This document shows, one piece after another, positions 1 to 64,000 of a DNA stretch of 64,000 bases (within the stretch, counting starts at the first letter, position 1; each line of letters opens with the position of its first letter). The DNA comes from an uncultured cyanobacterium (GTDB lineage Bacteria; Cyanobacteriota; Cyanobacteriia; Cyanobacteriales; CAWUOF01), in contig CAVUSO010000001.1 of the NCBI GenBank assembly GCA_963744145.1, positions 2,880,001-2,944,000 on the forward strand. Reading direction: 5' to 3'. Both the position numbers and the translations under genes were made by a program. The notes under the pieces are model-generated. The model made no database searches and was not told the origin of the DNA. It worked only from the letters and a program-made list of their open reading frames with translations.

Positions 1-560
1 ATCTAAACCGTATTTCATCATAAAATTGCCCCAGCTAAACCGATCAAACTTCGCGATCGCAATGGTTAGAAACAGCGATGGCAAATATGGAATCAAACTT
101 CGCGATCGCAATGGATAGAAACAGCGATCGACAAACATTAAATAAAATAAATTCCCCGTAGGGGCGAAGCATTCGGGCGATCAATAATCGCTACATCGAT
201 TAACATTATATCCGAATGCTTCGCCCTTCTTCGCCGAGATATCCCAAAATACCTTCGCCGAGATATCCCAAAATATCTAAACCGTATTTCATCATAAAAT
301 TGCCCCAACTAAACCGTTCAAACTTCGCGATCGCAATGGTTGGAGATTGCTTACCTCGCAATGACATGATTAATTTTTGTTCTCAGATTTGGCGATCGCA
401 ATGGTTTCAATACGGGTCAGTTAAGGATTTTTTTTGGGAGATCTCGGCGAAGAAGGGCGAAGCATTCGGATATAATATTAATCGCCCTTCGACTACGCTC
501 AGGGTAAAATGTAAGTGATAATTTATCGCCCGAATGCTTCGCCCCTACACTTAACTGATA
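1..560. repeat. Mosaic of REP-like hairpin-B/MITE copies and short duplications
   Basis: Hairpin GTAGGGGCGAAGCATTCGG...CCGAATGCTTCGCCC at ~158-227, with an inverted copy at ~408-558 bounded by CAATACGGGTCAGTTAAG/CTTAACTGA; 1-66 is repeated at ~274-340; a 24-bp micro-element sits at 485-508. Confidence 0.85.
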
Positions 561-561
561 A

Positions 562-3500
562 CTACCGTACACCTTGACTGATAAAACCTGCCCAATAAAA
601 AGGAGAATTAAAAATCTGAGTATCTAGCGTCTTGCTTTTGAAGTGATCAATTTGCTTAAGAGATCGATCAAGATTGAGGTAATAAGTGCTAATTTCCTGA
701 TCATCAGGATAAACTTCAACCTGCTCTGTAGTCTGAGCGATTAATAGTTGCACATATTTCCTCATCGCTTTTAAATCAGGTAATAAATCCTTAACAGTTT
801 TGTTGCGTAAATCTTGTTGAGCCAATTGTAATGCTTTAGCTCGATCCTCTCCAGCTTGTCGGTATTGGTAATAAAATAAACAAAAGAAAGTCGTCGCTAG
901 AGCATTTACTGACCAAAGTGTACTAATTACACTTCTTGCACCTGCACATAGGAAACCTGCTGCAAGGGTGAGAATATCATCTGTAATATTAGGACTACCT
1001 AAATTAGTTTCGCAACAAGAAAGAAAAATTTCCACTAAGTGGGGCATCCGCCAACCTGGACTCATTAATTGTCCCAAAGTCAGATGACCATCTCCTAATT
1101 GCAAAGCAGATTCTAAAGGACTACTTAAGTTTGAACCTGCATGGTGACTAGAATGTAAGCCCCGTAATTGGGAATTTTTAGTTAATTGACGATAATTGTC
1201 AACCGTAGCTTGTTGCTTTCCTTTCAAACGCTGGGGTTCCGGAATACCTAAAAATTTAGCAATTTGTTCACACTCATAGGCTGCCATTACCAAATCATTA
1301 GTAGCATCTTCAATCGTGGCATATTTTGAACCAGCTAGAGCAGGATATGGATCTTTTACTTCCCTGTCGTGACAATAGCCCAGGATTTGGGCACTAGGAA
1401 CAACCCGGAGACAAAATAAATCACCAAAATATCCATTTCTGCTGTTTAAGGAGGGATCAACAGGTAAAGCAGCAAAGGGGAGAAGATGTAATAAAATATG
1501 AGGAATCAGAATTAATTCCTCAATTTCTTGTAAACAGTTCTTAATTAGATCATTAAGGCAAAGTTTATTAGCAACCTCTTGCAGTGTTGCTCCCATCTTT
1601 TGGTTCCAGTTATCATTATCCTTGTAGTAGGGAATTAACCATTGATCACGCAGGAATATTTGTAAATCACCATAACCTGCATTTTCGCATTTATGTAACA
1701 GTAAAGATATTTTACTCCCAGATGGTAAAGACATTTGCTCTAACTGATTTCCAGAATTTTGAGAACGACGCAAAACAAAAATATAGGTATGTTCATTGGT
1801 ACTGTAGAAACTCAGTAGAGCAGTTTTGGGGGAATCAACAATTAATTCTTTGAGAGTTTCAAAATTAATCGGAGGGACTTCTAATCTATCCGCCAGAACT
1901 TTATCTTTTTTCCGTATCTCTAACCAGATTTGCTCTTTCTGTTTATACAATTCCTCTAAGATAACTTTAGTTTCCTCAAAGGATTTGTTACTCCGGATTA
2001 ATCTTTTCTCTGTAACAACAGGTTTATTAGCATCATCACTTTGTTGATTGAATTGTTCTTGGTTAATCTGCTTTTGAATAGCTTCGTATTGTTCAAGGTA
2101 TTCTCTAATATCTTCAGGAATATCTCCACCTTGATAGAGATCATTACTATACATTAATTCAACTAAATGGCGAGAACGGGCACGCTCTGTAAGTAAAATT
2201 GCCTCTTGATATAAACCCAAATTGATATAACATTGCAAAGCCTTATTATAGATATCAATAGCAGCTTCAAGAATTTCTTGTCGCCCTTTGTCAGTAGTTG
2301 CCCAAGTGCGAGTTTGTTCAACAGATTCGATCGCAGGTTCATAACCTTCTAGAGCAACTTGCCATTGTCCTAGTTTAAAGGCTAAATTACCCAAATTACG
2401 CCCAGCTCTGTGACAGTCAACAGGGAGAAGTTTAGGCTTAAAATATTCTAAAGCTTGACGATAATAATCAATCGCTTTTTGCTGATTAGTTTCCTTCTCG
2501 ACTCCGATCTCGGCTAGGGTTTGGTAAGCAATACCTAAATTAGTCAGAGTGGAAGAAAGGTCTTTCTCTAAACCTAAGCGGTTTCTGATTTCTGCGGCTT
2601 GGTGATATACGGCGATCGCCTCGCGTAAATTCCTTTCCCCATCCACGCCGATCTGGGCTAGGGTTCCGTAAGCAATACCTAAATTATTCAGAGTGGAAGA
2701 AAGGTCTTTCTCTAAACCTAAGCGGTTTCTGATTTCTGCGGCTTGGTGATATATGGCGATCGCCTCGCGTAAATTCCTTTCCCCATCCACGCCGATCAGG
2801 GCTAGGGTACTGTAAGCAATACCTAAATTATTCAGAGTGGAAGAAAGGTCTTTCTCTAAACCTAAGCGGTTTCTGATTTCTGCGGCTTGGTGATATACGG
2901 CAATCGCCTCGCGTAAATTCCTTTCCCCATCCACGCCGATCTGGGCTAGGATACTGTAAGCAATACCTAAATGAGTCAGAGTGGAAGAAAGGTCTTTATC
3001 TAAACCTAAGCAGTTACTGATTTCTGCGGCTTGGTGATATATGGCGATCGCCTCGCCTAAATTCCTTTCCCCATCCACGCCGATCTGGGCTAGGTTTCGG
3101 TAAGCTACACCTAAATTAGTCAGAGTGTCAGAAAGGTTTTTATCTAAACCTAAGCGGTTACAGATTTCTGCGGCTTGGTGATATATGGCGATCGCCTCGC
3201 CTAAATTCCTTTCCCCATCCACGCCGATCTGGGCTAGGGTTAGGTAAGCATTACCTAAATTAGTCAGAGTGTCAGAAAGGTCTTTCTCTAAACCTAAGCG
3301 GTTTCTGATTTCTGCGGCTTGGTGATATACGGCGATCGCAAATTTAATCTCATATTCTCGACAGCCTAGAGGAGATTGCAAAATAGTAATGCAAACGTCT
3401 CCCAATAATGCCGCGAGAGCATTTTGAGCTGATGGTTCTAAATTAGTTAAAACTGTTGTGAACCGTCCTTCAAAGACAGAAATCAAGGTAGAATCAAAAT

Positions 3501-4023
3501 AATCGCGATACTGGGCAATCACTTGATAAACTTGCTCTTCATTACCTGATAATTTTGCTTGTAGGAGTTGTTGGATTATTTGTAAGTAAGTTTGCTCTTG
3601 CGTTCTTGCTTGTTTTTCTAGTGCCTCTAAACCTTCCACTAAAACCATTGGTAATAACTGTCTCGGTACAGGTACTAATATCTCTAACCAACTATCTTGC
3701 CATTCTGTACCTAACCTATCCTGCAATAACCATACTAATAGTTCTTTTGACTCTTGATTTTGTTTCCCAGTAGTTTGCTGTGCGGTCGAAAATAACAAAG
3801 GTGGTTCTTCCCCTGGTCGATACAATAAAAGAGGAGCATCCACTTCCTGCACTGTAGCTCCACAGTGGGGACAATCTAACCGATGTAAACTCCCGACCTC
3901 TAATCGCTCCACTAAATCCGGTTGCTCAAAAGTATTGACAATCAACCAAATTTGTGCATCAAAACCACTCTGACAATGAGGACAGTTAATTAACTGGTGC
4001 TGGACGTATGAATGTTGGGACAT
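562..4023 (-). CDS. CpXC-domain / TPR-repeat / CHAT (caspase-like) protease
   Basis: N-terminal CPHC...CPHC (CpXC), six 48-aa TPR-like repeats, C-terminal CHAT motifs LHSSHHAG, LSCCET, GARSVISTLWSV, PFYWAGF. Confidence 0.9.
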   Translation of the reverse strand: MSQHSYVQHQLINCPHCQSGFDAQIWLIVNTFEQPDLVERLEVGSLHRLDCPHCGATVQEVDAPLLLYRPGEEPPLLFSTAQQTTGKQNQESKELLVWLLQDRLGTEWQDSWLEILVPVPRQLLPMVLVEGLEALEKQARTQEQTYLQIIQQLLQAKLSGNEEQVYQVIAQYRDYFDSTLISVFEGRFTTVLTNLEPSAQNALAALLGDVCITILQSPLGCREYEIKFAIAVYHQAAEIRNRLGLEKDLSDTLTNLGNAYLTLAQIGVDGERNLGEAIAIYHQAAEICNRLGLDKNLSDTLTNLGVAYRNLAQIGVDGERNLGEAIAIYHQAAEISNCLGLDKDLSSTLTHLGIAYSILAQIGVDGERNLREAIAVYHQAAEIRNRLGLEKDLSSTLNNLGIAYSTLALIGVDGERNLREAIAIYHQAAEIRNRLGLEKDLSSTLNNLGIAYGTLAQIGVDGERNLREAIAVYHQAAEIRNRLGLEKDLSSTLTNLGIAYQTLAEIGVEKETNQQKAIDYYRQALEYFKPKLLPVDCHRAGRNLGNLAFKLGQWQVALEGYEPAIESVEQTRTWATTDKGRQEILEAAIDIYNKALQCYINLGLYQEAILLTERARSRHLVELMYSNDLYQGGDIPEDIREYLEQYEAIQKQINQEQFNQQSDDANKPVVTEKRLIRSNKSFEETKVILEELYKQKEQIWLEIRKKDKVLADRLEVPPINFETLKELIVDSPKTALLSFYSTNEHTYIFVLRRSQNSGNQLEQMSLPSGSKISLLLHKCENAGYGDLQIFLRDQWLIPYYKDNDNWNQKMGATLQEVANKLCLNDLIKNCLQEIEELILIPHILLHLLPFAALPVDPSLNSRNGYFGDLFCLRVVPSAQILGYCHDREVKDPYPALAGSKYATIEDATNDLVMAAYECEQIAKFLGIPEPQRLKGKQQATVDNYRQLTKNSQLRGLHSSHHAGSNLSSPLESALQLGDGHLTLGQLMSPGWRMPHLVEIFLSCCETNLGSPNITDDILTLAAGFLCAGARSVISTLWSVNALATTFFCLFYYQYRQAGEDRAKALQLAQQDLRNKTVKDLLPDLKAMRKYVQLLIAQTTEQVEVYPDDQEISTYYLNLDRSLKQIDHFKSKTLDTQIFNSPFYWAGFISQGVR
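2476..3339 (-). repeat. Six near-identical 144-bp intragenic tandem repeats (48-aa TPR-like unit)
   Basis: ATCCACGCCGATC recurs at 144-bp spacing (e.g. 2641 and 2785); unit AIAxYHQAAEIRNRLGLEKDLSSTLxNLGIAYxTLAQIGVDGERNLRE. Confidence 0.95.
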
Positions 4024-4202
4024 AAAAATTTTCGCTGGTTCTAATTATGGCAACGGTTATATATATGTCTCGTCATAGTTCGGCTAAATTATGCAATTTT
4101 GACAGACTGGGAATAGAAAACCTAAAACGCGATTCCATCCGATCCAAATATATAGGATCACCTGTTTTTTTGGCAAAACTTATGATATAAGCTATCGAGC
4201 AT

Positions 4203-5334
4203 TTAAACTGTGATACAGGCATTACCCTTGTTTTTAATTTTGCGTTCCCACTTAATAACTAAACCTCCTTCATTTAAAAGTTGATGTAATAAAGACTCTA
4301 ACTCTTCAATTGATTTAAATAGCCGATTGGCAATGAATTCTTTTGCTGAATGCCAGACTAATTCAATTAGGTTATAATCTGGGCTATATTCAGGGAGAAA
4401 TTCTAAATGAATATTTGGCATTTCAGTTTTAATTTTATCTAGATACTCTTTTTTCTTATGAAAACTAGCATGATCAAGAATTATCACAATTTTGGGGCCT
4501 TTTTTTGGAAAATCAGATGCTTTATTGCCCGCTTCTACCCATTCAGAAATTAGTTCACTCATAAAAATTTTGAGAACTTTATAAAAATTATTTGAGTTCC
4601 CTTTATTTAGAAACTCTACAAATCTTTTTTTATCTGAATACCGTAGTCCTCCCATTACATTAACTCTTCCTTTTCTGCGATCTACCCTGACATTTTTTCG
4701 GGTTCCTTTTTTACCCCAATTCTTTCTTCTAATGACTCTTAAACTAAATACACTTTCATCCCAAAAGCATAACTGTAAAAGATTTGAGTTTTCTTTTGCT
4801 ATTTTTAAATATTCTTTAAGCTTTTCTTTAAAAGCTTTTCTTTTTTCTGGATCTTGCTTAGACTCTAAGCTATATTTTGCCCAGATATAAACGTACTTTT
4901 TTTGCTTTAATATCCGACGAACTTGTGACACACTTAATTTTATTCCGGTGCAATTTTCTAAATATGTTGCTAATCTTTGAGCTGTCCATCTCCCAAATTC
5001 GTATCCTAATTCTTGGGGGTCTTTGTTGATAGTCTCTAATAAGATTTCTATATATTTGTCTGTAGCTTTTTTATGGTTTCCCTTCATCCTCTCGTCTTTT
5101 AGACTTTCTAAATTATCTGGGTCTGCATGAACACACCAGTAGGGGCGTATTGCAATACGCCCCTACTTTATTTAATGAACAACCCAAAAATTCAGCTATT
5201 TTAGCTTGCGTTTTCCCGTCATTGAGTAATAATAAAATCAAAATTCTTTCTCTAATATTTCCATTTTCTTCATCTTTTAATGCTTTCTGTAGTTTCTCTA
5301 TTTGCTCTGATTTGAGATGATTCTGTGCTGGCAT
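4203..5334 (-). pseudogene. IS630 transposase frameshifted by a palindrome insertion
   Basis: ORFs 5113-5334 and 4203-5087 join in one frame (NKVAYWCVHADPDNLESLKDERMKGNH) if 19 nt are removed from the palindrome at 5139-5166. Confidence 0.85.
5139..5166. repeat. Perfect 28-bp REP-like palindrome GTAGGGGCGTATTGCAATACGCCCCTAC
   Basis: Exact self reverse-complement with a GTAG foot. Confidence 0.95.
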
Positions 5335-5408
5335 AGTCCCACTGATTTCAATGAATTTCGTTTTCTATTATACCCTATTTAAATGCCTAACAGCTTACTA
5401 CACATACA

Positions 5409-5443
5409 GATCCCCCTAAATCCCCCTTAAAAAGGAGGACTTT
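5409..5443. repeat. Cyanobacterial short palindromic repeat (CCCCCTAAATCCCCCTTAAAAAGGnGGACTTT type)
   Basis: Sequence seen directly next to the IS630 end. Confidence 0.6.
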
Positions 5444-5817
5444 AATGCAAAATTGACCATATTTATAGTTAATAGAAAATCTGGAAATGCAGTTTTCTTA
5501 CTCTCTGGTGAAACCTATTCAGTTGGACAGAGGGAATACTTTTATATGCTTTTCTATGGTAAATTTATGGCTCAAATTTACTCTTAATTAAAATTAACTA
5601 TGTTAACTTTATTTATGTCCGACTACTTAGCGGTTTATCAGCAGGACAGTTTAGCATTTAACGCCGCGTTTGGGTCGCTCACCGCCAGAGTCAATTCGGG
5701 GGTGCGATCGGGTTTATCGACTTTAAATATAAAAAGTCCCGAATCTGTGCAAGCTAGCTGTTCGGATTTTAGATATTATCTCTAGCTGATCTGACTGAAA
5801 TATAACTCAATACAGTG

Positions 5818-6357
5818 CTAATTTTTCTCTGAACAGTCTAGCAACCAAGCTCGGATTGCTTGACCGATCGCACTGTTGCTGCTTTCTCTTGGTGGTGAGG
5901 GTGGTGTTCGGTTGGGATAACTTCCTGTCCGCGAAAACATGATCACTAATTGCCACCCGTGCGGAGTTTCTGTTAAAAATAACCAATGAAATTGTTGGAT
6001 TTCGATCGCTTTTCCCGATACATATTCTCGTTCTAAGGTAGTAATAAATACTTGACGAGGCTCGGGTGAGTGGTCAGTAGTTGGACTTGTTTGGGTTGTT
6101 GTTAAGGGTAGTGGTTCAAATTCTGGATTTCCGGCTAAAAGTACACTACCCGGAGTTTGATTAATCCCAGGTAGACGAGACCTTTGCATAATTCGATTCG
6201 CGTAGCTGGGTAGGTCTTGGAGCAGTTGTTTGATCAGAGGTTGGATTTCTGTTGAACATTGGGGATGGTGAGAATGGGCGATCGCTGGACCAGACCAAAA
6301 TAATTGGGTCTGAATGAATAACCAGAGCAAGTTTTTTGCTATTGACATTCTGTACAA
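5818..6357 (-). CDS. Conserved cyanobacterial hypothetical exported protein
   Basis: Signal-like N-terminus; DLPSYANR and PPSPPRES motifs; directly downstream of pyrF; probable start 6348. Confidence 0.75.
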
Positions 6358-7058
6358 ATTCGTTCAAAAGCACTAGCAGGATCAGCTGAAGTTGTAATCG
6401 GACGACCAATAACTAAGTAATTAGCCCCGGATTTTAAGGTAGCAGTTGGTGTTAAGATTCTTTGTTGATCTCCGACGGTTGACCATAGTGGTCGTACTCC
6501 CGGACAAACTAACAGAAAATCTGGTCCACAGACTTCGCGCAATTGGGCTACTTCTTGGGGAGAACAAACTGCTCCCTTTAAACCGCTTTCTTGCGCTAGT
6601 AATGCCATTTTTAAAGCATATTCTGGTAGTTCTAAGGGAACTTTTAAATCAAAGGCTAAATCTCTTGCTGTCAGACTAGTTAGTAAGGTAATTGCGATTA
6701 ATTTTGGTGGTGGAGATCCAGATAGTTCTGCACCCTCAATTATAGCTTTTTGTGCTGTTTGTAAAGCATTTTTTCCCGCAGTAGCATGAATACTAATTAA
6801 ATCTACACCATAACTGGCAGCAACCAGACAAGCACGAGCTACAGTGTTAGGAATATCGTGAAATTTTAAATCTAAAAATATCCGTTTTTGGCGGGATTTT
6901 AAGATTTCGATGATCTTTGGACCGGTACTGACGAATAATTCTAATCCGACTTTCCAAAAAGTTACCTGTGGTAAGATATCCAGCAGCGCGATCGCTTCTG
7001 GTTCACTGCCAACATCTAAAGGAACTATAATTCGATCAGCGATTTTTTCACTAAGCAT
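6339..7058 (-). CDS. pyrF: Orotidine-5'-phosphate decarboxylase
   Basis: [18 protein letters not shown] and VIGRPIT motifs. Confidence 0.97.
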
Positions 7059-7070
7059 AGATTACCTAAT

Positions 7071-8306
7071 CTAAACCAAACGCACAAATTTATTTTTGCC
7101 CATTTGTAATATTCTGCCCTGCAATTCGGTGGGTGTATCAAAAATCAGATTAGGATCAATCACCCGATCGCTATCTAACCGAATCCCTCCACTTTGAATT
7201 TGTTTACGTGCTTCTGTGCTACTTTTACATAAACCGCTAGCACTAAGAATATAAAACAATTTGGCTGGAAATTGTACTGCATCTAGACAAAACTCAGGGA
7301 CTTGATCAGCTTGAGTAGCATCACCTTTTTTCACTAGAGCGATCGCGGCTTCTTGTGCTTGCTCGGCTGCGGGTAACCCATGATATTGAGCAACGATATT
7401 CAGAGCCAAAAGTTTTTGTCTTTCCCGAGGATTTTCTGGTAATTGATCAAGGGGCAAATCCGTCAATAATTCAAAATATTGTCCAATCAAATGATCAGGA
7501 ATTTTTTCTAACTTTGAGTACATACTCAGGGGGTCTTCCGACATTCCCACATAATTACCCAAAGACTTAGACATCTTCTGGACTCCATCAGAACCGAGCA
7601 AAATGGGCATCAGCATCCCAAATTGAGGTGTTTGACCAAAATGACGTTGTAAATCCCGACCGACAGCAATATTAAACTTTTGGTCAGTTCCTCCTAACTC
7701 TACATCAGCAGCGATCGCCACAGAATCATAACCTTGCATTAAGGGATAAAGAAACTCATGGAGGTAAATGGGTTGATTTTGAGCCATCCGTAAATCAAAA
7801 CCCTCTTTGGCTAACATTTGTCCTACAGTCATAGTTGCTAACAAATCGAGAATTTGAGCTAAATCTAACTTCTGCAACCATTCCGAGTTATAACGAATTT
7901 CTAAGCGTCCCGGAGTATCAAAATCTAAAATTGGACGTACTTGAGCTAAATAATTTTCCGCATTACGAGCGACTTGAGCGGGAGTTAATTGATTACGAAC
8001 CTCCGATTTGCCAGTCGGATCACCGATTCGGGCGGTAAAATCACCAATAATTAGGACGGCTACATGACCGTCATCTTGAAATGCTCTAAGTTTCCGAACT
8101 GGGATACTATGTCCTAAGTGGATATCAGTACCAGTTGGGTCAATTCCCAATTTGACCCGCAATGGTTTTCCCTTGACTTGAGCTAAACGATTAGCCAAAT
8201 TTTCATCAGGATGGGGCGAATCAGAGCGATCAGGGAAAATCTCACTAATACCACGGCGTAACCAATTGAGGGAATCGCTCATACTTTGGGAATAAGGGGA
8301 AAACAT
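7071..8306 (-). CDS. tyrS: Tyrosine--tRNA ligase
   Basis: HLGH (HIGH) and KMSKS motifs, C-terminal S4 domain. Confidence 0.97.
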
Positions 8307-8637
8307 GCTAATAGCAAAGGGAGTTTTTGGGTTAGTTAAACATACTTGTTTAATACTTAAGCTACTATAATTGCAAAAATTAGGTGTAAAAATCTACCAA
8401 CACTGTCAGAAAAAGCCATTTTTACTAAAATTGTAATTGGCAGTGTGAATTATCACCTAAACACCCTTCAAAATAATCGCTTAAGGCTGTCCGGATATGA
8501 CTGTTGTCGTGGAGTTAAAGAAGTGAATAGGTCAAGGTCGAAAACCATGCTTAGGGGACATTCAACACCAGGTGTAGTTGAAACCTTGATCAGTCACACT
8601 GAAATTTTATTCAGCCTTGTGAGGAAGTAAAATCGCC

Positions 8638-10554
8638 GTGTCTACTAACACGATTGGACAAAATCCACCAAAAGATACAGCACCCATTTTGCAATTTGCT
8701 CAGGGTGTCAGCAAAATCACCGCAGGTACGTTACTCGGTCTGACTATGTTAGCTAGTTCCGTGGTAGCTGGAGGGTTGGTTGGCTTGGCCATCAGCTTCC
8801 GGAATCTACCAGATGTGAGAATTCTGAAAAACTATGTTCCTACGGAAACTACTTATATTTATGACATTAAAGGCACGTCCCTGGCCAGTATTCATGGTGA
8901 GGCTAATCGAGAAGTCGTTCCTCTTAATAAAATCTCCCCTCATCTCAAACGAGCGGTAATCGCGATCGAAGATAGCCACTTTTTCCTGCACCAGGGGATT
9001 AATCCTGGTGGGATTGGTCGTGCTTTAAAAGCTAACTGGGATGAAGGTCGAACGGTGGAAGGGGGATCAACTCTAACCATGCAGTTGGTCAAAAACCTGT
9101 TTCTTTCTCCGAAGCGTGCTTTTAGCCGTAAAGTTGCTGAAGCAGTGTTAGCGATTCGTTTAGAACAAATTTTCACCAAAGACCAGATTCTGGAAATGTA
9201 TCTGAATCAGGTTTATTGGGGTCATAATACCTACGGTGCCCAAACTGCATCCCAAAGTTATTTTGGTAAACCTGCATCGGATTTAGACTTAGCTGAGTCA
9301 GCTTTAATGGCTGGGTTGATTCAAGCCCCAGAAGAATATAGTCCTTTTATTAATTATAAGTTGGCTAAACAACGACAAGCAGTGGTTTTAGCCCGGATGA
9401 AGGAACTAAAATGGATTTCGGCAGCAGAAGAAAGTGCGGCTCGTCAAGAACCGATCAAACTAGGCAGAATTACTTCTTTTCAACAAAGTAAAATGCCTTA
9501 TGTGACTGAGGCGGTAATCAAGGAATTAACTGCGCGCTTTGGTCGAGATGCTCTGCTCAAAGGTGGGATGCGGGTCCAGACTACAATTGATACACATTTA
9601 CAGCGGATCGCTGAAGATACGGTTAATCGTTGGCATGACCGCATTTATTATCAATTAAATGCTGACCAGATGGCTTTAGCTTCCGTCGATCCCCGGACTC
9701 ATTTTGTGAAAGCTTTGGTTGGTGGTGTTGATTATAAAAAAAGTCAATTTAATCGTGCCCTCCAATCTCTACGTCAGCCTGGTTCTTCTTTTAAACCTTT
9801 TGTTTACTATACGGCTTTTGCTTCTGGCAAATTTTCACCGGATTCCACGGTGATGGATACTCCGGTTAGTTATCCTGATGGTGATTCCTATTACTCTCCC
9901 CAAAACTATGGTGGTGGTTTTTCTGGTGCTGTGACCATTCGGAGGGCTTTAGAAGTGTCCATCAATGTCCCGGCGATTAAAGTGGGTCAAGCGATCGGCT
10001 TGAATAAGGTGATTGAAACTTGTCGATTGTTGGGAATTAAAAGCCCCATGGAACCCGTGATTTCTTTACCTTTAGGTGCTGTTGACCTGACACCTTTAGA
10101 GATGGCTAGTGCTTATTCCACTTTTGCTAGTAATGGTTGGCAATCTGATACTACGTTTATTGTCAAAGTTACCGATAGTAGTGGCAATGTCTTGTTAGAT
10201 AATACACCTAAACCCCGACAAGTCCTCGATCCCTGGGCTGTTGCTTCCCTTAATAGTGTCCTACAAGGGGTAATTAATGAGGGTACAGGTGTAGCAGCCC
10301 AAATTGGTCGTCCCGCTGCTGGCAAAACGGGGACGACTTCTTCGGAAAGGGATATTTGGTTTGTCGGATATGTCCCGCAACTAGCTACAGCGATTTGGGT
10401 GGGTAATGATGATTATAGTCCCATGGGTTATGGGGCAACAGGTGGGGGATTTGTAGCACCAATTTGGCGCGATTTTATGGACCAAGCTTTACAAGGTGTT
10501 CCAGTGGAAAATTTCCGTTCTCCTTCAGAGTTTGACCCACCTGCGGCGAATTAA
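8638..10554 (+). CDS. Class A penicillin-binding protein (transglycosylase/transpeptidase)
   Basis: EDSHF and GGSTLTMQLVKN glycosyltransferase motifs; SSFK, SIN and KTG transpeptidase motifs. Confidence 0.95.
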   Translation: MSTNTIGQNPPKDTAPILQFAQGVSKITAGTLLGLTMLASSVVAGGLVGLAISFRNLPDVRILKNYVPTETTYIYDIKGTSLASIHGEANREVVPLNKISPHLKRAVIAIEDSHFFLHQGINPGGIGRALKANWDEGRTVEGGSTLTMQLVKNLFLSPKRAFSRKVAEAVLAIRLEQIFTKDQILEMYLNQVYWGHNTYGAQTASQSYFGKPASDLDLAESALMAGLIQAPEEYSPFINYKLAKQRQAVVLARMKELKWISAAEESAARQEPIKLGRITSFQQSKMPYVTEAVIKELTARFGRDALLKGGMRVQTTIDTHLQRIAEDTVNRWHDRIYYQLNADQMALASVDPRTHFVKALVGGVDYKKSQFNRALQSLRQPGSSFKPFVYYTAFASGKFSPDSTVMDTPVSYPDGDSYYSPQNYGGGFSGAVTIRRALEVSINVPAIKVGQAIGLNKVIETCRLLGIKSPMEPVISLPLGAVDLTPLEMASAYSTFASNGWQSDTTFIVKVTDSSGNVLLDNTPKPRQVLDPWAVASLNSVLQGVINEGTGVAAQIGRPAAGKTGTTSSERDIWFVGYVPQLATAIWVGNDDYSPMGYGATGGGFVAPIWRDFMDQALQGVPVENFRSPSEFDPPAAN

Positions 10555-10639
10555 ATAGGACAACTCAGGACTCAGGATTTGATGTTCAGTGTCTCTGAAT
10601 ATTTATGATTCTGAATTCTGGGTCTTTAAATTGGAGATT

Positions 10640-10963
10640 TTAAATTTGGTTTTCTAATTCGGACTTCATCCGTTCTAAAGTTTGGTGCATTTGCTCAAAC
10701 ATTTTCTGTGGTGTCATCCCAAATTGCCCTAACTGGGTTTTGAGCTGTTCCACCGTCATTTGGGCCATAAAATCCTCAGATAACTCGAAGCGTTTCATAA
10801 AAATTTGATAACGCTCCATCATTTCTTCCATCCGATCAATAAACAGTTTTTTGCCCTCACGGTCAAATTTACCGTAGTTAGTCCCTATTTGGATTAGGGC
10901 TTGATAGTCTTCAAAAAGCTGCTTGGCTTCTTGTTGTAAGATTTCTGAATCAAAAAATCCCAT
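10640..10963 (-). CDS. DUF1825-family protein
   Basis: MGFFDSEI...YGKFDREGKKLFI, a conserved small cyanobacterial protein. Confidence 0.85.
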   Translation of the reverse strand: MGFFDSEILQQEAKQLFEDYQALIQIGTNYGKFDREGKKLFIDRMEEMMERYQIFMKRFELSEDFMAQMTVEQLKTQLGQFGMTPQKMFEQMHQTLERMKSELENQI

Positions 10964-11181
10964 TGCCTTTTTATGTTTGACTCAACTACTTGCCCCTTAG
11001 GACTGGGAGTTTAGCTCCTCTTGGTCTTATTTTAATTCAGTCCTACTTCTATTTTGATACGGATTCCCTCACCATGAAGGGTCTATTCTTAGATCATATA
11101 ATAGGTTTTTCATGTAATTACACAAAATCCTCAGTTAAGATAACTTTTGTTTTTTAACTTTACCCCCATGATCACGCTAGA

Positions 11182-11568
11182 ATGTTAAGCAATCCGAAAA
11201 ATCGCAAAATAGCTGCTATTCTCGCTTTAGCTGGTGCGATCGTACCAGTATCTGGGTTCCATAAATTTTATTTAGGTCAAATCCGCTGGGGTTTGGTCTA
11301 TGTGCTATTGTCTTGGACTCCGATTCCCCATATTGCTAGTGGGATTGAAGCAGTTTGGTATTTAATTCAAGATCGGGATGAATTTGACCGTCTGTTTAAT
11401 TTTGATGTTGTTCCCCCTCCTTTCCCAGTCAAAGATGATCCGATTGGTCAAATTAATCAGGTAAATGCGATCGCTGATGCGGTCCGTCAATTAGAACAGT
11501 TGCGGCAAGATGGTTTAATGTCAGAATATGAGTTTGAACAAAAGCGTCGTCAGTTGTTAGACCTTTGA
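11182..11568 (+). CDS. TM2/NINE-domain membrane protein with C-terminal SHOCT
   Basis: GFHKFYLG motif; LEQLRQDGLMSEYEFEQKRRQLL tail. Confidence 0.88.
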   Translation: MLSNPKNRKIAAILALAGAIVPVSGFHKFYLGQIRWGLVYVLLSWTPIPHIASGIEAVWYLIQDRDEFDRLFNFDVVPPPFPVKDDPIGQINQVNAIADAVRQLEQLRQDGLMSEYEFEQKRRQLLDL

Positions 11569-11582
11569 TCTAAAAATGTTTT

Positions 11583-12119
11583 ATGTCATTTCTTGATTCC
11601 CTCTTCATGGTCGCTAAACGTCGTTCGATTCAAAATCGGATTGTGAATAATCCCTATTATCGGCTCCAATCGATTGAGGAAATTGCTGTCGCGGCTGAAT
11701 TAGGGATGAAAATTGATGTTAATCAAGCTACTGTTGATGATTGGTTGAAATTACCCGGTTTATCAATTCATCAAGCTCGTTCACTAGCAAATTTAACTGT
11801 TAATGGTGTACAATTTCATTCCCTCGAAGATATTGCGGCTGTTTTAAGTTTACCAGTAGGAAAATTAAAATATTTAGAACCTCTATTGAATTTTTATTAT
11901 TATGACAAGGATAGTATTTATTCTCCTACACAGATTAATCCCAATCAGGTCTCGGCTGAGATTTTAAGTCAAATTCCCGTCATTGATTTAGACCTAGCGA
12001 TCGCGATCGTTCAAAATCGCGATCGGTTCGGACTTTACCGTAATTTAGCTGATCTCCAACAACGTCTTACTCTTTCTAGTCAATTAACTGGACAGTTAAT
12101 TCCTTATCTACGTTTTTAG
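11583..12119 (+). CDS. ComEA-like helix-hairpin-helix DNA-binding protein
   Basis: IDVNQAT..WLKLPGL and INPNQVS..LSQIP HhH repeats. Confidence 0.85.
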   Translation: MSFLDSLFMVAKRRSIQNRIVNNPYYRLQSIEEIAVAAELGMKIDVNQATVDDWLKLPGLSIHQARSLANLTVNGVQFHSLEDIAAVLSLPVGKLKYLEPLLNFYYYDKDSIYSPTQINPNQVSAEILSQIPVIDLDLAIAIVQNRDRFGLYRNLADLQQRLTLSSQLTGQLIPYLRF

Positions 12120-12140
12120 AGTAACCTACTTCTGAACCAG

Positions 12141-14303
12141 TTAAATATTGATACTTTGAGGAATTCGGGAAGGGAGCAAAAACTCGTAAGGTATCAAGCG
12201 ATCGGGATGACGATTTCGGTCATTAATTATGGTTTCAGCTGCTTGTAAATTAGCATGGAATTTCGTCAAAGCATCTGGTAATTGAGGATTTTCTGGAAAT
12301 GCGGATGGGGAATACTTACCAATTTTGGTGTAATTGACAGAACCGAGTAAATAAAGCATATTTAGCTGATGTTTAGCTTGACTTAGGGAAGGTAAACCTT
12401 TGATAAAACTATCAGAATCCTTGGGATTTGTTGGAGCTGGAATATAACGAGCAAAAGGAAATGCTGGTGTATATATCATTAACCCTTCTTGAGAAAAGTT
12501 AACTGCTGCGTGTTGAGCACTCGCTGTAAAAATAAGTGTTGAGACTGCTTTAACTAAATAATCTCTGGTTTGAATTGCTCCTTTTCCATTGTCACCAAAA
12601 TTTTGTAACCGTCCTCCTTTCCAGTCAACTAATGTTGATGCCCAATTTTGTAAGTCTCGATCTTTCTGAACTGATGAATCATCATGGTAGTAGATGCTGA
12701 AATAATCCCGAACCCAACTTTCGATCGCATTCCAAATTAATAATCCATCATCTCGGTAAGGATAAGTTGGTAGTTGGTTAGGATCAGTTACACCTCGATT
12801 AGCTAAGGTTTGGGGAAATGAAATTTCATTAAAGTTCAACAAATAACTTTGTGTCCCTTTAGCTGAGAGAGATTGGTCGTTACCAATGCTGCTAGCTAAT
12901 AGGGAGTCTACTGTACCCTCGGGTGCAACTAACATTGCATGAGCCCCATAATTGATCAGCAAAGTTCCCTCTAAATGAGGGATCAGAATTGTCCTTAAAG
13001 GATGATTTTCAGGTAAGTTATAAGTAGGAACAATAAAAGGTTCCACAACTAAGTGTGTACGTCCCAAGTGACTGACGAGTTCATGATAGTTAGAGTCGGT
13101 CATTTGGACTATGTTTTTAGCAGTCATCCAAGATTCCCCGTCTAGAGGGGTAAATAAAGTCCATTTAGAGCTAATGGAATTTTCGGGATAACTGATAGCT
13201 ACGGGAAATAAAGACCGAGATTGACTACCCGCAGGAGGGACAGCAAATAGTGCTACTGTTGGAGCAATATATTTTTGCTGTTCCAAATCTTTGCTAATAA
13301 AAGAACCATTGACTAAGCTATTTAAGAGACTATAGTCTGCAATGTAAAGACGACCATCATGTAGAGCTGAAGTTAGCGAATCAGTGACTCCAAATATTTT
13401 TGCTATTTGAGAGTATAGTTCAACCGTAACGGGTAAACGGGAATCAGTGCTTTGTAATTGCTGAATTACTAGAGGGTTTGGACCAGCTACCTGTAGATAA
13501 GCAAAGATCAGGTCTTGTTGAAATTTATCCGCAATGATCGGTTTGTTAATAATTTGAAATTGCTCTTGGTAATCCTCAAGCGTAGGAGATTTTTGAGTAG
13601 ATTCTGAACTACTGGAAATTTTACTATCAGCTAGTTCTGCTATTTTGGTAATGTGGATAATGATTTCTTTCAGATGAGCGATCGACTTTTTTTCAAGCGA
13701 TTCTAACTCATGGAAAACTTCTTGGATAATTCCAGATATTTTGTTTTCAGCTTCATGGAAAGAATTTTTAATTGTTTCCACCCAGCTTTCTTCCTCAGAT
13801 TGTTGCTGAGGAAGTTCTTGGTATTGACGTTCAATTTCCAGCTCTTGGTCAATTGCATTTAAATCTAACAGTAGTTCTTCAACGACATTGCTTAAAATTT
13901 TGTGAGTTTCTATTTCCTGCAATTCGCTCTCAATAGTAGCTAATTTAGTTTCAACTTTATTCTTGATCTCAGCAAACCTTTTGGTCGAATTAGGATTTTG
14001 GTAGAGATAGCTATTGAACACTATAACCACCAGAGCAACTATTACCTTAATAATCCACTCCAACTTAGGAAATTGACCTTTGGGTAGATTTGGTAAAGAA
14101 AAAAGACCAAGTTTTTCTTCTGGCACATTTGTGAGTGCCAACGGCTTGAGATAGCTGTAATTATATTCATATTTAGTATGAAAAAAGCTATGTCGCTGGA
14201 TATATAAAGCTACTAAAAATGCTCCTAATTTGACTAGATGAACGGAAGGTTTTTTTTCACTATCTGAGTACAATGAAAAATTTGCCGTTAGGATACTGGA
14301 CAT
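12141..14303 (-). CDS. Lipoxygenase
   Basis: Iron-ligand motifs HELVSHLGRTH and QHAAVN, C-terminal SINI; AGPNP and YPYRDDG motifs; ATG at 14303 (frame open to 14363). Confidence 0.93.
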   Translation of the reverse strand: MSSILTANFSLYSDSEKKPSVHLVKLGAFLVALYIQRHSFFHTKYEYNYSYLKPLALTNVPEEKLGLFSLPNLPKGQFPKLEWIIKVIVALVVIVFNSYLYQNPNSTKRFAEIKNKVETKLATIESELQEIETHKILSNVVEELLLDLNAIDQELEIERQYQELPQQQSEEESWVETIKNSFHEAENKISGIIQEVFHELESLEKKSIAHLKEIIIHITKIAELADSKISSSSESTQKSPTLEDYQEQFQIINKPIIADKFQQDLIFAYLQVAGPNPLVIQQLQSTDSRLPVTVELYSQIAKIFGVTDSLTSALHDGRLYIADYSLLNSLVNGSFISKDLEQQKYIAPTVALFAVPPAGSQSRSLFPVAISYPENSISSKWTLFTPLDGESWMTAKNIVQMTDSNYHELVSHLGRTHLVVEPFIVPTYNLPENHPLRTILIPHLEGTLLINYGAHAMLVAPEGTVDSLLASSIGNDQSLSAKGTQSYLLNFNEISFPQTLANRGVTDPNQLPTYPYRDDGLLIWNAIESWVRDYFSIYYHDDSSVQKDRDLQNWASTLVDWKGGRLQNFGDNGKGAIQTRDYLVKAVSTLIFTASAQHAAVNFSQEGLMIYTPAFPFARYIPAPTNPKDSDSFIKGLPSLSQAKHQLNMLYLLGSVNYTKIGKYSPSAFPENPQLPDALTKFHANLQAAETIINDRNRHPDRLIPYEFLLPSRIPQSINI

Positions 14304-14614
14304 TTTTTTCTTTCCATTATAAAATTTCCTGCCGATTCTATCACGATCGCCAAACTCACGCAACTATCAAGATTAAATCTAGTTAAAGGATTTGTTAGAC
14401 TTTTTGCTATGGATTGATCCCTCACAATGTAAATATATTTGAATAATTATTAACAAAATTATAAATATTGCTTGGGGTATGTTACAATAATTCTCTTTTG
14501 CTACTATGGTCTGACACAATACATAAAATATCATCAGGGTAAATAGCATTTATTGACGCTGATATTCCCCACTGCTTTATTATATTGAAGAGAAATATAT
14601 TTAAGCTTCAGCCG

Positions 14615-15256
14615 ATGTTACTTCGACCAGACGATCGCACTAAGTTAGACGATACCGATGATACTCTATTTTATTCCTTTCCCCGCTTTGTCACCCATGT
14701 GGATGAGGGATTTATGCAACAATTGACTCAATTATATCGCGATCGACTTAAACCGAATACTCGGATTTTTGATCTAATGAGTAGTTGGGTATCTCATCTT
14801 CCGGAAGAAATAAAATTTGCTCATGTTGAGGGACATGGTTTAAATGAAGAAGAATTAGCTAAAAATCCTCGTTTAAATCATTATTTCGTTCAAAATCTCA
14901 ATCAAAATCCCCAGATTCCTTTACCGGATCAGGATTTTGATGCTGTTATTAATTGTGTTTCGATTCAATATTTACAATATCCGGATGCGATATTTTCGGA
15001 AATTTACCGGATTCTTAAACCAGGTGGAATTGCAATTATTAGTTTTTCCAATCGGATGTTTTACCAAAAAGCGATCGCGATTTGGAGAGATAATTCAGAA
15101 GCTAACCGAGTCGAATTAGTCCAGAACTATTTTAAATCTGTATCAGGATTTAGTCAACCAGAGGTGATTATTCATAAGTCTAATTTTCCGAGTTTTTTAC
15201 AATTTTTAGGGACTGGTGGTGATCCTTTCTATGCGGTCATTGCTACTCGGATGTAA
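14615..15256 (+). CDS. Class I SAM-dependent methyltransferase
   Basis: FYSFPRFVTHVD, DLMSSWVSHLP and LKPGG motifs. Confidence 0.9.
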   Translation: MLLRPDDRTKLDDTDDTLFYSFPRFVTHVDEGFMQQLTQLYRDRLKPNTRIFDLMSSWVSHLPEEIKFAHVEGHGLNEEELAKNPRLNHYFVQNLNQNPQIPLPDQDFDAVINCVSIQYLQYPDAIFSEIYRILKPGGIAIISFSNRMFYQKAIAIWRDNSEANRVELVQNYFKSVSGFSQPEVIIHKSNFPSFLQFLGTGGDPFYAVIATRM

Positions 15257-15281
15257 CCAGAAATTTAATCTGATTATAGCG
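15239..15281 (+). repeat. 43-bp direct repeat, left copy (right copy 16750-16792)
   Basis: ATTGCTACTCGGATGTAACCAGAAATTTAATCTGATTATAGCG is identical at both positions. Confidence 0.95.
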
Positions 15282-16280
15282 CAATCGAGTTCAGTTAACT
15301 GTTGGTTGCATAGATTGAGGGCAAAGCATTTCGGTCATATTATTCTGAGTTTCAGCCATCATTTATGCGCCGAAATGCTTTGCCCCTACAAGGAACTGAA
15401 CTGGATTGGTATTTAATCAGCGATCGCTGGCAGATCAATCGGGTGTAGGGGCGAAGCATTCGGGCGATAATTTATCACTAAAATCGACTAATATTAGATC
15501 CGAATGCTTCGCCCTTCTTCTGCGCCGAGTTCCCAAAAAATTCTTAACTGAATGTATTGTAATATCTAGTTGATCTGTTGGTTGCATAGATTGAGGGCAA
15601 AGCATTTCGGTCATATTATTCTGAGTTTCAGCCATCATTTATGCGCCGAAATGCTTTGCCCCTACAAGAAACTGAACTGGATTGGTATTTAATCAGCGAT
15701 CGCTGGCAGATCAATCGGGTGTAGGGGCGAAGCATTCGGGCGATAATTTATCACTAAAATCGACTAATATTAATCCGAATGCTTCGCCCTTCTTCTGCGC
15801 CGAGCTCCCAAAAAGTTCTTAACTGAATGGATTGTAATATCTAGTTGATCTGTTGGTTGCATAGATTGAGGGCAAAGCATTTCGGTCATATTATTCTGAG
15901 TTTCAGCCATCATTTATGCGCCGAAATGCTTTGCCCCTACAAGAAACTGAACTGGATTGGTATTTAATCAGCGATCGCTGGCAGATCAATCGGGTGTAGG
16001 GGCGAAGCATTCGGGCGATAATTTATCACTAAAATCGACTAATATTAGATCCGAATGCTTCGCCCTTCTTCTGCGCCGAGTTCCCAAAAAATTCTTAACT
16101 GAATGTATTGTAATATCTAGTTGATCTGTTGGTTGCATAGATTGAGGGCAAAGCATTTCGGTCATATTATTCTGAGTTTCAGCCATCATTTATGCGCCGA
16201 AATGCTTTGCCCCTACAAGAAACTGAACTGGATTGGTATTTAATCAGCGATCGCTTGCCGATCAATGGGATGTAGGGGCG
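15282..16280. repeat. Tandem array of ~3.5 units of a 275-276-bp double-hairpin REP/MITE unit
   Basis: Each unit has hairpin A (AGGGCAAAGCATTTCGG..CCGAAATGCTTTGCCCCTAC), a HIP1 site, hairpin B (GTAGGGGCGAAGCATTCGG..CCGAATGCTTCGCCC) and AACTGAA..ATTG end motifs; two identical ORFs 551 bp apart confirm the period. Confidence 0.97.
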
Positions 16281-16307
16281 TTCGCGACAGCGTGCCGTAG
16301 GCATATG

Positions 16308-16749
16308 TTAGATTCTATAGAAGAGAAAAGAGAAGCAACCCGGTTTCACATCCCGATGGACTCGACGTTTCGGTTCTTGATGTAAATAAACCAATGCAGC
16401 ACCGATTTCCTTGACTATTTTCTCTACTTCTTCCTCCCTTAACACCCCTTTCTCTAGACGTTTCCCTAGTGTTTCTGCTCCTAATTCCATTACTAAATAC
16501 AAAAGTTTTATTCCCTTAATTGTAGTTTCCCCCGGTGCAAAACAACGGATTAAATTCGGATGCTCTAAATTTACTGCTGCTATTAATTCTTCTAATTGTT
16601 TTTGCTGATTTTGCTGATCTCCTTCAGGTAAAATTAGCTTGACTGCTACTTCCCGCATCACCCGATCGCCCACTACTTCATCAGCACGGAAAACTGCCCC
16701 ATATCCGCCCACTCCTAAGAGTTTTTTCCGGTAATATTTTCCGTCAATA
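16308..16749 (-). pseudogene. Internally deleted Ser/Thr protein kinase fragment
   Basis: LGVGGYGAVF, VAVK and HRDVKP, then an abrupt jump to FSFLFYRI*; no DFG or C-lobe; 5' end cut at the 43-bp repeat. Confidence 0.85.
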
Positions 16750-16792
16750 ATTGCTACTCGGATGTAACCAGAAATTTAATCTGATTATAGCG
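16750..16792 (+). repeat. 43-bp direct repeat, right copy
   Basis: Identical to 15239-15281. Confidence 0.95.
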
Positions 16793-17657
16793 GTTGATTT
16801 AACCAACTCCGAGTCCCAAAAAACTTACATGAATGGGAAGCAATTTTAGCTGATGAATCTAAAGCTTCGAGAAAATTTTGGTGGAGAATATAATGACAAA
16901 AAGCACCATGAAAGATATCCCCAGCTCCTAAAGTATCTACAGCATTAATTGGGGAGACTTCTAAGCTCTTAATCTGGTTATTACTCAGATATTGCATCGG
17001 GTTTTCTCCCTGAGTAATCCCAATATAGGGAATATTAAAATTGGCAAGATAGTTAAATGTATCTGCTGGACTATGACAATTAGGAGGATAAAAATGAGCC
17101 GAACATAAAGCATAATCAACATGAGTAAAAAGTTGCTCAAACCCAGGTTTCCAAGTTCCACCATCCACCACTACTGGAATTTGATGAGTTTGAGCTAATT
17201 TAGCGATCGCAATTCCGATTTGCATTTGATGTCCATCAATCATGACAATATCAACATTGTCTAAAATATCAGGAGGAATATCTTGATCACTAATTTGACA
17301 TTTAGTAGCATTAATCGAGATTACCGCTCGTTCTCCAGTAGCTTTAGTCACAATAATTGAAGAAACTGGAGGAGGATCAGATTTACTGGGAGCCAGATCA
17401 ACAATATTTACTCGATGATGATCTAAATCAGCTCGAATTAAATGAGTAATATCGTGTTTTCCTAATACACCCAATAAAGTAGCGCGATCGCCCATTTGAG
17501 CAAAAGTTACTCCAGCATTTGTTGCTGGACCTCCCGCAGCGACAGTATAATCATCAGCAACTATTTTTTGATTAGGATTGGGGGTATTAGCTGCTAGATA
17601 AATAAAGTCTAATGTGATTAATCCTACAAACAGTCCATGCTTAGGCATAAGTATCAT
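16785..17657 (-). CDS. PfkB-family carbohydrate kinase
   Basis: GGPATNAG and DTLGAGDIFHG signatures. Confidence 0.93.
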   Translation of the reverse strand: MILMPKHGLFVGLITLDFIYLAANTPNPNQKIVADDYTVAAGGPATNAGVTFAQMGDRATLLGVLGKHDITHLIRADLDHHRVNIVDLAPSKSDPPPVSSIIVTKATGERAVISINATKCQISDQDIPPDILDNVDIVMIDGHQMQIGIAIAKLAQTHQIPVVVDGGTWKPGFEQLFTHVDYALCSAHFYPPNCHSPADTFNYLANFNIPYIGITQGENPMQYLSNNQIKSLEVSPINAVDTLGAGDIFHGAFCHYILHQNFLEALDSSAKIASHSCKFFGTRSWLNQPL

Positions 17658-17729
17658 AGATCAGATGTTAGATTTCAGATTGTATCATTGATCAGGTTTC
17701 AAGTTTGATTTTTGACATTTAACATCGAT

Positions 17730-19370
17730 TCAAAAAACACTTTCCTCATTACCAAAATCATCATCATCATTTTCCCCATCATCACCATCACCATTATTAT
17801 GCTCAATCAGAGTTGGTGGACCAGGAATTGCTGCGACAATTGCATCTAAAACTTTAGCAACAGGAATAATTTCTAAACCTAAATCAGGAGGAATTTGTCC
17901 TTTAGGAATAATTGCTCGTTTAAAACCAAGTTTAGCTGCTTCACGAAGACGCAATTCTAACTGTGAAACTTGACGCACTTGACCACCTAATCCCACTTCT
18001 CCAATTAAAACTGTATAGGGATTAACAATCCGATCGCGAAAACTAGCAACCACCGCGATCGCAATTCCTAAATCAGCAGCAGGTTCTTGAACAGTAATTC
18101 CTCCGACAGAAGCAACATAAGTATCTAATTTAGATAAAGGTACACCTACCCGTTTTTCTAATACTGCTAAAATTTGGACTAATCGATTACTATCTACACC
18201 CGTAGTGGAACGACGGGGAGATCCGAAACTAGCAGGACTAACTAGAGCTTGGAGTTCTACGACGATCGGACGAGTTCCTTCACAAGCAACAATAGTAGAA
18301 CTACCAGAAACAAACTCATCCCGACTACCTAAAAATAACTCCGAAGGATTAGCAATTTCCCGTAAACCGTTAGCGACCATTTCAAATACACCAATTTCAT
18401 GGGTAGCACCAAAACGGTTTTTCATCGATCGCAACAGTCGATGACTCGCAAAACGATCTCCTTCAAAAAATAATACCGTATCTACTAAGTGTTCTAATAC
18501 TCTTGGTCCAGCGATCGCACCTTCTTTAGTAACATGACCGACAATAAACAGAGTAATATTCTCTCGCTTGGCTACTTGCATGAGGGCTGAAGTACATTCC
18601 CGAACTTGAGCAACTGATCCGGGAGCAGAGGTTAAACTGGGAAAAAAGATAGTCTGAATACTGTCAATTACAGCTAAATTTGGTTTGAGGGATTCCAACT
18701 CTCGCAGAATTTCTTCCAGATTAGTTTCTGGTAACAAGTAAAAATTGGGATCTGCATTAGGAGTTACAGATTTGAGATTTTGAATTTTCGACTTGGAATG
18801 CTCAAAATGTACAACTGCTCCGTTTTCTGTCGGTGATGGGATAACTCCATTGTCCGGTTCCTCTGGGTGATTAGTTTCTTCTTCAGCCTGAATATTTGCT
18901 TGATAAACCTGTAAACGTTGAGCGCGTAATTTAATTTGTTGTCCCGATTCTTCCCCACTGACATAAAGAATACGAGAAGTGTAGGACAATTGATTGGCTA
19001 CTTGAAGGAGTAGAGTCGATTTACCAATACCCGGTTCACCACCAATCAACACTAAGGAACCAGGAACAATTCCACCCCCTAACACCCGATCTAATTCAGC
19101 AAAACCAGAGGGACAACGAGCAACAGCTTGATCAGCAATCTGAGATAACTTAAAAGACGATCGGGGTTGAGCTGAGGACTTATCCGTTGATTGTCCCCCC
19201 TCCTTCATCCAAGTGCTATCCTTTAAACTGGGTCGAGTCGGAAAAGTAGTTCCAGTAGTAGTCTGCTCGATCAAAGAATCCCAGCTTTGACAATCAGTAC
19301 ACTTACCAAACCATTGGGAAAACTCGGCTCCACATTGGTTACAAACATATACAATTCGTGGCTTGGCCAT
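17730..19370 (-). CDS. radA: DNA repair protein RadA/Sms
   Basis: C4 zinc finger, GEPGIGKST, KNRFG motif, Lon-like C-terminus. Confidence 0.97.
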   Translation of the reverse strand: MAKPRIVYVCNQCGAEFSQWFGKCTDCQSWDSLIEQTTTGTTFPTRPSLKDSTWMKEGGQSTDKSSAQPRSSFKLSQIADQAVARCPSGFAELDRVLGGGIVPGSLVLIGGEPGIGKSTLLLQVANQLSYTSRILYVSGEESGQQIKLRAQRLQVYQANIQAEEETNHPEEPDNGVIPSPTENGAVVHFEHSKSKIQNLKSVTPNADPNFYLLPETNLEEILRELESLKPNLAVIDSIQTIFFPSLTSAPGSVAQVRECTSALMQVAKRENITLFIVGHVTKEGAIAGPRVLEHLVDTVLFFEGDRFASHRLLRSMKNRFGATHEIGVFEMVANGLREIANPSELFLGSRDEFVSGSSTIVACEGTRPIVVELQALVSPASFGSPRRSTTGVDSNRLVQILAVLEKRVGVPLSKLDTYVASVGGITVQEPAADLGIAIAVVASFRDRIVNPYTVLIGEVGLGGQVRQVSQLELRLREAAKLGFKRAIIPKGQIPPDLGLEIIPVAKVLDAIVAAIPGPPTLIEHNNGDGDDGENDDDDFGNEESVF

Positions 19371-19534
19371 TATCTAATTTTATGATGGACACCCGCTCTA
19401 GTCATGAGACAAATCTTAAAAAAGGCTGAAATTAAGTCTTGGTAGGTATTCTAATGCGATCGCTCCCCCATAAAAAAGCACTAAGCTAATGATAGAGTAT
19501 TAAAAATTCATATAGAAAGTCCTCACTAGGAGCT

Positions 19535-20275
19535 TTGAGTAAGTTGGAAACCAACAAGGAAAAAATACTGGTAGTTGATGACGAAGCAAGCATCCGACGC
19601 ATTTTGGAAACTCGTCTCTCAATGATTGGCTACGATGTTGTGACCGCAGCAGACGGAGAAGAAGCGCTTGACACTTTTCGCAAGACCGTTCCTGATTTAG
19701 TAGTTCTAGATGTAATGATGCCAAAACTTGATGGCTATGGTGTTTGTCAAGAACTGCGAAAAGAGTCAGATGTGCCCATTATTATGCTAACTGCTTTGGG
19801 AGATGTGGCGGATCGGATTACCGGACTAGAATTAGGTGCAGATGACTATGTGGTTAAACCCTTTTCACCCAAAGAACTCGAAGCTCGGATTCGTTCAGTC
19901 TTACGTCGGGTCGAAAAAACCAGTCCTTCGGGGATTCCCAGTTCGGGGGTAATTCAGGTCACCAGTCTCAAAATTGATACCAATAAGCGTCAAGTCTATA
20001 AAGGAGATGAGCGGATTCGACTCACAGGAATGGAATTTAGTCTCCTCGAACTTTTAGTTAGTCGTTCCGGTGAACCTTTTTCTCGTTCAGAAATTCTCCA
20101 AGAAGTGTGGGGATATACTCCCGAACGTCACGTTGATACAAGAGTGGTAGATGTTCACATTTCTCGTCTGAGAGCTAAGTTAGAAGATGACCCTAGTAAT
20201 CCAGAACTAATTCTCACCGCTCGCGGTACAGGATATCTGTTTCAACGGATTATAGAACCGGGAGAAGTTGGCTAA
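19535..20275 (+). CDS. rpaB: OmpR-family response regulator RpaB (Ycf27)
   Basis: KILVVDDEASIRRILETRLSMIGY; WGYTPERHVDTRVVDVH; divergent from radA; TTG start. Confidence 0.95.
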   Translation: MSKLETNKEKILVVDDEASIRRILETRLSMIGYDVVTAADGEEALDTFRKTVPDLVVLDVMMPKLDGYGVCQELRKESDVPIIMLTALGDVADRITGLELGADDYVVKPFSPKELEARIRSVLRRVEKTSPSGIPSSGVIQVTSLKIDTNKRQVYKGDERIRLTGMEFSLLELLVSRSGEPFSRSEILQEVWGYTPERHVDTRVVDVHISRLRAKLEDDPSNPELILTARGTGYLFQRIIEPGEVG

Positions 20276-20462
20276 AATCTTTTGAATATCTCATACTAAG
20301 TTTATATAAAGCTGCATAAAATTTACATGGCTAAAATTAGTTAGCTCTTTTTTTTTGTGATTACCTGCTTAAGTATGAGAGGAGTTATTGCGCGAATTCT
20401 TGAGAGATTGACCTCTCCCTCAACCTCTCTCCTAAAAGGCTATACATTAGTCACATCTTTCT

Positions 20463-20577
20463 CAATACGGTTCGTTTAAGGATATTTTGGGAGATATCGA
20501 CGCAGAAGAAGGGTTTACCCTGAGCGTTCAATTGTCGCTAAACATGCTTCACCCCTACAATTAACCGAGCCGTATTG
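20463..20577. mobile_element. MITE with CAATACGGTTC..TTAA terminal inverted repeats and a deleted hairpin-B core
   Basis: CAATACGGTTCGTTTAAG ... TTAACCGAGCCGTATTG; contains a partial micro-element TTTACCCTGAGCGT. Confidence 0.8.
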
Positions 20578-20642
20578 AGTCCACTAGAAAGTATAGCGAT
20601 CGCCTTGACCAACTTGAGAGCGATCGCCACCACCACAGCGGC

Positions 20643-21263
20643 TTAAAGTGCTACATTTTTCTCGCACTTTTGGAAAATGTAGTGCAAAGCTCCCAATGTT
20701 TGTGCGGCATCGTCTGAAATATAGCCTCTACTTTCATAGACTGTCCCCGTCATAGCCAGCTGATAAAAAATCCATTCCCTTGCATTAGTCACTACACCGA
20801 AAATATCAAGCTGTTTCCCTACTTGTTTATTCTGCCATTGGCAGGCTTGCATTTCTACCAAACATTGTGCTAATCCCTGCTCAAAATCATCGCGTTTTGC
20901 CTCCACCACACAGGCAAATGGTGCTTCTAAATAATCTTTTTTTTCGGCAATAACATAATCAGCATTACCGATTAAAACATCACTTTCAATTTTGCCACCC
21001 TTCCAGATTTTCAGATTTTCGATCCCTTCCATTGCTTCATCACAAAAAGCATCTATCAAAAGTTTCTTAGATTCTTCATAAGAATGAAGGTCAAATTTGC
21101 GCTGCAATCTTTCTAGGTGTTGAATAAAGAAATCACTGGGTGCAAGAGGTTCTCTGGGAAATGTCCAAGGTACTAGAGTTTTTATACCAACCTGTTTGTA
21201 TGCTTCAGCCATACTGAAACTAGAAAAGCTTTTTTTCTTGGACTTGGGGATTTTTGCTGCCAT
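20643..21263 (-). CDS. PD-(D/E)XK restriction-endonuclease-fold protein
   Basis: ADY..VVEAKR..GLAQCLVEM..GVVTNAREW pattern. Confidence 0.75.
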   Translation of the reverse strand: MAAKIPKSKKKSFSSFSMAEAYKQVGIKTLVPWTFPREPLAPSDFFIQHLERLQRKFDLHSYEESKKLLIDAFCDEAMEGIENLKIWKGGKIESDVLIGNADYVIAEKKDYLEAPFACVVEAKRDDFEQGLAQCLVEMQACQWQNKQVGKQLDIFGVVTNAREWIFYQLAMTGTVYESRGYISDDAAQTLGALHYIFQKCEKNVAL

Positions 21264-21486
21264 GATTTACTTGGTAATGACTGAACTAAAATTTTAGCGC
21301 GATTTTAGTTAGCGAAGAATATATAAGATCCCCATCTGCTTTTAATGTACCGCCAAAACCCTCTAGAATTCGGACAGATGCAGTGGGGGTCAGTATCCAT
21401 AGCTTTGACCAATGGCTGATTTTCCCATTTGTTGAGAAAATCAGCCATTATAGATATTACTCCAATGTAATGGACTGGAGAGAGTC

Positions 21487-22176
21487 ATGTCATCTGCTCC
21501 GCTATTTCGGGATCGTGCTGATGCTGGTGAACAATTAGCCAAAGCAATTTTAACGGCATTGGCTGAGTTAAAGATTGGTAATCTAGAGGTTAAACCGATA
21601 GTTTACGGTTTACCTAAAGGTGGATTACCATTAGCCGCAAAAATTGCTAGTTGTTTAGACTGTCCTTTAGATTTTATTGTTGCTAAAAAAATTACTCGTC
21701 CAGAAAATCCAGAATTAGCCATTGGTGCAGTTACTGCGGATGGAGAAGTAATCTGGTCAAAACATAAACCTGTGAATTCCCGATCGTGTAAAATTGCCCT
21801 AGCTGAAGCACAAGAAAAGGCTCAACAGCAATTAGATCAACTATCTAGGGGATATCCAGATCATCAAAAACTTCCTCCTCCCATTGAGGGAGCGATCGGC
21901 ATTTTAGTGGATGATGGGATTGCTACAGGGATGACGATGATGGTAGCAGCACAAGCATTAAGTAAGCGAAAACCTGCCGAAATTTGGATCTGTACTCCAG
22001 TCGCACCACCGGAATTAATCGATTCACTCATGGATTTGAGCGATCGACTCATTATTTTAGCCACACCAGCACAATTTTTTAGTGTCAGTCGTTTTTATGA
22101 GGACTTTCCCCAAGTGGAAATAGCTGAAGCATTGTTTTACTTACAACAACATCAGCAAAATTTATCCACCAATTAA
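21487..22176 (+). CDS. Phosphoribosyltransferase-family protein
   Basis: FRDRADAG; PRPP motif ILVDDGIATG. Confidence 0.9.
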   Translation: MSSAPLFRDRADAGEQLAKAILTALAELKIGNLEVKPIVYGLPKGGLPLAAKIASCLDCPLDFIVAKKITRPENPELAIGAVTADGEVIWSKHKPVNSRSCKIALAEAQEKAQQQLDQLSRGYPDHQKLPPPIEGAIGILVDDGIATGMTMMVAAQALSKRKPAEIWICTPVAPPELIDSLMDLSDRLIILATPAQFFSVSRFYEDFPQVEIAEALFYLQQHQQNLSTN

Positions 22177-22257
22177 TCAAGATTGGCTGACACAGATTCA
22201 TGGACTGATGGTATGATCAGAAATTGGCGTTGATCAACAAAAACTGATAACGAACTC

Positions 22258-22560
22258 ATGAGATTGTGGCGGTTTTGGTGGGATACTATAATTATGTCAA
22301 GCCAGCACCATCCTCCTCGCTTTATTGAGGGGTTGATGTCCATGTTTGCGATCGCCTTATTAATAGCTTGGGTCATCAAACAGGATTGGCCCTATTTAAT
22401 TTTAGGTGGGACTTATGCGGTGGGGACAGCAGCATCAATTTTGGTTGGAGAGATTATCCTCCCTTCCACACAAGTTCGCTTAACTTTAGCGACGATGTTA
22501 CTGTTGCTAACTTTTTTATTGTTATTAATTAGTTTTTACGGTTTTACCGGGATAATTTAG
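22258..22560 (+). CDS. Small hypothetical membrane protein
   Basis: Three hydrophobic segments; fills the intergenic space; start may be 22294. Confidence 0.55.
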   Translation: MRLWRFWWDTIIMSSQHHPPRFIEGLMSMFAIALLIAWVIKQDWPYLILGGTYAVGTAASILVGEIILPSTQVRLTLATMLLLLTFLLLLISFYGFTGII

Positions 22561-22934
22561 GATGATTTCTGTAAGAGAATCAGACGATTACCCGCTGGAT
22601 CATAAGCATAGACTTCTTGACCATGCTCCCTGTCGATAATTTTCCCAGGTGGAGCATAACCTAAACCTTGGAGATGAGCGATCGCCGCTTTTAAATTATC
22701 TACTTCTAGACATAAACTGATGCTGGGATGAGCTGGAGCGGTAAATTCATCAGCATCATCTTTTTGGGGATGAAAAACTCCTAATCGTAATCCACCAGAT
22801 AAATGGAACTCGGCATATTGATTAGGGATATGAGTTTGGGGGACAAGATTTAAAAATTGGGAATAAAATTGCACCACTTTACCGAAATTGATCGCAGCGA
22901 TCGTCACTAACGCCCCTTCACATCGCCAAAGCAT
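22557..22934 (-). CDS. VOC/glyoxalase-family protein
   Basis: SLCLEVDNL and YAYDPAGNRL motifs. Confidence 0.88.
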   Translation of the reverse strand: MLWRCEGALVTIAAINFGKVVQFYSQFLNLVPQTHIPNQYAEFHLSGGLRLGVFHPQKDDADEFTAPAHPSISLCLEVDNLKAAIAHLQGLGYAPPGKIIDREHGQEVYAYDPAGNRLILLQKSS

Positions 22935-23123
22935 AATTATCTACCATAATCAATGAGCTAATCCTAGCATATTTATCAATTTCTGATCACATACTGTACT
23001 AATCTAAAAATTTAGCGGGACTGATTAATTAAGCGGGACTGACCCAATCAGAACAGACAATTTTGTGAAAACAGGGTAGTTTCGGGATACTCCCCTCGCC
23101 CATCTTATCAAGGTAAAAGTCAA

Positions 23124-25028
23124 ATGCACCTCAGTGAAATCAAACATCCAAACCAACTTCATGGTTTGTCAATCCATCAACTAGAACAAATTGCCCGTCA
23201 GCTTCGGGAAAAACATCTCCAAACGATCGCAGCTACAGGTGGTCATCTTGGACCAGGTTTGGGTGTAGTTGAATTAACTATTGCTCTTTATCAAACTTTA
23301 GACCTCGATCATGACAAAGTTATTTGGGATGTTGGTCATCAAGCCTATCCCCATAAAATGCTAACGGGTCGCTACCATAACTTTAGCACTTTGCGGCAAA
23401 AAGACGGGATTGCAGGATATTTAAAACGGTGCGAAAGTAAATTTGATCATTTTGGAGCTGGACACGCTTCCACGAGTATTTCTGCGGCTCTGGGAATGGC
23501 TTTAGCTAGGGATCTAAAAGGTGAGCATTTTAAAGTTGCTGCGATTATTGGGGATGGTGCTTTAACTGGGGGAATGGCTCTCGAAGCAATTAACCATGCA
23601 GGACATTTGCCCAAAACTAATTTAATGGTAGTGCTGAATGACAATGAGATGTCAATTTCTCCCAATGTCGGAGCAATTCCTCGTTATTTAAACAAAATGC
23701 GTCTGAGTCCACCAGTTCAGTTTATTGCGGATAATTTAGAAGAACAATTTAAGCATATTCCCTTTTTTGGGGAAACCTTTACACCGGAAATGGAACGTTT
23801 CAAAGAAGGGATGAAACGTTTAGCAGTATCAAAAGTGGGAGCAGTAATTGAGGAATTAGGATTTACTTATATTGGTCCGGTGGATGGGCATAATTTAGAA
23901 GAACTAATTACTACTTTCCAACAAGCGCATCAAATGACTGGACCGGTGTTAGTTCATGTGGCAACAGTTAAGGGTAAAGGATACGCGATCGCTGAAAAAG
24001 ATCAAGTTGGATATCATGCTCAAAGTCCCTTTAATTTAGCTACTGGAAAAGCTATTCCTTCGAGTAAACCCAAACCTCCAGCTTACTCAAAAGTATTTGC
24101 TCATGCTTTAGTGAAACTAGCAGAAAATAATCCGAAAATCATTGGGATTACTGCGGCAATGGCAACGGGAACTGGACTAGATAAACTGCATGAAAAACTG
24201 CCCTCACAATATATTGATGTCGGGATTGCCGAACAACACGCGGTCACCTTATCAGCAGGATTAGCTTGTGAAGGAATGCGTCCTGTAGTGGCAATTTATT
24301 CGACCTTTTTACAACGGGGTTACGATCAAATTATTCATGATGTTTGCATCCAAAATCTACCAGTTTTCTTCTGTTTAGATCGGGCTGGAATAGTTGGTGC
24401 TGATGGTCCAACTCACCAAGGAATGTATGACATTGCTTATTTGCGCTGTTTACCAAATATGGTGTTAATGGCACCTAAAGATGAAGCAGAATTACAACGG
24501 ATGGTTGTCACTGGAATTAATTATACCAGTGGACCGATCGCCATGCGCTATCCTCGCGGTAATGGTTATGGTGTACCGTTGATGGAGGAAGGATGGGAAC
24601 CTGTAGAAATTGGTAAAGCGGAAATTCTGCGTCAGGGAGATCATGTATTAATAATTGGCTATGGTGCAATGGTTTATCCAGCCATGCAAACAGCAGAAAT
24701 TCTCAGTGAACATGGGATTGAATGTACTGTAGTTAATGCACGTTTTGTGAAACCTTTGGATGCAGAATTAATTTTGCCTTTGGCGAAAAAAATTGGTCGA
24801 GTTGTGACCATAGAAGAAGGTTGTTTAATGGGTGGTTTTGGTAGTGCTGTAGTGGAAATGTTGATGGATAATAATATTCTGGTTCCCGTAGTGCGAATTG
24901 GTGTACCAGATCAGTTAGTTGAACACGCAGAACCAAAAGAATCGATGTCTGATTTAGGTTTAACACCTGCTCAAATTGCCGATCGGGTGCGATTAACTTT
25001 TAATCCTCAACTTTCACCAGTTAGTTAA
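23124..25028 (+). CDS. dxs: 1-deoxy-D-xylulose-5-phosphate synthase
   Basis: [24 protein letters not shown] and GADGPTHQG motifs. Confidence 0.98.
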
Positions 25029-25037
25029 GAGTTTAAT

Positions 25038-25064
25038 TAGGGTGGGCAAATCCCCACCCTAAAA
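25038..25064 (+). terminator. Hairpin after dxs (terminator or REP-like)
   Basis: TAGGGTGGG-CAAATC-CCCACCCTA. Confidence 0.6.
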
Positions 25065-25095
25065 GTTTAAATCAGATTAGATTAGATAAAAATAG

Positions 25096-25365
25096 ATGCT
25101 GAAAATCGATACCACGTTACCCCTAGAAGCCGATCTAGTAAAGAATAATTGGGAATTTACAGAGGTCTGGATCGATCCAAATCTTTCACCACCTTATCTG
25201 CTTTTGTTGCTGAGTGATGCTGAAGGAAATTGTCACATCTATGATCCGGCTGAGAGTTATAAAGTTGTGTTTTCCAGTCAGAGTTATGATGAGGCACAGA
25301 ATTGGCTTTTAGAGGATGAGTATGAACCTATAGAAGGACGGCTAAGGGCATCGGAGTTATTTTAA
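25096..25365 (+). CDS. Conserved cyanobacterial hypothetical protein
   Basis: WEFTEVWIDP..WLLEDEYE..GRL. Confidence 0.8.
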   Translation: MLKIDTTLPLEADLVKNNWEFTEVWIDPNLSPPYLLLLLSDAEGNCHIYDPAESYKVVFSSQSYDEAQNWLLEDEYEPIEGRLRASELF

Positions 25366-25369
25366 ATCC

Positions 25370-25445
25370 CTAATGATCCTTGTTTTAATAGTAAAATATA
25401 CTGGAGTAAGTTTCATCACCAATAACCACTAAATTACTTATGACC
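25370..25445 (+). repeat. ~76-bp copy of the mtnA upstream region and start (other copy 30785-30861)
   Basis: TTGTTTTAATAGTAAAATATACTGGAGTAAGTTTCATCACCAATAACCACTAAATTA..ATGACC at both sites. Confidence 0.9.
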
Positions 25446-25452
25446 ACATATA

Positions 25453-25992
25453 ATGCTCGTAATGCTCGAAGTTGGAATGACTAATTTTCCCACGAATAAT
25501 GAATTATCTCCGCTCAATATTCAACTTAACCATTGGTCAGTAGGAGAAGATCCTCAACTGCATCGTTTACTGATACAAGAAAGTTTAAACGATGATGAAA
25601 AAAATCTGGTTCTGACAGCGTTGGATGGTTATTTTGAGCAACTACAACAGACCGCAGATTATCAATCCCGTGACTTAATGGTGTTACATCCAGGAGTCCC
25701 CAACTTAGATGCACTGTTGACAAAATTCGATCGCATTCATACCCATGCTGATGATGAAGTGCGTTACATCCTTGATGGAGAAGGGATTTTTGGTTTTGTC
25801 CGTCCTGATGGTAGTCAAGTTGAACTAACTGTAGAAGCTGAAGAATACATTAATGTACCTGCGGGAACTGAACACTGGTTTTATCTAACTCCGAAACGCC
25901 AAATCAAAGCAATTCGTTATTTCACTGGTACAGCAGGCTGGGTTCCCCAGTATACTGGAACAGAAATCCATTTTCGTCGGGTACTTGTCTGA
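25453..25992 (+). CDS. mtnD: Second, 5'-replaced copy of acireductone dioxygenase (may be a pseudogene)
   Basis: Near-identical to 28651-29145 from codon ~16; HTHADDEVRY retained; native N-terminus lost. Confidence 0.7.
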   Translation: MLVMLEVGMTNFPTNNELSPLNIQLNHWSVGEDPQLHRLLIQESLNDDEKNLVLTALDGYFEQLQQTADYQSRDLMVLHPGVPNLDALLTKFDRIHTHADDEVRYILDGEGIFGFVRPDGSQVELTVEAEEYINVPAGTEHWFYLTPKRQIKAIRYFTGTAGWVPQYTGTEIHFRRVLV

Positions 25993-26057
25993 TGGGTCGA
26001 ATGGTTTTTTGTGATTTTGATGGCACAATTACTGCTGTTGAAACCTTTGTGGCGATC
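25992..26057 (+). pseudogene. 5' stub of mtnX
   Basis: MGRMVFCDFDGTITAVETFVAI, a copy of 29145-29210 that ends at GGCGATC. Confidence 0.85.
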
Positions 26058-26058
26058 G

Positions 26059-26167
26059 GATCTCGGCGAAAAACTGGGCTGATCTTTCGGTTATAATATT
26101 AATCGGTTTAAGCTAGTAATCATCGCCCTTATGCTGATCCGCCCCTACGCTTAACTGAACCAGATTG
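26059..26167. repeat. Degenerate hairpin-B MITE copy
   Basis: GATCTCGGCGAA..GCCCCTAC.CTTAACTGAACCAGATTG, collinear with 440-558. Confidence 0.75.
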
Positions 26168-26209
26168 AACTCTAATGAGAATTTATCGCTCTATTTTGTT
26201 GAAACCTAT

Positions 26210-28136
26210 ATGAATAAAACACCTCTTCGCTTTCTGGCCATAAATAATTATAAAAATCTCTATTTACCTGAACCTATTTATTTAAGCAATCTGAATATTT
26301 TCATCGGCTCAAATGCTTCAGGAAAAAGCAATTTTATCAATTGTTTGAAATTTTTAAAAGATTGTTTGAATAATATTACTGATGAACATGGTGGCGTTAG
26401 TAGCTTTGAGGATGCAATTGCCAAACTTGGCGGTAATAGAATCTTAGATAGCCATGTTGAAAGTGCAGCAAAAATCAGGTTTTCTTATTGTTTTTTGAAT
26501 ATTGTTCCTACTGAGACTAATAGTTCTAATCAAATCAAAGATAATTGTGTAATTCTTGACTTAAAACTTTATGTTGAGAAACAAAACTTGAGAGCAAGTA
26601 TTATTGAGGAAAATTTATATAGTGGAGAAGAATTGTATGATATTGATCATGAAGTTGATTTCAATATGAGACAGCCCCCTTTTTATTACTATCAATTACA
26701 TGGAAAAAAGTTAGGTGAAGGAATAGTAGCTGTTTACGATAATAATTTATCTACCACTTATCCTGATTTTGAAAATATATCCAATATTCCGACAAATTCA
26801 TTAGGTTTATTTATCATCCCAATATTCCTTTACAAAACTCAATATATTCCTGAAGAAATACCTGTCCATGAAATTAGAAAATATTTGATTAATTCGATTT
26901 ATAAATGGCAATTTTATAATGCGAATAATATGGATTTAAACATCATTAGAATCAAAGAACCAAGAATAGGCTTAAATGATATTTATTTATCACCATCGGG
27001 AGATAACTTAGCGTTAGTTTTAGATAACTTAATTAATCAAGATATTAATTTTGAAGAAAGCATTAATTTAGCCATGAAGTCTATTTTACCAAAGACTCGT
27101 CGGGTTAGACCTGGACGTGCTGGTCGTTTATCTCTTACCGTAGAATGGTATATGGATGGGATTAAAGAACCATTTTATCTTAACGAAATGTCAGATGGAA
27201 CTGTCAGGATGTTATGTTGGGCAATTATATTACATTCTCCACTTATTCCAGCTTTACTAGTAATTGATGAACCAGAATTAGGATTGCATATATCATGGAT
27301 GCCAATTTTAGCAGAGTGGATTAAAAGAGCTGCAACAAGAACACAAGTAATTATTACTACTCATAGTCCTGATTTACTAGATCACTTTACAGATTGTTTA
27401 GAAAATGTTCTGTGTTTTTATTCAGAAAATAGAACTCATTTTTCTATCAAACATCTTTCTCAAGAAATGCTAGATTCCAAACTTGAACAAGGATGGCAAT
27501 TAGGCGATCTATATCGTGTTGGCGACCCAAGCATTGGAGGATCGGCCGTGGTAGTATGGGTGTTTGCTGGTGGTGGTGAATCTGAAGTTAGAGGGTTAAT
27601 TCCTTTTTTAGAGAAAACTTTTTCTGGATGTAGATTTGAACGAAAAACACCAATCCGTCAGAAACCGGGTCCTAAGCCAAATTGTTTAAACAGTTATGGC
27701 AAAACAGGTCAAAGCTTAATTGAGCAAATAAAAGAACAGCTACCTATTGCCTTAAAATGGGAGCCAAAACAATGTGACCTTCTATTAGTTTTTGATGATT
27801 TAGATTGTCGCGATCATTTACGGCAAAAAGAAAGAATCTTGAATGAGATATCAACATTACCAGAATCTGCTAATATTGAGAAATTTGTTGGGTTCGCTGC
27901 TCCTGAACTCGAAGCTTGGATTATTGCGGATTGGGATAATTCAATAGCTAGACATCCGGATTTTCGAGGTAGACATGAGCGGATGCGTTGGTGGCTGACG
28001 CAAAAAAAAATATTTCTTTTGATCAACCAGAATCATTTAGTGCGTATGACAAACAGAGAGATTGTTGTCGAGAAAAATTATCAGAGTTAATCATTCAGTC
28101 AAGTATGCAAAATGAGGAGGAGTTTCATTACCTAAT
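26210..28136 (+). pseudogene. AAA/ABC-type ATPase plus DUF4276/TOPRIM-like partner, fused and frameshifted
   Basis: GSNASGKS, MSDGT, IDEPELGLH and TTHS motifs; an extra C at 27543 abolishes GGWPW-stop and reads into VVWVFAGGGESE..DDLD..ELEAW; a second shift at the A9 tract 28002-28010. Confidence 0.8.
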
Positions 28137-28204
28137 TACTTATGGTCTATACATCTGTCCAAGTTGATCCAGTGATTTGGCACAAAGATCGGGTTTTATT
28201 GATC
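28137..28204 (+). pseudogene. 5' stub of mtnA
   Basis: ATGGTCTATACATCTGTCCAAGTTGATCCAGTGATTTGGCACAAAGATCGGGTTTTATTGATC matches 30856-30918. Confidence 0.85.
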
Positions 28205-28447
28205 TAGAGAAATTGAAAGATGCTTCTCTTAACTCAAGAAAGATATCGCTTCTGCTCTAATAATAGCTATAATAAAATCCAACTAAATCAACTAATCACT
28301 AGGTCAACTAATTCAGTACAAGAACAAGTATCGGCGTTGAGAAAACGAGTTAGCTTAATGGCCAATTTGGATAAAAGTCTTTAAGGATGTTCAAGGTATA
28401 ATTAATTGTTAGGTAGAACCCATTCAAGCAATAGGATGGTAAGGATT

Positions 28448-28572
28448 ATGTCTGTACTAGCAACCGAGCGAAAGAAATTTACCGTAGAGGAAAAAGTGCG
28501 GACTTGCGGTGGTGGAGTTGTCAGAATTTATGGTTTGTTGACAGAAATTGAAATCGATGTTAAAGAATTTGA
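28448..28572 (+). pseudogene. Probable Uma2-family endonuclease remnant
   Basis: MSVLATERKKFTVEE resembles Uma2 N-termini; most of the gene is missing. Confidence 0.4.
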
Positions 28573-28593
28573 AACTTACACAGGAGTTAGATC

Positions 28594-29145
28594 ATGGCAA
28601 AACTAAGACTAGCAGACGGAACAATTCAGACTGATTTGCCAACCATTAGCAATGAATTATCTCCGCTCAATATTCAACTTAACCATTGGTCAGCAGGAGA
28701 AGATCCTCAACTGCATCGTTTACTGATACAAGAAAGTTTAAACGATGATGAAAAAAATCTGGTTCTGACAGCGTTGGATGGTTATTTTGAGCAACTACAA
28801 CAAACCGCAGATTATCAATCCCGTGACTTAATGGTGTTACATCCAGGAGTCCCCAACTTAGATGCACTGTTGACAAAATTCGATCGCATTCATACCCATG
28901 CTGATGATGAAGTGCGTTACATCCTTGATGGAGAAGGGATTTTTGGTTTTGTCCGTCCTGATGGTAGTCAAGTTGAACTAACCGTAGAAGCTGAAGAATA
29001 CATTAATGTACCTGCGGGAACTGAACACTGGTTTTATCTAACTCCGAAACGCCGCATCAAAGCAATTCGTTATTTCATTGGTACAGCAGGCTGGGTTCCC
29101 CAGTATACTGGAACAGAAATCCATTTTCGTCGGGTACTTGTCTGA
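28594..29145 (+). CDS. mtnD: Acireductone dioxygenase
   Basis: Cupin motifs HTHADDEVRY and VPAGTEHWF; AGGAG RBS; operon context. Confidence 0.93.
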   Translation: MAKLRLADGTIQTDLPTISNELSPLNIQLNHWSAGEDPQLHRLLIQESLNDDEKNLVLTALDGYFEQLQQTADYQSRDLMVLHPGVPNLDALLTKFDRIHTHADDEVRYILDGEGIFGFVRPDGSQVELTVEAEEYINVPAGTEHWFYLTPKRRIKAIRYFIGTAGWVPQYTGTEIHFRRVLV

Positions 29146-29780
29146 TGGGTCGAATGGTTTTTTGTGATTTTGATGGCACAATTACTGCTATTGAAACCTT
29201 TGTGGCGATCTTCAAGGAATTTGCCCCAAACATTTCTGCCGAGTTGCTACCTCAAATGTACGATCGCCAGATCACATTGAGGCAAGGTGTTCGGCAAATT
29301 CTTGCATCAATTCCTAGTCGCTGCTATCCAGATATTCTGGAGTTTACCCGATCGCAACCTGTCCGTCCTGGTTTTGTCGAACTGCTGGATTTTCTAGATG
29401 ACCATCAAGTTCCTTTGGTGGTTGTTTCTGGGGGATTGCGAGGTATGGTAGAAGTGGTTTTGAATCAACTGGTGCAACGAGTCCATGCTATTCACGCGAT
29501 CGATGTCGATCCCAGCGGTGAGTATTTGCAAATTCATTCACCTGATGAACATGGGACAGAAATGGTTGCCAAAGTAAAGGTGATTGAACATTATGGCGCG
29601 ACGGAGGCGATCGCGATTGGTGATTCTCTCACCGATTTAAACATGGCACTTTATGCGCCGATTGTTTTTGCTCGCGATCGTCTCGCCGCCTATTTAGATC
29701 AACATCAAACCTCTTATATTCACTGGCATGATTTCTTTGAGGTGCGCGATCGTTTAGCCTTATTGTGGAATAATAATTAG
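29145..29780 (+). CDS. mtnX: HAD-IB phosphatase, MtnX-like
   Basis: CDFDGTIT, VVSGG and IGDSLTD motifs; lies between mtnD and mtnB. Confidence 0.85.
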   Translation: MGRMVFCDFDGTITAIETFVAIFKEFAPNISAELLPQMYDRQITLRQGVRQILASIPSRCYPDILEFTRSQPVRPGFVELLDFLDDHQVPLVVVSGGLRGMVEVVLNQLVQRVHAIHAIDVDPSGEYLQIHSPDEHGTEMVAKVKVIEHYGATEAIAIGDSLTDLNMALYAPIVFARDRLAAYLDQHQTSYIHWHDFFEVRDRLALLWNNN

Positions 29781-29796
29781 ATTATACCTCTTGATC

Positions 29797-30432
29797 ATGT
29801 TTTCTGCTGATTTACGTCTAGAATTAATTGGTGCTGCTGAGTATTTCTATCAACAAGGTTGGATGGTTGGAACTGCTGGAAATCTCTCAGGACGTTTACC
29901 AGATGGCAGCTTTTGGATTACAGCCAGTGGCAAATCAAAAGGCAATTTAAGTTTGGTAGATTTTGTCAAAATTGCCCCTGATGGTACGGTAGAGCCCCTA
30001 TCAAACTATCTAAAACCTTCAGCCGAAACAGTAGTCCACCAGACTATTTATCAGCTATTTCCAGCAGCACAAGCTTGTTACCATGTCCACTCAATTGAGG
30101 GGAATTTGGTATCTCGATTTGTTGAGGGAGATACTTTACTGTTACCTCCCTTAGAAATGCTCAAAGGATTCAGGATTTCGCCCAAAAATCTGAATTGGAC
30201 GTTAGCCATTTTTCCCAACCATTTTGATGTTAGTAAAATTGCCCTAGAAATCGAGGAACGTTTTCAAATTGCACCTCCACAAATTCCAGCTTTACTAATT
30301 CGAGATCATGGAGTGACAGTTTGGGCAGATTCAACAGAAAAAGCTCGCAATTTTATTGAATTAATTGAATATATCTTTCGTTATCTAGTAGCCGCTAGTC
30401 AAACAGGAGTGAAAGTTAATCCCCATGTCTAA
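29797..30432 (+). CDS. mtnB: Methylthioribulose-1-phosphate dehydratase
   Basis: GTAGNLS, ITASG, PSAET..H, HVHS and HG class II aldolase motifs. Confidence 0.93.
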   Translation: MFSADLRLELIGAAEYFYQQGWMVGTAGNLSGRLPDGSFWITASGKSKGNLSLVDFVKIAPDGTVEPLSNYLKPSAETVVHQTIYQLFPAAQACYHVHSIEGNLVSRFVEGDTLLLPPLEMLKGFRISPKNLNWTLAIFPNHFDVSKIALEIEERFQIAPPQIPALLIRDHGVTVWADSTEKARNFIELIEYIFRYLVAASQTGVKVNPHV

Positions 30433-30721
30433 AAAAATCCGTGTTGTTGCCCGTTTAATAGCCTTTCCTGATAAAGTAAAAGAAGCAAAAGCTTTGTTAT
30501 TAGGATTAGTTGAACCGACTCGAAAAGAAGCCGGATGTCTGCAATATGACTTGCTACAGAACCAGGCAGATCCAACAGATTTCACTTTTGTAGAAGAGTG
30601 GGAATCTGATGAAATTCTCGATGCACATCTGGCTTCTGAACACATTCAAAATGCGATCGCGCAAATTCCCGAATTGATGGCTACAGAGCCAGATATTCGC
30701 CGTTACACTTTATTAGATTAG
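30425..30721 (+). CDS. ABM-family putative quinol monooxygenase
   Basis: TRKEAGCLQYDL..EEWES..AHLASEH. Confidence 0.9.
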   Translation: MSKKIRVVARLIAFPDKVKEAKALLLGLVEPTRKEAGCLQYDLLQNQADPTDFTFVEEWESDEILDAHLASEHIQNAIAQIPELMATEPDIRRYTLLD

Positions 30722-30855
30722 ATGTAAACCAGGGGCAACATGAAAGGAAAATAGAGTGCGTTTACCCTGCACAGAATTGGCTCACTAATGATCAATTGTT
30801 TTAATAGTAAAATATACTGGAGTAAGTTTCATCACCAATAACCACTAAATTATTT

Positions 30856-31917
30856 ATGACCTATACCTCTACCCAAGTTGATCCAGTGATTTGGCACGAA
30901 GACCGGGTTTTATTGATCGAACAAAATCGATTACCCGCAGAATATTCTGTAGTCGAAATTAATCGCTCGGAAGATTTGGCGATCGCGATTAAAACAATGA
31001 TTGTGCGAGGGGCTCCATCAATTGGAGTAGCTGCTGGGTATGGAATGTATTTAGGAGCTAGAGAAATTGAAACTAGCGATCGCACTGAGTTTTTAGCCCA
31101 GTTAGAAATTGTGGGCGAAAAGTTGCGTTTAACTCGTCCTACCGCAGTAAACTTATTTTGGGCGATCGCGCAAATGCTAAAAGTTGCTCATGAAACTACA
31201 GGTTCCATTGATGAGGTGAAACAAGTTTTATTAGCAACTGCTCAGAAGATTCAGTTGGAAAATTTGCAAAATTGTCACGCGATCGGTGATCATGGATTAA
31301 CAGTTTTACCTGCTTATCCTCAGCAATTAAACCTACTTACCCATTGTAATGCAGGAGCATTAGCAGCAGGAGGTTACGGGACAGCTTTAGGTGTCGTGAG
31401 ATCAGCTTGGAGAGAGGGTCGCTTAGAGAGAGTTTATGCTGATGAAACTCGTCCCCGTTTACAAGGTGCGAAACTTACCGCATGGGAATGTGTGCAATCA
31501 GGTATTCCTGTTACTATTATTACCGATAGTATGGCAGCCCATTGCATGAAACAAGGTAAAATTGATGCAGTGGTTGTTGGTGCCGATCGGATTGCAGCTA
31601 ATGGAGATACAGCAAACAAAATTGGTACTTATAGTTTAGCATTAGTTGCCCAAGCACATCATATTCCTTTTTTTGTCGCGGCACCTTTATCAACGATTGA
31701 TTTTGACTTAGTAAATGGTAATCTGATTCCCATTGAAGAACGTGATCCAGTCGAGATTTATCAAGTTGGTAATACTCGATTAGCACCGATCGGAGTAGAA
31801 TTCTATAATCCAGCTTTTGATGTAACTCCGGCTGAATTGATTACCAGTATTATTACCGAATATGGTGCAGTTGTTCCAGGGGAGTTAAAACAGTTTCAAG
31901 GGAAAGCATCGGTTTGA
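30856..31917 (+). CDS. mtnA: Methylthioribose-1-phosphate isomerase
   Basis: VRGAP, RPTAVNL, THCNAG, ETRP, GADRI, NKIGT and NPAFDVTP motifs. Confidence 0.97.
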
Positions 31918-31960
31918 ATCTGTCCAGAATTAGATGCGATCGGATCTTTTAGTTAGATCC

Positions 31961-32133
31961 CAATACGGTTCGGTTAAAGAAGAAAATAGATTTTCTAGCT
32001 TAGTAAGTTAGATGATTTTCACCACCAAGACACGAAGACACCAAGTATTGATCAGATCAAACTTTCTGACCTTGGTGCCTTGGTGGCTTGGTGGTTCATC
32101 TCTCCAAACCGGAGCTTTAACTGAACCGTATTG
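31961..32133. mobile_element. 173-bp MITE with 19-bp TIRs and a 10-bp target duplication
   Basis: CAATACGGTTCGGTTAAAG / CTTTAACTGAACCGTATTG; AGTTAGATCC at 31951-31960 and 32134-32143; internal CACCAAGACAC../CTTGGTG inverted repeats. Confidence 0.92.
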
Positions 32134-32457
32134 AGTTAGATCCGATCTTGGTAATTTCACATTTGATCAGCACTAATGTATGCTTGAGTTAGGGCTAATC
32201 AATCCCAATAACATTAATTTTTACATAACCAAATATTAAATTATTTTGATAGAGATAATATTAAGAATTACGTCTGGATAGCTAGCTAATTTATGGCCCA
32301 TATTTGAGCGCGAGCCACCAAAATTGGGACAGCAGTTAATTTATTGGTAAATTTGGTTAATTTTGATATAAAAAGGGAAATAATATTAAATAGGTTTATA
32401 CTGATAAATACCATTTTCATCCCAACTTGTATTTACTCCTTATACAAGAATAATCCT

Positions 32458-33024
32458 ATGTCACTCGATTTGGGAACATCTCAAGCTGGAATAGTAGCAG
32501 CTAAACAAGGACGCTATTTAGAAGCGATCGAATTATTAGAATCTTTTTGTCAAAATACTGAGCCCCAGTCCAAAGACTATCTCCAAGCTCAAATGTGGTT
32601 GGTCAAAGCATACCAAAGTGTGGGACAGGAAGAAGAAGCGATCGCGCTGTGTCAGTTAATGACCTATAGTGATCATCCCCAGGTAGTCCAATGGGCTCGG
32701 AAAATTTTGCCATCCTTATCATCAGCACAAAAAACACAGTCTGATGAGATTACCAAATTACTGGAAGCAGGAAATGAATTTCTGAAGGAAAAACATTACT
32801 CCGAAGCAGTACAGTTATTAGAACAATTTTTAGAACTATGTAACGATCGCCATTGTCCAGAGTATAGCCAAGCTCAGGTGTGGTTGGTGAAAGCTTATCA
32901 AGGTAATGGACAATTAGAGAATGCTTTTATGCTTTGTCAGGAATTAGCTAATAGTGACAAATCTTCAGTAAAAAACTGGGCAGTAAAAATTATTCCTTTA
33001 CTTTCAAAAGCTAAATCAAAATGA
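32458..33024 (+). CDS. TPR-like protein with two homologous halves
   Basis: AQ(M/V)WLVKAYQ..LCQ..WA repeated twice. Confidence 0.8.
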   Translation: MSLDLGTSQAGIVAAKQGRYLEAIELLESFCQNTEPQSKDYLQAQMWLVKAYQSVGQEEEAIALCQLMTYSDHPQVVQWARKILPSLSSAQKTQSDEITKLLEAGNEFLKEKHYSEAVQLLEQFLELCNDRHCPEYSQAQVWLVKAYQGNGQLENAFMLCQELANSDKSSVKNWAVKIIPLLSKAKSK

Positions 33025-33028
33025 AAAA

Positions 33029-33601
33029 TTAGATATTTCTGTAGATTTGATCATCGTTATGATGATTAATCAACCGACGAGAAAGATCTGCAATTTTAGT
33101 AATTACACTGGTAACATTAAAATTAGGATCACTCAGATCAAGGGAACAAATATCAATAAAACCCTCAGCTAGAATAGGTGGGGAATTTTCCAGAGAGTAG
33201 AACATATTTTCAATAATTTCTACTGGTACTTGTCGCTGTCGTTGTTGGTTCCATTGTAAACAAATAGGTAAGGGAGTCTGTAAATACCAACCCATCCACT
33301 GGACTTTGCTACTCATCGCTTTCAATTGATGCAATAGTATCATCCGATAGCAACGTTTAGTATTAGTAGCATCATAGATCACAGGTTGATTTTGGGCGAT
33401 CGCTGCTTGGATATTAGCCAAAACTTCTTTTTCAATTTCCTCCCATTTACCTTGAATCCTTTCATCACCATAGAGTTGCTGACGAATTTGATCAGTGGAG
33501 ATTACCTGATAGTTACCCAAACTAGCTAACTGCGTTGCAAAAGTAGACTTACCACTACCGGGAATACCAATCATGATATGACCAATAAAAGCTTCTTGCA
33601 T
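33029..33601 (-). CDS. AAA_33-type P-loop kinase
   Basis: GIPGSGKST, STDQIR and DATN motifs. Confidence 0.88.
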   Translation of the reverse strand: MQEAFIGHIMIGIPGSGKSTFATQLASLGNYQVISTDQIRQQLYGDERIQGKWEEIEKEVLANIQAAIAQNQPVIYDATNTKRCYRMILLHQLKAMSSKVQWMGWYLQTPLPICLQWNQQRQRQVPVEIIENMFYSLENSPPILAEGFIDICSLDLSDPNFNVTSVITKIADLSRRLINHHNDDQIYRNI

Positions 33602-33697
33602 AGTGCCGATCGAAAATATTATTATTAATAGAATTAAAAACTTTGGTTAATTGGGAAAACAGCGATCGCTCTTGGGTCAAAGCGATCGCGTACCAAT

Positions 33698-34309
33698 TTA
33701 GGGAACTAGCTCCGTATTAATTTCGTTAATCGGTCTACGTTTAAGTTCAACTGACTCCGATCGCGGTAAGAGATTAAACACTTCACGTAAAACATCATCT
33801 ACTTTTTCAAAGGATACTAGACCTTTGTGATCAAAAACCACCTTACCCTGTTGGTTCAGCAAAACTGTTTGGGGAGCAAAACCCCTATAATAGTAACCTG
33901 GTTCATTAGGTTGATAACTTGATTTTTGGGGAATTGCATCAATATTAATGGGCATAAAATCTGCTGCCCGACCATAAAATTGTTGTAGCCTTGATACTAC
34001 TGTAGCATATTTTTTGCAATCACTGCTGTCATCAACATAAAATATTAATAATGCTGGGACAGAGCGTTCCAATGATGCTGCTAAGGTGACTCTGGGGGGG
34101 ACTAGGGAACCATTACCACCGTATAGAGCAAAGATGTTACCATCAAATCGATCATCGTTGATCCCAGCTAGTGCTGGGGGTGTTCCTGTCAATGACATCC
34201 AAGCGATCGCGATGATGAAGGTGAAAAGACAGGTAGAAACCACCCGACTCCAAGCATGACGAAGCGTAGTCAGGGTAATTGTCACTAATCGCAACCAGGG
34301 AACTATCAT
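33698..34309 (-). CDS. Thylakoid thioredoxin-like protein (photosystem I accumulation factor family)
   Basis: DDRFDGNIFALYGGNGSLVPP and YVDDSSDCK motifs. Confidence 0.8.
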   Translation of the reverse strand: MIVPWLRLVTITLTTLRHAWSRVVSTCLFTFIIAIAWMSLTGTPPALAGINDDRFDGNIFALYGGNGSLVPPRVTLAASLERSVPALLIFYVDDSSDCKKYATVVSRLQQFYGRAADFMPINIDAIPQKSSYQPNEPGYYYRGFAPQTVLLNQQGKVVFDHKGLVSFEKVDDVLREVFNLLPRSESVELKRRPINEINTELVP

Positions 34310-34382
34310 AAAATTGCCAGTAGAAATTGGTTAACTTCTTTTAGAATCGCACTTTCAGTTACAGTGGTCTAGGGGGGGGTGA

Positions 34383-36929
34383 TCAGTTTAGGGGTTCAGA
34401 TGATGGACAACTAGGATAATTGAACCAAGGATGATCAATTGTGGAGCTGGGTAAACTAGCTACTAATTCTACTCTTCCTTTGTCATTAATGAACCAATGA
34501 TCAGCTTCGATAATTTTGACGGGTTGAGGATCTAATCTAGAAGTATTAGGACGGAAATTATTACTGATCCGATTTTCCTGTTTTCTTCCTAAAATCCAAT
34601 CCGATAATATAGCTTGACTGTTAAGCATTTCCTGGGGATTAGATGGTAAACCACCTCGACCAGTCAGAATGAATTTATTTTCATTATTTTTACGACTCGA
34701 ACATTTTTGAGAAATTTGGTTACTAATATCCACAATTTTTTGGGGTAATATAATTAACCCTTTGCTCGGATCAAGATCAGGAGTTTTTATTTCTACTTCT
34801 CCGTTAATTCCAAACTGGGAACTAGCTGTGATTTTACTATCGGGAGACACAAAATTACCTTGAGTAGTAATAGAAATATTCCCACCTTGTCCTTCAATAG
34901 CATTAGCTGTAATCTTACTACTTTCTAGTAAAACTATATTATCAGCATCCAGAGTCACATTACCCCCAGTAGCTTTTCCACCTGCACTAGCACTAACTAT
35001 ACTATCATGACGTAGCTGAATATTGGGTGAGTTAATTGTAATATTACCTTTAATTCCCTCCGCAGTAATTGCTGCAAAAAGTGATTGATCTAAAGAAACA
35101 AAATTTGCTTGGATTTTTAAATTACCTGCTGCTCCTGTACCTGCTGATAATAGGTTATTTATATCTAAATTACTGACATTAATTTTGGCTCCATTTTGAG
35201 CAATTAAGTTTCCCGCTACAATATCTAAATTTCCCCCCGTTCCTGAACCTAAAGTACCAGCATTCAGAATTCCCTTATCTGCGATCGTTAAATTGGGAGT
35301 ATTAATCATTAAATTACCAGCATTACCACTCCCTCCCTGATTACCAGTAAATATGGTACTATTAGTTTTACCATCGGTTGAAGTACCAATTACTTTGAGG
35401 GTATCTGAAACTAGCAATGTCAGATCACCCCCATCACCTGCTCCCGATGTTCCAGCACTAATAATAGCTCCATTTTTAACAGTTAAATCGGGAGTTTGGA
35501 TAGTTAAATTTCCCGCTTTTCCCTTCCCTCCAGTATTAGCAGTAAATAAATTACTGCGAAGTTGACCATCGGGAGAAATCCCCTCCAGATTAACTGTATC
35601 TGTGGCTATAATATTAATATTTCCTCCATCTCCTATATCCGAGGTAGAAGCACCAATCCGTCCCCCATTGATGATATTTAAGTTAGTGGTATTGATGGTT
35701 AAATCACCAGCATTACCACTACTACCTGATTTACTATCAGCAAATAAACCAGTAGCATTACTACTATTTTCAATGTTACCAATAATATTAATATTAGATG
35801 CTTGGATTATGCAGGAGCCACTATTACCAATTCCAAAGGTATTAGCTGTCATCCTTCCTCCTTCTTGCAAATTTAAATTACCAGTTTTAATTACTATATT
35901 TGCTCCATTTCCCGTTGCTTTTGGGTCAACATCACTAAAGAAACCACTAGGTAAATTTGTTTGGGAAGCTATCCCAGCGATCGCTATGGTATCCGTAACA
36001 TTTACAGTTAAGTTTCCCCCTGGATAATTACCAGTTGTATCAGCAATAATAACGGAACTATCGGTCAAACTCAAATTTTTTGCTTGGATTTGGACATTTC
36101 CAGCTCCCATCCCACTCACATTGAGAGAAGATGCAGAATTCAAGCTAATATTTTGCCAATTTTGGACTCCGGAATAATCTAATTTCCACCCTGGATTAGT
36201 TGAAGTTAAATTTACATAACTTCCAGCACCAACACTTCCTAATTCGATCCTTCCAGCGATCGCGGTTAAATTACCACCAACTAAAGAGATATCTCCACCT
36301 ACTAGAGCTAAAGTCTGAGCAAAGGGTACTTGTAAACCGACGGGACGATTAGTCTGATCAATTAGTTCGGAAGTTGAAGAAAATTTTAGTTGATTACCTG
36401 CACCTTGAACGGTGATGGGAGCAGGATTTGAACCAAATTGTAATCCGATCGGTAAATTAACTGTTAGTAAAGATAATTGATTGGGATTATTAGCATTAAA
36501 AGTAGTTTCATCGCTAAATTTTATACTACTAGCGGTACTAGCTAAAAAAGACCCTCCAATCTTAAGCTGCGTATTAGCACCAAATATAATTCCATGAGGA
36601 TTGATTAAAAATAAGTTTGCTGTATGGTTAGTTTTGATTAATCCGTCGATTTGGGAAACTGAACTACCCGTGACACGGGTGATAATATTTTGAATATCGA
36701 TCGCATTATTAAAAAAAATAGTGTTGTTTGTTGGTAAAGAAAACTGAGTAAAACTATGAAATAGATTGGGACCCGCTCTCGTTCCACCAGTAATGATCTG
36801 AGTATTACCTTGGGTCGTGACTAAGGAATTAATGGGAAGTGTTAGATCCGACAATACTTGAGCAGAAACAACTCTAGGGTATAGGTGAAAAGTCAGCAGA
36901 GCGAAAATCAATAAAGAACTGAATTTCAT
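34383..36929 (-). CDS. Filamentous haemagglutinin-family exoprotein
   Basis: Signal peptide, NLFHSF and NLFLINPHGIIFG secretion domain, Gly-rich beta-helical repeats, TGRGGLP C-terminus. Confidence 0.92.
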   Translation of the reverse strand: MKFSSLLIFALLTFHLYPRVVSAQVLSDLTLPINSLVTTQGNTQIITGGTRAGPNLFHSFTQFSLPTNNTIFFNNAIDIQNIITRVTGSSVSQIDGLIKTNHTANLFLINPHGIIFGANTQLKIGGSFLASTASSIKFSDETTFNANNPNQLSLLTVNLPIGLQFGSNPAPITVQGAGNQLKFSSTSELIDQTNRPVGLQVPFAQTLALVGGDISLVGGNLTAIAGRIELGSVGAGSYVNLTSTNPGWKLDYSGVQNWQNISLNSASSLNVSGMGAGNVQIQAKNLSLTDSSVIIADTTGNYPGGNLTVNVTDTIAIAGIASQTNLPSGFFSDVDPKATGNGANIVIKTGNLNLQEGGRMTANTFGIGNSGSCIIQASNINIIGNIENSSNATGLFADSKSGSSGNAGDLTINTTNLNIINGGRIGASTSDIGDGGNINIIATDTVNLEGISPDGQLRSNLFTANTGGKGKAGNLTIQTPDLTVKNGAIISAGTSGAGDGGDLTLLVSDTLKVIGTSTDGKTNSTIFTGNQGGSGNAGNLMINTPNLTIADKGILNAGTLGSGTGGNLDIVAGNLIAQNGAKINVSNLDINNLLSAGTGAAGNLKIQANFVSLDQSLFAAITAEGIKGNITINSPNIQLRHDSIVSASAGGKATGGNVTLDADNIVLLESSKITANAIEGQGGNISITTQGNFVSPDSKITASSQFGINGEVEIKTPDLDPSKGLIILPQKIVDISNQISQKCSSRKNNENKFILTGRGGLPSNPQEMLNSQAILSDWILGRKQENRISNNFRPNTSRLDPQPVKIIEADHWFINDKGRVELVASLPSSTIDHPWFNYPSCPSSEPLN

Positions 36930-36948
36930 AAATAATAAAATACCTAAC

Positions 36949-37233
36949 TTATAATTGGGCTCTAATCGTAAATGAATAGTCTCCTCCAGGTTCTAATTGA
37001 TAATCCCATTTTTCTAAAAACCGACCTAGAGGTTCTTTAATTAATGCTCTTCCCCGTGAAGGTTCAATGACTAAATTTCCACCTTGAAAACACCAACAAA
37101 ATTGCCATTCAAAATCACTCGCTCTCACTTCACCTTCTAACGTACCTTTATGCCAGGATTGTCCAGTAATCCTGACATAAGCAGTAGTTTCCGGTAGAGG
37201 TTTCCGACTCACCCTGTTACTTGCCAATGGCAC
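36949..37233 (-). CDS. DUF3146-family protein
   Basis: LPETTAYVRIT..GRALIKEPLGRFLE..YQLEPGGDY; downstream of pth. Confidence 0.82.
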   Translation of the reverse strand: MPLASNRVSRKPLPETTAYVRITGQSWHKGTLEGEVRASDFEWQFCWCFQGGNLVIEPSRGRALIKEPLGRFLEKWDYQLEPGGDYSFTIRAQL

Positions 37234-37237
37234 TATT

Positions 37238-37879
37238 TTAATGAGTTAATGGTGAAATACTACGATTATTATAAATGTTCATTGCTTTTTCTACTCCTTG
37301 TTTCAGACTAAGTTCGATCGCACTAACTACAATTTGCAAAACTTCCGACATTAATTCAGTTTCGGCTGAGGAAAATTTCCCTAAAACATGAGATATGGTA
37401 TTCTTATCTCCCGTGACAGTTGTATATTGGGGGGAACCAATCCCAATGCGGAGACGGGGAAAATTTTGAGTACCTAGATGCGCGATCGCAGATTTCATCC
37501 CATTATGTCCACCAGCAGAACCCGATAACCGTAACCGTAAACGACCGATGGGTAAATCCATATCATCATAAATGATCAGCACTGATCCTGGAGACAACTT
37601 AAACCAATCAACTACAGCTCTAATCGCATCCCCAGAACGATTCATATAAGTCAAGGGTTTCAGTAAGCGAATTTTCTCTCCATGAATTCCCATTCCTTCT
37701 CCCCATAAACCTTGAAACTTGCGATTTTCTGACCAAGATATTTCCCAGGAACGGGCTAAGGTATCAACCGCAGCAAAACCTATATTATGACGCGTTTGGT
37801 CATATTGGCTAGTGGGATTCCCCAAACCGACGATTAATTGGGGAATCACTAAAGCTAGTGGTGCTTTAGCTTCTGTCAT
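37238..37879 (-). CDS. pth: Peptidyl-tRNA hydrolase
   Basis: GLGNP, TRHNIGF, YMNRSG and GGHNG motifs. Confidence 0.97.
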   Translation of the reverse strand: MTEAKAPLALVIPQLIVGLGNPTSQYDQTRHNIGFAAVDTLARSWEISWSENRKFQGLWGEGMGIHGEKIRLLKPLTYMNRSGDAIRAVVDWFKLSPGSVLIIYDDMDLPIGRLRLRLSGSAGGHNGMKSAIAHLGTQNFPRLRIGIGSPQYTTVTGDKNTISHVLGKFSSAETELMSEVLQIVVSAIELSLKQGVEKAMNIYNNRSISPLTH

Positions 37880-37901
37880 TATTTTTTTATGATGAAAATT
37901 A

Positions 37902-38174
37902 CTAACCTGAGTGAGACTGTTTAGTCGGGGTTTCTTCGGAAATCACCGGAATGGTTTTTTCCGATTTAGCGACTAAGGTAGCTTTTTCTGATTGTTCGAG
38001 CTGTTCAGCTTCCCGTTTAAATTCAGACTCAAACTCTCTAGACGCATCTTGGAACCCACGAATTGCTTTACCCATACTACGTCCAATCTCGGGCAATTTC
38101 TTTGGACCAAAGATTAATAGGGCAATTACTAAAATTACTATCACTTCCGGGAGACCAATACCAAAAATATTCAT
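37902..38174 (-). CDS. tatA: Twin-arginine translocase TatA/E subunit
   Basis: MNIFGIGLPE..FGPKKLPEIG. Confidence 0.95.
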   Translation of the reverse strand: MNIFGIGLPEVIVILVIALLIFGPKKLPEIGRSMGKAIRGFQDASREFESEFKREAEQLEQSEKATLVAKSEKTIPVISEETPTKQSHSG

Positions 38175-38259
38175 TAGATTTCCTGACTCTAATTGCAACC
38201 TTATGAATTTTAATTCATTATTTGGGGAAATGAACAGTCATAAGTAATTATACTCAAAA

Positions 38260-38285
38260 CAAAAAAAACCCCGAGCGATCGGGGA
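38260..38285 (-). terminator. Rho-independent terminator after psbH
   Basis: CCCCGA..TCGGGG stem followed by a T-run on the minus strand. Confidence 0.7.
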
Positions 38286-38324
38286 ATCTACATTGAATTG
38301 AATTAAATTTTGATTGAAAATAGA

Positions 38325-38528
38325 CTAACGACCGAGACTAGTCCAAGAGACATCAAGATTCTCAAGTAACAAAGAGGAATTGTAAATTTGGAGAATAATA
38401 ACCAAAAAGAGGAAAAACAGCAACATAAAGAAAGCCATTACGGGAGTAGTGGCCCAGCCTGGGGCCACTTTACCATATTCAGAGTTTAGGGGTCTGAGAA
38501 CATTACTTAACCAAGTCCGTTGTGCCAT
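38325..38528 (-). CDS. psbH: Photosystem II protein PsbH
   Basis: [34 protein letters not shown]. Confidence 0.97.
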
Positions 38529-38621
38529 AAATCTATCTTCCAGCCAGAAAAATGTATGGGTAGATGATATCATGCCAAGATACACCATCCAAAAGCAAAA
38601 AAAAAATTCCCAGCAGAACAG

Positions 38622-39300
38622 GGGTATTAACTATTTACAAAAATTTACCTAAATCTTCTTATATCTACTTAAAAACTGCGCTAGAATGACTGAATGAGTA
38701 AGTTAAGCATCTCTGAAGCCGCACAGCTAAAAGGTGTAAGCGTCTCAACCTTGAGACGATGGGAGTCCGAAGGTAAATTAATCCCAGAACGTACTGCTAA
38801 TGGTCACAGACGTTATAGCATGAATCAGCTTTTAGACATTAAGCCTGATAGTGCCTTAACTGTATGTTACGCCAGAGTTAGCAGCCATGACCAAAAAAGC
38901 GATTTGGAGCGACAAAAACAAGTTTTAGAGTTGTTTTGCTCAACTCACGGTTGGCAGTTTCAAGTAATTGAAGATTTAGGTTCGGGACTTAATTATAGCA
39001 AGCGAGGTTTACAACGATTAATTAGGATGATTACTGACAATCAAGTAGAAAGGCTAGTGCTTACCCACAAAGATAGATTATTAAGGTTTGGCTCTGAGCT
39101 AATTTTTAGTTTGTGTGAACATTTTGGCACGGAAATTGTGATCATCAATCGGACAGAAGATGCTTCATTTGAAGAAGATCTGGCCAAGGATATATTAGAA
39201 ATTATCACGGTATTTTCCGCTCGTCTCTATGGCAGTAGAAACCATAAAAACAAACAAATAATTACAGAACTCAAAGACATTGCTCAAAAGCTTTAAACGG
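38622..39300 (+). mobile_element. IS607-family element remnant lacking tnpB
   Basis: Intact tnpA; upstream TAAATCTTC/TATATCTAC repeats; an overlapping TTG CTC AAA AGC TTT AAA may be a tnpB start stub; ends approximate. Confidence 0.7.
38694..39296 (+). CDS. tnpA: IS607-family serine recombinase TnpA
   Basis: N-terminal MerR-like HTH (STLRRWE..GHRRY), YARVSS, DRLLRFG and VFSARLYG motifs. Confidence 0.93.
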   Translation: MSKLSISEAAQLKGVSVSTLRRWESEGKLIPERTANGHRRYSMNQLLDIKPDSALTVCYARVSSHDQKSDLERQKQVLELFCSTHGWQFQVIEDLGSGLNYSKRGLQRLIRMITDNQVERLVLTHKDRLLRFGSELIFSLCEHFGTEIVIINRTEDASFEEDLAKDILEIITVFSARLYGSRNHKNKQIITELKDIAQKL

Positions 39301-39326
39301 ATATTATGCTATCAAATTAGAACTCA

Positions 39327-39358
39327 GGTACGGGCGCAAGAGCTTTTGCGCCCCTATA
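39327..39358. repeat. REP-like hairpin GGGCGCAA..TTGCGCCCCTA
   Basis: Short inverted repeat with a CCCCTA foot. Confidence 0.6.
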
Positions 39359-39645
39359 ACAAGGAACGTACTTTGATAGCGGTATAATAGTAAGGAATTC
39401 GTAAAATCTGCTCGTACACCTCCCATTTTCCGGGTGGTTTGTCGGCGATTTCTCCCATATTTCCATTTCCTTCTAATTGCTCACCTTTATTAGATAAATT
39501 TTCTGCAACCGTTTCCCCTAAATCTTCTTTCTCTGTTCCTGGTGACAGTAATTCTACTACTACAAATGGAGCTACACCTTCTTGCCAAATCACATAAGAA
39601 AGACGCAGATCAGTTTGATCATAAAGTCGAGATACACCTACAGAG
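39354..39645 (-). pseudogene. Uma2-family endonuclease internal fragment
   Basis: RLSYVIWQEGVAPFVVVELLSPGTEKEDLG..KWEVYEQILRIPYY; both ends missing. Confidence 0.8.
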
Positions 39646-39722
39646 TTTGAGAAACAGGGTATTTTAATGGAAACATAGATTTTCGCTTTATGACTAACTT
39701 TCACTATCAAATAAGACTTTCT

Positions 39723-39974
39723 TCAACGGTATTTTTCCTCTAGATAATTGATATAAGATTCGTTTAAATCGGCGGATTCAAGCTGAATTACACCAATTAG
39801 ACTTTGAGTCCAATCAGCGAGTTCTGTTAAAGATTTTTCCTTTGGGAGAAAAGAAATAGATAGGGAATAAATTGTGGTTTCCCGTTGAATTGATGTTAAG
39901 ATTGACTGAACTAAACGCCAGCGTTCGGAGAGTGATAATTGTAATATCTGATCTTCTAACTCTGATAATATCAT
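39723..39974 (-). CDS. Small hypothetical protein, antitoxin-like
   Basis: GGGAGG RBS; ILQLSLSERWRLVQ..SLIGVI..YLEEKY; no intact partner gene follows. Confidence 0.6.
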   Translation of the reverse strand: MILSELEDQILQLSLSERWRLVQSILTSIQRETTIYSLSISFLPKEKSLTELADWTQSLIGVIQLESADLNESYINYLEEKYR

Positions 39975-40630
39975 CAGTTTTCCTCCCTAAATTGACTTGC
40001 TGAAAATCTAACTATGACCCACTCGAAAAATTACATAAGACTACTGATTTTATGATTTTAGCCAATATTTTGAAATTTTGGGCGATCGCGCTTTGATAAT
40101 TTTACCGTATTACTGATGTATCAATTCAAACTTGACTTTAACCGTATCCCAGAATATTTATAATCGACTATGTAGTTTTTTGTATCGCGATCGCGATACC
40201 ATTATATTAGATCCGAATGCTTCACCCTTCTAAAACCGAGATATTCCAAAAAATTCTTAACTGAATGGATTTTAATATATAGTTGATCTGTTGGTTGCAT
40301 AGATGGTGAGGGCAAAGCATTTCGGTAATATTATCCTTCGCTTCAGCAATTATTTATGCGCCGAAATGCTTTGCCCCTACGAGGAACTGAACTGGATTGA
40401 TATTTAATCAGCGATCGCTTACAGATCAATGGGGTGTAGGGGCGAAGCATTCGGGCGATAATTTACCGCTTAAACCAGCAATATTAGATCCGAATGCTTC
40501 GCCCTTCTTCTGCGTCGAGCTCCCAAAAAATTCTGAACTGAATGTATTTTAATATATAATTGATCTGTTGGCTACATAGATGGCAGGGCAAAGCATTTCG
40601 GTAATATTATTCTTCCCTTCGACTACGCTC

Positions 40631-42087
40631 CAGGGTAAGAGCATCTCAATTAGGCTTGACACAAGGATTAAGAAGGATCTAATGTAGACTCAGAGAAACA
40701 AGAAAGGAGGATTTGGAGCATATAATTATTATCCATAGCAGCGCGTTTACTTTTCTGGCGTAAACTGCGTTTGTAAGTTGACTCGCGATTAAGAGCGTTG
40801 AGAGCTAATCGTCTGAGCAGAGAAAAGTTACGAGGACTGTGAAAAGAACGAATGCGACAGCTATCTTCAAAAAAAGTACAATCTAAAGTCCAGTGTGCAG
40901 AATTTTCGATTTCCCAATGTTGACGAATAGCTCGACCTATGAATTCAGCATTGTTGTCTAAAGAAGTAAGATAGTATTGAGTCTCGCAAGTAGTTTTGTT
41001 CCAAAGATGACGGATACGATGAATGATGACAATACTTTTTAAACCTGCCCATAATTTGGGTTGGTAAAGGTCAGGAATGGCCGTAATAGGGAGCACCCAA
41101 ACTTCACGAATTTCCACCCGATGATGCCCTTTCTCAATCCGTTTGTCATGAGTGAAATCAATTCCTGAAAAATTATTTTTCTGTGCAGTTTGGAAGAATT
41201 GTTGTACCTGATTATGTAAAGTTGGATGATTGGCTTTAAGTGTCAGAATATAATCAGCTTTTTTATCAATAATCTTTTGAGCAATTTCGGTTTGGGTCCC
41301 CATCGCATCAATAGTAATAATTGAGCCAGCGATATCAAGTAACTCTAGTAATGCTGGAATAGCTGTAATTTCATTGGATTTATCTTGGACTTTCATTTGT
41401 GCTAAAACTAATCGTTGTTCACTAGCCCACGCACTAATCAAATGTAATGCTGATTGTCCTTGATTTCGGTCATAGGAACCTCTGACAGTCTTCCCATCTA
41501 TGGCAATTACTTCTCCTCCCATTTGAGTAACTAAGGTGTTTACCCAAGCTTGAAAACATTGCTCCAATTGGTTGGGGTTAATACTTTCAAATACTCGACG
41601 AAAGGTATCATCTGAGGGAATACCATTGGGTAATTCTAAAAACTCTTCTAGCCAAATTTGTTTACTAATCCCATAATTCTCAATGTCTTCCCAGCCTTGT
41701 GCTCCAGCTATTATGACCAGAATTGCCATCACTAAAATGTCTATCAATAAGTGTTTTTTTGTTCGGTTTACTCTCGGGTCTTCAACATCTTCAAAATGCT
41801 TGACTAAACTCTGTTGTATTTCCATCAAGTCAGCTACTACTTGGTTTTTCCTAGCAGAATGGGAGTTTTGTTTAGCATTAGCTATATTGATATCGAACCC
41901 TTGAGACATTTGAATATTCCTGGAGATTATGAGTTGGACGGTATAGTTTTTCACCTACCACTCTCTATGCTCTTTTGTCAACTATTTTCTCTACCAGATT
42001 TGTGATGTTCTGATCTCGATGGCTATATTTCATATTTGATGAAAATATTCTGTATCCTCGGTGACAAAATTAGATGCGCTAACCCTG
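40631..42087 (-). mobile_element. Complete ISAs1-family insertion sequence (1457 bp)
   Basis: TIRs CAGGGTAAGAGCATCT / AGATGCGCTAACCCTG; 10-bp TSD GACTACGCTC at 40621-40630 and 42088-42097. Confidence 0.96.
40668..41909 (-). CDS. ISAs1-family DDE transposase
   Basis: DPR, GIPSDDTFRRVF, IDGKT, KSNEITAIP, TIDAMG and RQHWEIEN motifs; frame open to 41954. Confidence 0.96.
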   Translation of the reverse strand: MSQGFDINIANAKQNSHSARKNQVVADLMEIQQSLVKHFEDVEDPRVNRTKKHLLIDILVMAILVIIAGAQGWEDIENYGISKQIWLEEFLELPNGIPSDDTFRRVFESINPNQLEQCFQAWVNTLVTQMGGEVIAIDGKTVRGSYDRNQGQSALHLISAWASEQRLVLAQMKVQDKSNEITAIPALLELLDIAGSIITIDAMGTQTEIAQKIIDKKADYILTLKANHPTLHNQVQQFFQTAQKNNFSGIDFTHDKRIEKGHHRVEIREVWVLPITAIPDLYQPKLWAGLKSIVIIHRIRHLWNKTTCETQYYLTSLDNNAEFIGRAIRQHWEIENSAHWTLDCTFFEDSCRIRSFHSPRNFSLLRRLALNALNRESTYKRSLRQKSKRAAMDNNYMLQILLSCFSESTLDPS

Positions 42088-42242
42088 GACTACGCTCAGG
42101 GTAAACGCTTCAGCAATTATTTATTCGCCGAAATGCTTTGCCCCTACGAGGAACTGAATTGGATTGATATTTAATCAGCGATCGCTTACAGATCAATGGG
42201 GTGTAGGGGCGAAGCATTCGGGCGACAATTGAACAATCAAAC

Positions 42243-42290
42243 TTTACCCTGAGTTTACCCTGAGCGTAGTCGAAGGGCGTAGTCGAAGGG
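42243..42290 (-). repeat. 24-bp micro-element inserted inside a copy of itself
   Basis: TTTACCCTGAG[TTTACCCTGAGCGTAGTCGAAGGG]CGTAGTCGAAGGG. Confidence 0.92.
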
Positions 42291-43001
42291 CAGTAATATT
42301 AGATCCGAATGCTTGAGCCCTTCTTCTGTGCCGAGATATCACAAAAAATTCTTAACTGAATGGATTGTAATATCTAGTTGATCTGTTGGTTGCATAGATG
42401 GTGAGGGCAAAGCATTTCGGTAATATTATCCTTCGCTTCAGCAATTATTTATGCGCCGAAATGCTTTGCCCCTACGAGGAACTGAACTGGATTGGTATTT
42501 AATTAGCGATCGCTTACAGATCAATGGGGTGTAGGGGCGAAGCATTCGGGCGATAATTTACCGCTTCAACCAGTAATATTAGATCCGAATGCTTCGCCCT
42601 TCTTCTGCGCCGAAATCCCCAAAAAATTCTTAACTGAATGGATTGTAATATCTAGTTGATCTGTTGGTTGCATAGATGGTGAGGGCAAAGCATTTCGGTA
42701 ATATTATTCTTCGTTTCAGCAATTATTTATGCGCCGAAATGCTTTGCCCCTACGAGGAACTGAACTGGATTGGTATTTAATCAGCGATCGCTTACAGATC
42801 AATGGGGTGTAGGGGCGAAGCATTCGGGCGATAATTTACCGCTTAAACCAGCAATATTAGATCCGAATGCTTCGCCCTTCTTCTGTGCCGAAATCCCCAA
42901 AAACATTATAGTTTAAGCAACTAATGAAATGCTGTACACCCCATTCCTACGTCATCCAATTTTTCAGAAAAATATTGTTGATCTTTTAGAAAAGCTATAT
43001 G

Positions 43002-44510
43002 TTAGAGTCTAGAGAAGAGAAAAGAGATACCCCCACACAACCCCCACACAACAGCACACACAACGCCCCGCACATCAAACTCCCCACCCCCCCAACCCCC
43101 CCACCCACAATCAGGGAGGTGTCCCACAGGAGCAGATATATTAAAAGTGAGGTCAGAGTAGCTCAACCAGCTTCCTCCTTTTTTCCAACCGACTTCATTT
43201 GCTAGTTTAACATAAGTATCGTAATCATAACTATCTAGCTTACCACCCAATTTGAGCCAGATTTTCTTCTGGACTGAAAACCCAAATTTGTCATTAGAAT
43301 GCTTTAACCACAACTGGTCAATGATCCGCAGTTCATTGTTCGGAAAATTACGACAGTTATCTTCTGTTAAGTATCCCTCTTTTTCCCTGTTCATAATTTT
43401 TAACATGACTCGACCAGTTTCTTGATCTGCTTCTTGCCATTTTTTGTCTGATAATAATTGCTCCAGTTTCCTCAAATCAGCTTTAGGTGTAACTAAATTA
43501 ACTTGGGGTGATGGAGGAGAAATTGGTTGAGGAATTGGTTGAGGAGGTTTAACAACAGGTTGAGGAATTGAGGTCGGTTGTAAATTCGCTAAAACCTCCT
43601 GTGCTGATGAAAACCGATCGTCTATCCGATCCTGTAACATCTTATCTAAAACTTTCGCTAAATCTCGATTAACAGAAATCCCTTTTTTCTGTAACCATTC
43701 TTTCCACACCCAGGATAAACTATTGAGATTGAAAATTTCATCCACAACTGAGCCATTTCTTTCCGTTGGTAATACTCCCGTTAATAATCTAATCGCTGTT
43801 ACTGCTAAACTATATAAATCACCAGAAGGGTGAAAACCTCCTCTCATTTGTTCTGGGGGTGCATAACCAGGAGTTCCTACTCCCGTCCCCAATTTAGTCA
43901 TTACTGTCGTACTGACTTGTTTAGATACACCAAAATCAATTAACACCAAATTGCTCACTTGACTATAAATCGCTGCATCGAGGGGGATACTACGACGGAT
44001 AATATTTTCTGGCTTAATATCTCGATGAATTACCGACTTTTTATGAATAAAATCTAAAACAGGTAAGATTTCTAATAGGAAATTTTTCACCTGAGTTTCG
44101 CTCAATCTCCCCGACTGTTGTAATTCGGCTAATAAATTTTGACCGGGAATAAATTCTTGAATTAAATATAATATCCCCTCCTGTTCAAAAAAAGCTAATA
44201 AATCAGGAATTTGGGGGTGTTTCCCTAATTTTTCTAATAAATCTGCTTCTTGTTCAAACAATTGAATACATTTTTGTAAAGCACCACTACCTTGTTGTAC
44301 GGGTAAGAATTGTTTAATCACACATTGAGTATTACGTCGATCTGTATCCACCGCGATCAAAGTTCGACCAAATCCACCCTCACCCAGGGAACGGATCAGA
44401 TGATAGCGATCGCGCAAGAACATTTTTGTCCCACAACCCTGACAAAACTTAGATTGAGGGGGGTTTTCGTAGGAACAATTAGGGTTAAGACATTTAATAA
44501 GGTTACTCAT
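43002..44510 (-). CDS. Ser/Thr protein kinase with N-terminal 4-Cys ribbon and C-terminal GUN4-like domain
   Basis: CLNPNC..CQGCG; GEGGFG, HRDIKPEN, DFG, GTPGY; Pro-rich linker; WQEADQET, IDQLW..SNDKFGFSVQKKIW, GHLP. Confidence 0.93.
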   Translation of the reverse strand: MSNLIKCLNPNCSYENPPQSKFCQGCGTKMFLRDRYHLIRSLGEGGFGRTLIAVDTDRRNTQCVIKQFLPVQQGSGALQKCIQLFEQEADLLEKLGKHPQIPDLLAFFEQEGILYLIQEFIPGQNLLAELQQSGRLSETQVKNFLLEILPVLDFIHKKSVIHRDIKPENIIRRSIPLDAAIYSQVSNLVLIDFGVSKQVSTTVMTKLGTGVGTPGYAPPEQMRGGFHPSGDLYSLAVTAIRLLTGVLPTERNGSVVDEIFNLNSLSWVWKEWLQKKGISVNRDLAKVLDKMLQDRIDDRFSSAQEVLANLQPTSIPQPVVKPPQPIPQPISPPSPQVNLVTPKADLRKLEQLLSDKKWQEADQETGRVMLKIMNREKEGYLTEDNCRNFPNNELRIIDQLWLKHSNDKFGFSVQKKIWLKLGGKLDSYDYDTYVKLANEVGWKKGGSWLSYSDLTFNISAPVGHLPDCGWGGWGGGEFDVRGVVCAVVWGLCGGISFLFSRL

Positions 44511-44609
44511 AATTTTGGAGACCTGATGTGATAAAATCAATTAGGTGGTTCTGATCATATCAGAAAAATTAATGGCGTTGCTGATGATCGGCAGACACCA
44601 AGAGATAAT
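44406..44609 (+). repeat. ~204-bp direct repeat, left copy (right copy 45978-46180)
   Basis: Kinase 5' end plus the upstream intergenic region; both copies start at GCGATCGC. Confidence 0.93.
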
Positions 44610-44660
44610 CAGGCAATTCCTGGTTTAGCAATATCAATCAAAACTCGCGCTGCAAGCACT

Positions 44661-44981
44661 ATGACTCCTCTATTAATGCTTCAACCCTCATCTCTAATCT
44701 CCTCTGGTGTTAAAATGAGGCAATTCGGTAATATTTATTTATTCAGGTTTACCGATGAACTCCAGTTTCGCTTTGAAGAACTTTTAGAAAAGAAAAAAGC
44801 TCATATACTCACTCCTAACGAAGAAGCTGAATATATGGGAATATCAGAACTAGAGCAGATTTTTACCCTAATTAACGCTCAACTTGCAGCCAAAAGCCAA
44901 TGGTGTCCAACTCAACTCGAAGACTTGTACGACGACGAGCCCGATACCTCTGTGAATACTGTCATTCCCCCGAATATCTAA
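44661..44981 (+). CDS. Small protein paired with an HNH nuclease (antitoxin-like)
   Basis: FRFTDELQFRFEELLEKKK..LTPNEEAEY; overlaps the HNH gene. Confidence 0.75.
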   Translation: MTPLLMLQPSSLISSGVKMRQFGNIYLFRFTDELQFRFEELLEKKKAHILTPNEEAEYMGISELEQIFTLINAQLAAKSQWCPTQLEDLYDDEPDTSVNTVIPPNI

Positions 44982-45346
44982 GTCCAGACCGTTTCACAAT
45001 TGACCATATTATGCCTCAATCTTTAGGAGGATCTGACCAACCTGATAATCTTGCTTTGGCTTGTCATCGCTGTAACGAGCGCCGTTATAACTTTACATCA
45101 GGAATTGATCCCCAAACTCAAGCAGAGATCCCTTTGTTTAATCCCCGTCAACAACAGTGGTCTGATCATTTTATTTGGACAAAAGACGGTACAATAATTT
45201 TAGGAAAAACTCCTACAGGTAGGGCTACTGACCATCGCATTGACTTAAATGATAAACGCATTGATGAGCCATCTATTCAAATTGCCCGTCGTTTTTGGAT
45301 AGTAGCAGGTTGGCATCCACCTCAGCTTGATCCGCTTCAAGAATGA
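44900..45346 (+). CDS. HNH endonuclease
   Basis: CEYC..IDHIMP..GG..NLALACHRCN and LFNPR motifs. Confidence 0.93.
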   Translation: MVSNSTRRLVRRRARYLCEYCHSPEYLSPDRFTIDHIMPQSLGGSDQPDNLALACHRCNERRYNFTSGIDPQTQAEIPLFNPRQQQWSDHFIWTKDGTIILGKTPTGRATDHRIDLNDKRIDEPSIQIARRFWIVAGWHPPQLDPLQE

Positions 45347-45363
45347 CGAAGTTAAGGTGTTGC

Positions 45364-45934
45364 TTAATCAGCGATCGCTTGCAGATCAATCCGGTGTAGG
45401 GGCGAAGCATTCGGGCGATAATTTACCGCTTAAACCAGCAATATTATATCCGAATGCTTCGCCCTTCTTCTGCGCCGAGCTCCCCAAAAATTCTTAACTG
45501 AATGGATTGTAATATCTAGTTGATCTGTTGGTTGCATAGATGGTGAGGGCAAAGCATTTCGGTAATATTATTCCTCGCTTCAGTAATCATTTATGCGCCG
45601 AAATGCTTTGCCCCTACAAGGAACTGAACTGGATTGGTATTTAATCAGCGATCGCTTGCCGATCAATCGGGTGTAGGGGCGAAGCATTCGGGCGATAATT
45701 GAACAATCAAGCCAGCAATATTATACCCGAATGCTTCGCCCTTCTTCTAAAGCCGAGAGTTCCCAAAAAATTCTTAACTGAATGTATTATATAATATTTA
45801 GTTGATCTGTTGGTTGCATAGGTGGCAATGGCAAAGCATTTCGGTCATATTATTCTTCGTTTCAGTCATCATTTATGGGCCGAAATGCTTTGCCCCTACA
45901 AGGAACTGAACTGGATTGGTATTTAATCAGCGAT
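45364..45934. repeat. Third array of the double-hairpin unit (2 units)
   Basis: Hairpin B at ~45396 and 45673; hairpin A at ~45546 and 45830; starts and ends at AATCAGCGAT. Confidence 0.95.
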
Positions 45935-45982
45935 AAACCTACGGCTCGTTGCCGCGATAAGCCTACGGCTCGCTGCCGCGAT
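45935..45982 (+). repeat. Two tandem 24-bp units inserted within a HIP1 site
   Basis: GCGAT[AAACCTACGGCTCGTTGCCGCGAT][AAGCCTACGGCTCGCTGCCGCGAT]CGC. Confidence 0.85.
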
Positions 45983-46180
45983 CGCGCCAGAACATTTTTG
46001 TCCCACAACCCTGACAAAACTTAGATTGAGGGGGGTTTTCGTAGGGACAATTAGGGTTAAGACATTTAATAAGGTTACTCATAATTTTGGAGATATGATG
46101 TGGTAAAATCATTTAGCTACTTTTATCATATCAGAAAAATTAATAGTGTTGCTGATGATCGGCACACACCACGAAATAAT
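45978..46180 (+). repeat. ~204-bp direct repeat, right copy (contains a kinase 5' stub on the minus strand, 45978-46082)
   Basis: Aligns with 44406-44609, with scattered mismatches. Confidence 0.93.
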
Positions 46181-46205
46181 TAAATAATGATTTCCCAAAT
46201 GGATC

Positions 46206-46844
46206 ATGACTCAAACTTTCCCGATCGAGCGCAGTTTGAAAACATTCAATCAACTGCAAAGTCAATTCAACCTGCAACGCAGTACAGATGACCAATTCTT
46301 TACTGAATGGTTAAACCCTGACAGCAAACTAACGGAGAAAGAACAACAAGCACTTAATGCTATTCAACAGAAATACTTTTATCAATTATCTGATGGTCAA
46401 TTAGGAGAAGAAACAATTAAATTAATTGTTCTATCCCCATTGCTAGATTTAGCAGGATTTTTTAATCCTCCCTTTCGATTTAAAACGGAAACAACTGTAC
46501 AAATTAGGGTAGAAAGTGATGATGTAACTTATCGAGGACGTATTGATGCGCTGGTGATTCAAGAAAAACTTTGGGTTGTGGTAATAGAATCCAAGGAAAC
46601 CAGCTTTTCCTTAGAACTTGCTTTGCCACAAACATTAGCTTATATGTTAGCTAGTCCTAACCAAGAACAACCCGTTTTTGGGATGGTGACAAATGGGGGA
46701 AGTTTTATTTTTGTCAAGCTGTTAACTCAAGATTTCCCTCAGTATGAATTATCTGATCTATTTTCTCTCCTTCCTCGACGCAATCAGCTTTATAATGTGT
46801 GTCAAATTCTCAAATATTTGGGAAAATGTATTAGCTCTCAATAA
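46206..46844 (+). CDS. Type I restriction HsdR N-terminal-like (PD-(D/E)XK) protein
   Basis: RGRIDALV..VIESK..LPQTLAYM..GMVTNG. Confidence 0.8.
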   Translation: MTQTFPIERSLKTFNQLQSQFNLQRSTDDQFFTEWLNPDSKLTEKEQQALNAIQQKYFYQLSDGQLGEETIKLIVLSPLLDLAGFFNPPFRFKTETTVQIRVESDDVTYRGRIDALVIQEKLWVVVIESKETSFSLELALPQTLAYMLASPNQEQPVFGMVTNGGSFIFVKLLTQDFPQYELSDLFSLLPRRNQLYNVCQILKYLGKCISSQ

Positions 46845-46849
46845 ATACC

Positions 46850-49800
46850 ATGACTAATTTTGATGCTGCTACCACCGAACTTTGTCAACAACTCACTCAA
46901 ACCTATTATCAGCTATCAACAGTAGACCAAAAAATTATCCAATTATTTGCCCTTATTTACGAACCGATCAGCCGAACAGCTTTCCTCGCTTGTTTGAATC
47001 AAAGCGGGACTAGGAATGAAGACGGGAAAGTTTTTATCGACTCAACCTTAAAACTACATATTGATAAATTAATCACAGCTGGCTTACTGATTCAAGAAAG
47101 AGGACAAGGGCCACAATGTCATCGGTTACTAACAGAGATAGCAATTCGCCATGCTGTAAAAAGCGGAACTTTTGAAGCACTAGCCACAACAGTACAGGAA
47201 AAACTACCCGTATCCAGAAGCCACACAAGCGGCACAATATATTTTCAAAATCAACGTCAATTCCTGCGGGAAGTACGGATTGGTATATATCGTCAAGACC
47301 TGAAATTCATTAATCAAGCAGTAGAAGATTACTATAAATACGGGCCGGGTAAAGACAAGATATTAATCAATGACATCTTTGAACAAATTTTTAACCAACC
47401 CTTCGATGCCGATTGGTTTAGTACCTTAACTCAAGAATTATATGAAACCGCTTTATTAAGTATTTTTGGAAATGCCACATTCCAATGTTATCCTGCCGAA
47501 GAACCATTAGCAATGCTTCAAGCAGAATGTACAAATCATGGACAACATTGCTCAGATTATCTCCAACTAATTTTGACAGAACAATTGCTGCTGCGCGGTT
47601 GTCTAGCAGAAGCACAACAGACATTAGAACGAATATCAGATAACTATCAAGATCATGCTGCTGTCTTTTGGGGTTGGTTACACTTTTTGCGAGGTGAGAA
47701 CGAAAAAGCGATCGCAATTTACAAAACAACCCTGCAATTACTCAAAAAAACTTTGGGAAAAAACAAGGCTTATTTCAAAACTATCCCTGGGCTATTTTTC
47801 ATCTTAGCATTATTAAAAGATGGTTCACCCGCACGCCTACAAGAAGCCGAAGAATATGCTAATTTAATGTATCGTCAATCTGACCATTGGCTAAAACCTA
47901 TTTATAGCCAACTGAAAAATTTATTGCAAGTACAACAGGGTAATATTACCCAAAAAGAATTGATTATCAGTGCCGATATTCCCCTCTGGGAAGAAGGCAA
48001 TAGTTTAGCAACATTGTTATTTTCCCTCTGTCTTTACTGGGTAGATGCGAATGGAGCAAAAAAGCGTTTACCTAAATTGTTAGAATCGTTATATCAGCAA
48101 GCATTAACATCTAATTATCACTGGCTGGCAATGGAGTGTGCCGAACTCCTATCGCGGCTCAAACCTCGCAGTAGTTATAACACACAAGCAGAAATATTAC
48201 GCTCTGATAGCAGCATTCACAGCATAGTAGATATGATTCACCCCCAAGAACATTGGGAACTTTGCTTGAATGCTCTCGCTAATCTCCACCAAGAACCTGT
48301 CGCACCTGTCAACACCAAATCGGAACTGCGTTTGGTATGGTTTATTACCTTTTACCCTAGCCAATGTTTCCTGCAACCCCGCGAACAAAAAATCAGTAAA
48401 AGTGGATGGAGTAGAGGTCGTCCCATTGCCCTGAAACGCTTAACCAGTAATTTAGCAGAGTTTGATTATCTTACACCCCAGGATATTCGAGTTTGTAGCT
48501 ATATCGAGACTTATATTAACGGAAATTATGGATATGGCGGTAAAACCGATTATAAATTTAACGAAAAAGCCATTTGTGCATTAATTGGACATCCCTTAGT
48601 CTTTTGGGAAGATGCACCAAACATTCGTGTCGAAATCGTTAAAGGAGAACCGGAACTAATTATCAAAAAAGGTAAACAAGACCGCTTAATTCTAGAATTT
48701 TTTCCGAAACTACCAATCGACCAGGACTTGGTAACTATTAAAGAAACTCTAACCCGGATTAAAGTAATTGAAATTAATGCCGAACACCGACGGATTGCCG
48801 AGATTATTGGTCAAGGAAATCGGTTAGAAGTACCTGCTTTTGCCCAAGAACGAGTCTTAGCAGCCATCAAAACTGTTTCCAGCATAGTTACAGTACATTC
48901 AGATATCGGTGGAGAGTTTTCTATTGCTGAAGAAGTACCAGCCCAGACAATCCCCCATATTCAATTATTGCCTGCGGGTGGTGGATTAAAAGTAGCAATA
49001 TTATCTCGTCCTTTTGCCCAAGGTGGTTCCTACTATCGTCCAGGAACAGGGGGCGAAACTGTGATTGCTGAGATTGAGGGTAAACGACTGCAAACTAAGC
49101 GTAATCTAAGCGAAGAAAAACAACTCGCTCATGCTGTAGTTACGGCTTGTCCTACCTTAACTAGCACTGAAGAAGAGGACGGTGAATGGGTAATCGAAAA
49201 TCCAGAAGATTGTTTGGAACTGCTACTGGAACTGCAAGCATTGGGCGATCGGGTGGTGCTGGAATGGCCCGAAGGAGAGAAACTGCGGGTTAAATACCAA
49301 GCAGACTTGAAAGATTTCCATTTGGCAATTCAACGTCAGCAGGACTGGTTTGCGGTGACTGGTGAATTGTCCTTAGAGAGTGACTTGGTGCTTTCGATGC
49401 AGCAGCTTTTGGTACTTTTGGAACAAACACCTAGCCGTTTTATTCCTTTGGGAGATGGTCAATTCCTGGCTTTAACCCAATCCTTTCGCAAACATCTCGA
49501 TGAATTGCGGACGATCGCCGAAAAACAGGGTAAAGGGATGCGCGTTCACCCTTTAGCAACTTTGGGATTGCAAGATTTCGTTGATGAGGTGGGTCAACTC
49601 AAAGCAGACAAACACTGGCGATCGCATATCCAGCGTTTGCAGGAAGCGCAGAACCTCCAACCAGAATTACCCTCTACATTGCAAGCCACACTCCGCGATT
49701 ATCAAATGGAAGGTTTCGAGTGGATGGCGCGTTTGGCCCATTGGGGTGTGGGCGCTTGTTTAGCTGACCAAATGGGACTTGGTAAGACTGTCCAGGCTTT

Positions 49801-51067
49801 GGCTGTGATTCTGTCTCGCGCCCAAGCTGGAGCGACTCTAATTGTGGCACCAACTTCTGTGTGCCTAAATTGGGTGAGTGAAACCCAAAAGTTTGCGCCT
49901 ACACTCAATATTATTCAATTTGGTACTAGTGACCGTCAAAAATTGTTGGATAGTTTAAAGCCATTTGATCTGTTGGTTTGCAGCTATGGTTTGTTGCAGC
50001 AAGAAGAAGTTTCCCAAATGCTGTCTCAGGTGGAATGGCAAACAATTGTACTCGATGAAGCCCAGGCGATTAAAAATATGGCTACCAAGCGTTCCCAAGC
50101 AGCGATGAATCTCCAAGCTGGTTTTAAGTTAATTACGACGGGAACTCCGATTGAAAACCATTTGGGTGAGTTGTGGAATTTGTTTCGTTTTATTAATCCT
50201 GGGTTGTTAGGTTCTTGGGAAAGTTTCAATCAGCGTTTTGCGATTCCGATTGAGAAGTTTCAGGATAAACAGGTACGTCATAGATTGAAAAAGCTAATTC
50301 AACCATTCCTGCTACGACGGACGAAGACTCAAGTGTTAGAAGAATTGCCGGAACGTACTGAAATTTTGCTGCAAGTAGAGTTAAGTCAGGAAGAAATGGC
50401 ATTGTATGAGGCGTTGCGTCAGAAGGCGATCGCTAAACTTGCTGATAGTGAGGCGAATGCGGGACAGAAACATCTGCAAGTGTTGGCAGAAATTATGAAA
50501 TTGCGTCGTGTTTGCTGTAATAGCCGTCTGGTAATGCCGGAGATGGAAATACCTTCTTCAAAGTTACAATTGTTTGGTGAGATATTGAATGAGTTGTTAG
50601 AAAATCGTCATAAAGCTTTGGTTTTTAGTCAGTTTGTTGACCATCTGCACATTCTTCGCGATTATTTGGATAAGCAAGAAATTAAATATCAATATTTAGA
50701 TGGCAGCACTCCCGCAGCCGAACGAAAAAAACGAGTGGATGCTTTCCAGTCAGGGGTTGGAGATGTGTTTTTAATTAGTCTAAAAGCTGGGGGAACTGGA
50801 ATAAATTTAACTGCGGCTGATTATGTGATTCATACAGACCCTTGGTGGAATCCAGCAGTTGAAGACCAAGCTTCTGACCGTGCTCATCGCATTGGTCAAC
50901 AACGTCCGGTTACTATTTATCGCTTGGTTGCTAAGGATACTATTGAGGAAAAAATTGTGGATTTACATCATCATAAACGAGATTTGGCGGCTAGTTTGTT
51001 AGAAGGTACTGATACTAGTGGTAAGATATCTACTGAGGAGTTGCTGCGGTTGATTCAGGGAAGTTAA
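46850..51067 (+). CDS. Large SNF2-family helicase/ATPase
   Basis: LRDYQ, LADQMGLGKT, DEAQ, TGTPIEN, FSQF, SLKAGGTG and QASDRAHRIGQ motifs; long N-terminal HTH/TPR-like region. Confidence 0.95.
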   Translation: MTNFDAATTELCQQLTQTYYQLSTVDQKIIQLFALIYEPISRTAFLACLNQSGTRNEDGKVFIDSTLKLHIDKLITAGLLIQERGQGPQCHRLLTEIAIRHAVKSGTFEALATTVQEKLPVSRSHTSGTIYFQNQRQFLREVRIGIYRQDLKFINQAVEDYYKYGPGKDKILINDIFEQIFNQPFDADWFSTLTQELYETALLSIFGNATFQCYPAEEPLAMLQAECTNHGQHCSDYLQLILTEQLLLRGCLAEAQQTLERISDNYQDHAAVFWGWLHFLRGENEKAIAIYKTTLQLLKKTLGKNKAYFKTIPGLFFILALLKDGSPARLQEAEEYANLMYRQSDHWLKPIYSQLKNLLQVQQGNITQKELIISADIPLWEEGNSLATLLFSLCLYWVDANGAKKRLPKLLESLYQQALTSNYHWLAMECAELLSRLKPRSSYNTQAEILRSDSSIHSIVDMIHPQEHWELCLNALANLHQEPVAPVNTKSELRLVWFITFYPSQCFLQPREQKISKSGWSRGRPIALKRLTSNLAEFDYLTPQDIRVCSYIETYINGNYGYGGKTDYKFNEKAICALIGHPLVFWEDAPNIRVEIVKGEPELIIKKGKQDRLILEFFPKLPIDQDLVTIKETLTRIKVIEINAEHRRIAEIIGQGNRLEVPAFAQERVLAAIKTVSSIVTVHSDIGGEFSIAEEVPAQTIPHIQLLPAGGGLKVAILSRPFAQGGSYYRPGTGGETVIAEIEGKRLQTKRNLSEEKQLAHAVVTACPTLTSTEEEDGEWVIENPEDCLELLLELQALGDRVVLEWPEGEKLRVKYQADLKDFHLAIQRQQDWFAVTGELSLESDLVLSMQQLLVLLEQTPSRFIPLGDGQFLALTQSFRKHLDELRTIAEKQGKGMRVHPLATLGLQDFVDEVGQLKADKHWRSHIQRLQEAQNLQPELPSTLQATLRDYQMEGFEWMARLAHWGVGACLADQMGLGKTVQALAVILSRAQAGATLIVAPTSVCLNWVSETQKFAPTLNIIQFGTSDRQKLLDSLKPFDLLVCSYGLLQQEEVSQMLSQVEWQTIVLDEAQAIKNMATKRSQAAMNLQAGFKLITTGTPIENHLGELWNLFRFINPGLLGSWESFNQRFAIPIEKFQDKQVRHRLKKLIQPFLLRRTKTQVLEELPERTEILLQVELSQEEMALYEALRQKAIAKLADSEANAGQKHLQVLAEIMKLRRVCCNSRLVMPEMEIPSSKLQLFGEILNELLENRHKALVFSQFVDHLHILRDYLDKQEIKYQYLDGSTPAAERKKRVDAFQSGVGDVFLISLKAGGTGINLTAADYVIHTDPWWNPAVEDQASDRAHRIGQQRPVTIYRLVAKDTIEEKIVDLHHHKRDLAASLLEGTDTSGKISTEELLRLIQGS

Positions 51068-51156
51068 AACTATTGCCATAAGATGACTCAGTTTCTAGGA
51101 AGATCTGACCAACCTGATCACCTAAGCTCCTGAATGATCCCAATATTTGCCTAAAA

Positions 51157-52113
51157 TTAAAGTAGACATTGTTCAATCGTTGCGACAACTGATTGAGACA
51201 AGGATGATAAATCATAACCACCTTCTAACCCAAACAAAATCCGACGCTGGATTTGTAAACAATATTGGGTAAATAGTTTAAAGTCCTGGGGTAAAAGTTG
51301 GATTTGGGCTAAAGGATCAGCCATGTTAGCATCATAACCAGCACTAACAATTAATAAATCTGGCTGAACTTTAGTTAAAAAAGGCATTACCTTGGTTTCA
51401 AAAGCTGTCTGATATTCTAGACTACCACTACCTGGAATCATGGGAATATTTAAAACATTATCGTAGGCACCACATTCATTTTCATAGCCAGTTCCAGGAT
51501 AACAAGGTGATTGATGTAATGAACAATAAGCGATCTGGGGATGATTTTCCACGATCGCTTGTGTCCCATTACCATGATGGACATCCCAATCTAAAATAGC
51601 TACGCGCTGAATTCCTGCTTGAGTTAAAGCATAAATAGCTGCGATCGCTGCATTAGAAAACAAACAAAAACCCATCCCTTGCTCACTCATCGCATGATGT
51701 CCAGGAGGACGTGCTAACACAAAAGCTGGTTCATTCCTAGTGATGACCAGATCCACCCCATCTAACCAAGCACTAATCGCTAAGAGAGCTACATCATAAC
51801 TCTGAGCAGAAACAGGAGTGTCAGGAGTGAGGTAACCACCACCCCGATCGGCAATATACTTCACTTCTTCAATATATGCAGGGTCATGCACTTGTGTGAG
51901 TAAAGGCATGAAAGAGCGTTGGTCAACCCTAGTAGGTAATTGCCATTTGATCTGGTTAGCCCAAGGAACAGCTTGTAATGCTTCCACGATCGCACTCAAA
52001 CGAGCAGGTCGTTCTGGGTGAACTCGACCAGTATCATGGAGCAAGAAATCTTCTGAATAGATTACAGATACCATAGATGCCGATACAGATGTGTGATGGG
52101 CAAGTGATGACAT
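51157..52113 (-). CDS. Histone deacetylase-family amidohydrolase
   Basis: HPERP, RPPGHHA, GFC, DWDVHHGNGT, SAGYD and LEGGY motifs. Confidence 0.95.
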   Translation of the reverse strand: MSSLAHHTSVSASMVSVIYSEDFLLHDTGRVHPERPARLSAIVEALQAVPWANQIKWQLPTRVDQRSFMPLLTQVHDPAYIEEVKYIADRGGGYLTPDTPVSAQSYDVALLAISAWLDGVDLVITRNEPAFVLARPPGHHAMSEQGMGFCLFSNAAIAAIYALTQAGIQRVAILDWDVHHGNGTQAIVENHPQIAYCSLHQSPCYPGTGYENECGAYDNVLNIPMIPGSGSLEYQTAFETKVMPFLTKVQPDLLIVSAGYDANMADPLAQIQLLPQDFKLFTQYCLQIQRRILFGLEGGYDLSSLSQSVVATIEQCLL

Positions 52114-52140
52114 TAACCCAATGCCATCAGCGATCGCTTT

Positions 52141-52716
52141 TTAGCTATCTTGATCAATATTAATGGGATTTTTACTATTGGGTTTTGGTTCAAAATCCGG
52201 GGCATAAGCTTGGAGTAAGGTGCTAACTTGAAAGAGAACTTCATTACTCGAAGATTTACCCAAAGCTTGACGCTCTGGAAAAAAGACTGGTCGATTAATA
52301 CTACGAGTGATCGCTTCATTCACTTGACTCGCAATCAGTCCTTGTAATTCTTCTTTAGCACGGGAACGCTGGTAGTTAGCACCTTCTTCCGTCGTCGCAT
52401 AGAGAGGAGGTAAGCGATTTAAAGCATAAGCAGCAATATCCCCCACATCCATAGTCCGATCGCTAGTTGCTTCAATTTCTGCTACTCGGGCGATCGCTTC
52501 TGAGAGTACCAATTCTTCCATCACATTGATAAACTGTTTGCGGGGAAGAACTACCACCTCACCAGTTAACAAAGCTCCCATCAGCCGATCGAGAGCCATA
52601 TACTCTTCAATCGACAGTTCAGAAGCAGTATTACAGATCCGACCGACCTCAGCTTCCATCGATGGTGTTAAATAACCATCCTGCAATGCTTGTTCAACAA
52701 TTTTTTCAATACTCAT
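52141..52716 (-). CDS. ComFB-domain protein
   Basis: NVMEELV..DIAAYALNRLPPLYAT. Confidence 0.88.
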   Translation of the reverse strand: MSIEKIVEQALQDGYLTPSMEAEVGRICNTASELSIEEYMALDRLMGALLTGEVVVLPRKQFINVMEELVLSEAIARVAEIEATSDRTMDVGDIAAYALNRLPPLYATTEEGANYQRSRAKEELQGLIASQVNEAITRSINRPVFFPERQALGKSSSNEVLFQVSTLLQAYAPDFEPKPNSKNPINIDQDS

Positions 52717-52846
52717 AATACCCTTATACTCCACAAGCCCACTTCTCCTCATCGGATTTCGCTGTGATTTAATGCTAGTCCGGCTCTAAATTGCTCAAAC
52801 CTGAAAATTACTTGCTACATAACAATTATTTTTATCAAGTCCTACC

Positions 52847-53740
52847 TTACTCTAATCCTTGGTAGCGCCAGGGAACTGGGTCAACTGCAAGTCCATGTAC
52901 ATATAATCCCCAATGTAAATGAGGACCAGCTGCTGCACCAGTATCACCCACAGCACCGATGACCTGTCCAGCTTGGACAAAATCACCTTCCTTGACATCA
53001 ATCCGACTTAAGTGCAAAAACGCACTGGTAATTCCTTGACCGTGATCAATGCCGATGATGTTACCGTTGATTTGGAATCCCTGAGATTCTAGTCCCACTA
53101 AAGCCACTTTTCCAGGTGCTGGTGCAACCACTGGAGAACCCTTGTCACCGGCATAATCTACTCCTCGATGATAATAGTCTTTGGCAAATTCTCCATTGTA
53201 ATAACGACGTACTCCGTAAATAGCTGTGATTTCCCCCTCATTAGGTCGCAAAAATTTTCCATTCCAAAGTTTTTTTGGTGTTTCTAATTTTTTGAAAGCA
53301 TCCACGCGATTAAATTCATAATCCGAGATGTCAACGTCTTTACCAGGATCTAACCAAATTGATTGGGTCGGAAATTCCCGATCGCGAACTTCTACAGCTA
53401 AATTTTTCCTTTGACCAGCTTGGGTCACCTGAATTGGCCAAGTCCCTGGTTGATCTAAGGGTGTGGTCGGTAAAAAAGCCCGGAAGCGATGTTGGTCTAT
53501 GGGATAAGCAGGATAGTTTTGTTTATTCATGGAAATCAGCGGTGGAGTGGTCGGGTCTCCAGATTGATCAAGTTGAATCACCACTGACAAGGTATCTCCT
53601 AGTTGAGCTGAGATCGGGTGTAATTGTACCTGGAAAGCTAAACTTGGCATTGCTACCACGATTAAAAATGTACAAACACAAATTGCCATCCCGATTGTCT
53701 GATTTTTTAATGCTTTTAAAGCGAAGCTAATTTTCTTCAT
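52847..53740 (-). CDS. M23-family metallopeptidase
   Basis: HRGVD and GPHLHW motifs; signal peptide. Confidence 0.93.
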   Translation of the reverse strand: MKKISFALKALKNQTIGMAICVCTFLIVVAMPSLAFQVQLHPISAQLGDTLSVVIQLDQSGDPTTPPLISMNKQNYPAYPIDQHRFRAFLPTTPLDQPGTWPIQVTQAGQRKNLAVEVRDREFPTQSIWLDPGKDVDISDYEFNRVDAFKKLETPKKLWNGKFLRPNEGEITAIYGVRRYYNGEFAKDYYHRGVDYAGDKGSPVVAPAPGKVALVGLESQGFQINGNIIGIDHGQGITSAFLHLSRIDVKEGDFVQAGQVIGAVGDTGAAAGPHLHWGLYVHGLAVDPVPWRYQGLE

Positions 53741-54131
53741 GAGTATTTACCAACTTTCCTAATTACAGGACAATAGGACTTAAATCACCACTTTTGGGGG
53801 TCATAAGTCAGAAAAATCTTTGTCGTATTCGCCAATAGACTAACGCTTTCTCGGGATACTTTCCACTTTATCAGGTAATGTCTCTTGGCCCAAATAAAAT
53901 TCTAATTCACCATGATTAATTTTCGCGATCGAATTAGAACCAACGGGCGATCGGCTTTTGTATTTTGCCCCAAGTTCGATCCCTAGAGATTTAGTCGGAC
54001 AAATTATCTTTTAAATGATAACTGGGTCGCAATTATATTCACTTAACAGATTAATCTGCCCAATTACCTAAATATTTTTCTGTTCAATGGGCTGTAATTT
54101 TTACTCATAGAAAAATAAATATAGTCCCGAC

Positions 54132-54302
54132 CTAACTGTTTCAAACTACCCGAACACCTCTCCCCCAACCCCTCTCCTAAGAGGAAAGGGGAGCAGAAAT
54201 TAATCCGATTAAATCACGCATATTAATTACTCCCTATCCCTAGTAGGGAAGGGGGTTGGGGGGTTAGGTCTATAATTTAGAGGTGAGAGTAAAACAGTCC
54301 TA
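54132..54302. repeat. Palindromic MITE-like repeat (CCCCTCTCC..GGGG type)
   Basis: CCCCCAACCCCTCTCCTAAGAGGAAAGGGG and CCCTATCCCTAGTAGGGAAGGGGGTTGGGGG as inverted arms; CTGTTT/AAACAG ends. Confidence 0.7.
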
Positions 54303-54319
54303 ACTTAGTCAGGGAGGAT

Positions 54320-54532
54320 TTATTCTTTTGGTTTGATATAAACTAAAGCTTCTAAACGGATCATAATTTGATGCTCTTGGCTATCAAGAATACAGATAAA
54401 TTGGGTATCTTGCCAAAAAATTTTGCCGTTTAAGACATCATTGGTGATAATTTTTACCTCTACTTCTTTTTTCTCTTTAATCAAACTCTGAATTTTGCGA
54501 ATACTCGGCAAATCTCTCTCTAATTCAGCCAT
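54320..54532 (-). CDS. hfq: Cyanobacterial Hfq-like RNA chaperone
   Basis: LPSIRKIQ..GKIFWQD Sm fold; divergent from dapF. Confidence 0.88.
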   Translation of the reverse strand: MAELERDLPSIRKIQSLIKEKKEVEVKIITNDVLNGKIFWQDTQFICILDSQEHQIMIRLEALVYIKPKE

Positions 54533-54588
54533 AATAAGATCCTGATTAAGTACAAATTCAGCTTACCTTTGGAATTGACACATGGGAG

Positions 54589-55473
54589 ATGTTTATGGCA
54601 ATTGAGTTTAGTAAGTATCATGGTTTAGGTAATGATTTCATTTTAATTGATAATCGCTACCAGTCTGAACCTTGTCTAACCCCAGAATTAGCTGTACAAT
54701 GGTGCGATCGCCATTTTGGAATTGGTGCTGATGGGGTAATTTTTGCCTTACCAGGACAAAATGGAGCTGATTATACCATGAGAATCTTTAATTCTGATGG
54801 TTCTGAACCAGAAATGTGTGGTAATGGGATTCGTTGTTTAGCTAAGTTTATTGCTTCTTTCGATCGCACCCTGAACACAGTCGAAGGGTCTAAGAGTTTT
54901 GACCACCATGATAGTCATTTGAGTGAATATCGGATTCATACTCTAGCTGGGATCATCACACCCCAATTAACTGCTTCCGGGGAAGTTAAGGTGGATATGG
55001 GTATACCACGACTGTTAGCTCATGAAATTCCTACTACTATAGTTGCGGCTGATGCTAAAGTGGTTGATACTAATTTAGTGGTAAATGACCAATCTTGGCT
55101 AGTCACTTGTGTGAATATGGGCAATCCCCATTGTATCACTTTTGTCGATGATGTGAGTGTGATTGACTTAGCAAAAATTGGACCGGAGTTTGAGCATCAT
55201 CCAGTTTTTCCCCAACGGACTAATACGGAATTTATCCAAGTGATCAGTAGAGATTACCTGAAAATGCGGGTCTGGGAAAGAGGTGCTGGGATCACTTTAG
55301 CTTGTGGAACTGGTGCTTGTGCAGCTGTCGTTGCTGGGGTATTAAGTGGTAAATGCGATCGCATTGCTACGGTAGAACTTCCTGGTGGTTTACTGGAAAT
55401 AGAATGGTCTAGTGCGACCCAACGAGTTTATATGACGGGTCCAGCGACCAAAGTTTTTACTGGTACAGTTTAA
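54589..55473 (+). CDS. dapF: Diaminopimelate epimerase
   Basis: HGLGNDF, MCGNG, GNPH and [13 protein letters not shown] motifs. Confidence 0.97.
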
Positions 55474-57273
55474 TTATTGTAATTGTTCCACAGTAGCCCT
55501 AAAACCGTTACTAGTCATGCGTTTTAACATCCATTCCGCTTTATCCTGTTCCCGATCGCGATAAGCTCCTACCTGGATCACTGTTCTTCCTTGAAAAACT
55601 CGCTCGAAAGCATCAGGAACCAGCTTTTTTACTTTTGCTTCCTGACGATCATTTTCGATTTCGACTACCACTCGATAGCGAAACCCCATAATTGTCACTG
55701 GGTTAGGTGGGGGTGGAGGATTTCCTGATGTAGTTTGATTGAGATCAACGGGGGTTGGTAGTGTTGTTTGATATCCAATGGGAATATCGGGACTTGGAAC
55801 CGGTAATACACCCGGAGTCAGGGTTGGTAGATCCGGATTTATATTAGATCTACTTAAATTGGTTGGTAATTCTGTTGCTCTTGGTGATGGTACTACCAGA
55901 TTAACAGGTTTAGATGTGGATGTTACTTGGGTATTAGGTTGAGGTACAGGGATGGGAATGGGAGAGAGTTCTCTAGATGGAATCTGTTTAGAAACAACGG
56001 GAGTAGAGGATTGGGGGGGTGATAGCTGAATAACTTGGACCGGAGGGAGAGAAAATTGAGGGTTACTTGGTGCTGTGACTGGTATATTGGTAGCTATTTG
56101 AGGCTCGATCGGCACACTAGTAATAGTTGTGTTTCCTCCTAGATCAATACGTCCATTCGTATGTCCAGAGGTGATCTGATTACCAAAAGCAGGAATAATT
56201 TGCTTAGTAGCTTTGGCATCAATATCTAGTTTGCCATTATTCCGTAAAATATTGCCACCCTGTTCACGGGTAGTACCTAAATCCGGTTGAGCATTAGCGA
56301 TCGCGACTACTCCATCTTCCAGATTACCTTCAATCACATTCTTGCGTAAAATTGGCCGGGAATTAGCTTGAGCAACCACACCAGACCGATTTTTGGTAAT
56401 TCGATTACTGACTAAAACTGGTGTAGCATTTTGGGCAATGTTAATTCCATATCCAGTTTGATCAAAGATATTTTCCCTAATCTCTGGTTGAGCTGTCCCA
56501 TAAATCGTGATCCCATTAGCTCCGTTTTGGTAAAAATAATTGTTACGAATGATCGATGTACTACTACCCATAATGGAAACCCCATCATGGTTATTTCCGG
56601 TAAAAGTATTATCACTAATGATTGGACTGGTAGATTCAATCCATACTCCATAACCCCGATCGTTGGGATTGACTACAGTTACTCCAGTTAATCCAGCTTG
56701 GTTTTCTCCTAAAATTGTAATATTTTGTTCAGCAAAGCTCGGACTGATAAAAAGTCCACCACCTTTAATGATAATATTCTGTCCATGATTGCCTGGATCA
56801 CCTTGAATTGTGATCCCTGGTTTTAATTTTAAGGGGAATGTTTCACCACTATCGTTGCTGTAGGTGCCGGGTGCGATTAAGATGACTGTATTTGGAGTAG
56901 CCAGATTTAAAGCATAGCTGATCGTTTTTAAAGGAGCGCGATCGCTACCGTTATTTGGTGTATCCTGACCGTTAGTAACATTAACAAACAATATTTTTGT
57001 TTGCGCTAAGAGTTGTAGACTAGGATTTTGGGCTAATGGTCGTGATGGTGCGCTGATCATTGCTTCAACTGGCACCCTTACACTTAAGATGATGCTAACT
57101 GCTAATCCTAAGTAGGTTAAATGGCTGTAGTTAGGTTGACTGTGACTGAGGAAATTTTGGCGGGCACTATGGTTTGGAGCGGTATATTTACAACTACGGG
57201 GGTTAATTAAATTCACAGCTTTCCTCCTGGGCTGGTGTAGACTGATGGCAGATTGGCAAGAGATTAACAACAA
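55474..57273 (-). CDS. DUF1565 beta-helix protein with Pro-rich linker and SPOR-like C-terminus
   Basis: PLKTI..APGTYS..GETFPL; parallel beta-helix repeats; start uncertain. Confidence 0.85.
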   Translation of the reverse strand: MLLISCQSAISLHQPRRKAVNLINPRSCKYTAPNHSARQNFLSHSQPNYSHLTYLGLAVSIILSVRVPVEAMISAPSRPLAQNPSLQLLAQTKILFVNVTNGQDTPNNGSDRAPLKTISYALNLATPNTVILIAPGTYSNDSGETFPLKLKPGITIQGDPGNHGQNIIIKGGGLFISPSFAEQNITILGENQAGLTGVTVVNPNDRGYGVWIESTSPIISDNTFTGNNHDGVSIMGSSTSIIRNNYFYQNGANGITIYGTAQPEIRENIFDQTGYGINIAQNATPVLVSNRITKNRSGVVAQANSRPILRKNVIEGNLEDGVVAIANAQPDLGTTREQGGNILRNNGKLDIDAKATKQIIPAFGNQITSGHTNGRIDLGGNTTITSVPIEPQIATNIPVTAPSNPQFSLPPVQVIQLSPPQSSTPVVSKQIPSRELSPIPIPVPQPNTQVTSTSKPVNLVVPSPRATELPTNLSRSNINPDLPTLTPGVLPVPSPDIPIGYQTTLPTPVDLNQTTSGNPPPPPNPVTIMGFRYRVVVEIENDRQEAKVKKLVPDAFERVFQGRTVIQVGAYRDREQDKAEWMLKRMTSNGFRATVEQLQ

Positions 57274-57505
57274 CTATTTTTTTTTTGGTAGGTAGTAGTA
57301 GTTGGAGGCTTGGCAATGAGCAACTAATAAAAACTGAGGATAGCCCGATCAGATTTTGTTTGCTGAAGATAATTTGAAAATTTAATAAAACTTAATATAT
57401 AAGGGAAATGACTGCATAACTGGCAAAATTATTTCGGGATTTGCTGGTTTGTCCAAGGGTGACCAGAACGGAAACAGATGGTTAGGATCAAAAAATTAAT
57501 GGGAT

Positions 57506-58615
57506 ATGATTTCCATGAGTGATAAACAGAACTGGATAGAAGAACGGACACCAGGAGGGATCTTACAAGCACAACCAGCCCTCTGTCGCATTTTAGATGC
57601 TAATCTAGATCGGGCAAGGGAAGGGTTGCGGATTGTGGAAGAATGGTGTCGTTTTGGACTAAATAATGCTCAGTTGGTAAGTGAGTGTAAGCAATTACGA
57701 CAAGAATTAGCAACTTGGCATAAGATGGAATTGCGAAGTTGGAGGGATACTCCGGGAGATCCTGGAACTGACCTAACCCATCCCCAGGAAGAAGAACGTG
57801 CTGGGATTGGACAATTGTTACAAGCAAATTTCTGTCGGGTCGAAGAAGCACTCCGAGTATTAGAAGAATATGGCAAATTGTATAAACTAGAGATGGCAAA
57901 TGCTTTAAAACAAATGCGTTATCGGGTTTATACCTTAGAAAGTACCCTGTTAGCTTATCGACGACATCAGCAACTAGAGCGATCGCAATTATATTTGATC
58001 ACCTCACCAGCCGAACAATTAATCCCGATCGTCGAAGCAGCTTTACAAGGTGGGTTGAGTATGGTGCAATACCGTGATAAAACGGCTGATGATCGGAAAC
58101 GGTTAGAGCAAATTACTCAAATTCGTCAGCTCTGCGATCGCTATGGGGCTCTGTTTATTGTTAACGATCGAGTGGATCTAGCTCTAGCTGTGGGTGCTGA
58201 TGGTGTTCATTTGGGTCAGGGGGATGTACCCATTAACTTAGCCCGACAAGTGCTTGGTCCGCAACGTTTAATTGGTCGCTCCACTACTAATCCCGAAGAA
58301 ATGCACCGAGCAATTCAAGAGGGAGCAGATTATATTGGTGTCGGTCCGATCTATGAAACTCCTACCAAACCTGGTAAAGCCGCTGTAGGATTAGATTATG
58401 TTCGTTATGCTGCGGCCCATTGTTCGATTCCTTGGTTCACTATTGGTGGAATTGATACTAATAATGTACTCGAAGTTCTCTCTGCTGGTGCCGAGCGAGT
58501 GTCAGTAGTCCGAGCAATTATGCAAGCTGAACAACCGACTTTGGTGACTCAATATTTCCTCTCCCAATTAACTCGTGTTCACACTCTCCGAGTTTTAAAA
58601 GGTAACGAGCGTTAA
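57506..58615 (+). CDS. thiE: Thiamine-phosphate synthase (cyanobacterial long form)
   Basis: RILDANLDRAREGLR N-domain; QYRDK, NDR, GVHLGQGD and TPTKPG motifs. Confidence 0.96.
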   Translation: MISMSDKQNWIEERTPGGILQAQPALCRILDANLDRAREGLRIVEEWCRFGLNNAQLVSECKQLRQELATWHKMELRSWRDTPGDPGTDLTHPQEEERAGIGQLLQANFCRVEEALRVLEEYGKLYKLEMANALKQMRYRVYTLESTLLAYRRHQQLERSQLYLITSPAEQLIPIVEAALQGGLSMVQYRDKTADDRKRLEQITQIRQLCDRYGALFIVNDRVDLALAVGADGVHLGQGDVPINLARQVLGPQRLIGRSTTNPEEMHRAIQEGADYIGVGPIYETPTKPGKAAVGLDYVRYAAAHCSIPWFTIGGIDTNNVLEVLSAGAERVSVVRAIMQAEQPTLVTQYFLSQLTRVHTLRVLKGNER

Positions 58616-58631
58616 TTTAATCTTAAATCAG

Positions 58632-58847
58632 ATGATCTCTAGCCAAATTACCCTCCAAATTAATGGTGAAAACCATACCTGTGACGCTAATACTAAACTT
58701 CCAGACCTGTTAATTATGTTGGGATTAAATCCCCGCTTGTTGGCAATAGAATATAATGGAGAAATATTACATCGACAATTTTGGCAAGAAACGGAAATCC
58801 AACCGGGCGATCGTCTAGAAATAGTGACAATTGTAGGTGGTGGTTAA
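58632..58847 (+). CDS. thiS: Sulfur carrier protein ThiS
   Basis: Ubiquitin-like fold ending in VGGG; follows thiE. Confidence 0.95.
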   Translation: MISSQITLQINGENHTCDANTKLPDLLIMLGLNPRLLAIEYNGEILHRQFWQETEIQPGDRLEIVTIVGGG

Positions 58848-58898
58848 GCTTGTTAGAACTGCTATCGTGTTTTTTAAGCTGGGATTTGGTAAGGTAAT

Positions 58899-59867
58899 AT
58901 GCACAAAAAACTACTTTCTGTAATTAAACCACTGTTGAAATCTTTACTACTGCTCGGTCTGATCTTGGGAGTAGCACTCGGACAACCAGATGGGGCTCTA
59001 GCTGCTCGGAGTGGTGGTCGAATTGGGGGTGGTTCTTTTTCAGCACCAAGTCGGAGTTATGCTCCACCAAGTCGGAGTTATGCTCCTTCTGGGGGGTATT
59101 ATCCCTCCTATCCAGGTGGAGGTTTTGGGTTTCCCTTCTTGATTCCGTTTTTTGGTGGGAGCGGAATTTTTGGTGGGTTCTTCTCGATTTTGATCTTTTT
59201 AGCGATCGCGAATTTTATTGTCCAAAGTTTCCGTCGCATTGGGGCTTCAGAAACGACGGATGAGTTAGGTTATAGTAATCCTAATGTATCTGTTGCTAAG
59301 GTACAAGTTGGTCTGTTAGCTAATGCTCGGACTTTACAAACAGAGTTGAATGAATTAGCTGAATCTGCTGATACTGGATCAGCTAATGGTCGAGCGAAAG
59401 TATTACAAGAAGCTTCTCTTGCATTATTACGTCATCCAGAATATTGGATTTATGGTGGTGCTGAATCTGAACAAACTCGTTTAGCGACAGCGGAAGCTAA
59501 GTTTAATCAATTAGCGTTAGCAGAACGGAGTAAGTTTACTGAAGAAACTCTGTCTAATGTTAATAATCAGCTTCGACAAGCTCGTCAGTCTCTACCTGGG
59601 GGAGACAATGGGAGTGAATTAGCACAACAAAGTGTAACCGAATCGGGAGAATACATAGTTGTCACAATTCTAGCAGGAATACAAGGAGCGCTCAAGTTTC
59701 CTCCTATTCATAATTCAGAGGATCTAACTCAAGCACTACGTCAAATAGGTAGTATATCGAGCGAAAACCTGTTAGCGATCGAGATTCTCTGGACTCCTCA
59801 AGCTGTCGGTGATACACTTTCTGCCGATGATATGATTGCTGAATATGCTAATCTGAAACTGATTTAG
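58899..59867 (+). CDS. DUF1517-domain protein
   Basis: SGGRIGGGSF, QVGLLA, LLRHPEYW, ERSKF and EILWTPQ motifs. Confidence 0.9.
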   Translation: MHKKLLSVIKPLLKSLLLLGLILGVALGQPDGALAARSGGRIGGGSFSAPSRSYAPPSRSYAPSGGYYPSYPGGGFGFPFLIPFFGGSGIFGGFFSILIFLAIANFIVQSFRRIGASETTDELGYSNPNVSVAKVQVGLLANARTLQTELNELAESADTGSANGRAKVLQEASLALLRHPEYWIYGGAESEQTRLATAEAKFNQLALAERSKFTEETLSNVNNQLRQARQSLPGGDNGSELAQQSVTESGEYIVVTILAGIQGALKFPPIHNSEDLTQALRQIGSISSENLLAIEILWTPQAVGDTLSADDMIAEYANLKLI

Positions 59868-59895
59868 TCGGATTAAGTATTACAAGTAATCAATG

Positions 59896-59923
59896 CCCGC
59901 TTTTTACTGAAAGCGGGTTTTTT
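59896..59923 (+). terminator. Rho-independent terminator
   Basis: CCCGCTTT-TTACTG-AAAGCGGG followed by a T-run. Confidence 0.8.
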
Positions 59924-59967
59924 ATTAACGTTTGCTATAATCAAGTGATCCTAAATACATCAAAAAT

Positions 59968-61134
59968 ATGAAAATCAAAAGACTAGAATACCATGACCAT
60001 GCACATGGATGGTGTCTAAAACCAATAGAGTTTTCTAATCTCAATTTACTTGTTGGTATATCAGGTGCAGGTAAAACAAAAATTATAGAATCAATTTTAA
60101 ATCTGAGAAAAATCCTCAATCTCAGAAAAATTAAAGACCGAACATTTTTGAACGGTATTGAATGGAAAGTTATATTCTTAGCAGGAGAGCAAGAGTATTG
60201 CTGGGAAGGAAAATTTGAAACAAAGAAAATTATAGAAACAGATTTTCTTGATGAAACTAATAGTGATGACCAGGCTAAGATCATTTATGAAAAGCTGTAT
60301 TTAGATAAAAAAGTAATACTAGAAAGACGGGAGGTAAATGAGATTACATTCCAAGAAAAACAACTTCCTAAGTTGTCACCTTTTGAGAGTGTTGTAGAGC
60401 TTTTAAATAATGAAGATATTGTTAAACCAGCATGGGAAAGTTTTGAAAAAATAATTAATAGCGATGATAATCTACTGTCACAAAATGAGCTTTATCCTGT
60501 GCCCCTATCTATACTTTTAAATAAATATTTGTCTGAGGAAGAAATAATTAAAAGTGGTTTAAAAACACAGGTTAAATTAGCTTTAGTATACAATAAATTC
60601 CCAAAACTATTTCAAGAAATTCAAGATAGATTTATCCAGATTTTCCCCACCATTGAGGAGATTAAAATTGAGACTGTGGGCCATGAAATTTTGTCAAAAC
60701 TTCCGCAAATGTTAAGTGAGTTTCCATTTCTATATCTTAAAGAAAGAGATGTAGATAACTGGATCGAGCAAAGTGAAATTTCTTCTGGTATGTATAAAAC
60801 TATTATTCATATCGCTGAACTTTATTTGTCAGCCAATGGTAGTCTGATTATGATCGATGAATTTGAAAATAGTCTAGGAATTAACTGCATAGATGCTATA
60901 ACTGAAGAGCTAATTTCAGGGGAAAAAGGCTTACAATTTATTTTAACTAGCCATCATCCATACATAATTAATAATATTCCTATGGCTTATTGGAAAATAG
61001 TTATTCGTAAAGGTGGAGTAGTCACTGTCCGAAGTGCCGAAGATTTAAACTTAGGAAAATCCAAGCATCAAGCTTACCTACAGCTCATGAATAAACTAGA
61101 AGAATTTAGTGAGAAGGAAACTCAATCTGTATGA
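59968..61134 (+). CDS. AAA/ABC-type ATPase
   Basis: GISGAGKT, ISSGM, IDEFENSL and TSHH motifs. Confidence 0.9.
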   Translation: MKIKRLEYHDHAHGWCLKPIEFSNLNLLVGISGAGKTKIIESILNLRKILNLRKIKDRTFLNGIEWKVIFLAGEQEYCWEGKFETKKIIETDFLDETNSDDQAKIIYEKLYLDKKVILERREVNEITFQEKQLPKLSPFESVVELLNNEDIVKPAWESFEKIINSDDNLLSQNELYPVPLSILLNKYLSEEEIIKSGLKTQVKLALVYNKFPKLFQEIQDRFIQIFPTIEEIKIETVGHEILSKLPQMLSEFPFLYLKERDVDNWIEQSEISSGMYKTIIHIAELYLSANGSLIMIDEFENSLGINCIDAITEELISGEKGLQFILTSHHPYIINNIPMAYWKIVIRKGGVVTVRSAEDLNLGKSKHQAYLQLMNKLEEFSEKETQSV

Positions 61135-61853
61135 ATCTATATTTTCTTGTAGAAGGAAAATCTGAATTGGTTATCTATCGACAATGGTTAACTTATCTCT
61201 TACCCAATTTGACTAGAGTTAATGATTTTGATCAAATTACTGACAATAATTACTACATCTTCACTTGTGAAGGATATCCTAGCATGATCGATCAAGATTT
61301 ACCCAATGCGATTGAAGATGTAAATTCATTCAACTCTAATAACGCTCGTTATGATTATTTGTTAGTTTGTTTAGATGCAGATGAACTGGCGATAGAAGAG
61401 CGAAAAGAAGAAGTATACACATCATTACAATCCATAGATTTAGCTGGTTTAAAGCTAGTTTTAATTATCCAGAATCGTTGTCTAGAAACATGGCTTTTAG
61501 GAAATCGAAATTTTGTGCGAATGCAACTCGAAAATCAACCTGATGAGCGGCGAAAACCATTCCTAACTTACCAACAATTCTATAATGTTGCAACATCCGA
61601 TCCAGAATTAATGGGAGTGCATGACAATTTTAATACCCACTCTCAATTTCACGAGGCATATCTGAAGGCTGTGTTCAAAGCTAGGGGACTTTCCTATACA
61701 AAAGGTACATCAGGTGAAGCAGGGAAAGACTTCTATTTAAAAGAGTTAATTAAACGCACTCAAGATGAGCCGAATCATTTGAAATCTTTACAAAATTTAT
61801 TGAATTTTTGTAATATGATCAAAAATTATGGTTTTATCGGACTTGAGATGTAA
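61131..61853 (+). CDS. TOPRIM-like / DUF4276-like partner protein
   Basis: FLVEGKSE, CLDAD and CLETW motifs; 4-bp overlap with the ATPase. Confidence 0.75.
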   Translation: MNLYFLVEGKSELVIYRQWLTYLLPNLTRVNDFDQITDNNYYIFTCEGYPSMIDQDLPNAIEDVNSFNSNNARYDYLLVCLDADELAIEERKEEVYTSLQSIDLAGLKLVLIIQNRCLETWLLGNRNFVRMQLENQPDERRKPFLTYQQFYNVATSDPELMGVHDNFNTHSQFHEAYLKAVFKARGLSYTKGTSGEAGKDFYLKELIKRTQDEPNHLKSLQNLLNFCNMIKNYGFIGLEM

Positions 61854-62051
61854 AATATCCAGATAAGATCTGATTTTTTGCGAAAAACATCAAATTTAGA
61901 AGTCATCCCAGCCCAAATAGCGCAAGTCCCGGAAATCGAACAAGCATTTGCCGATCGCGAATCGAATTAATTTAAGTGTCGAAGAACTAGATACCTTAGA
62001 AAAGCAAGAACAGTTTGTGTGAGAACAAAAAAATTTAGCGGAGGTTCCTAC

Positions 62052-62438
62052 TTACCAATAACGAGTAACTGCATAATTGTCGAGCACTGCATCCACACTA
62101 ATGATCGGGATCTTTTCTGTGAGTGCTTGGGCAACCAAAAGCCGATCAAAGGGATCTTTATGATAGAATGGCAAAGTGATGATCGCGGTTACATGAGCAA
62201 CTTTAATCGGTAATATTTCCAATTCGTTAACTTGGATTTGATGTTCCATCCATGTTTCAAAATTTCCAGGAATTTGATACTTACCAATACTAATTTTGAT
62301 CGCAATTTCCCAATAGGAAGCAGGGCTGATCAATATGTCATTCAGGGGATCGACAATCAAATCACAGGCAACTGGACTAAGGGCGCGATCGTTAAGCACA
62401 AACCAGAGAAATGCCTGAGTATCGAGCAGAAACTTCAT
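62052..62438 (-). CDS. vapC: VapC-family PIN toxin
   Basis: LLDT, SYWEI and HKDPFDRLLVAQA motifs. Confidence 0.93.
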   Translation of the reverse strand: MKFLLDTQAFLWFVLNDRALSPVACDLIVDPLNDILISPASYWEIAIKISIGKYQIPGNFETWMEHQIQVNELEILPIKVAHVTAIITLPFYHKDPFDRLLVAQALTEKIPIISVDAVLDNYAVTRYW

Positions 62439-62665
62439 GGGATATAGTCGCGAAAGTTTTCCCAGTGGGTTTCGTCTTCGGACAGGATCGTTAGGGTTCC
62501 GATCGCACTACCAGGTTGACGAGGTTTGCGGGGTGGTTGGAGTTCGGCAATCAGTCTAGCGACGGTGCGATCGCCGGAAAAAATCTGCACTTCTTCACCA
62601 GGTTGCAGACTTGCAATCAGTTCGGGTAAATGAAGCTGAGCTTCTGTTAATGGAATCCTTGTCAT
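62435..62665 (-). CDS. Phd/YefM-type antitoxin
   Basis: LTEAQLHLPELI..GEEV..VARL..RQPG; overlaps vapC by 4 bp. Confidence 0.85.
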   Translation of the reverse strand: MTRIPLTEAQLHLPELIASLQPGEEVQIFSGDRTVARLIAELQPPRKPRQPGSAIGTLTILSEDETHWENFRDYIP

Positions 62666-62737
62666 ATAAGTTTTTTGATTCTCTAGTCCCACTGGTTATG
62701 ATTATTTGTTAGTTTGTTTAGATGCAGATGAAATGGC

Positions 62738-62834
62738 TATAGCGTTTCTGGATGAGAGCGAGGTACGCTTTTAACCTTGAAAACCTTTTCCTGCTTACAT
62801 TTAAGTATACCTCATCTCTTTGAGAACCGCTATA
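62738..62834. mobile_element. TA-flanked MITE (IS630-like ends)
   Basis: TATAGCGTTTCT..GAGGTA / TACCTC..AGAACCGCTATA inverted ends. Confidence 0.75.
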
Positions 62835-63252
62835 TACAAAAGGTAAATCACTGATTGGAATATTGCTATTTTTACAAAACGCGATCGGCTCATTCAGTAT
62901 CCGATGGTGAAAACAGCAATTCTAAATCTCGAATCGCATTATATGAGAAAGAATATGTACTCATCGTTAGGACTCAGAGATATTACTCAAGAGTATTCTC
63001 GTTTAAATCTTGCGTAAGTTTTGCCCAAGCTAATCACATCTTTAAAACAACTGTTTGGCATAGTATTTATGCCTTTTTTATTGTGCTTAATTTAACAGCT
63101 TCTATAGAACCTATAATAAAGCGGATTCCTACTTGATGAAGTACACTCTTCTTTGAAGATCACCTAGTTTCTGGCCAGCGCTGTACTCTATTTTTATGGA
63201 ATCCGCTGTATACTCCAGTCGAACCTAGCATTAGTTGTTGGCTGTTCTAAGT

Positions 63253-63999
63253 TTACTGGGTTCTTTTTTGTTCACTTTGATAGCGTAAATATTCACCAAT
63301 AAATGCTAAGAAACCAGATGCAATCATTAAAATTACACTCAGAGCATTAATATCTGGTTTGACACCTGTCCGAATCCGACTAAAAATTTCCATTGGTAAG
63401 GTATTAGCACCACTACCAGAGGTGAAACTAGCAATTAAAAAGTCATCCATACTTAATACAAATGCTAGTAAACAACCTGAGACAATTCCTGGCATTAATT
63501 GCGGCAATAAAACTTGAAAAAAAGCTTGAACTGGTGTTGCTCCTAAATCAAGAGCAGCTTCTTCTAAAAAAGGATTTAAGTCTGCTAATCGAGTTGAAAC
63601 GTTAATAGCTACATAGGAAATACAGAACACAATATGAGCCGCAACAATTGTCCACAAACTCAGCGGAATAGACACCACAGCCAAAAAAATCAGAGTAGCA
63701 ACAGCGATCGCAATATCGGGAATAATTAACGGTAGATAAGAAATCCCTCGATATAAAGCTTTACCAGGAAATCGATATCGAGCTAATCCCACAGCCATTA
63801 AAGTTCCTAAAACTGCGGAAGTTAACACAGCACATATTGCCACAGTTAAGCTAATTCTCAATGCGCTTAAAATGCGCTCATCGTTAAATAATTTGTTATA
63901 CCAATTGAGAGTAAATCCTTCCCAACCAGCACTATAAGAAGATTGGTTAAAACTATAAAAAGTCAGTACAAAAATGGGCAAATACATGAATAAAAACAT
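63253..63999 (-). CDS. potC: Polyamine ABC transporter permease (PotC-like), runs off the window end
   Basis: YLPI..YSFN, EEAALDLGA, LSMDDF and TLPMEIFS motifs. Confidence 0.88.
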   Translation of the reverse strand: MFLFMYLPIFVLTFYSFNQSSYSAGWEGFTLNWYNKLFNDERILSALRISLTVAICAVLTSAVLGTLMAVGLARYRFPGKALYRGISYLPLIIPDIAIAVATLIFLAVVSIPLSLWTIVAAHIVFCISYVAINVSTRLADLNPFLEEAALDLGATPVQAFFQVLLPQLMPGIVSGCLLAFVLSMDDFLIASFTSGSGANTLPMEIFSRIRTGVKPDINALSVILMIASGFLAFIGEYLRYQSEQKRTQ

Positions 64000-64000
64000 C

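Follow-up and report, generated by a model that had tools for sequence, protein, structure and literature searches.

The stretch of DNA analysed in this study (64,000 nt, referred to as the window) harbours two minus-strand kinase-related genes, A and B, which end in the same short sequence. The sequence ATATGTTAGATTCTATAGAAGAGAAAAGAGA at positions 16303-16333 was found to match positions 42997-43027 with two mismatches (29/31 nt), and none of 100 dinucleotide shuffles gave two matches of the 31-mer, so the match first noted in a sequence-only reading of the window is real. The minus-strand endings are ...CFSFLFYRI* for copy A and ...GGISFLFSRL* for copy B, and the match extends 5 nt beyond the TAA; the two endings and the continuation past the stop codon were therefore as that reading had described. 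It had also called the two kinase parts clearly different, and they are 30% identical (43/142). The same tandem hairpin repeat of approximately 276 nt was, as claimed, present 3' of both copies and in the same orientation. The features of the gene B locus are as follows.

42291..42903, plus strand: REP-like tandem array B, with 2.2 copies of a 278-nt unit
42903..42996, minus strand: conserved non-coding 3' flank of gene B
42997..43027, minus strand: tail box copy B, a functional gene end, with the gene-orientation sequence TCTCTTTTCTCTTCTCTAGACTCTAACATAT
43009-43011 (TAG), 43002-43004 (TAA, the stop used) and 42995-42997 (TAG), minus strand: stops of copy B in the three frames, read from the sequence
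43028..43112, minus strand: private 85-nt spacer (VR) of gene B, encoding DCGWGGWGGGEFDVRGVVCAVVWGLCGG, predicted to be disordered
43113..43481, minus strand: GUN4 domain of gene B up to GHLP (PF05419, 136.4 bits, residues 354-477)
43590..44405, minus strand: Ser/Thr kinase domain of gene B (PF00069, profile positions 1-258 of 263), complete
43002-44540, minus strand: the whole of gene B, intact, with an N-terminal zinc ribbon (DZR), kinase and GUN4

The GUN4 domain of gene B scored well above the curated PF05419 cut-off (29.2 bits), and its model resembled a solved GUN4 structure (Z 20.8 to 4xkc). On the coding strand the spacer of gene B consisted of G 0.60, T 0.32, A 0.05 and C 0.04, with two G7 runs. 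The 3' flank at 42903..42996 and its junction with the array were common to the loci C1:7458097, 7499048 and 7454125, and 75 nt of this flank were present at locus 416388, which has no array. The array had been described as lying directly beside the tail at both loci; this was the case at locus A, where it abuts the tail, and not at locus B, where it lies 94 nt off, behind the conserved 3' flank. In the assembled contigs of run X1 the kinase part of gene B was identical. The only contig of this run that spanned the spacer had 16 other letters and 27 bases missing, which corresponds to the spacer length of the paralogue C1:7458200, and it is therefore uninformative on variation at gene B.

A scan of the neighbouring genes in the window gave three proteins. 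An IS-type transposase (DDE_Tnp_1 plus DDE_Tnp_1_assoc; 40668-41954, minus strand) adjoins array B. Just upstream of gene B are an HNH endonuclease ORF (44661-45346, plus strand), overlapping a small ORF of unknown family, and an HSDR_N-like ORF (46206-46844, plus strand). The features of locus A are listed below.

15239..15281, plus strand: 43-bp direct repeat copy 1, including the stop and 3' end of an upstream methyltransferase-like ORF
15299..16280, plus strand: REP-like tandem array A, with 3.6 copies of a 276-nt unit that contains two long hairpins
16280..16302, minus strand: 23-nt nested element (GCCTACGGCACGCTGTCGCGAAC when read along the gene), which has a TAT in common with the adjoining tail
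16303..16333, minus strand: tail box copy A, a putative orphan relic with two substitutions, its third-frame stop lost at the array junction
16334..16339, minus strand: six bases, GTTGCT in gene orientation, which separate the kinase homology from the tail
16340..16749, minus strand: kinase fragment IDGKYY...HRDVKPG, truncated at both ends
16750..16792, plus strand: second copy of the 43-bp direct repeat, without differences from copy 1

Gene A (16308-16775) matched the Pfam kinase profile only at positions 2-126 of 263, and its frame ends with HRDVKPG plus the tail. It lacked the complete catalytic domain of PF00069 (DFG, activation segment), and no GUN4 match was obtained in it with Pfam. 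The description of both genes as kinase-GUN4 genes was thus correct for gene B and not for gene A, and 16308-16775 should be annotated as a fragment and not as a kinase. In the kinase part of gene A, 109 of 139 positions (78%) agree with the N-lobe of the kinase-GUN4 gene at C1:7455668-7457131, a gene that has a tail of the same type. DNA homology to this paralogue stops at GTGAAACCGG (window 16342/16340), and the GTTGCT that follows is possibly what is left of the last bases of a former spacer. The first codons of the frame, ISGYIRVAI, are non-kinase and correspond to the reverse complement of the 43-bp stretch. This 43-mer is present in exactly two copies in the genome, which bracket a 1468-bp insert (15282-16749) containing the array, the nested element, the tail and the kinase fragment. 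The site of the insert has the methyltransferase-like gene on one side and a PfkB-like gene on the other. In at least 8 other loci the 23-nt element lies within one hairpin of the array unit, as ...gaatgcTAT-GCCT.... The same element (GCCTACGGCACGCTNTCGCGAAC), found at window 16280-16302 and at approximately 17 other places in the genome, is nested in a hairpin arm of REP-like units and resembles a mini-insertion.

These observations suggest that locus A is what remains of a kinase-GUN4 gene, as part of a chimera that was put together or inserted through microhomology. In the order of events that we infer from the sequence, the whole segment after HRDVKPG, as far as the spacer's end, would have been deleted from a kinase-GUN4 gene of a sister sub-family, and the 3' flank of the same gene would have been lost up to the inside of an array. 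The junctions show microhomology of 2-3 nt. The resulting chimera of array, tail and kinase fragment would now form the 1468-bp insert between perfect 43-bp direct repeats.

The 31-mer was not a link peculiar to the two kinase genes of the window. Nine copies within 6 mismatches were detected in the genome, all on the plus strand, and eight of them directly followed a GUN4 domain and a private G/T-rich spacer. A sister box, TCTCTTCTCTCGCGCAAAGACTTGTAAC, was present in 20 copies and was preceded by GUN4 in all 20. For both box types together, 28 of the 29 tails directly follow GUN4, locus A being the sole GUN4-less tail. A box was present at 33 of the 47 GUN4 ends of the genome, and the box-less GUN4 paralogues have similar final peptides, for example LLIQRLVTCKI and SLLVSRLESCGI. 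In an alignment of the eight sub-family copies, conservation ended right after GHLP and resumed at TCTCTTTTC. Two further arrangements were observed. At C1:7458200-7461405 (L064) a single frame of 1066 codons encodes a kinase and four linker-GUN4-spacer-tail modules, whose three internal tails are read in the only stop-free frame and run on into the next module. At C1:7455560-7461674 there are two tandem kinase-GUN4 genes with a kinase part identical at 836/840 positions, GUN4 approximately 92% identical and the spacer unalignable, a mosaic pattern in the sequence that suggests gene conversion or recent duplication.

The length of the spacer was not confined to one class modulo 3 (13/10/10 in this genome, 8/9/10 in other genomes). 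As spacer lengths are free of multiples of three, different genes, including syntenic genes of sister species, read the box in different frames, and the endings obtained are listed below.

31-mer type, first frame: SFLFSRL/SFLFSKL, 5 genes
31-mer type, second frame: LFSLL, 2 genes
31-mer type, third frame: SLFSSLDSNMVP... (SLFSSLDSN...), continuing into a further GUN4 module, 3 genes
Sister box, first frame: ...LFSRKDL, 10 genes
Sister box, second frame: ...SLAQRLVTCKI, 5 genes
Sister box, third frame: ...LFSRAKTCNL, 8 genes

In copy B the stops of the three frames are spaced 7 nt apart. An AlphaFold model of the GUN4 part of gene B had a core with pLDDT above 90, a spacer below 50 (model residues 141-161) and a tail helix at residues 164-171 (means of 77 and 91 for 10-residue blocks). 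This model superposed on solved GUN4 over residues 1-172 (with 4xkc, rmsd 1.7 over 146 aligned residues). A paralogue that uses another frame of the box (...CLFSLL) was also predicted to have a terminal helix, at residues 151-159 (block mean 78). These helices are predictions, and the input alignment mixes tails of different frames and may carry the signal. The box is thus predicted to encode the last, short C-terminal helix, which would complete the GUN4 fold. The GUN4 core would end at GHLP and be followed by the private spacer as a disordered loop and then by the box, which provides one stop codon per frame and is predicted to supply a C-terminal helix as well.

If every base of the box is coding-constrained in some frame, conservation is expected also at the synonymous and post-stop positions of any one gene, and we infer that three-frame use is the cause of the conservation of the box. 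Coding explains this conservation better than an analogy with an IMH or a recombination site. Accordingly, the DNA-level anchor of the sequence-only reading stood in so far as the tail is a discrete conserved block, forming the 3' boundary of a hypervariable stretch in a GUN4 gene family; the analogy with an IMH or a recombination site found no support. The coding account also has evidence against it. Each gene reads only one frame, so that frequent frame changes would be needed, and only two syntenic examples were seen. At locus A both ends of the tail are deletion junctions, which would be an odd coincidence for a tail without any DNA-level property. The anatomy of these gene ends, their frame usage, their conservation and their predicted fold are established here, and the box is, in our assessment, quite probably a conserved end-piece of cyanobacterial GUN4 sensor genes, which closes the private spacer loop and ends the protein in any frame.

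The spacers between GHLP and the box were 30-158 nt long, private to their gene and predicted to form a disordered loop. Their pooled composition was G 0.435, T 0.331, A 0.142 and C 0.093, compared with a genome G content of 0.197, and the strand bias tracked the direction of the gene on both chromosome strands. When 62 spacers were compared, all were private and no resemblance beyond chance was observed. No second copies of the 33 spacers of this genome were found within it, the best non-self matches averaging 30.4 bits versus 29.5 bits for shuffles. Cassette exchange between paralogues was rejected as a source, because no spacer shares sequence with any other place. In 60 spacers the longest run averaged 5.27 nt versus 5.15 in shuffles, and tandem periods of 1-6 were as in shuffles. 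The spacers resemble random strings of biased composition, with no excess of homopolymers or short tandem repeats, and this repeat content of the sequences gives no support to slippage as their sole generator.

In two genera orthologous spacers were 93-97% identical between species, versus 80-96% for the rest of the gene. Continuous hypermutation was rejected for these genera, and frame changes are not continual. In a third genus, the spacers of two syntenic pairs, L037/L041 (41 and 81 nt) and L039/L055 (25 and 62 nt), were wholly different, with flanks of 86-97% identity. Around its unalignable spacers, the L037/L041 pair had flank identities of 91% (1299 nt) and 97% (770 nt). No second copy of the 81-nt L041 spacer was found in five congeneric genomes (its own and four congeners). 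Judged from these alignments, spacer replacement is episodic and has no visible donor. Two tail-like boxes in tandem were observed behind one GUN4 gene at locus L085 (G001:C643, approximately 756-811), and an internal duplication including the GHLP codons was observed at L111, indicating that local duplications occur in this region.

The genome was also examined for known generators of such sequence. No DGR-type reverse transcriptase was present among its three RVT_1 matches, which were a group-II-like reverse transcriptase beside Cas1, a Drt5 (659 bits) and a 183-aa fragment. The first of these lies directly upstream of Cas1 in an RT-associated CRISPR adaptation module (C1:5091611-5093697; L061 2612-4698), and the Drt5 is a separate defence reverse transcriptase (C1:3189607-3191088; L062 2108-3589). 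Neither a DGR template repeat nor a donor copy of any spacer was found in the genome, and the spacers do not have the constant length and adenine-only variation of a DGR, being 30-158 nt long, unalignable and distributed over all three frames. The inverted copies of a recombination site were likewise not observed, as 9/9 copies of the 31-mer are on one strand and there are no alternative cassettes. Ku (PF02735) had no match in the genome, which is 96.3% complete, and this makes it unlikely that the spacers arise by Ku-dependent end joining. At the RNA level, Rfam at E<=1 gave only sub-threshold microRNA-family matches on the array hairpins, a promoter and terminator scan of 42800-43200 found none, and the fold of spacer plus tail was not significant (z -1.2).

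These results bear on an alternative which we regard as unlikely, although it is the one that survives best, namely that the tail is a cis-acting boundary (similar to an IMH, a nuclease site or a recombination site) for template-free rewriting of the spacer, its coding role being secondary. Such a boundary would be consistent with the sharp spacer borders, seen in 8 paralogues and also at the syntenic loci of sister species (flanks of 91%/1299 nt and 97%/770 nt, spacers unalignable), and with the rearrangement junctions on both sides of the tail at locus A. Spacers that are all private (62 of 62), without a second copy in their own genome or in 4 congeners, are also what template-free rewriting would leave, as are their random-looking, biased composition, with no repeat excess over shuffles, and a strand bias that follows gene direction on both chromosome strands. 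On the other side, no DGR-type RT, template or Ku was found in the genome, and no enzyme gene was consistently beside the tails in an unsystematic look. The conservation of spacers between species in two genera, a plausible protein role of the tail in the structural models, and the lack of an Rfam match, terminator or significant RNA fold also speak against this alternative.

The distribution of the box beyond this genome was examined with a GUN4 protein query without spacer and tail, taking the best match per genome in 29 other genomes of the order. In 27/29 of these best homologues GUN4 was followed by a spacer and a box; in the control, the loose box motif was found in 84/580 random 220-nt segments of the same loci. 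Over the 27 loci, which were chosen regardless of their tail, mean identity to gene B was 0.71 for the tail (26 nt), 0.60 for the GUN4 DNA and 0.51 beyond the tail. The tail exceeded the GUN4 DNA in 23 of the 27, so that a tail no more conserved than the GUN4 coding region, which the sequence-only reading had named as evidence against itself, was not what was found.

Of 400 other genomes of the phylum, 18 had the 20-nt core of the 31-mer type with no more than 2 mismatches. The ten core matches with 0-1 mismatch were all behind a G/T-rich spacer, with GHLP within 220 nt in nine; the tenth (L054) has a longer spacer and GHLP was not found. None of the 13 matches with 2 mismatches followed GUN4, and a reversed-pattern control gave 3 matches. 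Other families or genera had an identical core in at least 6 genomes, and in metagenomes all 18 contigs with the exact core (18/18) had GUN4 and a spacer upstream, while a metagenome scan with an exact 27-mer returned 0 loci. The GUN4 domains of these other genomes and contigs were approximately 50-60% identical to gene B at the protein level. The box is a practical marker, as its core locates these GUN4 gene ends across genera. Against an account by coding only, a 20-nt stretch that is exactly identical between families could also owe its conservation to a role at the level of DNA or RNA.

This comparison largely refutes the explanation that there is no special conservation and that the copies match as recent paralogues or through gene conversion, which we consider improbable. 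Within the genome it can draw on the non-coding 3' flank of the sub-family, which is about as conserved as the tail, and on the mosaic tandem genes at 7.455-7.461 Mb (kinase 836/840, GUN4 approximately 92%, spacer unalignable). It does not account for a core found unchanged in other families or genera (at least 6 genomes) and in 18 metagenome contigs, with GUN4 approximately 50-60% identical to gene B, nor for a tail above the GUN4 DNA in 23/27 loci.

The 276-nt unit of the arrays forms two long hairpins (z -5.79) and is present at 265 loci in the genome, and as a repeated extragenic hairpin it is REP-like. The genome also has 17 Y1_Tnp (Y1 transposase) matches. An array within 300 nt was found at 7/33 boxed GUN4 ends, compared with 140/2807 control ORFs (5%). 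The adjacent array expected at other tails was therefore present at 7/33 and absent at 26/33 (none within 300 nt), an outcome that the sequence-only reading had taken as going against it and that largely does so. Three of the seven arrays have one array/3'-flank junction by descent, and so has a fourth locus, which is split by an insertion; an array is on the 3' side of 5/6 sub-family loci. With 7/33 and a shared junction, the adjacency of array and tail is weak, mostly inherited with the 3' flank and not defining. A third REP-like array was observed at 45364-45934, where a 24-nt tandem repeat at its edge ends a 49-codon kinase fragment; this fragment (window 45930-46112) is N-terminal and gene-B-like (MILPHHISKIMSNLIKCLNPNC...). 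The junction between array and kinase fragment (approximately 45930-46030) recurs at C1:5943724, so the arrays seem to be copied with adjoining gene pieces. A further tandem repeat, perhaps a coding one, was seen at 2504-3339, with 5.8 copies of 144 nt and 94% matches.

It is highly improbable that a mobile unit which lands behind kinase genes, be it the REP-like array or a cassette on it, has the tail as its end: the travel of the locus A tail with an array in an insert bracketed by the 43-bp direct repeat, the arrays 3' of 5/6 sub-family loci, the recurrent junction at C1:5943724 and the 17 Y1-transposase matches would fit, but the census contradicts it (28/29 tails directly follow GUN4), arrays are near only 7/33 tails (versus 140/2807 control ORFs), three of them through an inherited junction, nearly all of the 265 array loci have no tail, and the tail is predicted from the models to be part of the GUN4 fold.

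Several known systems resemble the end-piece of the GUN4 genes, among them the DGRs. According to the available text of PMC7517822, cyanobacterial DGRs vary the C-type-lectin ends of kinase proteins, and according to that of PMC7159879, many proteins of multicellular cyanobacteria (of the kinase, protease, TIR and NTPase kinds) have a terminal GUN4 domain, which is thought to be a sensor. In the available parts of these two sources (PMC7159879, PMC7517822) GUN4 appears only as a domain. As in a DGR with its VR and IMH, there is a hypervariable stretch at the 3' end of a sensor domain, in signalling proteins with multiple paralogues, followed by a conserved block of DNA. Unlike a DGR, the box system has no DGR reverse transcriptase, template repeat or IMH* partner, its variation is not confined to adenines, spacer length and frame vary, and the fold is GUN4 and not a C-type lectin. 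A loop next to the ligand pocket that each paralogue has to itself points to a diversification of specificity similar to that of DGRs by other means, as do the occasional replacement of this loop as a whole and a closing box usable in any frame. Whether the box is in addition the fixed 3' border of a template-free process, which replaces the whole GUN4 terminal loop with new G/T-biased sequence, is doubtful. If so, filamentous cyanobacteria would be able to diversify receptor ends by a second route besides DGRs, with the three-frame box as the adaptation that keeps such rewriting safe.

Contingency loci are genes of Neisseria or Haemophilus with phase-variable repeat tracts, in which a change of length alters the downstream frame. 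The GUN4 spacer is similarly a coding tract that is tolerant of, or prone to, changes of length that shift the frame, and as it is nearly A-free it contains few stops. In contrast to contingency loci, a frame change leaves the GUN4 gene on, each frame ends in a similar helix and a stop, and there is no excess of long repeats. The ambush idea concerns off-frame 'hidden' stop codons in the two unused frames just past the coding end; the box also places stops in the off frames, but each of its three frames serves as the real one in some of the genes. The arrays resemble REP/BIME hairpin repeats with Y1 (RAYT/IS200-like) transposases in their two-hairpin units of 276 nt and their 265 loci, and Y1 genes are present in the genome. 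Unlike classical REPs, the units are far longer and in tandem, and they are neighbours of the tail and not part of it. With canonical GUN4 / Ycf53 (PDB 1Y6I, 4XKC, 1Z3X) these gene ends share the predicted fold, the tail helix being within the superposed range up to the ends of the solved chains. They differ in that the sequence alignment to the solved structures stops at GHLP, and in that the paralogues reach the last helix through a private G/T-coded loop of 10-50 residues and encode this helix in a box readable in three frames.

Follow-up and report, generated by a model that had tools for sequence, protein, structure and literature searches.

The window, a stretch of 64,000 nt from an uncultured cyanobacterium, carries on its minus strand a gene (43002..44540) that encodes a Zn-ribbon, a Ser/Thr kinase and a GUN4 domain. 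The open reading frame is listed with 512 residues from a TTG codon; its database twin, P0001, has 502 residues and stands in a cluster of one sequence from one contig. The kinase–GUN4 assignment made in the preliminary description is confirmed by profile matches to Pkinase (PF00069, residues 46–317, E = 4e-40, with the catalytic-loop motif HRDIKPEN present) and to GUN4 (PF05419, residues 354–477, E = 1e-39, profile positions 6–124 of 141), the latter scoring 136.4 bits against a curated cut-off of 29.2. The host genome consists of four contigs, including a chromosome of 7.63 Mb, with 39.4% G+C and a completeness of 96.3%.

The predicted protein ends in ...APVGHLP-DCGWGGWGGGEFDVRGVVCAVVWGLCGG-ISFLFSRL and a stop codon, and this translation agrees with the peptide that had been described between GHLP and the SFLFSRL tail. 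On its upstream side the variable tract is anchored by the conserved GHLP codons (43113..43124, minus strand), which match residues 205–208 of Synechocystis GUN4; G128, H129 and P131 are invariant in our alignment A1. The tract itself (43028..43112, minus strand), delimited by composition, a synonymous-site test and its failure to align among eight copies, spans 85 nt and encodes DCGWGGWGGGEFDVRGVVCAVVWGLCGG. It is followed by a constant tail element (42995..43027, minus strand), pyrimidine-only and then stop-bearing, in which lag identity and three-frame translation reveal a 7-nt periodicity. The non-coding rest of the conserved 3′ flank (42923..42994, minus strand), delimited by paralogue identity and by alignment with relatives, ends near ...GCAGCATTTCATTA and is 95–100% identical at C1:416427, 7458164 and 7499115. 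A truncated kinase paralogue of 134 residues (16308..16712, minus strand; Pkinase profile positions 10–126 of 263) ends in ...HRDVKPGCFSFLFYRI and a stop codon. In its reading frame HRDVKP is followed by 7 nt and then directly by a copy of the constant tail (16308–16334, 3 mismatches in 27 nt), and thus the tail is indeed common to the gene under study and the 16.3-kb paralogue, as had been claimed. This paralogue has neither a GUN4 domain nor a G/T tract. A second truncated kinase fragment, at locus L021, is joined at the constant element independently of the one at 16308.

The adenine-poor stretch that first drew attention to the gene is real. Base counts on the plus strand of 43011–43110 are 3 T, 50 C, 38 A and 9 G; read on the coding minus strand, this is the reported 3 A per 100 nt. 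Only seven places in the 7.63-Mb chromosome, this one included, have ≤3 A or T per 100 nt, and the other six are tandem coding repeats by inspection. The coding strand of the tract consists of 51 G, 27 T, 4 A and 3 C. A motif scan finds G3-T-G7-TT-G7-T-G4 at 43082..43106 (minus strand), where it had been described; the motif contains two G7 runs and follows the G-quadruplex rule of four runs of at least three G with loops of 1–7 nt. In the ViennaRNA G4 energy model, the minimum free energy structure predicted for the transcript includes a quadruplex at 43082..43106 (−63.1 vs −41.5 kcal/mol). Among the 84 G4 motifs of the chromosome, 9 lie inside the 7,200 nt of GUN4 tails, as do 6 of the 135 G/C runs of at least 7 nt in 7.63 million nt. 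The tract also contains an exact 11-mer tandem duplication (43029..43050, minus strand; two copies, plus strand ACCCCCACACA); the longest periodic run of the tract is 13 at period 11, equalled in 0.028 of 500 shuffles, and the duplication may be a trace of slippage.

The composition bias operates at the DNA level, the skew exceeding amino-acid demand. When synonymous codons were resampled from the codon usage of the genome, the 28 codons of the tract had no third-position A against 7.1 expected (0 of 20,000 resamplings reached 0). For 159 pooled tract codons, third-position A was found 15 times vs 43.5 expected and third-position G/T 137 times vs 96.6 expected, neither value being reached in 200,000 resamplings, and a weaker effect was seen in the 32 other tails (third-position A 182 vs 221, P about 1e-4). 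Part of the bias is explained by selection on the protein, favoring a loop that is hydrophobic and rich in glycine. Deamination specific to one strand (A>G, C>T) was ruled out by inspection, as the tracts of related copies are unalignable and differ in length; deamination was rejected because the copies would converge on one purine/pyrimidine pattern.

The predicted structure places the tract in the GUN4 fold. The AF2 model of the GUN4 domain (pLDDT 87.2) adopts the "cupped hand" helical GUN4 fold and superposes on 4xkb, 4xkc and 7e2t with Z = 22.1 and an rmsd of 1.5 Å over 140 residues (model 2–167, chain 83–228). Model residues 136–155, which correspond to the tract, have pLDDT <50, and the terminal helix at 155–166 about 95; a family member that ends in the LFSLL frame is likewise predicted to have a terminal helix (residues 142–152). 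The segment is thus predicted to encode the final stretch of the α6/α7 loop in a kinase-fused, GUN4-like tetrapyrrole-sensor domain, with the tract at the porphyrin-facing end of that loop, modeled at low confidence as a floppy loop next to the pigment-binding pocket, and the tail as the last helix. The same fold and the same GHLP are found in canonical GUN4/Ycf53 (Synechocystis Sll0558; PDB 1Y6I, 4XKB, 7E2T), and the last helix of the domain would be α7 of the "greasy palm" of the canonical protein. In the parts of PMC1084334 available, which describe Pro208 and Leu210 of Synechocystis GUN4, GHLP is followed by a fixed segment with Leu210, Arg214 and Arg217, and these three residues are modeled to bracket the porphyrin. 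In contrast, the segment after GHLP in the present gene begins DCGWGGWGGGEFDVRGVV... and is a variable G/W/V spacer that lacks the loop end with the arginine pair, and the domain is fused to a kinase, unlike canonical GUN4. A fast-changing, compositionally extreme loop would thus be placed where canonical GUN4 has its porphyrin-contacting arginines. The earlier suggestion that ligand domains of this type are diversified is reasonable in that the tract sits, by its modeled structure, in the ligand-facing loop; the part that invoked a remote DGR did not stand (see below).

The host genome has 48 GUN4 ends, nearly all with G/W/V-rich tails and few kinds of ending; the canonical Gun4 (C1:1115094, ...TNQLRGVRV...) has no such tail. 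Most cyanobacterial GUN4-like domains, as distinct from canonical Gun4, carry a low-complexity Gly/Trp/Val/Cys/Phe/Leu spacer from GHLP to the last helix, and the spacer of young gene copies consists almost entirely of G and T. Eight GUN4 cassettes of the host genome have domain DNA that is 90–97% identical (dS 0.028–0.297). Their 3′ elements are 89–98% identical among win43k, a416k, b and c and 96–98% among e, f and g, falling to about 60–70% among cassettes with differing downstream context. The eight tracts (85, 73, 58, 56, 61, 51, 48 and 51 nt) occur in all three phases, consist of nearly only G and T, and are each unrelated to the others within the bounds set by the GHLP codons and the constant element. 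Their identity of 42–75% after gapped alignment is no better than that of unrelated G/T strings, and tracts e and g, counted by hand without gaps, match at about 43% of positions vs 48% expected from composition. The segment is therefore hypervariable, as had been proposed: it is sharply bounded, unalignable among otherwise near-identical copies, and the paralogues share its G/T skew. The loop, which differs this completely between near-identical gene copies, is fast-evolving.

Copies b and e have unrelated tracts at dS 0.028, which requires that the flanks were converted or that the tract was replaced as a whole. Three internal units of a gene with four GUN4 domains (4xGUN4) share one duplication junction and hence once had the same tract, and now no two of the eight tracts are alike; all three internal tracts keep the read-through frame, which is thus under selection there. 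An intermediate case is provided by L032 and L045, the flanks of which are about 95–97% identical and the 60-nt tract of which can still be aligned, the differences amounting to about 25% substitutions plus indels of −2, −1 and +3. The 72 polymorphic sites among the cassettes form a mosaic in which copy f most resembles b and e across two thirds of the domain and d across the final third (b–f fragment, P 0.0055). By this mosaic pattern, gene conversion does occur among the GUN4 cassettes.

The tracts look more like random G/T strings than like slippage products: the lengths of G and T runs equal those of shuffles, dinucleotides are at expectation, and Lempel-Ziv complexity is not lowered (649 vs 658 ± 7). 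Nevertheless, a tandem periodic run is found at P ≤0.04 in four of the eight cassette tracts, and the periodicity statistic summed over 33 tracts is 235 vs 198.6 ± 7.7. Among the 14 chromosomal windows with at least 93% G+T, the 6 non-tandem ones are all GUN4 tails. G/T purity is highest where the domain has a close paralogue (33 tails, which are kin and not independent; Spearman rho 0.61 for G+T, P = 1.7e-4, and −0.70 for A, P = 6e-6), a correlation that fits tracts born G/T-pure and then decaying.

The constant tail element ends the protein in every frame. Its three translations are ISFLFSRL, SLFSSLDSNI and LFSLL, with stops at 43009–43011, 43002–43004 and 42995–42997, and its lag-7 identity (18/29) is the highest of all lags; the 7-nt periodicity thus yields an LFSxL-type ending and a stop in each frame. 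A second class of tail reads SLLSRKDL, LFSRAKTCNL and SSLAQRLVTCKI, each closed by a stop. The same architecture, with a tail of 5–70 residues, is present in 106 of the 120 homologues listed, and relatives in many cyanobacteria use all three frames: the endings by frame number 19, 15 and 7 in the first class and 9, 12 and 23 in the second, with 21 unclassed. Of 26 loci scanned, 18 could be parsed, the tract length modulo 3 being 0, 1 and 2 in 6, 8 and 4 of them, and each length class has its own ending. P0099 and P0100 are identical over the last 125 residues of the domain and differ in the length and frame of the tail. The constant 26-mer has a mean identity of 0.93 across genera, a value that is inflated and not usable as evidence because the loci were picked by the same motif; over the remainder of the 3′ element, identity between genera is only about 0.62. 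STRR-type heptanucleotide repeats occur in filamentous cyanobacteria. The present tail resembles them in the 7-nt periodicity that lets three frames give a similar peptide with staggered stops, and differs in that it is short, degenerate and functionally placed at the ends of GUN4 genes rather than in a long intergenic array.

The preliminary description had raised the possibility of a remote DGR. Such an element would copy a template repeat into the tract by mutagenic retrohoming, with changes at adenines. The setting is suggestive, with a variable piece at the 3′ end beside a constant element that might be taken for an IMH, three RVT_1 genes in the genome, and a kinase as partner domain; cyanobacterial DGRs often target kinases and caspases (PMC7517822, as far as its accessible text goes). 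However, a scan of both strands of the four-contig genome that tolerated any mismatch at a template A found no template repeat; the best non-self match of this kind, situated in A-rich DNA, differs at 14 other positions in 93 nt, and blastn of the tract against the genome gave no second copy. Pfam assigns the three RVT_1 genes RVT_1 only, no repeat of the tract lies there, and no linked RT or Avd was found at the tract. Like the variable regions of Bordetella phage Mtd and of the cyanobacterial CLec proteins (PMC7517822, in part), the tract is a 3′-end piece of a signaling protein, bounded by a constant 3′ element and with similar kinase or caspase partners. Unlike those regions, which have a constant length and vary by substitution only, it ranges from 48 to 85 nt among the cassettes in all three phases and has no adenine-specific pattern, and its predicted fold is the GUN4 α6/α7 loop and not a C-type lectin or Ig-like domain, the published targets covered in the accessible text of PMC7517822 being CLec domains. 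As the genome has no retroelement template for it, the tract is not a DGR target; for the present assembly the proposal is refuted, we give it almost no credence in general, and a false DGR lead is removed.

In Neisseria, a G4 upstream of pilE starts RecA-dependent copying from silent pilS donors. The present locus resembles this system in that a G4-type motif is tied to a variable gene segment. Here, however, the G4 motif is itself the variable piece, and the suggested parallel fails because no tract has a second copy that could serve as a donor cassette. That C/A-rich DNA might come from an untemplated RT of the Abi type is speculation; the accessible part of PMC9508834 gives no product composition for such an enzyme.

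The reading that we favor, and consider probable, is that the tract is an indel- and slippage-prone low-complexity loop, the flanks of which are kept alike by gene conversion. The tract would turn over through ordinary but locally frequent events, namely small indels in G runs, short tandem duplications and substitutions, which would be tolerated in a loop under little structural constraint, and gene conversion would hold the flanking domain and the 3′ element of paralogues alike. Conversion of the flanks while the tract turns over would produce near-identical cassettes with unrelated tracts. A tract made solely of G and T lacks stop codons and, whichever frame is used, specifies glycine or hydrophobic residues alone; as the 7-nt periodic tail then supplies an LFSxL-type helix and a stop whatever the frame, indels that shift the frame would be tolerated. 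The anatomy, the DNA-level bias, the use of three frames, the mosaicism of the flanks and the lack of a template were observed here; the mutational route is our inference, and variety in the loop may tune sensor binding. A gene end written so that frameshifts are survivable would offer a testable handle on sensor diversification. According to the available parts of PMC7159879 and of bioRxiv 10.1101/2022.07.19.500537, many kinases, caspases, trypsins and NLR-like proteins of cyanobacteria are predicted to have a GUN4-like domain as their sensor end, and these GUN4-bearing proteins are linked to cell-death and anti-phage systems. Within the full texts searched, neither the G/T tract nor the three-frame tail is described.

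Orthologue-like pairs from other genera with 94–100% identical domains have identical tails (for example, P0098/P0104/P0105, P0059/P0067 and P0071/P0076), and in a Microcoleus set tail identity is 83–100% at a domain identity of 80–98%. As orthologues in other genera keep their tails, hypermutation is not continuous. The nearest of 40 relatives of the host belongs to another genus of the same family, and the 90% cluster of the protein has one member. One soil-metagenome run with the organism (X1) has contigs identical to the window over 43431–44521; in the four runs compared, no contig spans 43044–43104, and an exact 27-mer scan of the metagenome contigs gave 0 matches.

Phase-variable contingency loci contain homopolymeric tracts that undergo slipped-strand mispairing, and the gene likewise has G7 runs in its coding region and relatives that differ in frame. 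The G7 and G5 runs might shift frame at a high rate within a population and maintain standing sensor diversity, with the difference that a frameshift here would recode the loop and lead to a similar helix end rather than switch the gene off, because stops are few and the tail works in all frames. In favor of such a locus are the two G7 runs, the enrichment of long G/C runs in GUN4 tails, the use of all three tail frames across the family, the differing frames of P0099 and P0100 behind identical domains, the compensating indels of L032/L045 and the terminal helix predicted in two frames. Nevertheless, one alternative frame of the present tract meets a TGA after the G runs, and only tracts b, e and g, three of the eight young ones, are open in all three frames; of 32 older spacers, only 4 are free of stops in the other frames (90 observed vs 95 expected). 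With the retained read-through frame of the three internal 4xGUN4 tracts and the identical tails of orthologue-like pairs added, we regard this explanation as unlikely.

An equally long shot is a dedicated, G/T-biased generator that makes new near-random tracts de novo, G/T on one strand and C/A on the other, which later decay by ordinary mutation. Its trigger might be the copying of a cassette or the repair of a break at the constant element, the break arising, for example, at a quadruplex or purine–pyrimidine tract and being filled by an untemplated or slipping polymerase or RT. The Bernoulli-like statistics of the tracts, their complete replacement at dS 0.028–0.15, the correlation of purity with a close paralogue, the sharp and fixed boundaries on both sides, the independent joining of two truncated kinase fragments to the constant element (16308, with its 7-nt filler, and L021) and the restriction of irregular G/T windows to GUN4 tails (6 of 6 non-tandem of 14) would all suit such a device. 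However, no enzyme, template or intermediate was found, tails are stable in orthologue-like pairs, L032/L045 is a graded intermediate, half of the eight tracts contain tandem duplications, and protein-level selection covers part of the bias; the mosaic flanks, moreover, offer a conventional explanation. It is improbable that GUN4-like sensors of filamentous cyanobacteria have a built-in, template-free diversity generator in which a site prone to breaks or slippage, at a conserved 7-nt-periodic 3′ element, is refilled with near-random G/T DNA. If it were true, the generator would parallel, by a new mechanism, the lectin domains that DGRs diversify on the same kinds of kinases and caspases, and each G/T refill, read into the three-frame tail, would give a new ligand-facing loop.

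A further explanation is that the G-rich transcript end, through an RNA quadruplex, and the 3′ element form a regulatory or stability signal of which the peptide is a by-product. The action of the bias on DNA, the enrichment of G4 motifs in the tails (9 of 84) and the quadruplex favored in the G4-aware fold prediction are consistent with this notion, as is the conservation of the 3′ element of the second tail class (class II), which nhmmer recovers in eight paralogues at E = 1e-28 to 1e-41 although their GUN4 domains match the query only about 38–54%. However, RNAalifold gave no consensus structure for the 3′ element on either strand, its fold z-score is −0.98, and a promoter and terminator consensus scan of it returned 0 sites. 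No Rfam family scored above gathering, and nine weak miRNA/snoRNA rows lie in 276-nt repeats. Spacers of ordinary composition occur in L026, L030, L034 and L040, and the tail is confidently predicted as the structural α7 helix. We therefore hold such a function to be very doubtful.

Other candidate roles of the 3′ element were examined and rejected. A conserved antisense ORF was discarded on inspection, as the ATG upstream of the constant element lies in different frames between genera, and an attC or MITE reading was discarded with only 5–6 nt of end complementarity (CTAAC/GTTAG) seen by eye. A link to transposases was likewise rejected: the IS beside the gene has 11 full copies, and a match falls within 4 kb for only 3 of the 48 GUN4 ends. 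Downstream of the GUN4 ends, no gene family recurs except further GUN4 or kinase genes. The class II element is not an independent mobile repeat, since 21 of its 22 nhmmer matches lie at GUN4 ends. By eye, TTGACA-like and TTGTCA-like hexamers are present in the class II elements.

The kinase-GUN4 gene, an open reading frame on the minus strand at 43002..44540, encodes 512 aa counted from TTG. A profile search of its product matched two domains, protein kinase (residues 46–317, E 4e-40) and GUN4 (residues 354–477, E 1e-39, profile positions 6–124 of 141), along with a weak zinc-ribbon match. The protein belongs to both the GUN4-domain and the Hanks-kinase families; lacking the arginine loop, it does not count as a canonical Gun4. 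Between the GHLP codons and a constant tail element (42995..43027, minus strand) lies a G/T-rich coding stretch, the tract (43028..43112, minus strand). The peptide that the preliminary description placed between GHLP and ISFLFSRL* is that of this reading frame, and the adenine depletion it reported was borne out by count: 43011–43110 has 50 C, 38 A, 9 G and 3 T on the plus strand, and thus the coding strand has three A; the genome as a whole is 39.4% G+C. Stretches this poor in A or T (at most three in 100 nt) number only seven in the 7.63-Mb chromosome (C1), and the other six are, by inspection, tandem coding repeats. The G3-T-G7-TT-G7-T-G4 motif noted earlier is present at 43082–43106.

Comparison of 42961–43140 with the whole genome, where the window spans C1:2880001–2944000, located both flanks elsewhere and the stretch between them nowhere else. 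The 26-mer of the constant element occurs nine times in the genome, always on the plus strand, and eight of the nine copies end a GUN4 domain: the window copy, those at C1:416468, 7455665, 7458205 and 7499156, and three internal-unit copies (C1:7458791, 7459391 and 7459988) inside a kinase of 1066 aa that has four GUN4 domains in tandem. In an alignment of these eight, the domain and the 3′ flank match column for column, and no alignable sequence is present between CACCTCCC and TCTCTTTTCTC; the candidate hypervariable segment of the preliminary description, from GHLP to the tail, is indeed unalignable among copies whose flanks align. The tracts measure 85, 73, 58, 56, 61, 51, 48 and 51 nt, each with a G+T share of 70–96%. 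Domain DNA is 90–97% identical among the cassettes (dS 0.028–0.297), and copies b and e, at dS 0.028, have unrelated tracts. The dN/dS between cassettes is high (roughly 0.2–1.6, mostly 0.3–0.7), and the whole domain, beyond the tract alone, is therefore under relaxed or diversifying selection. Two metagenome loci, L028 and L038, agree at 98% of the last 240 domain bases, and their tracts match at 0.53, only as well as unrelated G/T strings.

The genes of all nine copies lie on the minus strand, though scattered over 0.4, 2.9 and 7.5 Mb of C1. Two are neighbouring kinases at C1:7455500–7461500 with near-identical kinase domains, one of 488 aa with a single GUN4 domain and the other the 1066-aa protein with four in tandem, in which translation continues past each internal tail, in the SLFSSLDSNM frame, into the Pro-rich linker that follows.

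In terms of family-wide architecture, almost all of the 48 GUN4 ends in the genome continue after GHLP with a variable-length G/W/V/C/F/L-rich spacer and then finish in one of a small set of endings, an arrangement that the canonical Gun4 (C1:1115094) lacks. Of 120 homologues, the best of 581 in other cyanobacteria, 106 carry a 5–70-aa tail, with endings of the SFLFSRL type (19), LFSLL type (15), LFSSLDSNT type (7), LLSRKDL type (9), FSRAKTCNL type (12), SLASRLVDCNI type (23) or other types (21). The window element in its three frames reads ISFLFSRL*, SLFSSLDSNI* and LFSLL*, and one element of the second type (class II) in the genome reads SLLSRKDL*, LFSRAKTCNL* and SSLAQRLVTCKI*; these three-frame products are exactly the endings found family-wide. 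The constant tail is one DNA motif in three reading frames, and this frame-independent reading is the unusual feature of the gene end. The elements have a 7-nt periodicity (lag-7 identity 18/29 in the window and 17/38 in class II, the top lag in each), and the stops are 7 nt apart, at 43009–43011, 43002–43004 and 42995–42997. Eighteen of 26 loci fetched by the tail motif could be parsed (the rest being three of unrelated DNA, one kinase fragment and four with variant GHLP codons); modulo 3, tract length was 0 in 6, 1 in 8 and 2 in 4, and every class had an ending of its own. Homologues P0099 and P0100 are identical over the last 125 domain residues and differ in tail length and frame. In the full texts searched, no published description of the G/T tract or the three-frame tail was found.

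An active slippage switch is unlikely. The idea that the tail is designed to survive frameshifts has its limits: the other frames are stop-free in only 4 of 32 older spacers (90 stops observed vs 95 expected), stops are absent from every frame in 3 of the 8 young tracts by reading of the sequences, and past its G runs the window tract meets a TGA in one of the alternative frames.

The constant element is also the beginning of a conserved non-coding flank, which in class I reaches ...TTTCATTACCTG and in class II spans ~130 nt, with 21 of 22 nhmmer matches at GUN4 ends. Good conservation between genera is confined to the 26-mer and a handful of blocks of the flank, the 0.93 identity of the 26-mer being biased upward by motif-based locus retrieval. 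Searches of the flank for a consensus fold, Rfam family, promoter or terminator found none, and we regard an RNA-level role as very improbable.

The composition skew acts on DNA. Synonymous codons were resampled for the actual peptides, with codon usage from the genome's long ORFs (1.2 million codons). Third-position A was observed 0 times vs 7.1 expected in the window tract and 15 times vs 43.5 in the eight tracts pooled (159 codons), where G/T thirds numbered 137 vs 96.6; neither pooled value was matched in any of 200,000 resamplings. Of the 58 glycine codons in the tracts, 48 are GGG or GGT, and GGA is the commonest glycine codon in the domain bodies of the same genes. A further 32 GUN4 tails in the genome show the skew more weakly (A3 182 vs 221 expected, P about 1e-4). 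Fourteen 45-nt windows in the chromosome have at least 93% G+T; with the tandem repeats set aside, six are left, every one a GUN4 tail. Of the chromosome's 84 G4-type motifs, 9 fall inside the GUN4 tails, which total 7,200 nt, as do 6 of its 135 G/C runs of at least 7.

In an AlphaFold2 model covering the final 167 residues (pLDDT 87.2, from a 27-row alignment), the tract (residues 136–155) has pLDDT <50 and is followed by a terminal helix (residues 155–166, ...GGISFLFSRL) at ~95. Model residues 2–167 superpose on chain 83–228 of Synechocystis GUN4 (4xkb, 7e2t) with Z 22.1 and rmsd 1.5 Å over 140 residues. Excerpts of PMC1084334 describe a “greasy palm” in that protein, covered by the α6/α7 loop with Pro208 and Leu210 protruding inward and lined by Val218, Ala219 and Tyr223 of α7; Arg214 and Arg217 were modelled as holding porphyrin carboxylates. 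From the superposition and this excerpted loop anatomy, the tract is predicted to stand in for about residues 209–217, the ligand-facing loop end, and the constant tail for α7. A terminal helix (residues 142–152, block pLDDT 77–91) is also predicted for L025, a relative in the LFSLL frame, but its alignment included other-frame members, so the agreement counts as weak support.

A remote DGR had been put forward as a possible diversifier. Mismatches to the 93-nt region were counted at every position on both strands of all four contigs, with A positions of the candidate template forgiven; the scan for an adenine-differing copy found no template, the best non-self place having 14 other mismatches and being A-rich DNA. 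With no template, and with tract lengths that vary through all three phases, the DGR-target reading was rejected. The kinase-GUN4 protein is not a DGR target, and diversification of the tract by a DGR is barely conceivable. In the portions of PMC7517822 available, the domains targeted by cyanobacterial DGRs are C-type lectins carried by kinases and caspases, and GUN4-like domains occur in an accessory role only; the variable domain there is the C-type lectin, whereas the variable tract here is in a GUN4 loop. The genome has three RVT_1 genes, whose Pfam match is RVT_1 only. At C1:5091596–5099400, an RVT_1 reverse transcriptase (E 2e-41) is followed by a Cas1-like-looking ORF and a CRISPR-like array of ~73-nt period, which may be an RT-associated CRISPR locus.

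The kinase-GUN4 gene end is most like a fast-evolving low-complexity loop with contingency-locus features. Evolutionary turnover with converted flanks is, in our judgment, the probable explanation: the tract would undergo ordinary, locally fast evolution, and gene conversion would make the flanks seem younger than the tracts. Consistent with this, orthologue-like pairs with domains 94–100% identical have identical tails (P0098/P0104/P0105, P0059/P0067 and P0071/P0076), and a Microcoleus set has tails 83–100% identical at 80–98% domain identity. Loci L032 and L045, with flanks about 95–97% identical, have tracts that can still be aligned, at about 25% substitution, with indels of -2, -1 and +3. 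Significant tandem periodic runs occur in four of the eight own tracts (an 11-mer x2 in the window, (GGT)n, a 6-mer and a 14-mer). The 72 polymorphic domain sites are mosaic (b–f fragment, P 0.0055), and copies d and f have common variants on either side of the tract; gene conversion therefore occurs and can rejuvenate the appearance of the flanks.

A dedicated G/T-biased generator, as also proposed earlier, we consider doubtful. In its favor, tract statistics are those of random G/T strings (G 0.54, T 0.32, A 0.10, C 0.045), with run lengths and dinucleotides the same as in shuffles and Lempel-Ziv complexity not reduced, and the three internal units of the 1066-aa kinase share one duplication junction and have unrelated tracts. 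Across 33 related, non-independent tails, G/T purity rises with nearest paralogous-domain identity (rho 0.61, P 1.7e-4) and A content falls (rho -0.70, P 6e-6).

Of the paralogue described near 16.3 kb, the shared tail DNA is present; the sequence itself is a 134-aa kinase fragment that ends in the catalytic loop (HRDVKP), followed by 7 nt and a copy of the constant tail DNA. It is a truncated relative of the two kinases at C1:7455500–7461500. A second, independent truncated kinase N-terminal fragment runs into the constant element in another cyanobacterium (L021, a MAG contig, 599–729; cf. window 16308). The window fragment sits with four ~276-nt repeat units in a 1,511-nt block (15239–16792) whose edges are exact 43-nt direct repeats, the first being the end of a methyltransferase-like ORF (14585..15256). 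The ~276-nt unit, with a long hairpin (GGGGCGAAGCATTCGG...CCGAATGCTTCGCCC) and a HIP1-like GCGATCGC, is tandem and dispersed (15282–16300, 40273–40589, 42040–42962 and 45327–45934) and adjoins the kinase-GUN4 gene and other genes. The upstream region and first ~45 codons of the kinase-GUN4 gene are duplicated (44406–44609 and 45978–46180; 96% and 91% identity), the second copy 1.57 kb upstream. Between the copies lie 276-nt repeats, an HNH endonuclease gene (44900–45346; PF01844, E 2e-14) and an overlapping 106-aa ORF (44661–44981) with no Pfam match, of which a near-identical version lies at about C1:7457.5 kb, between the two kinase-GUN4 genes there. About 1 kb downstream of the kinase-GUN4 gene is an insertion-sequence transposase (DDE_Tnp_1_assoc and DDE_Tnp_1; 40668–41954) with 11 full chromosomal copies at 99.5–100% protein identity. 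GUN4 ends show no particular association with it: 3 of 48 lie within 4 kb of a copy. At 2446–3321, the window also carries at least five tandem copies of a 144-nt unit at 85–89% identity.
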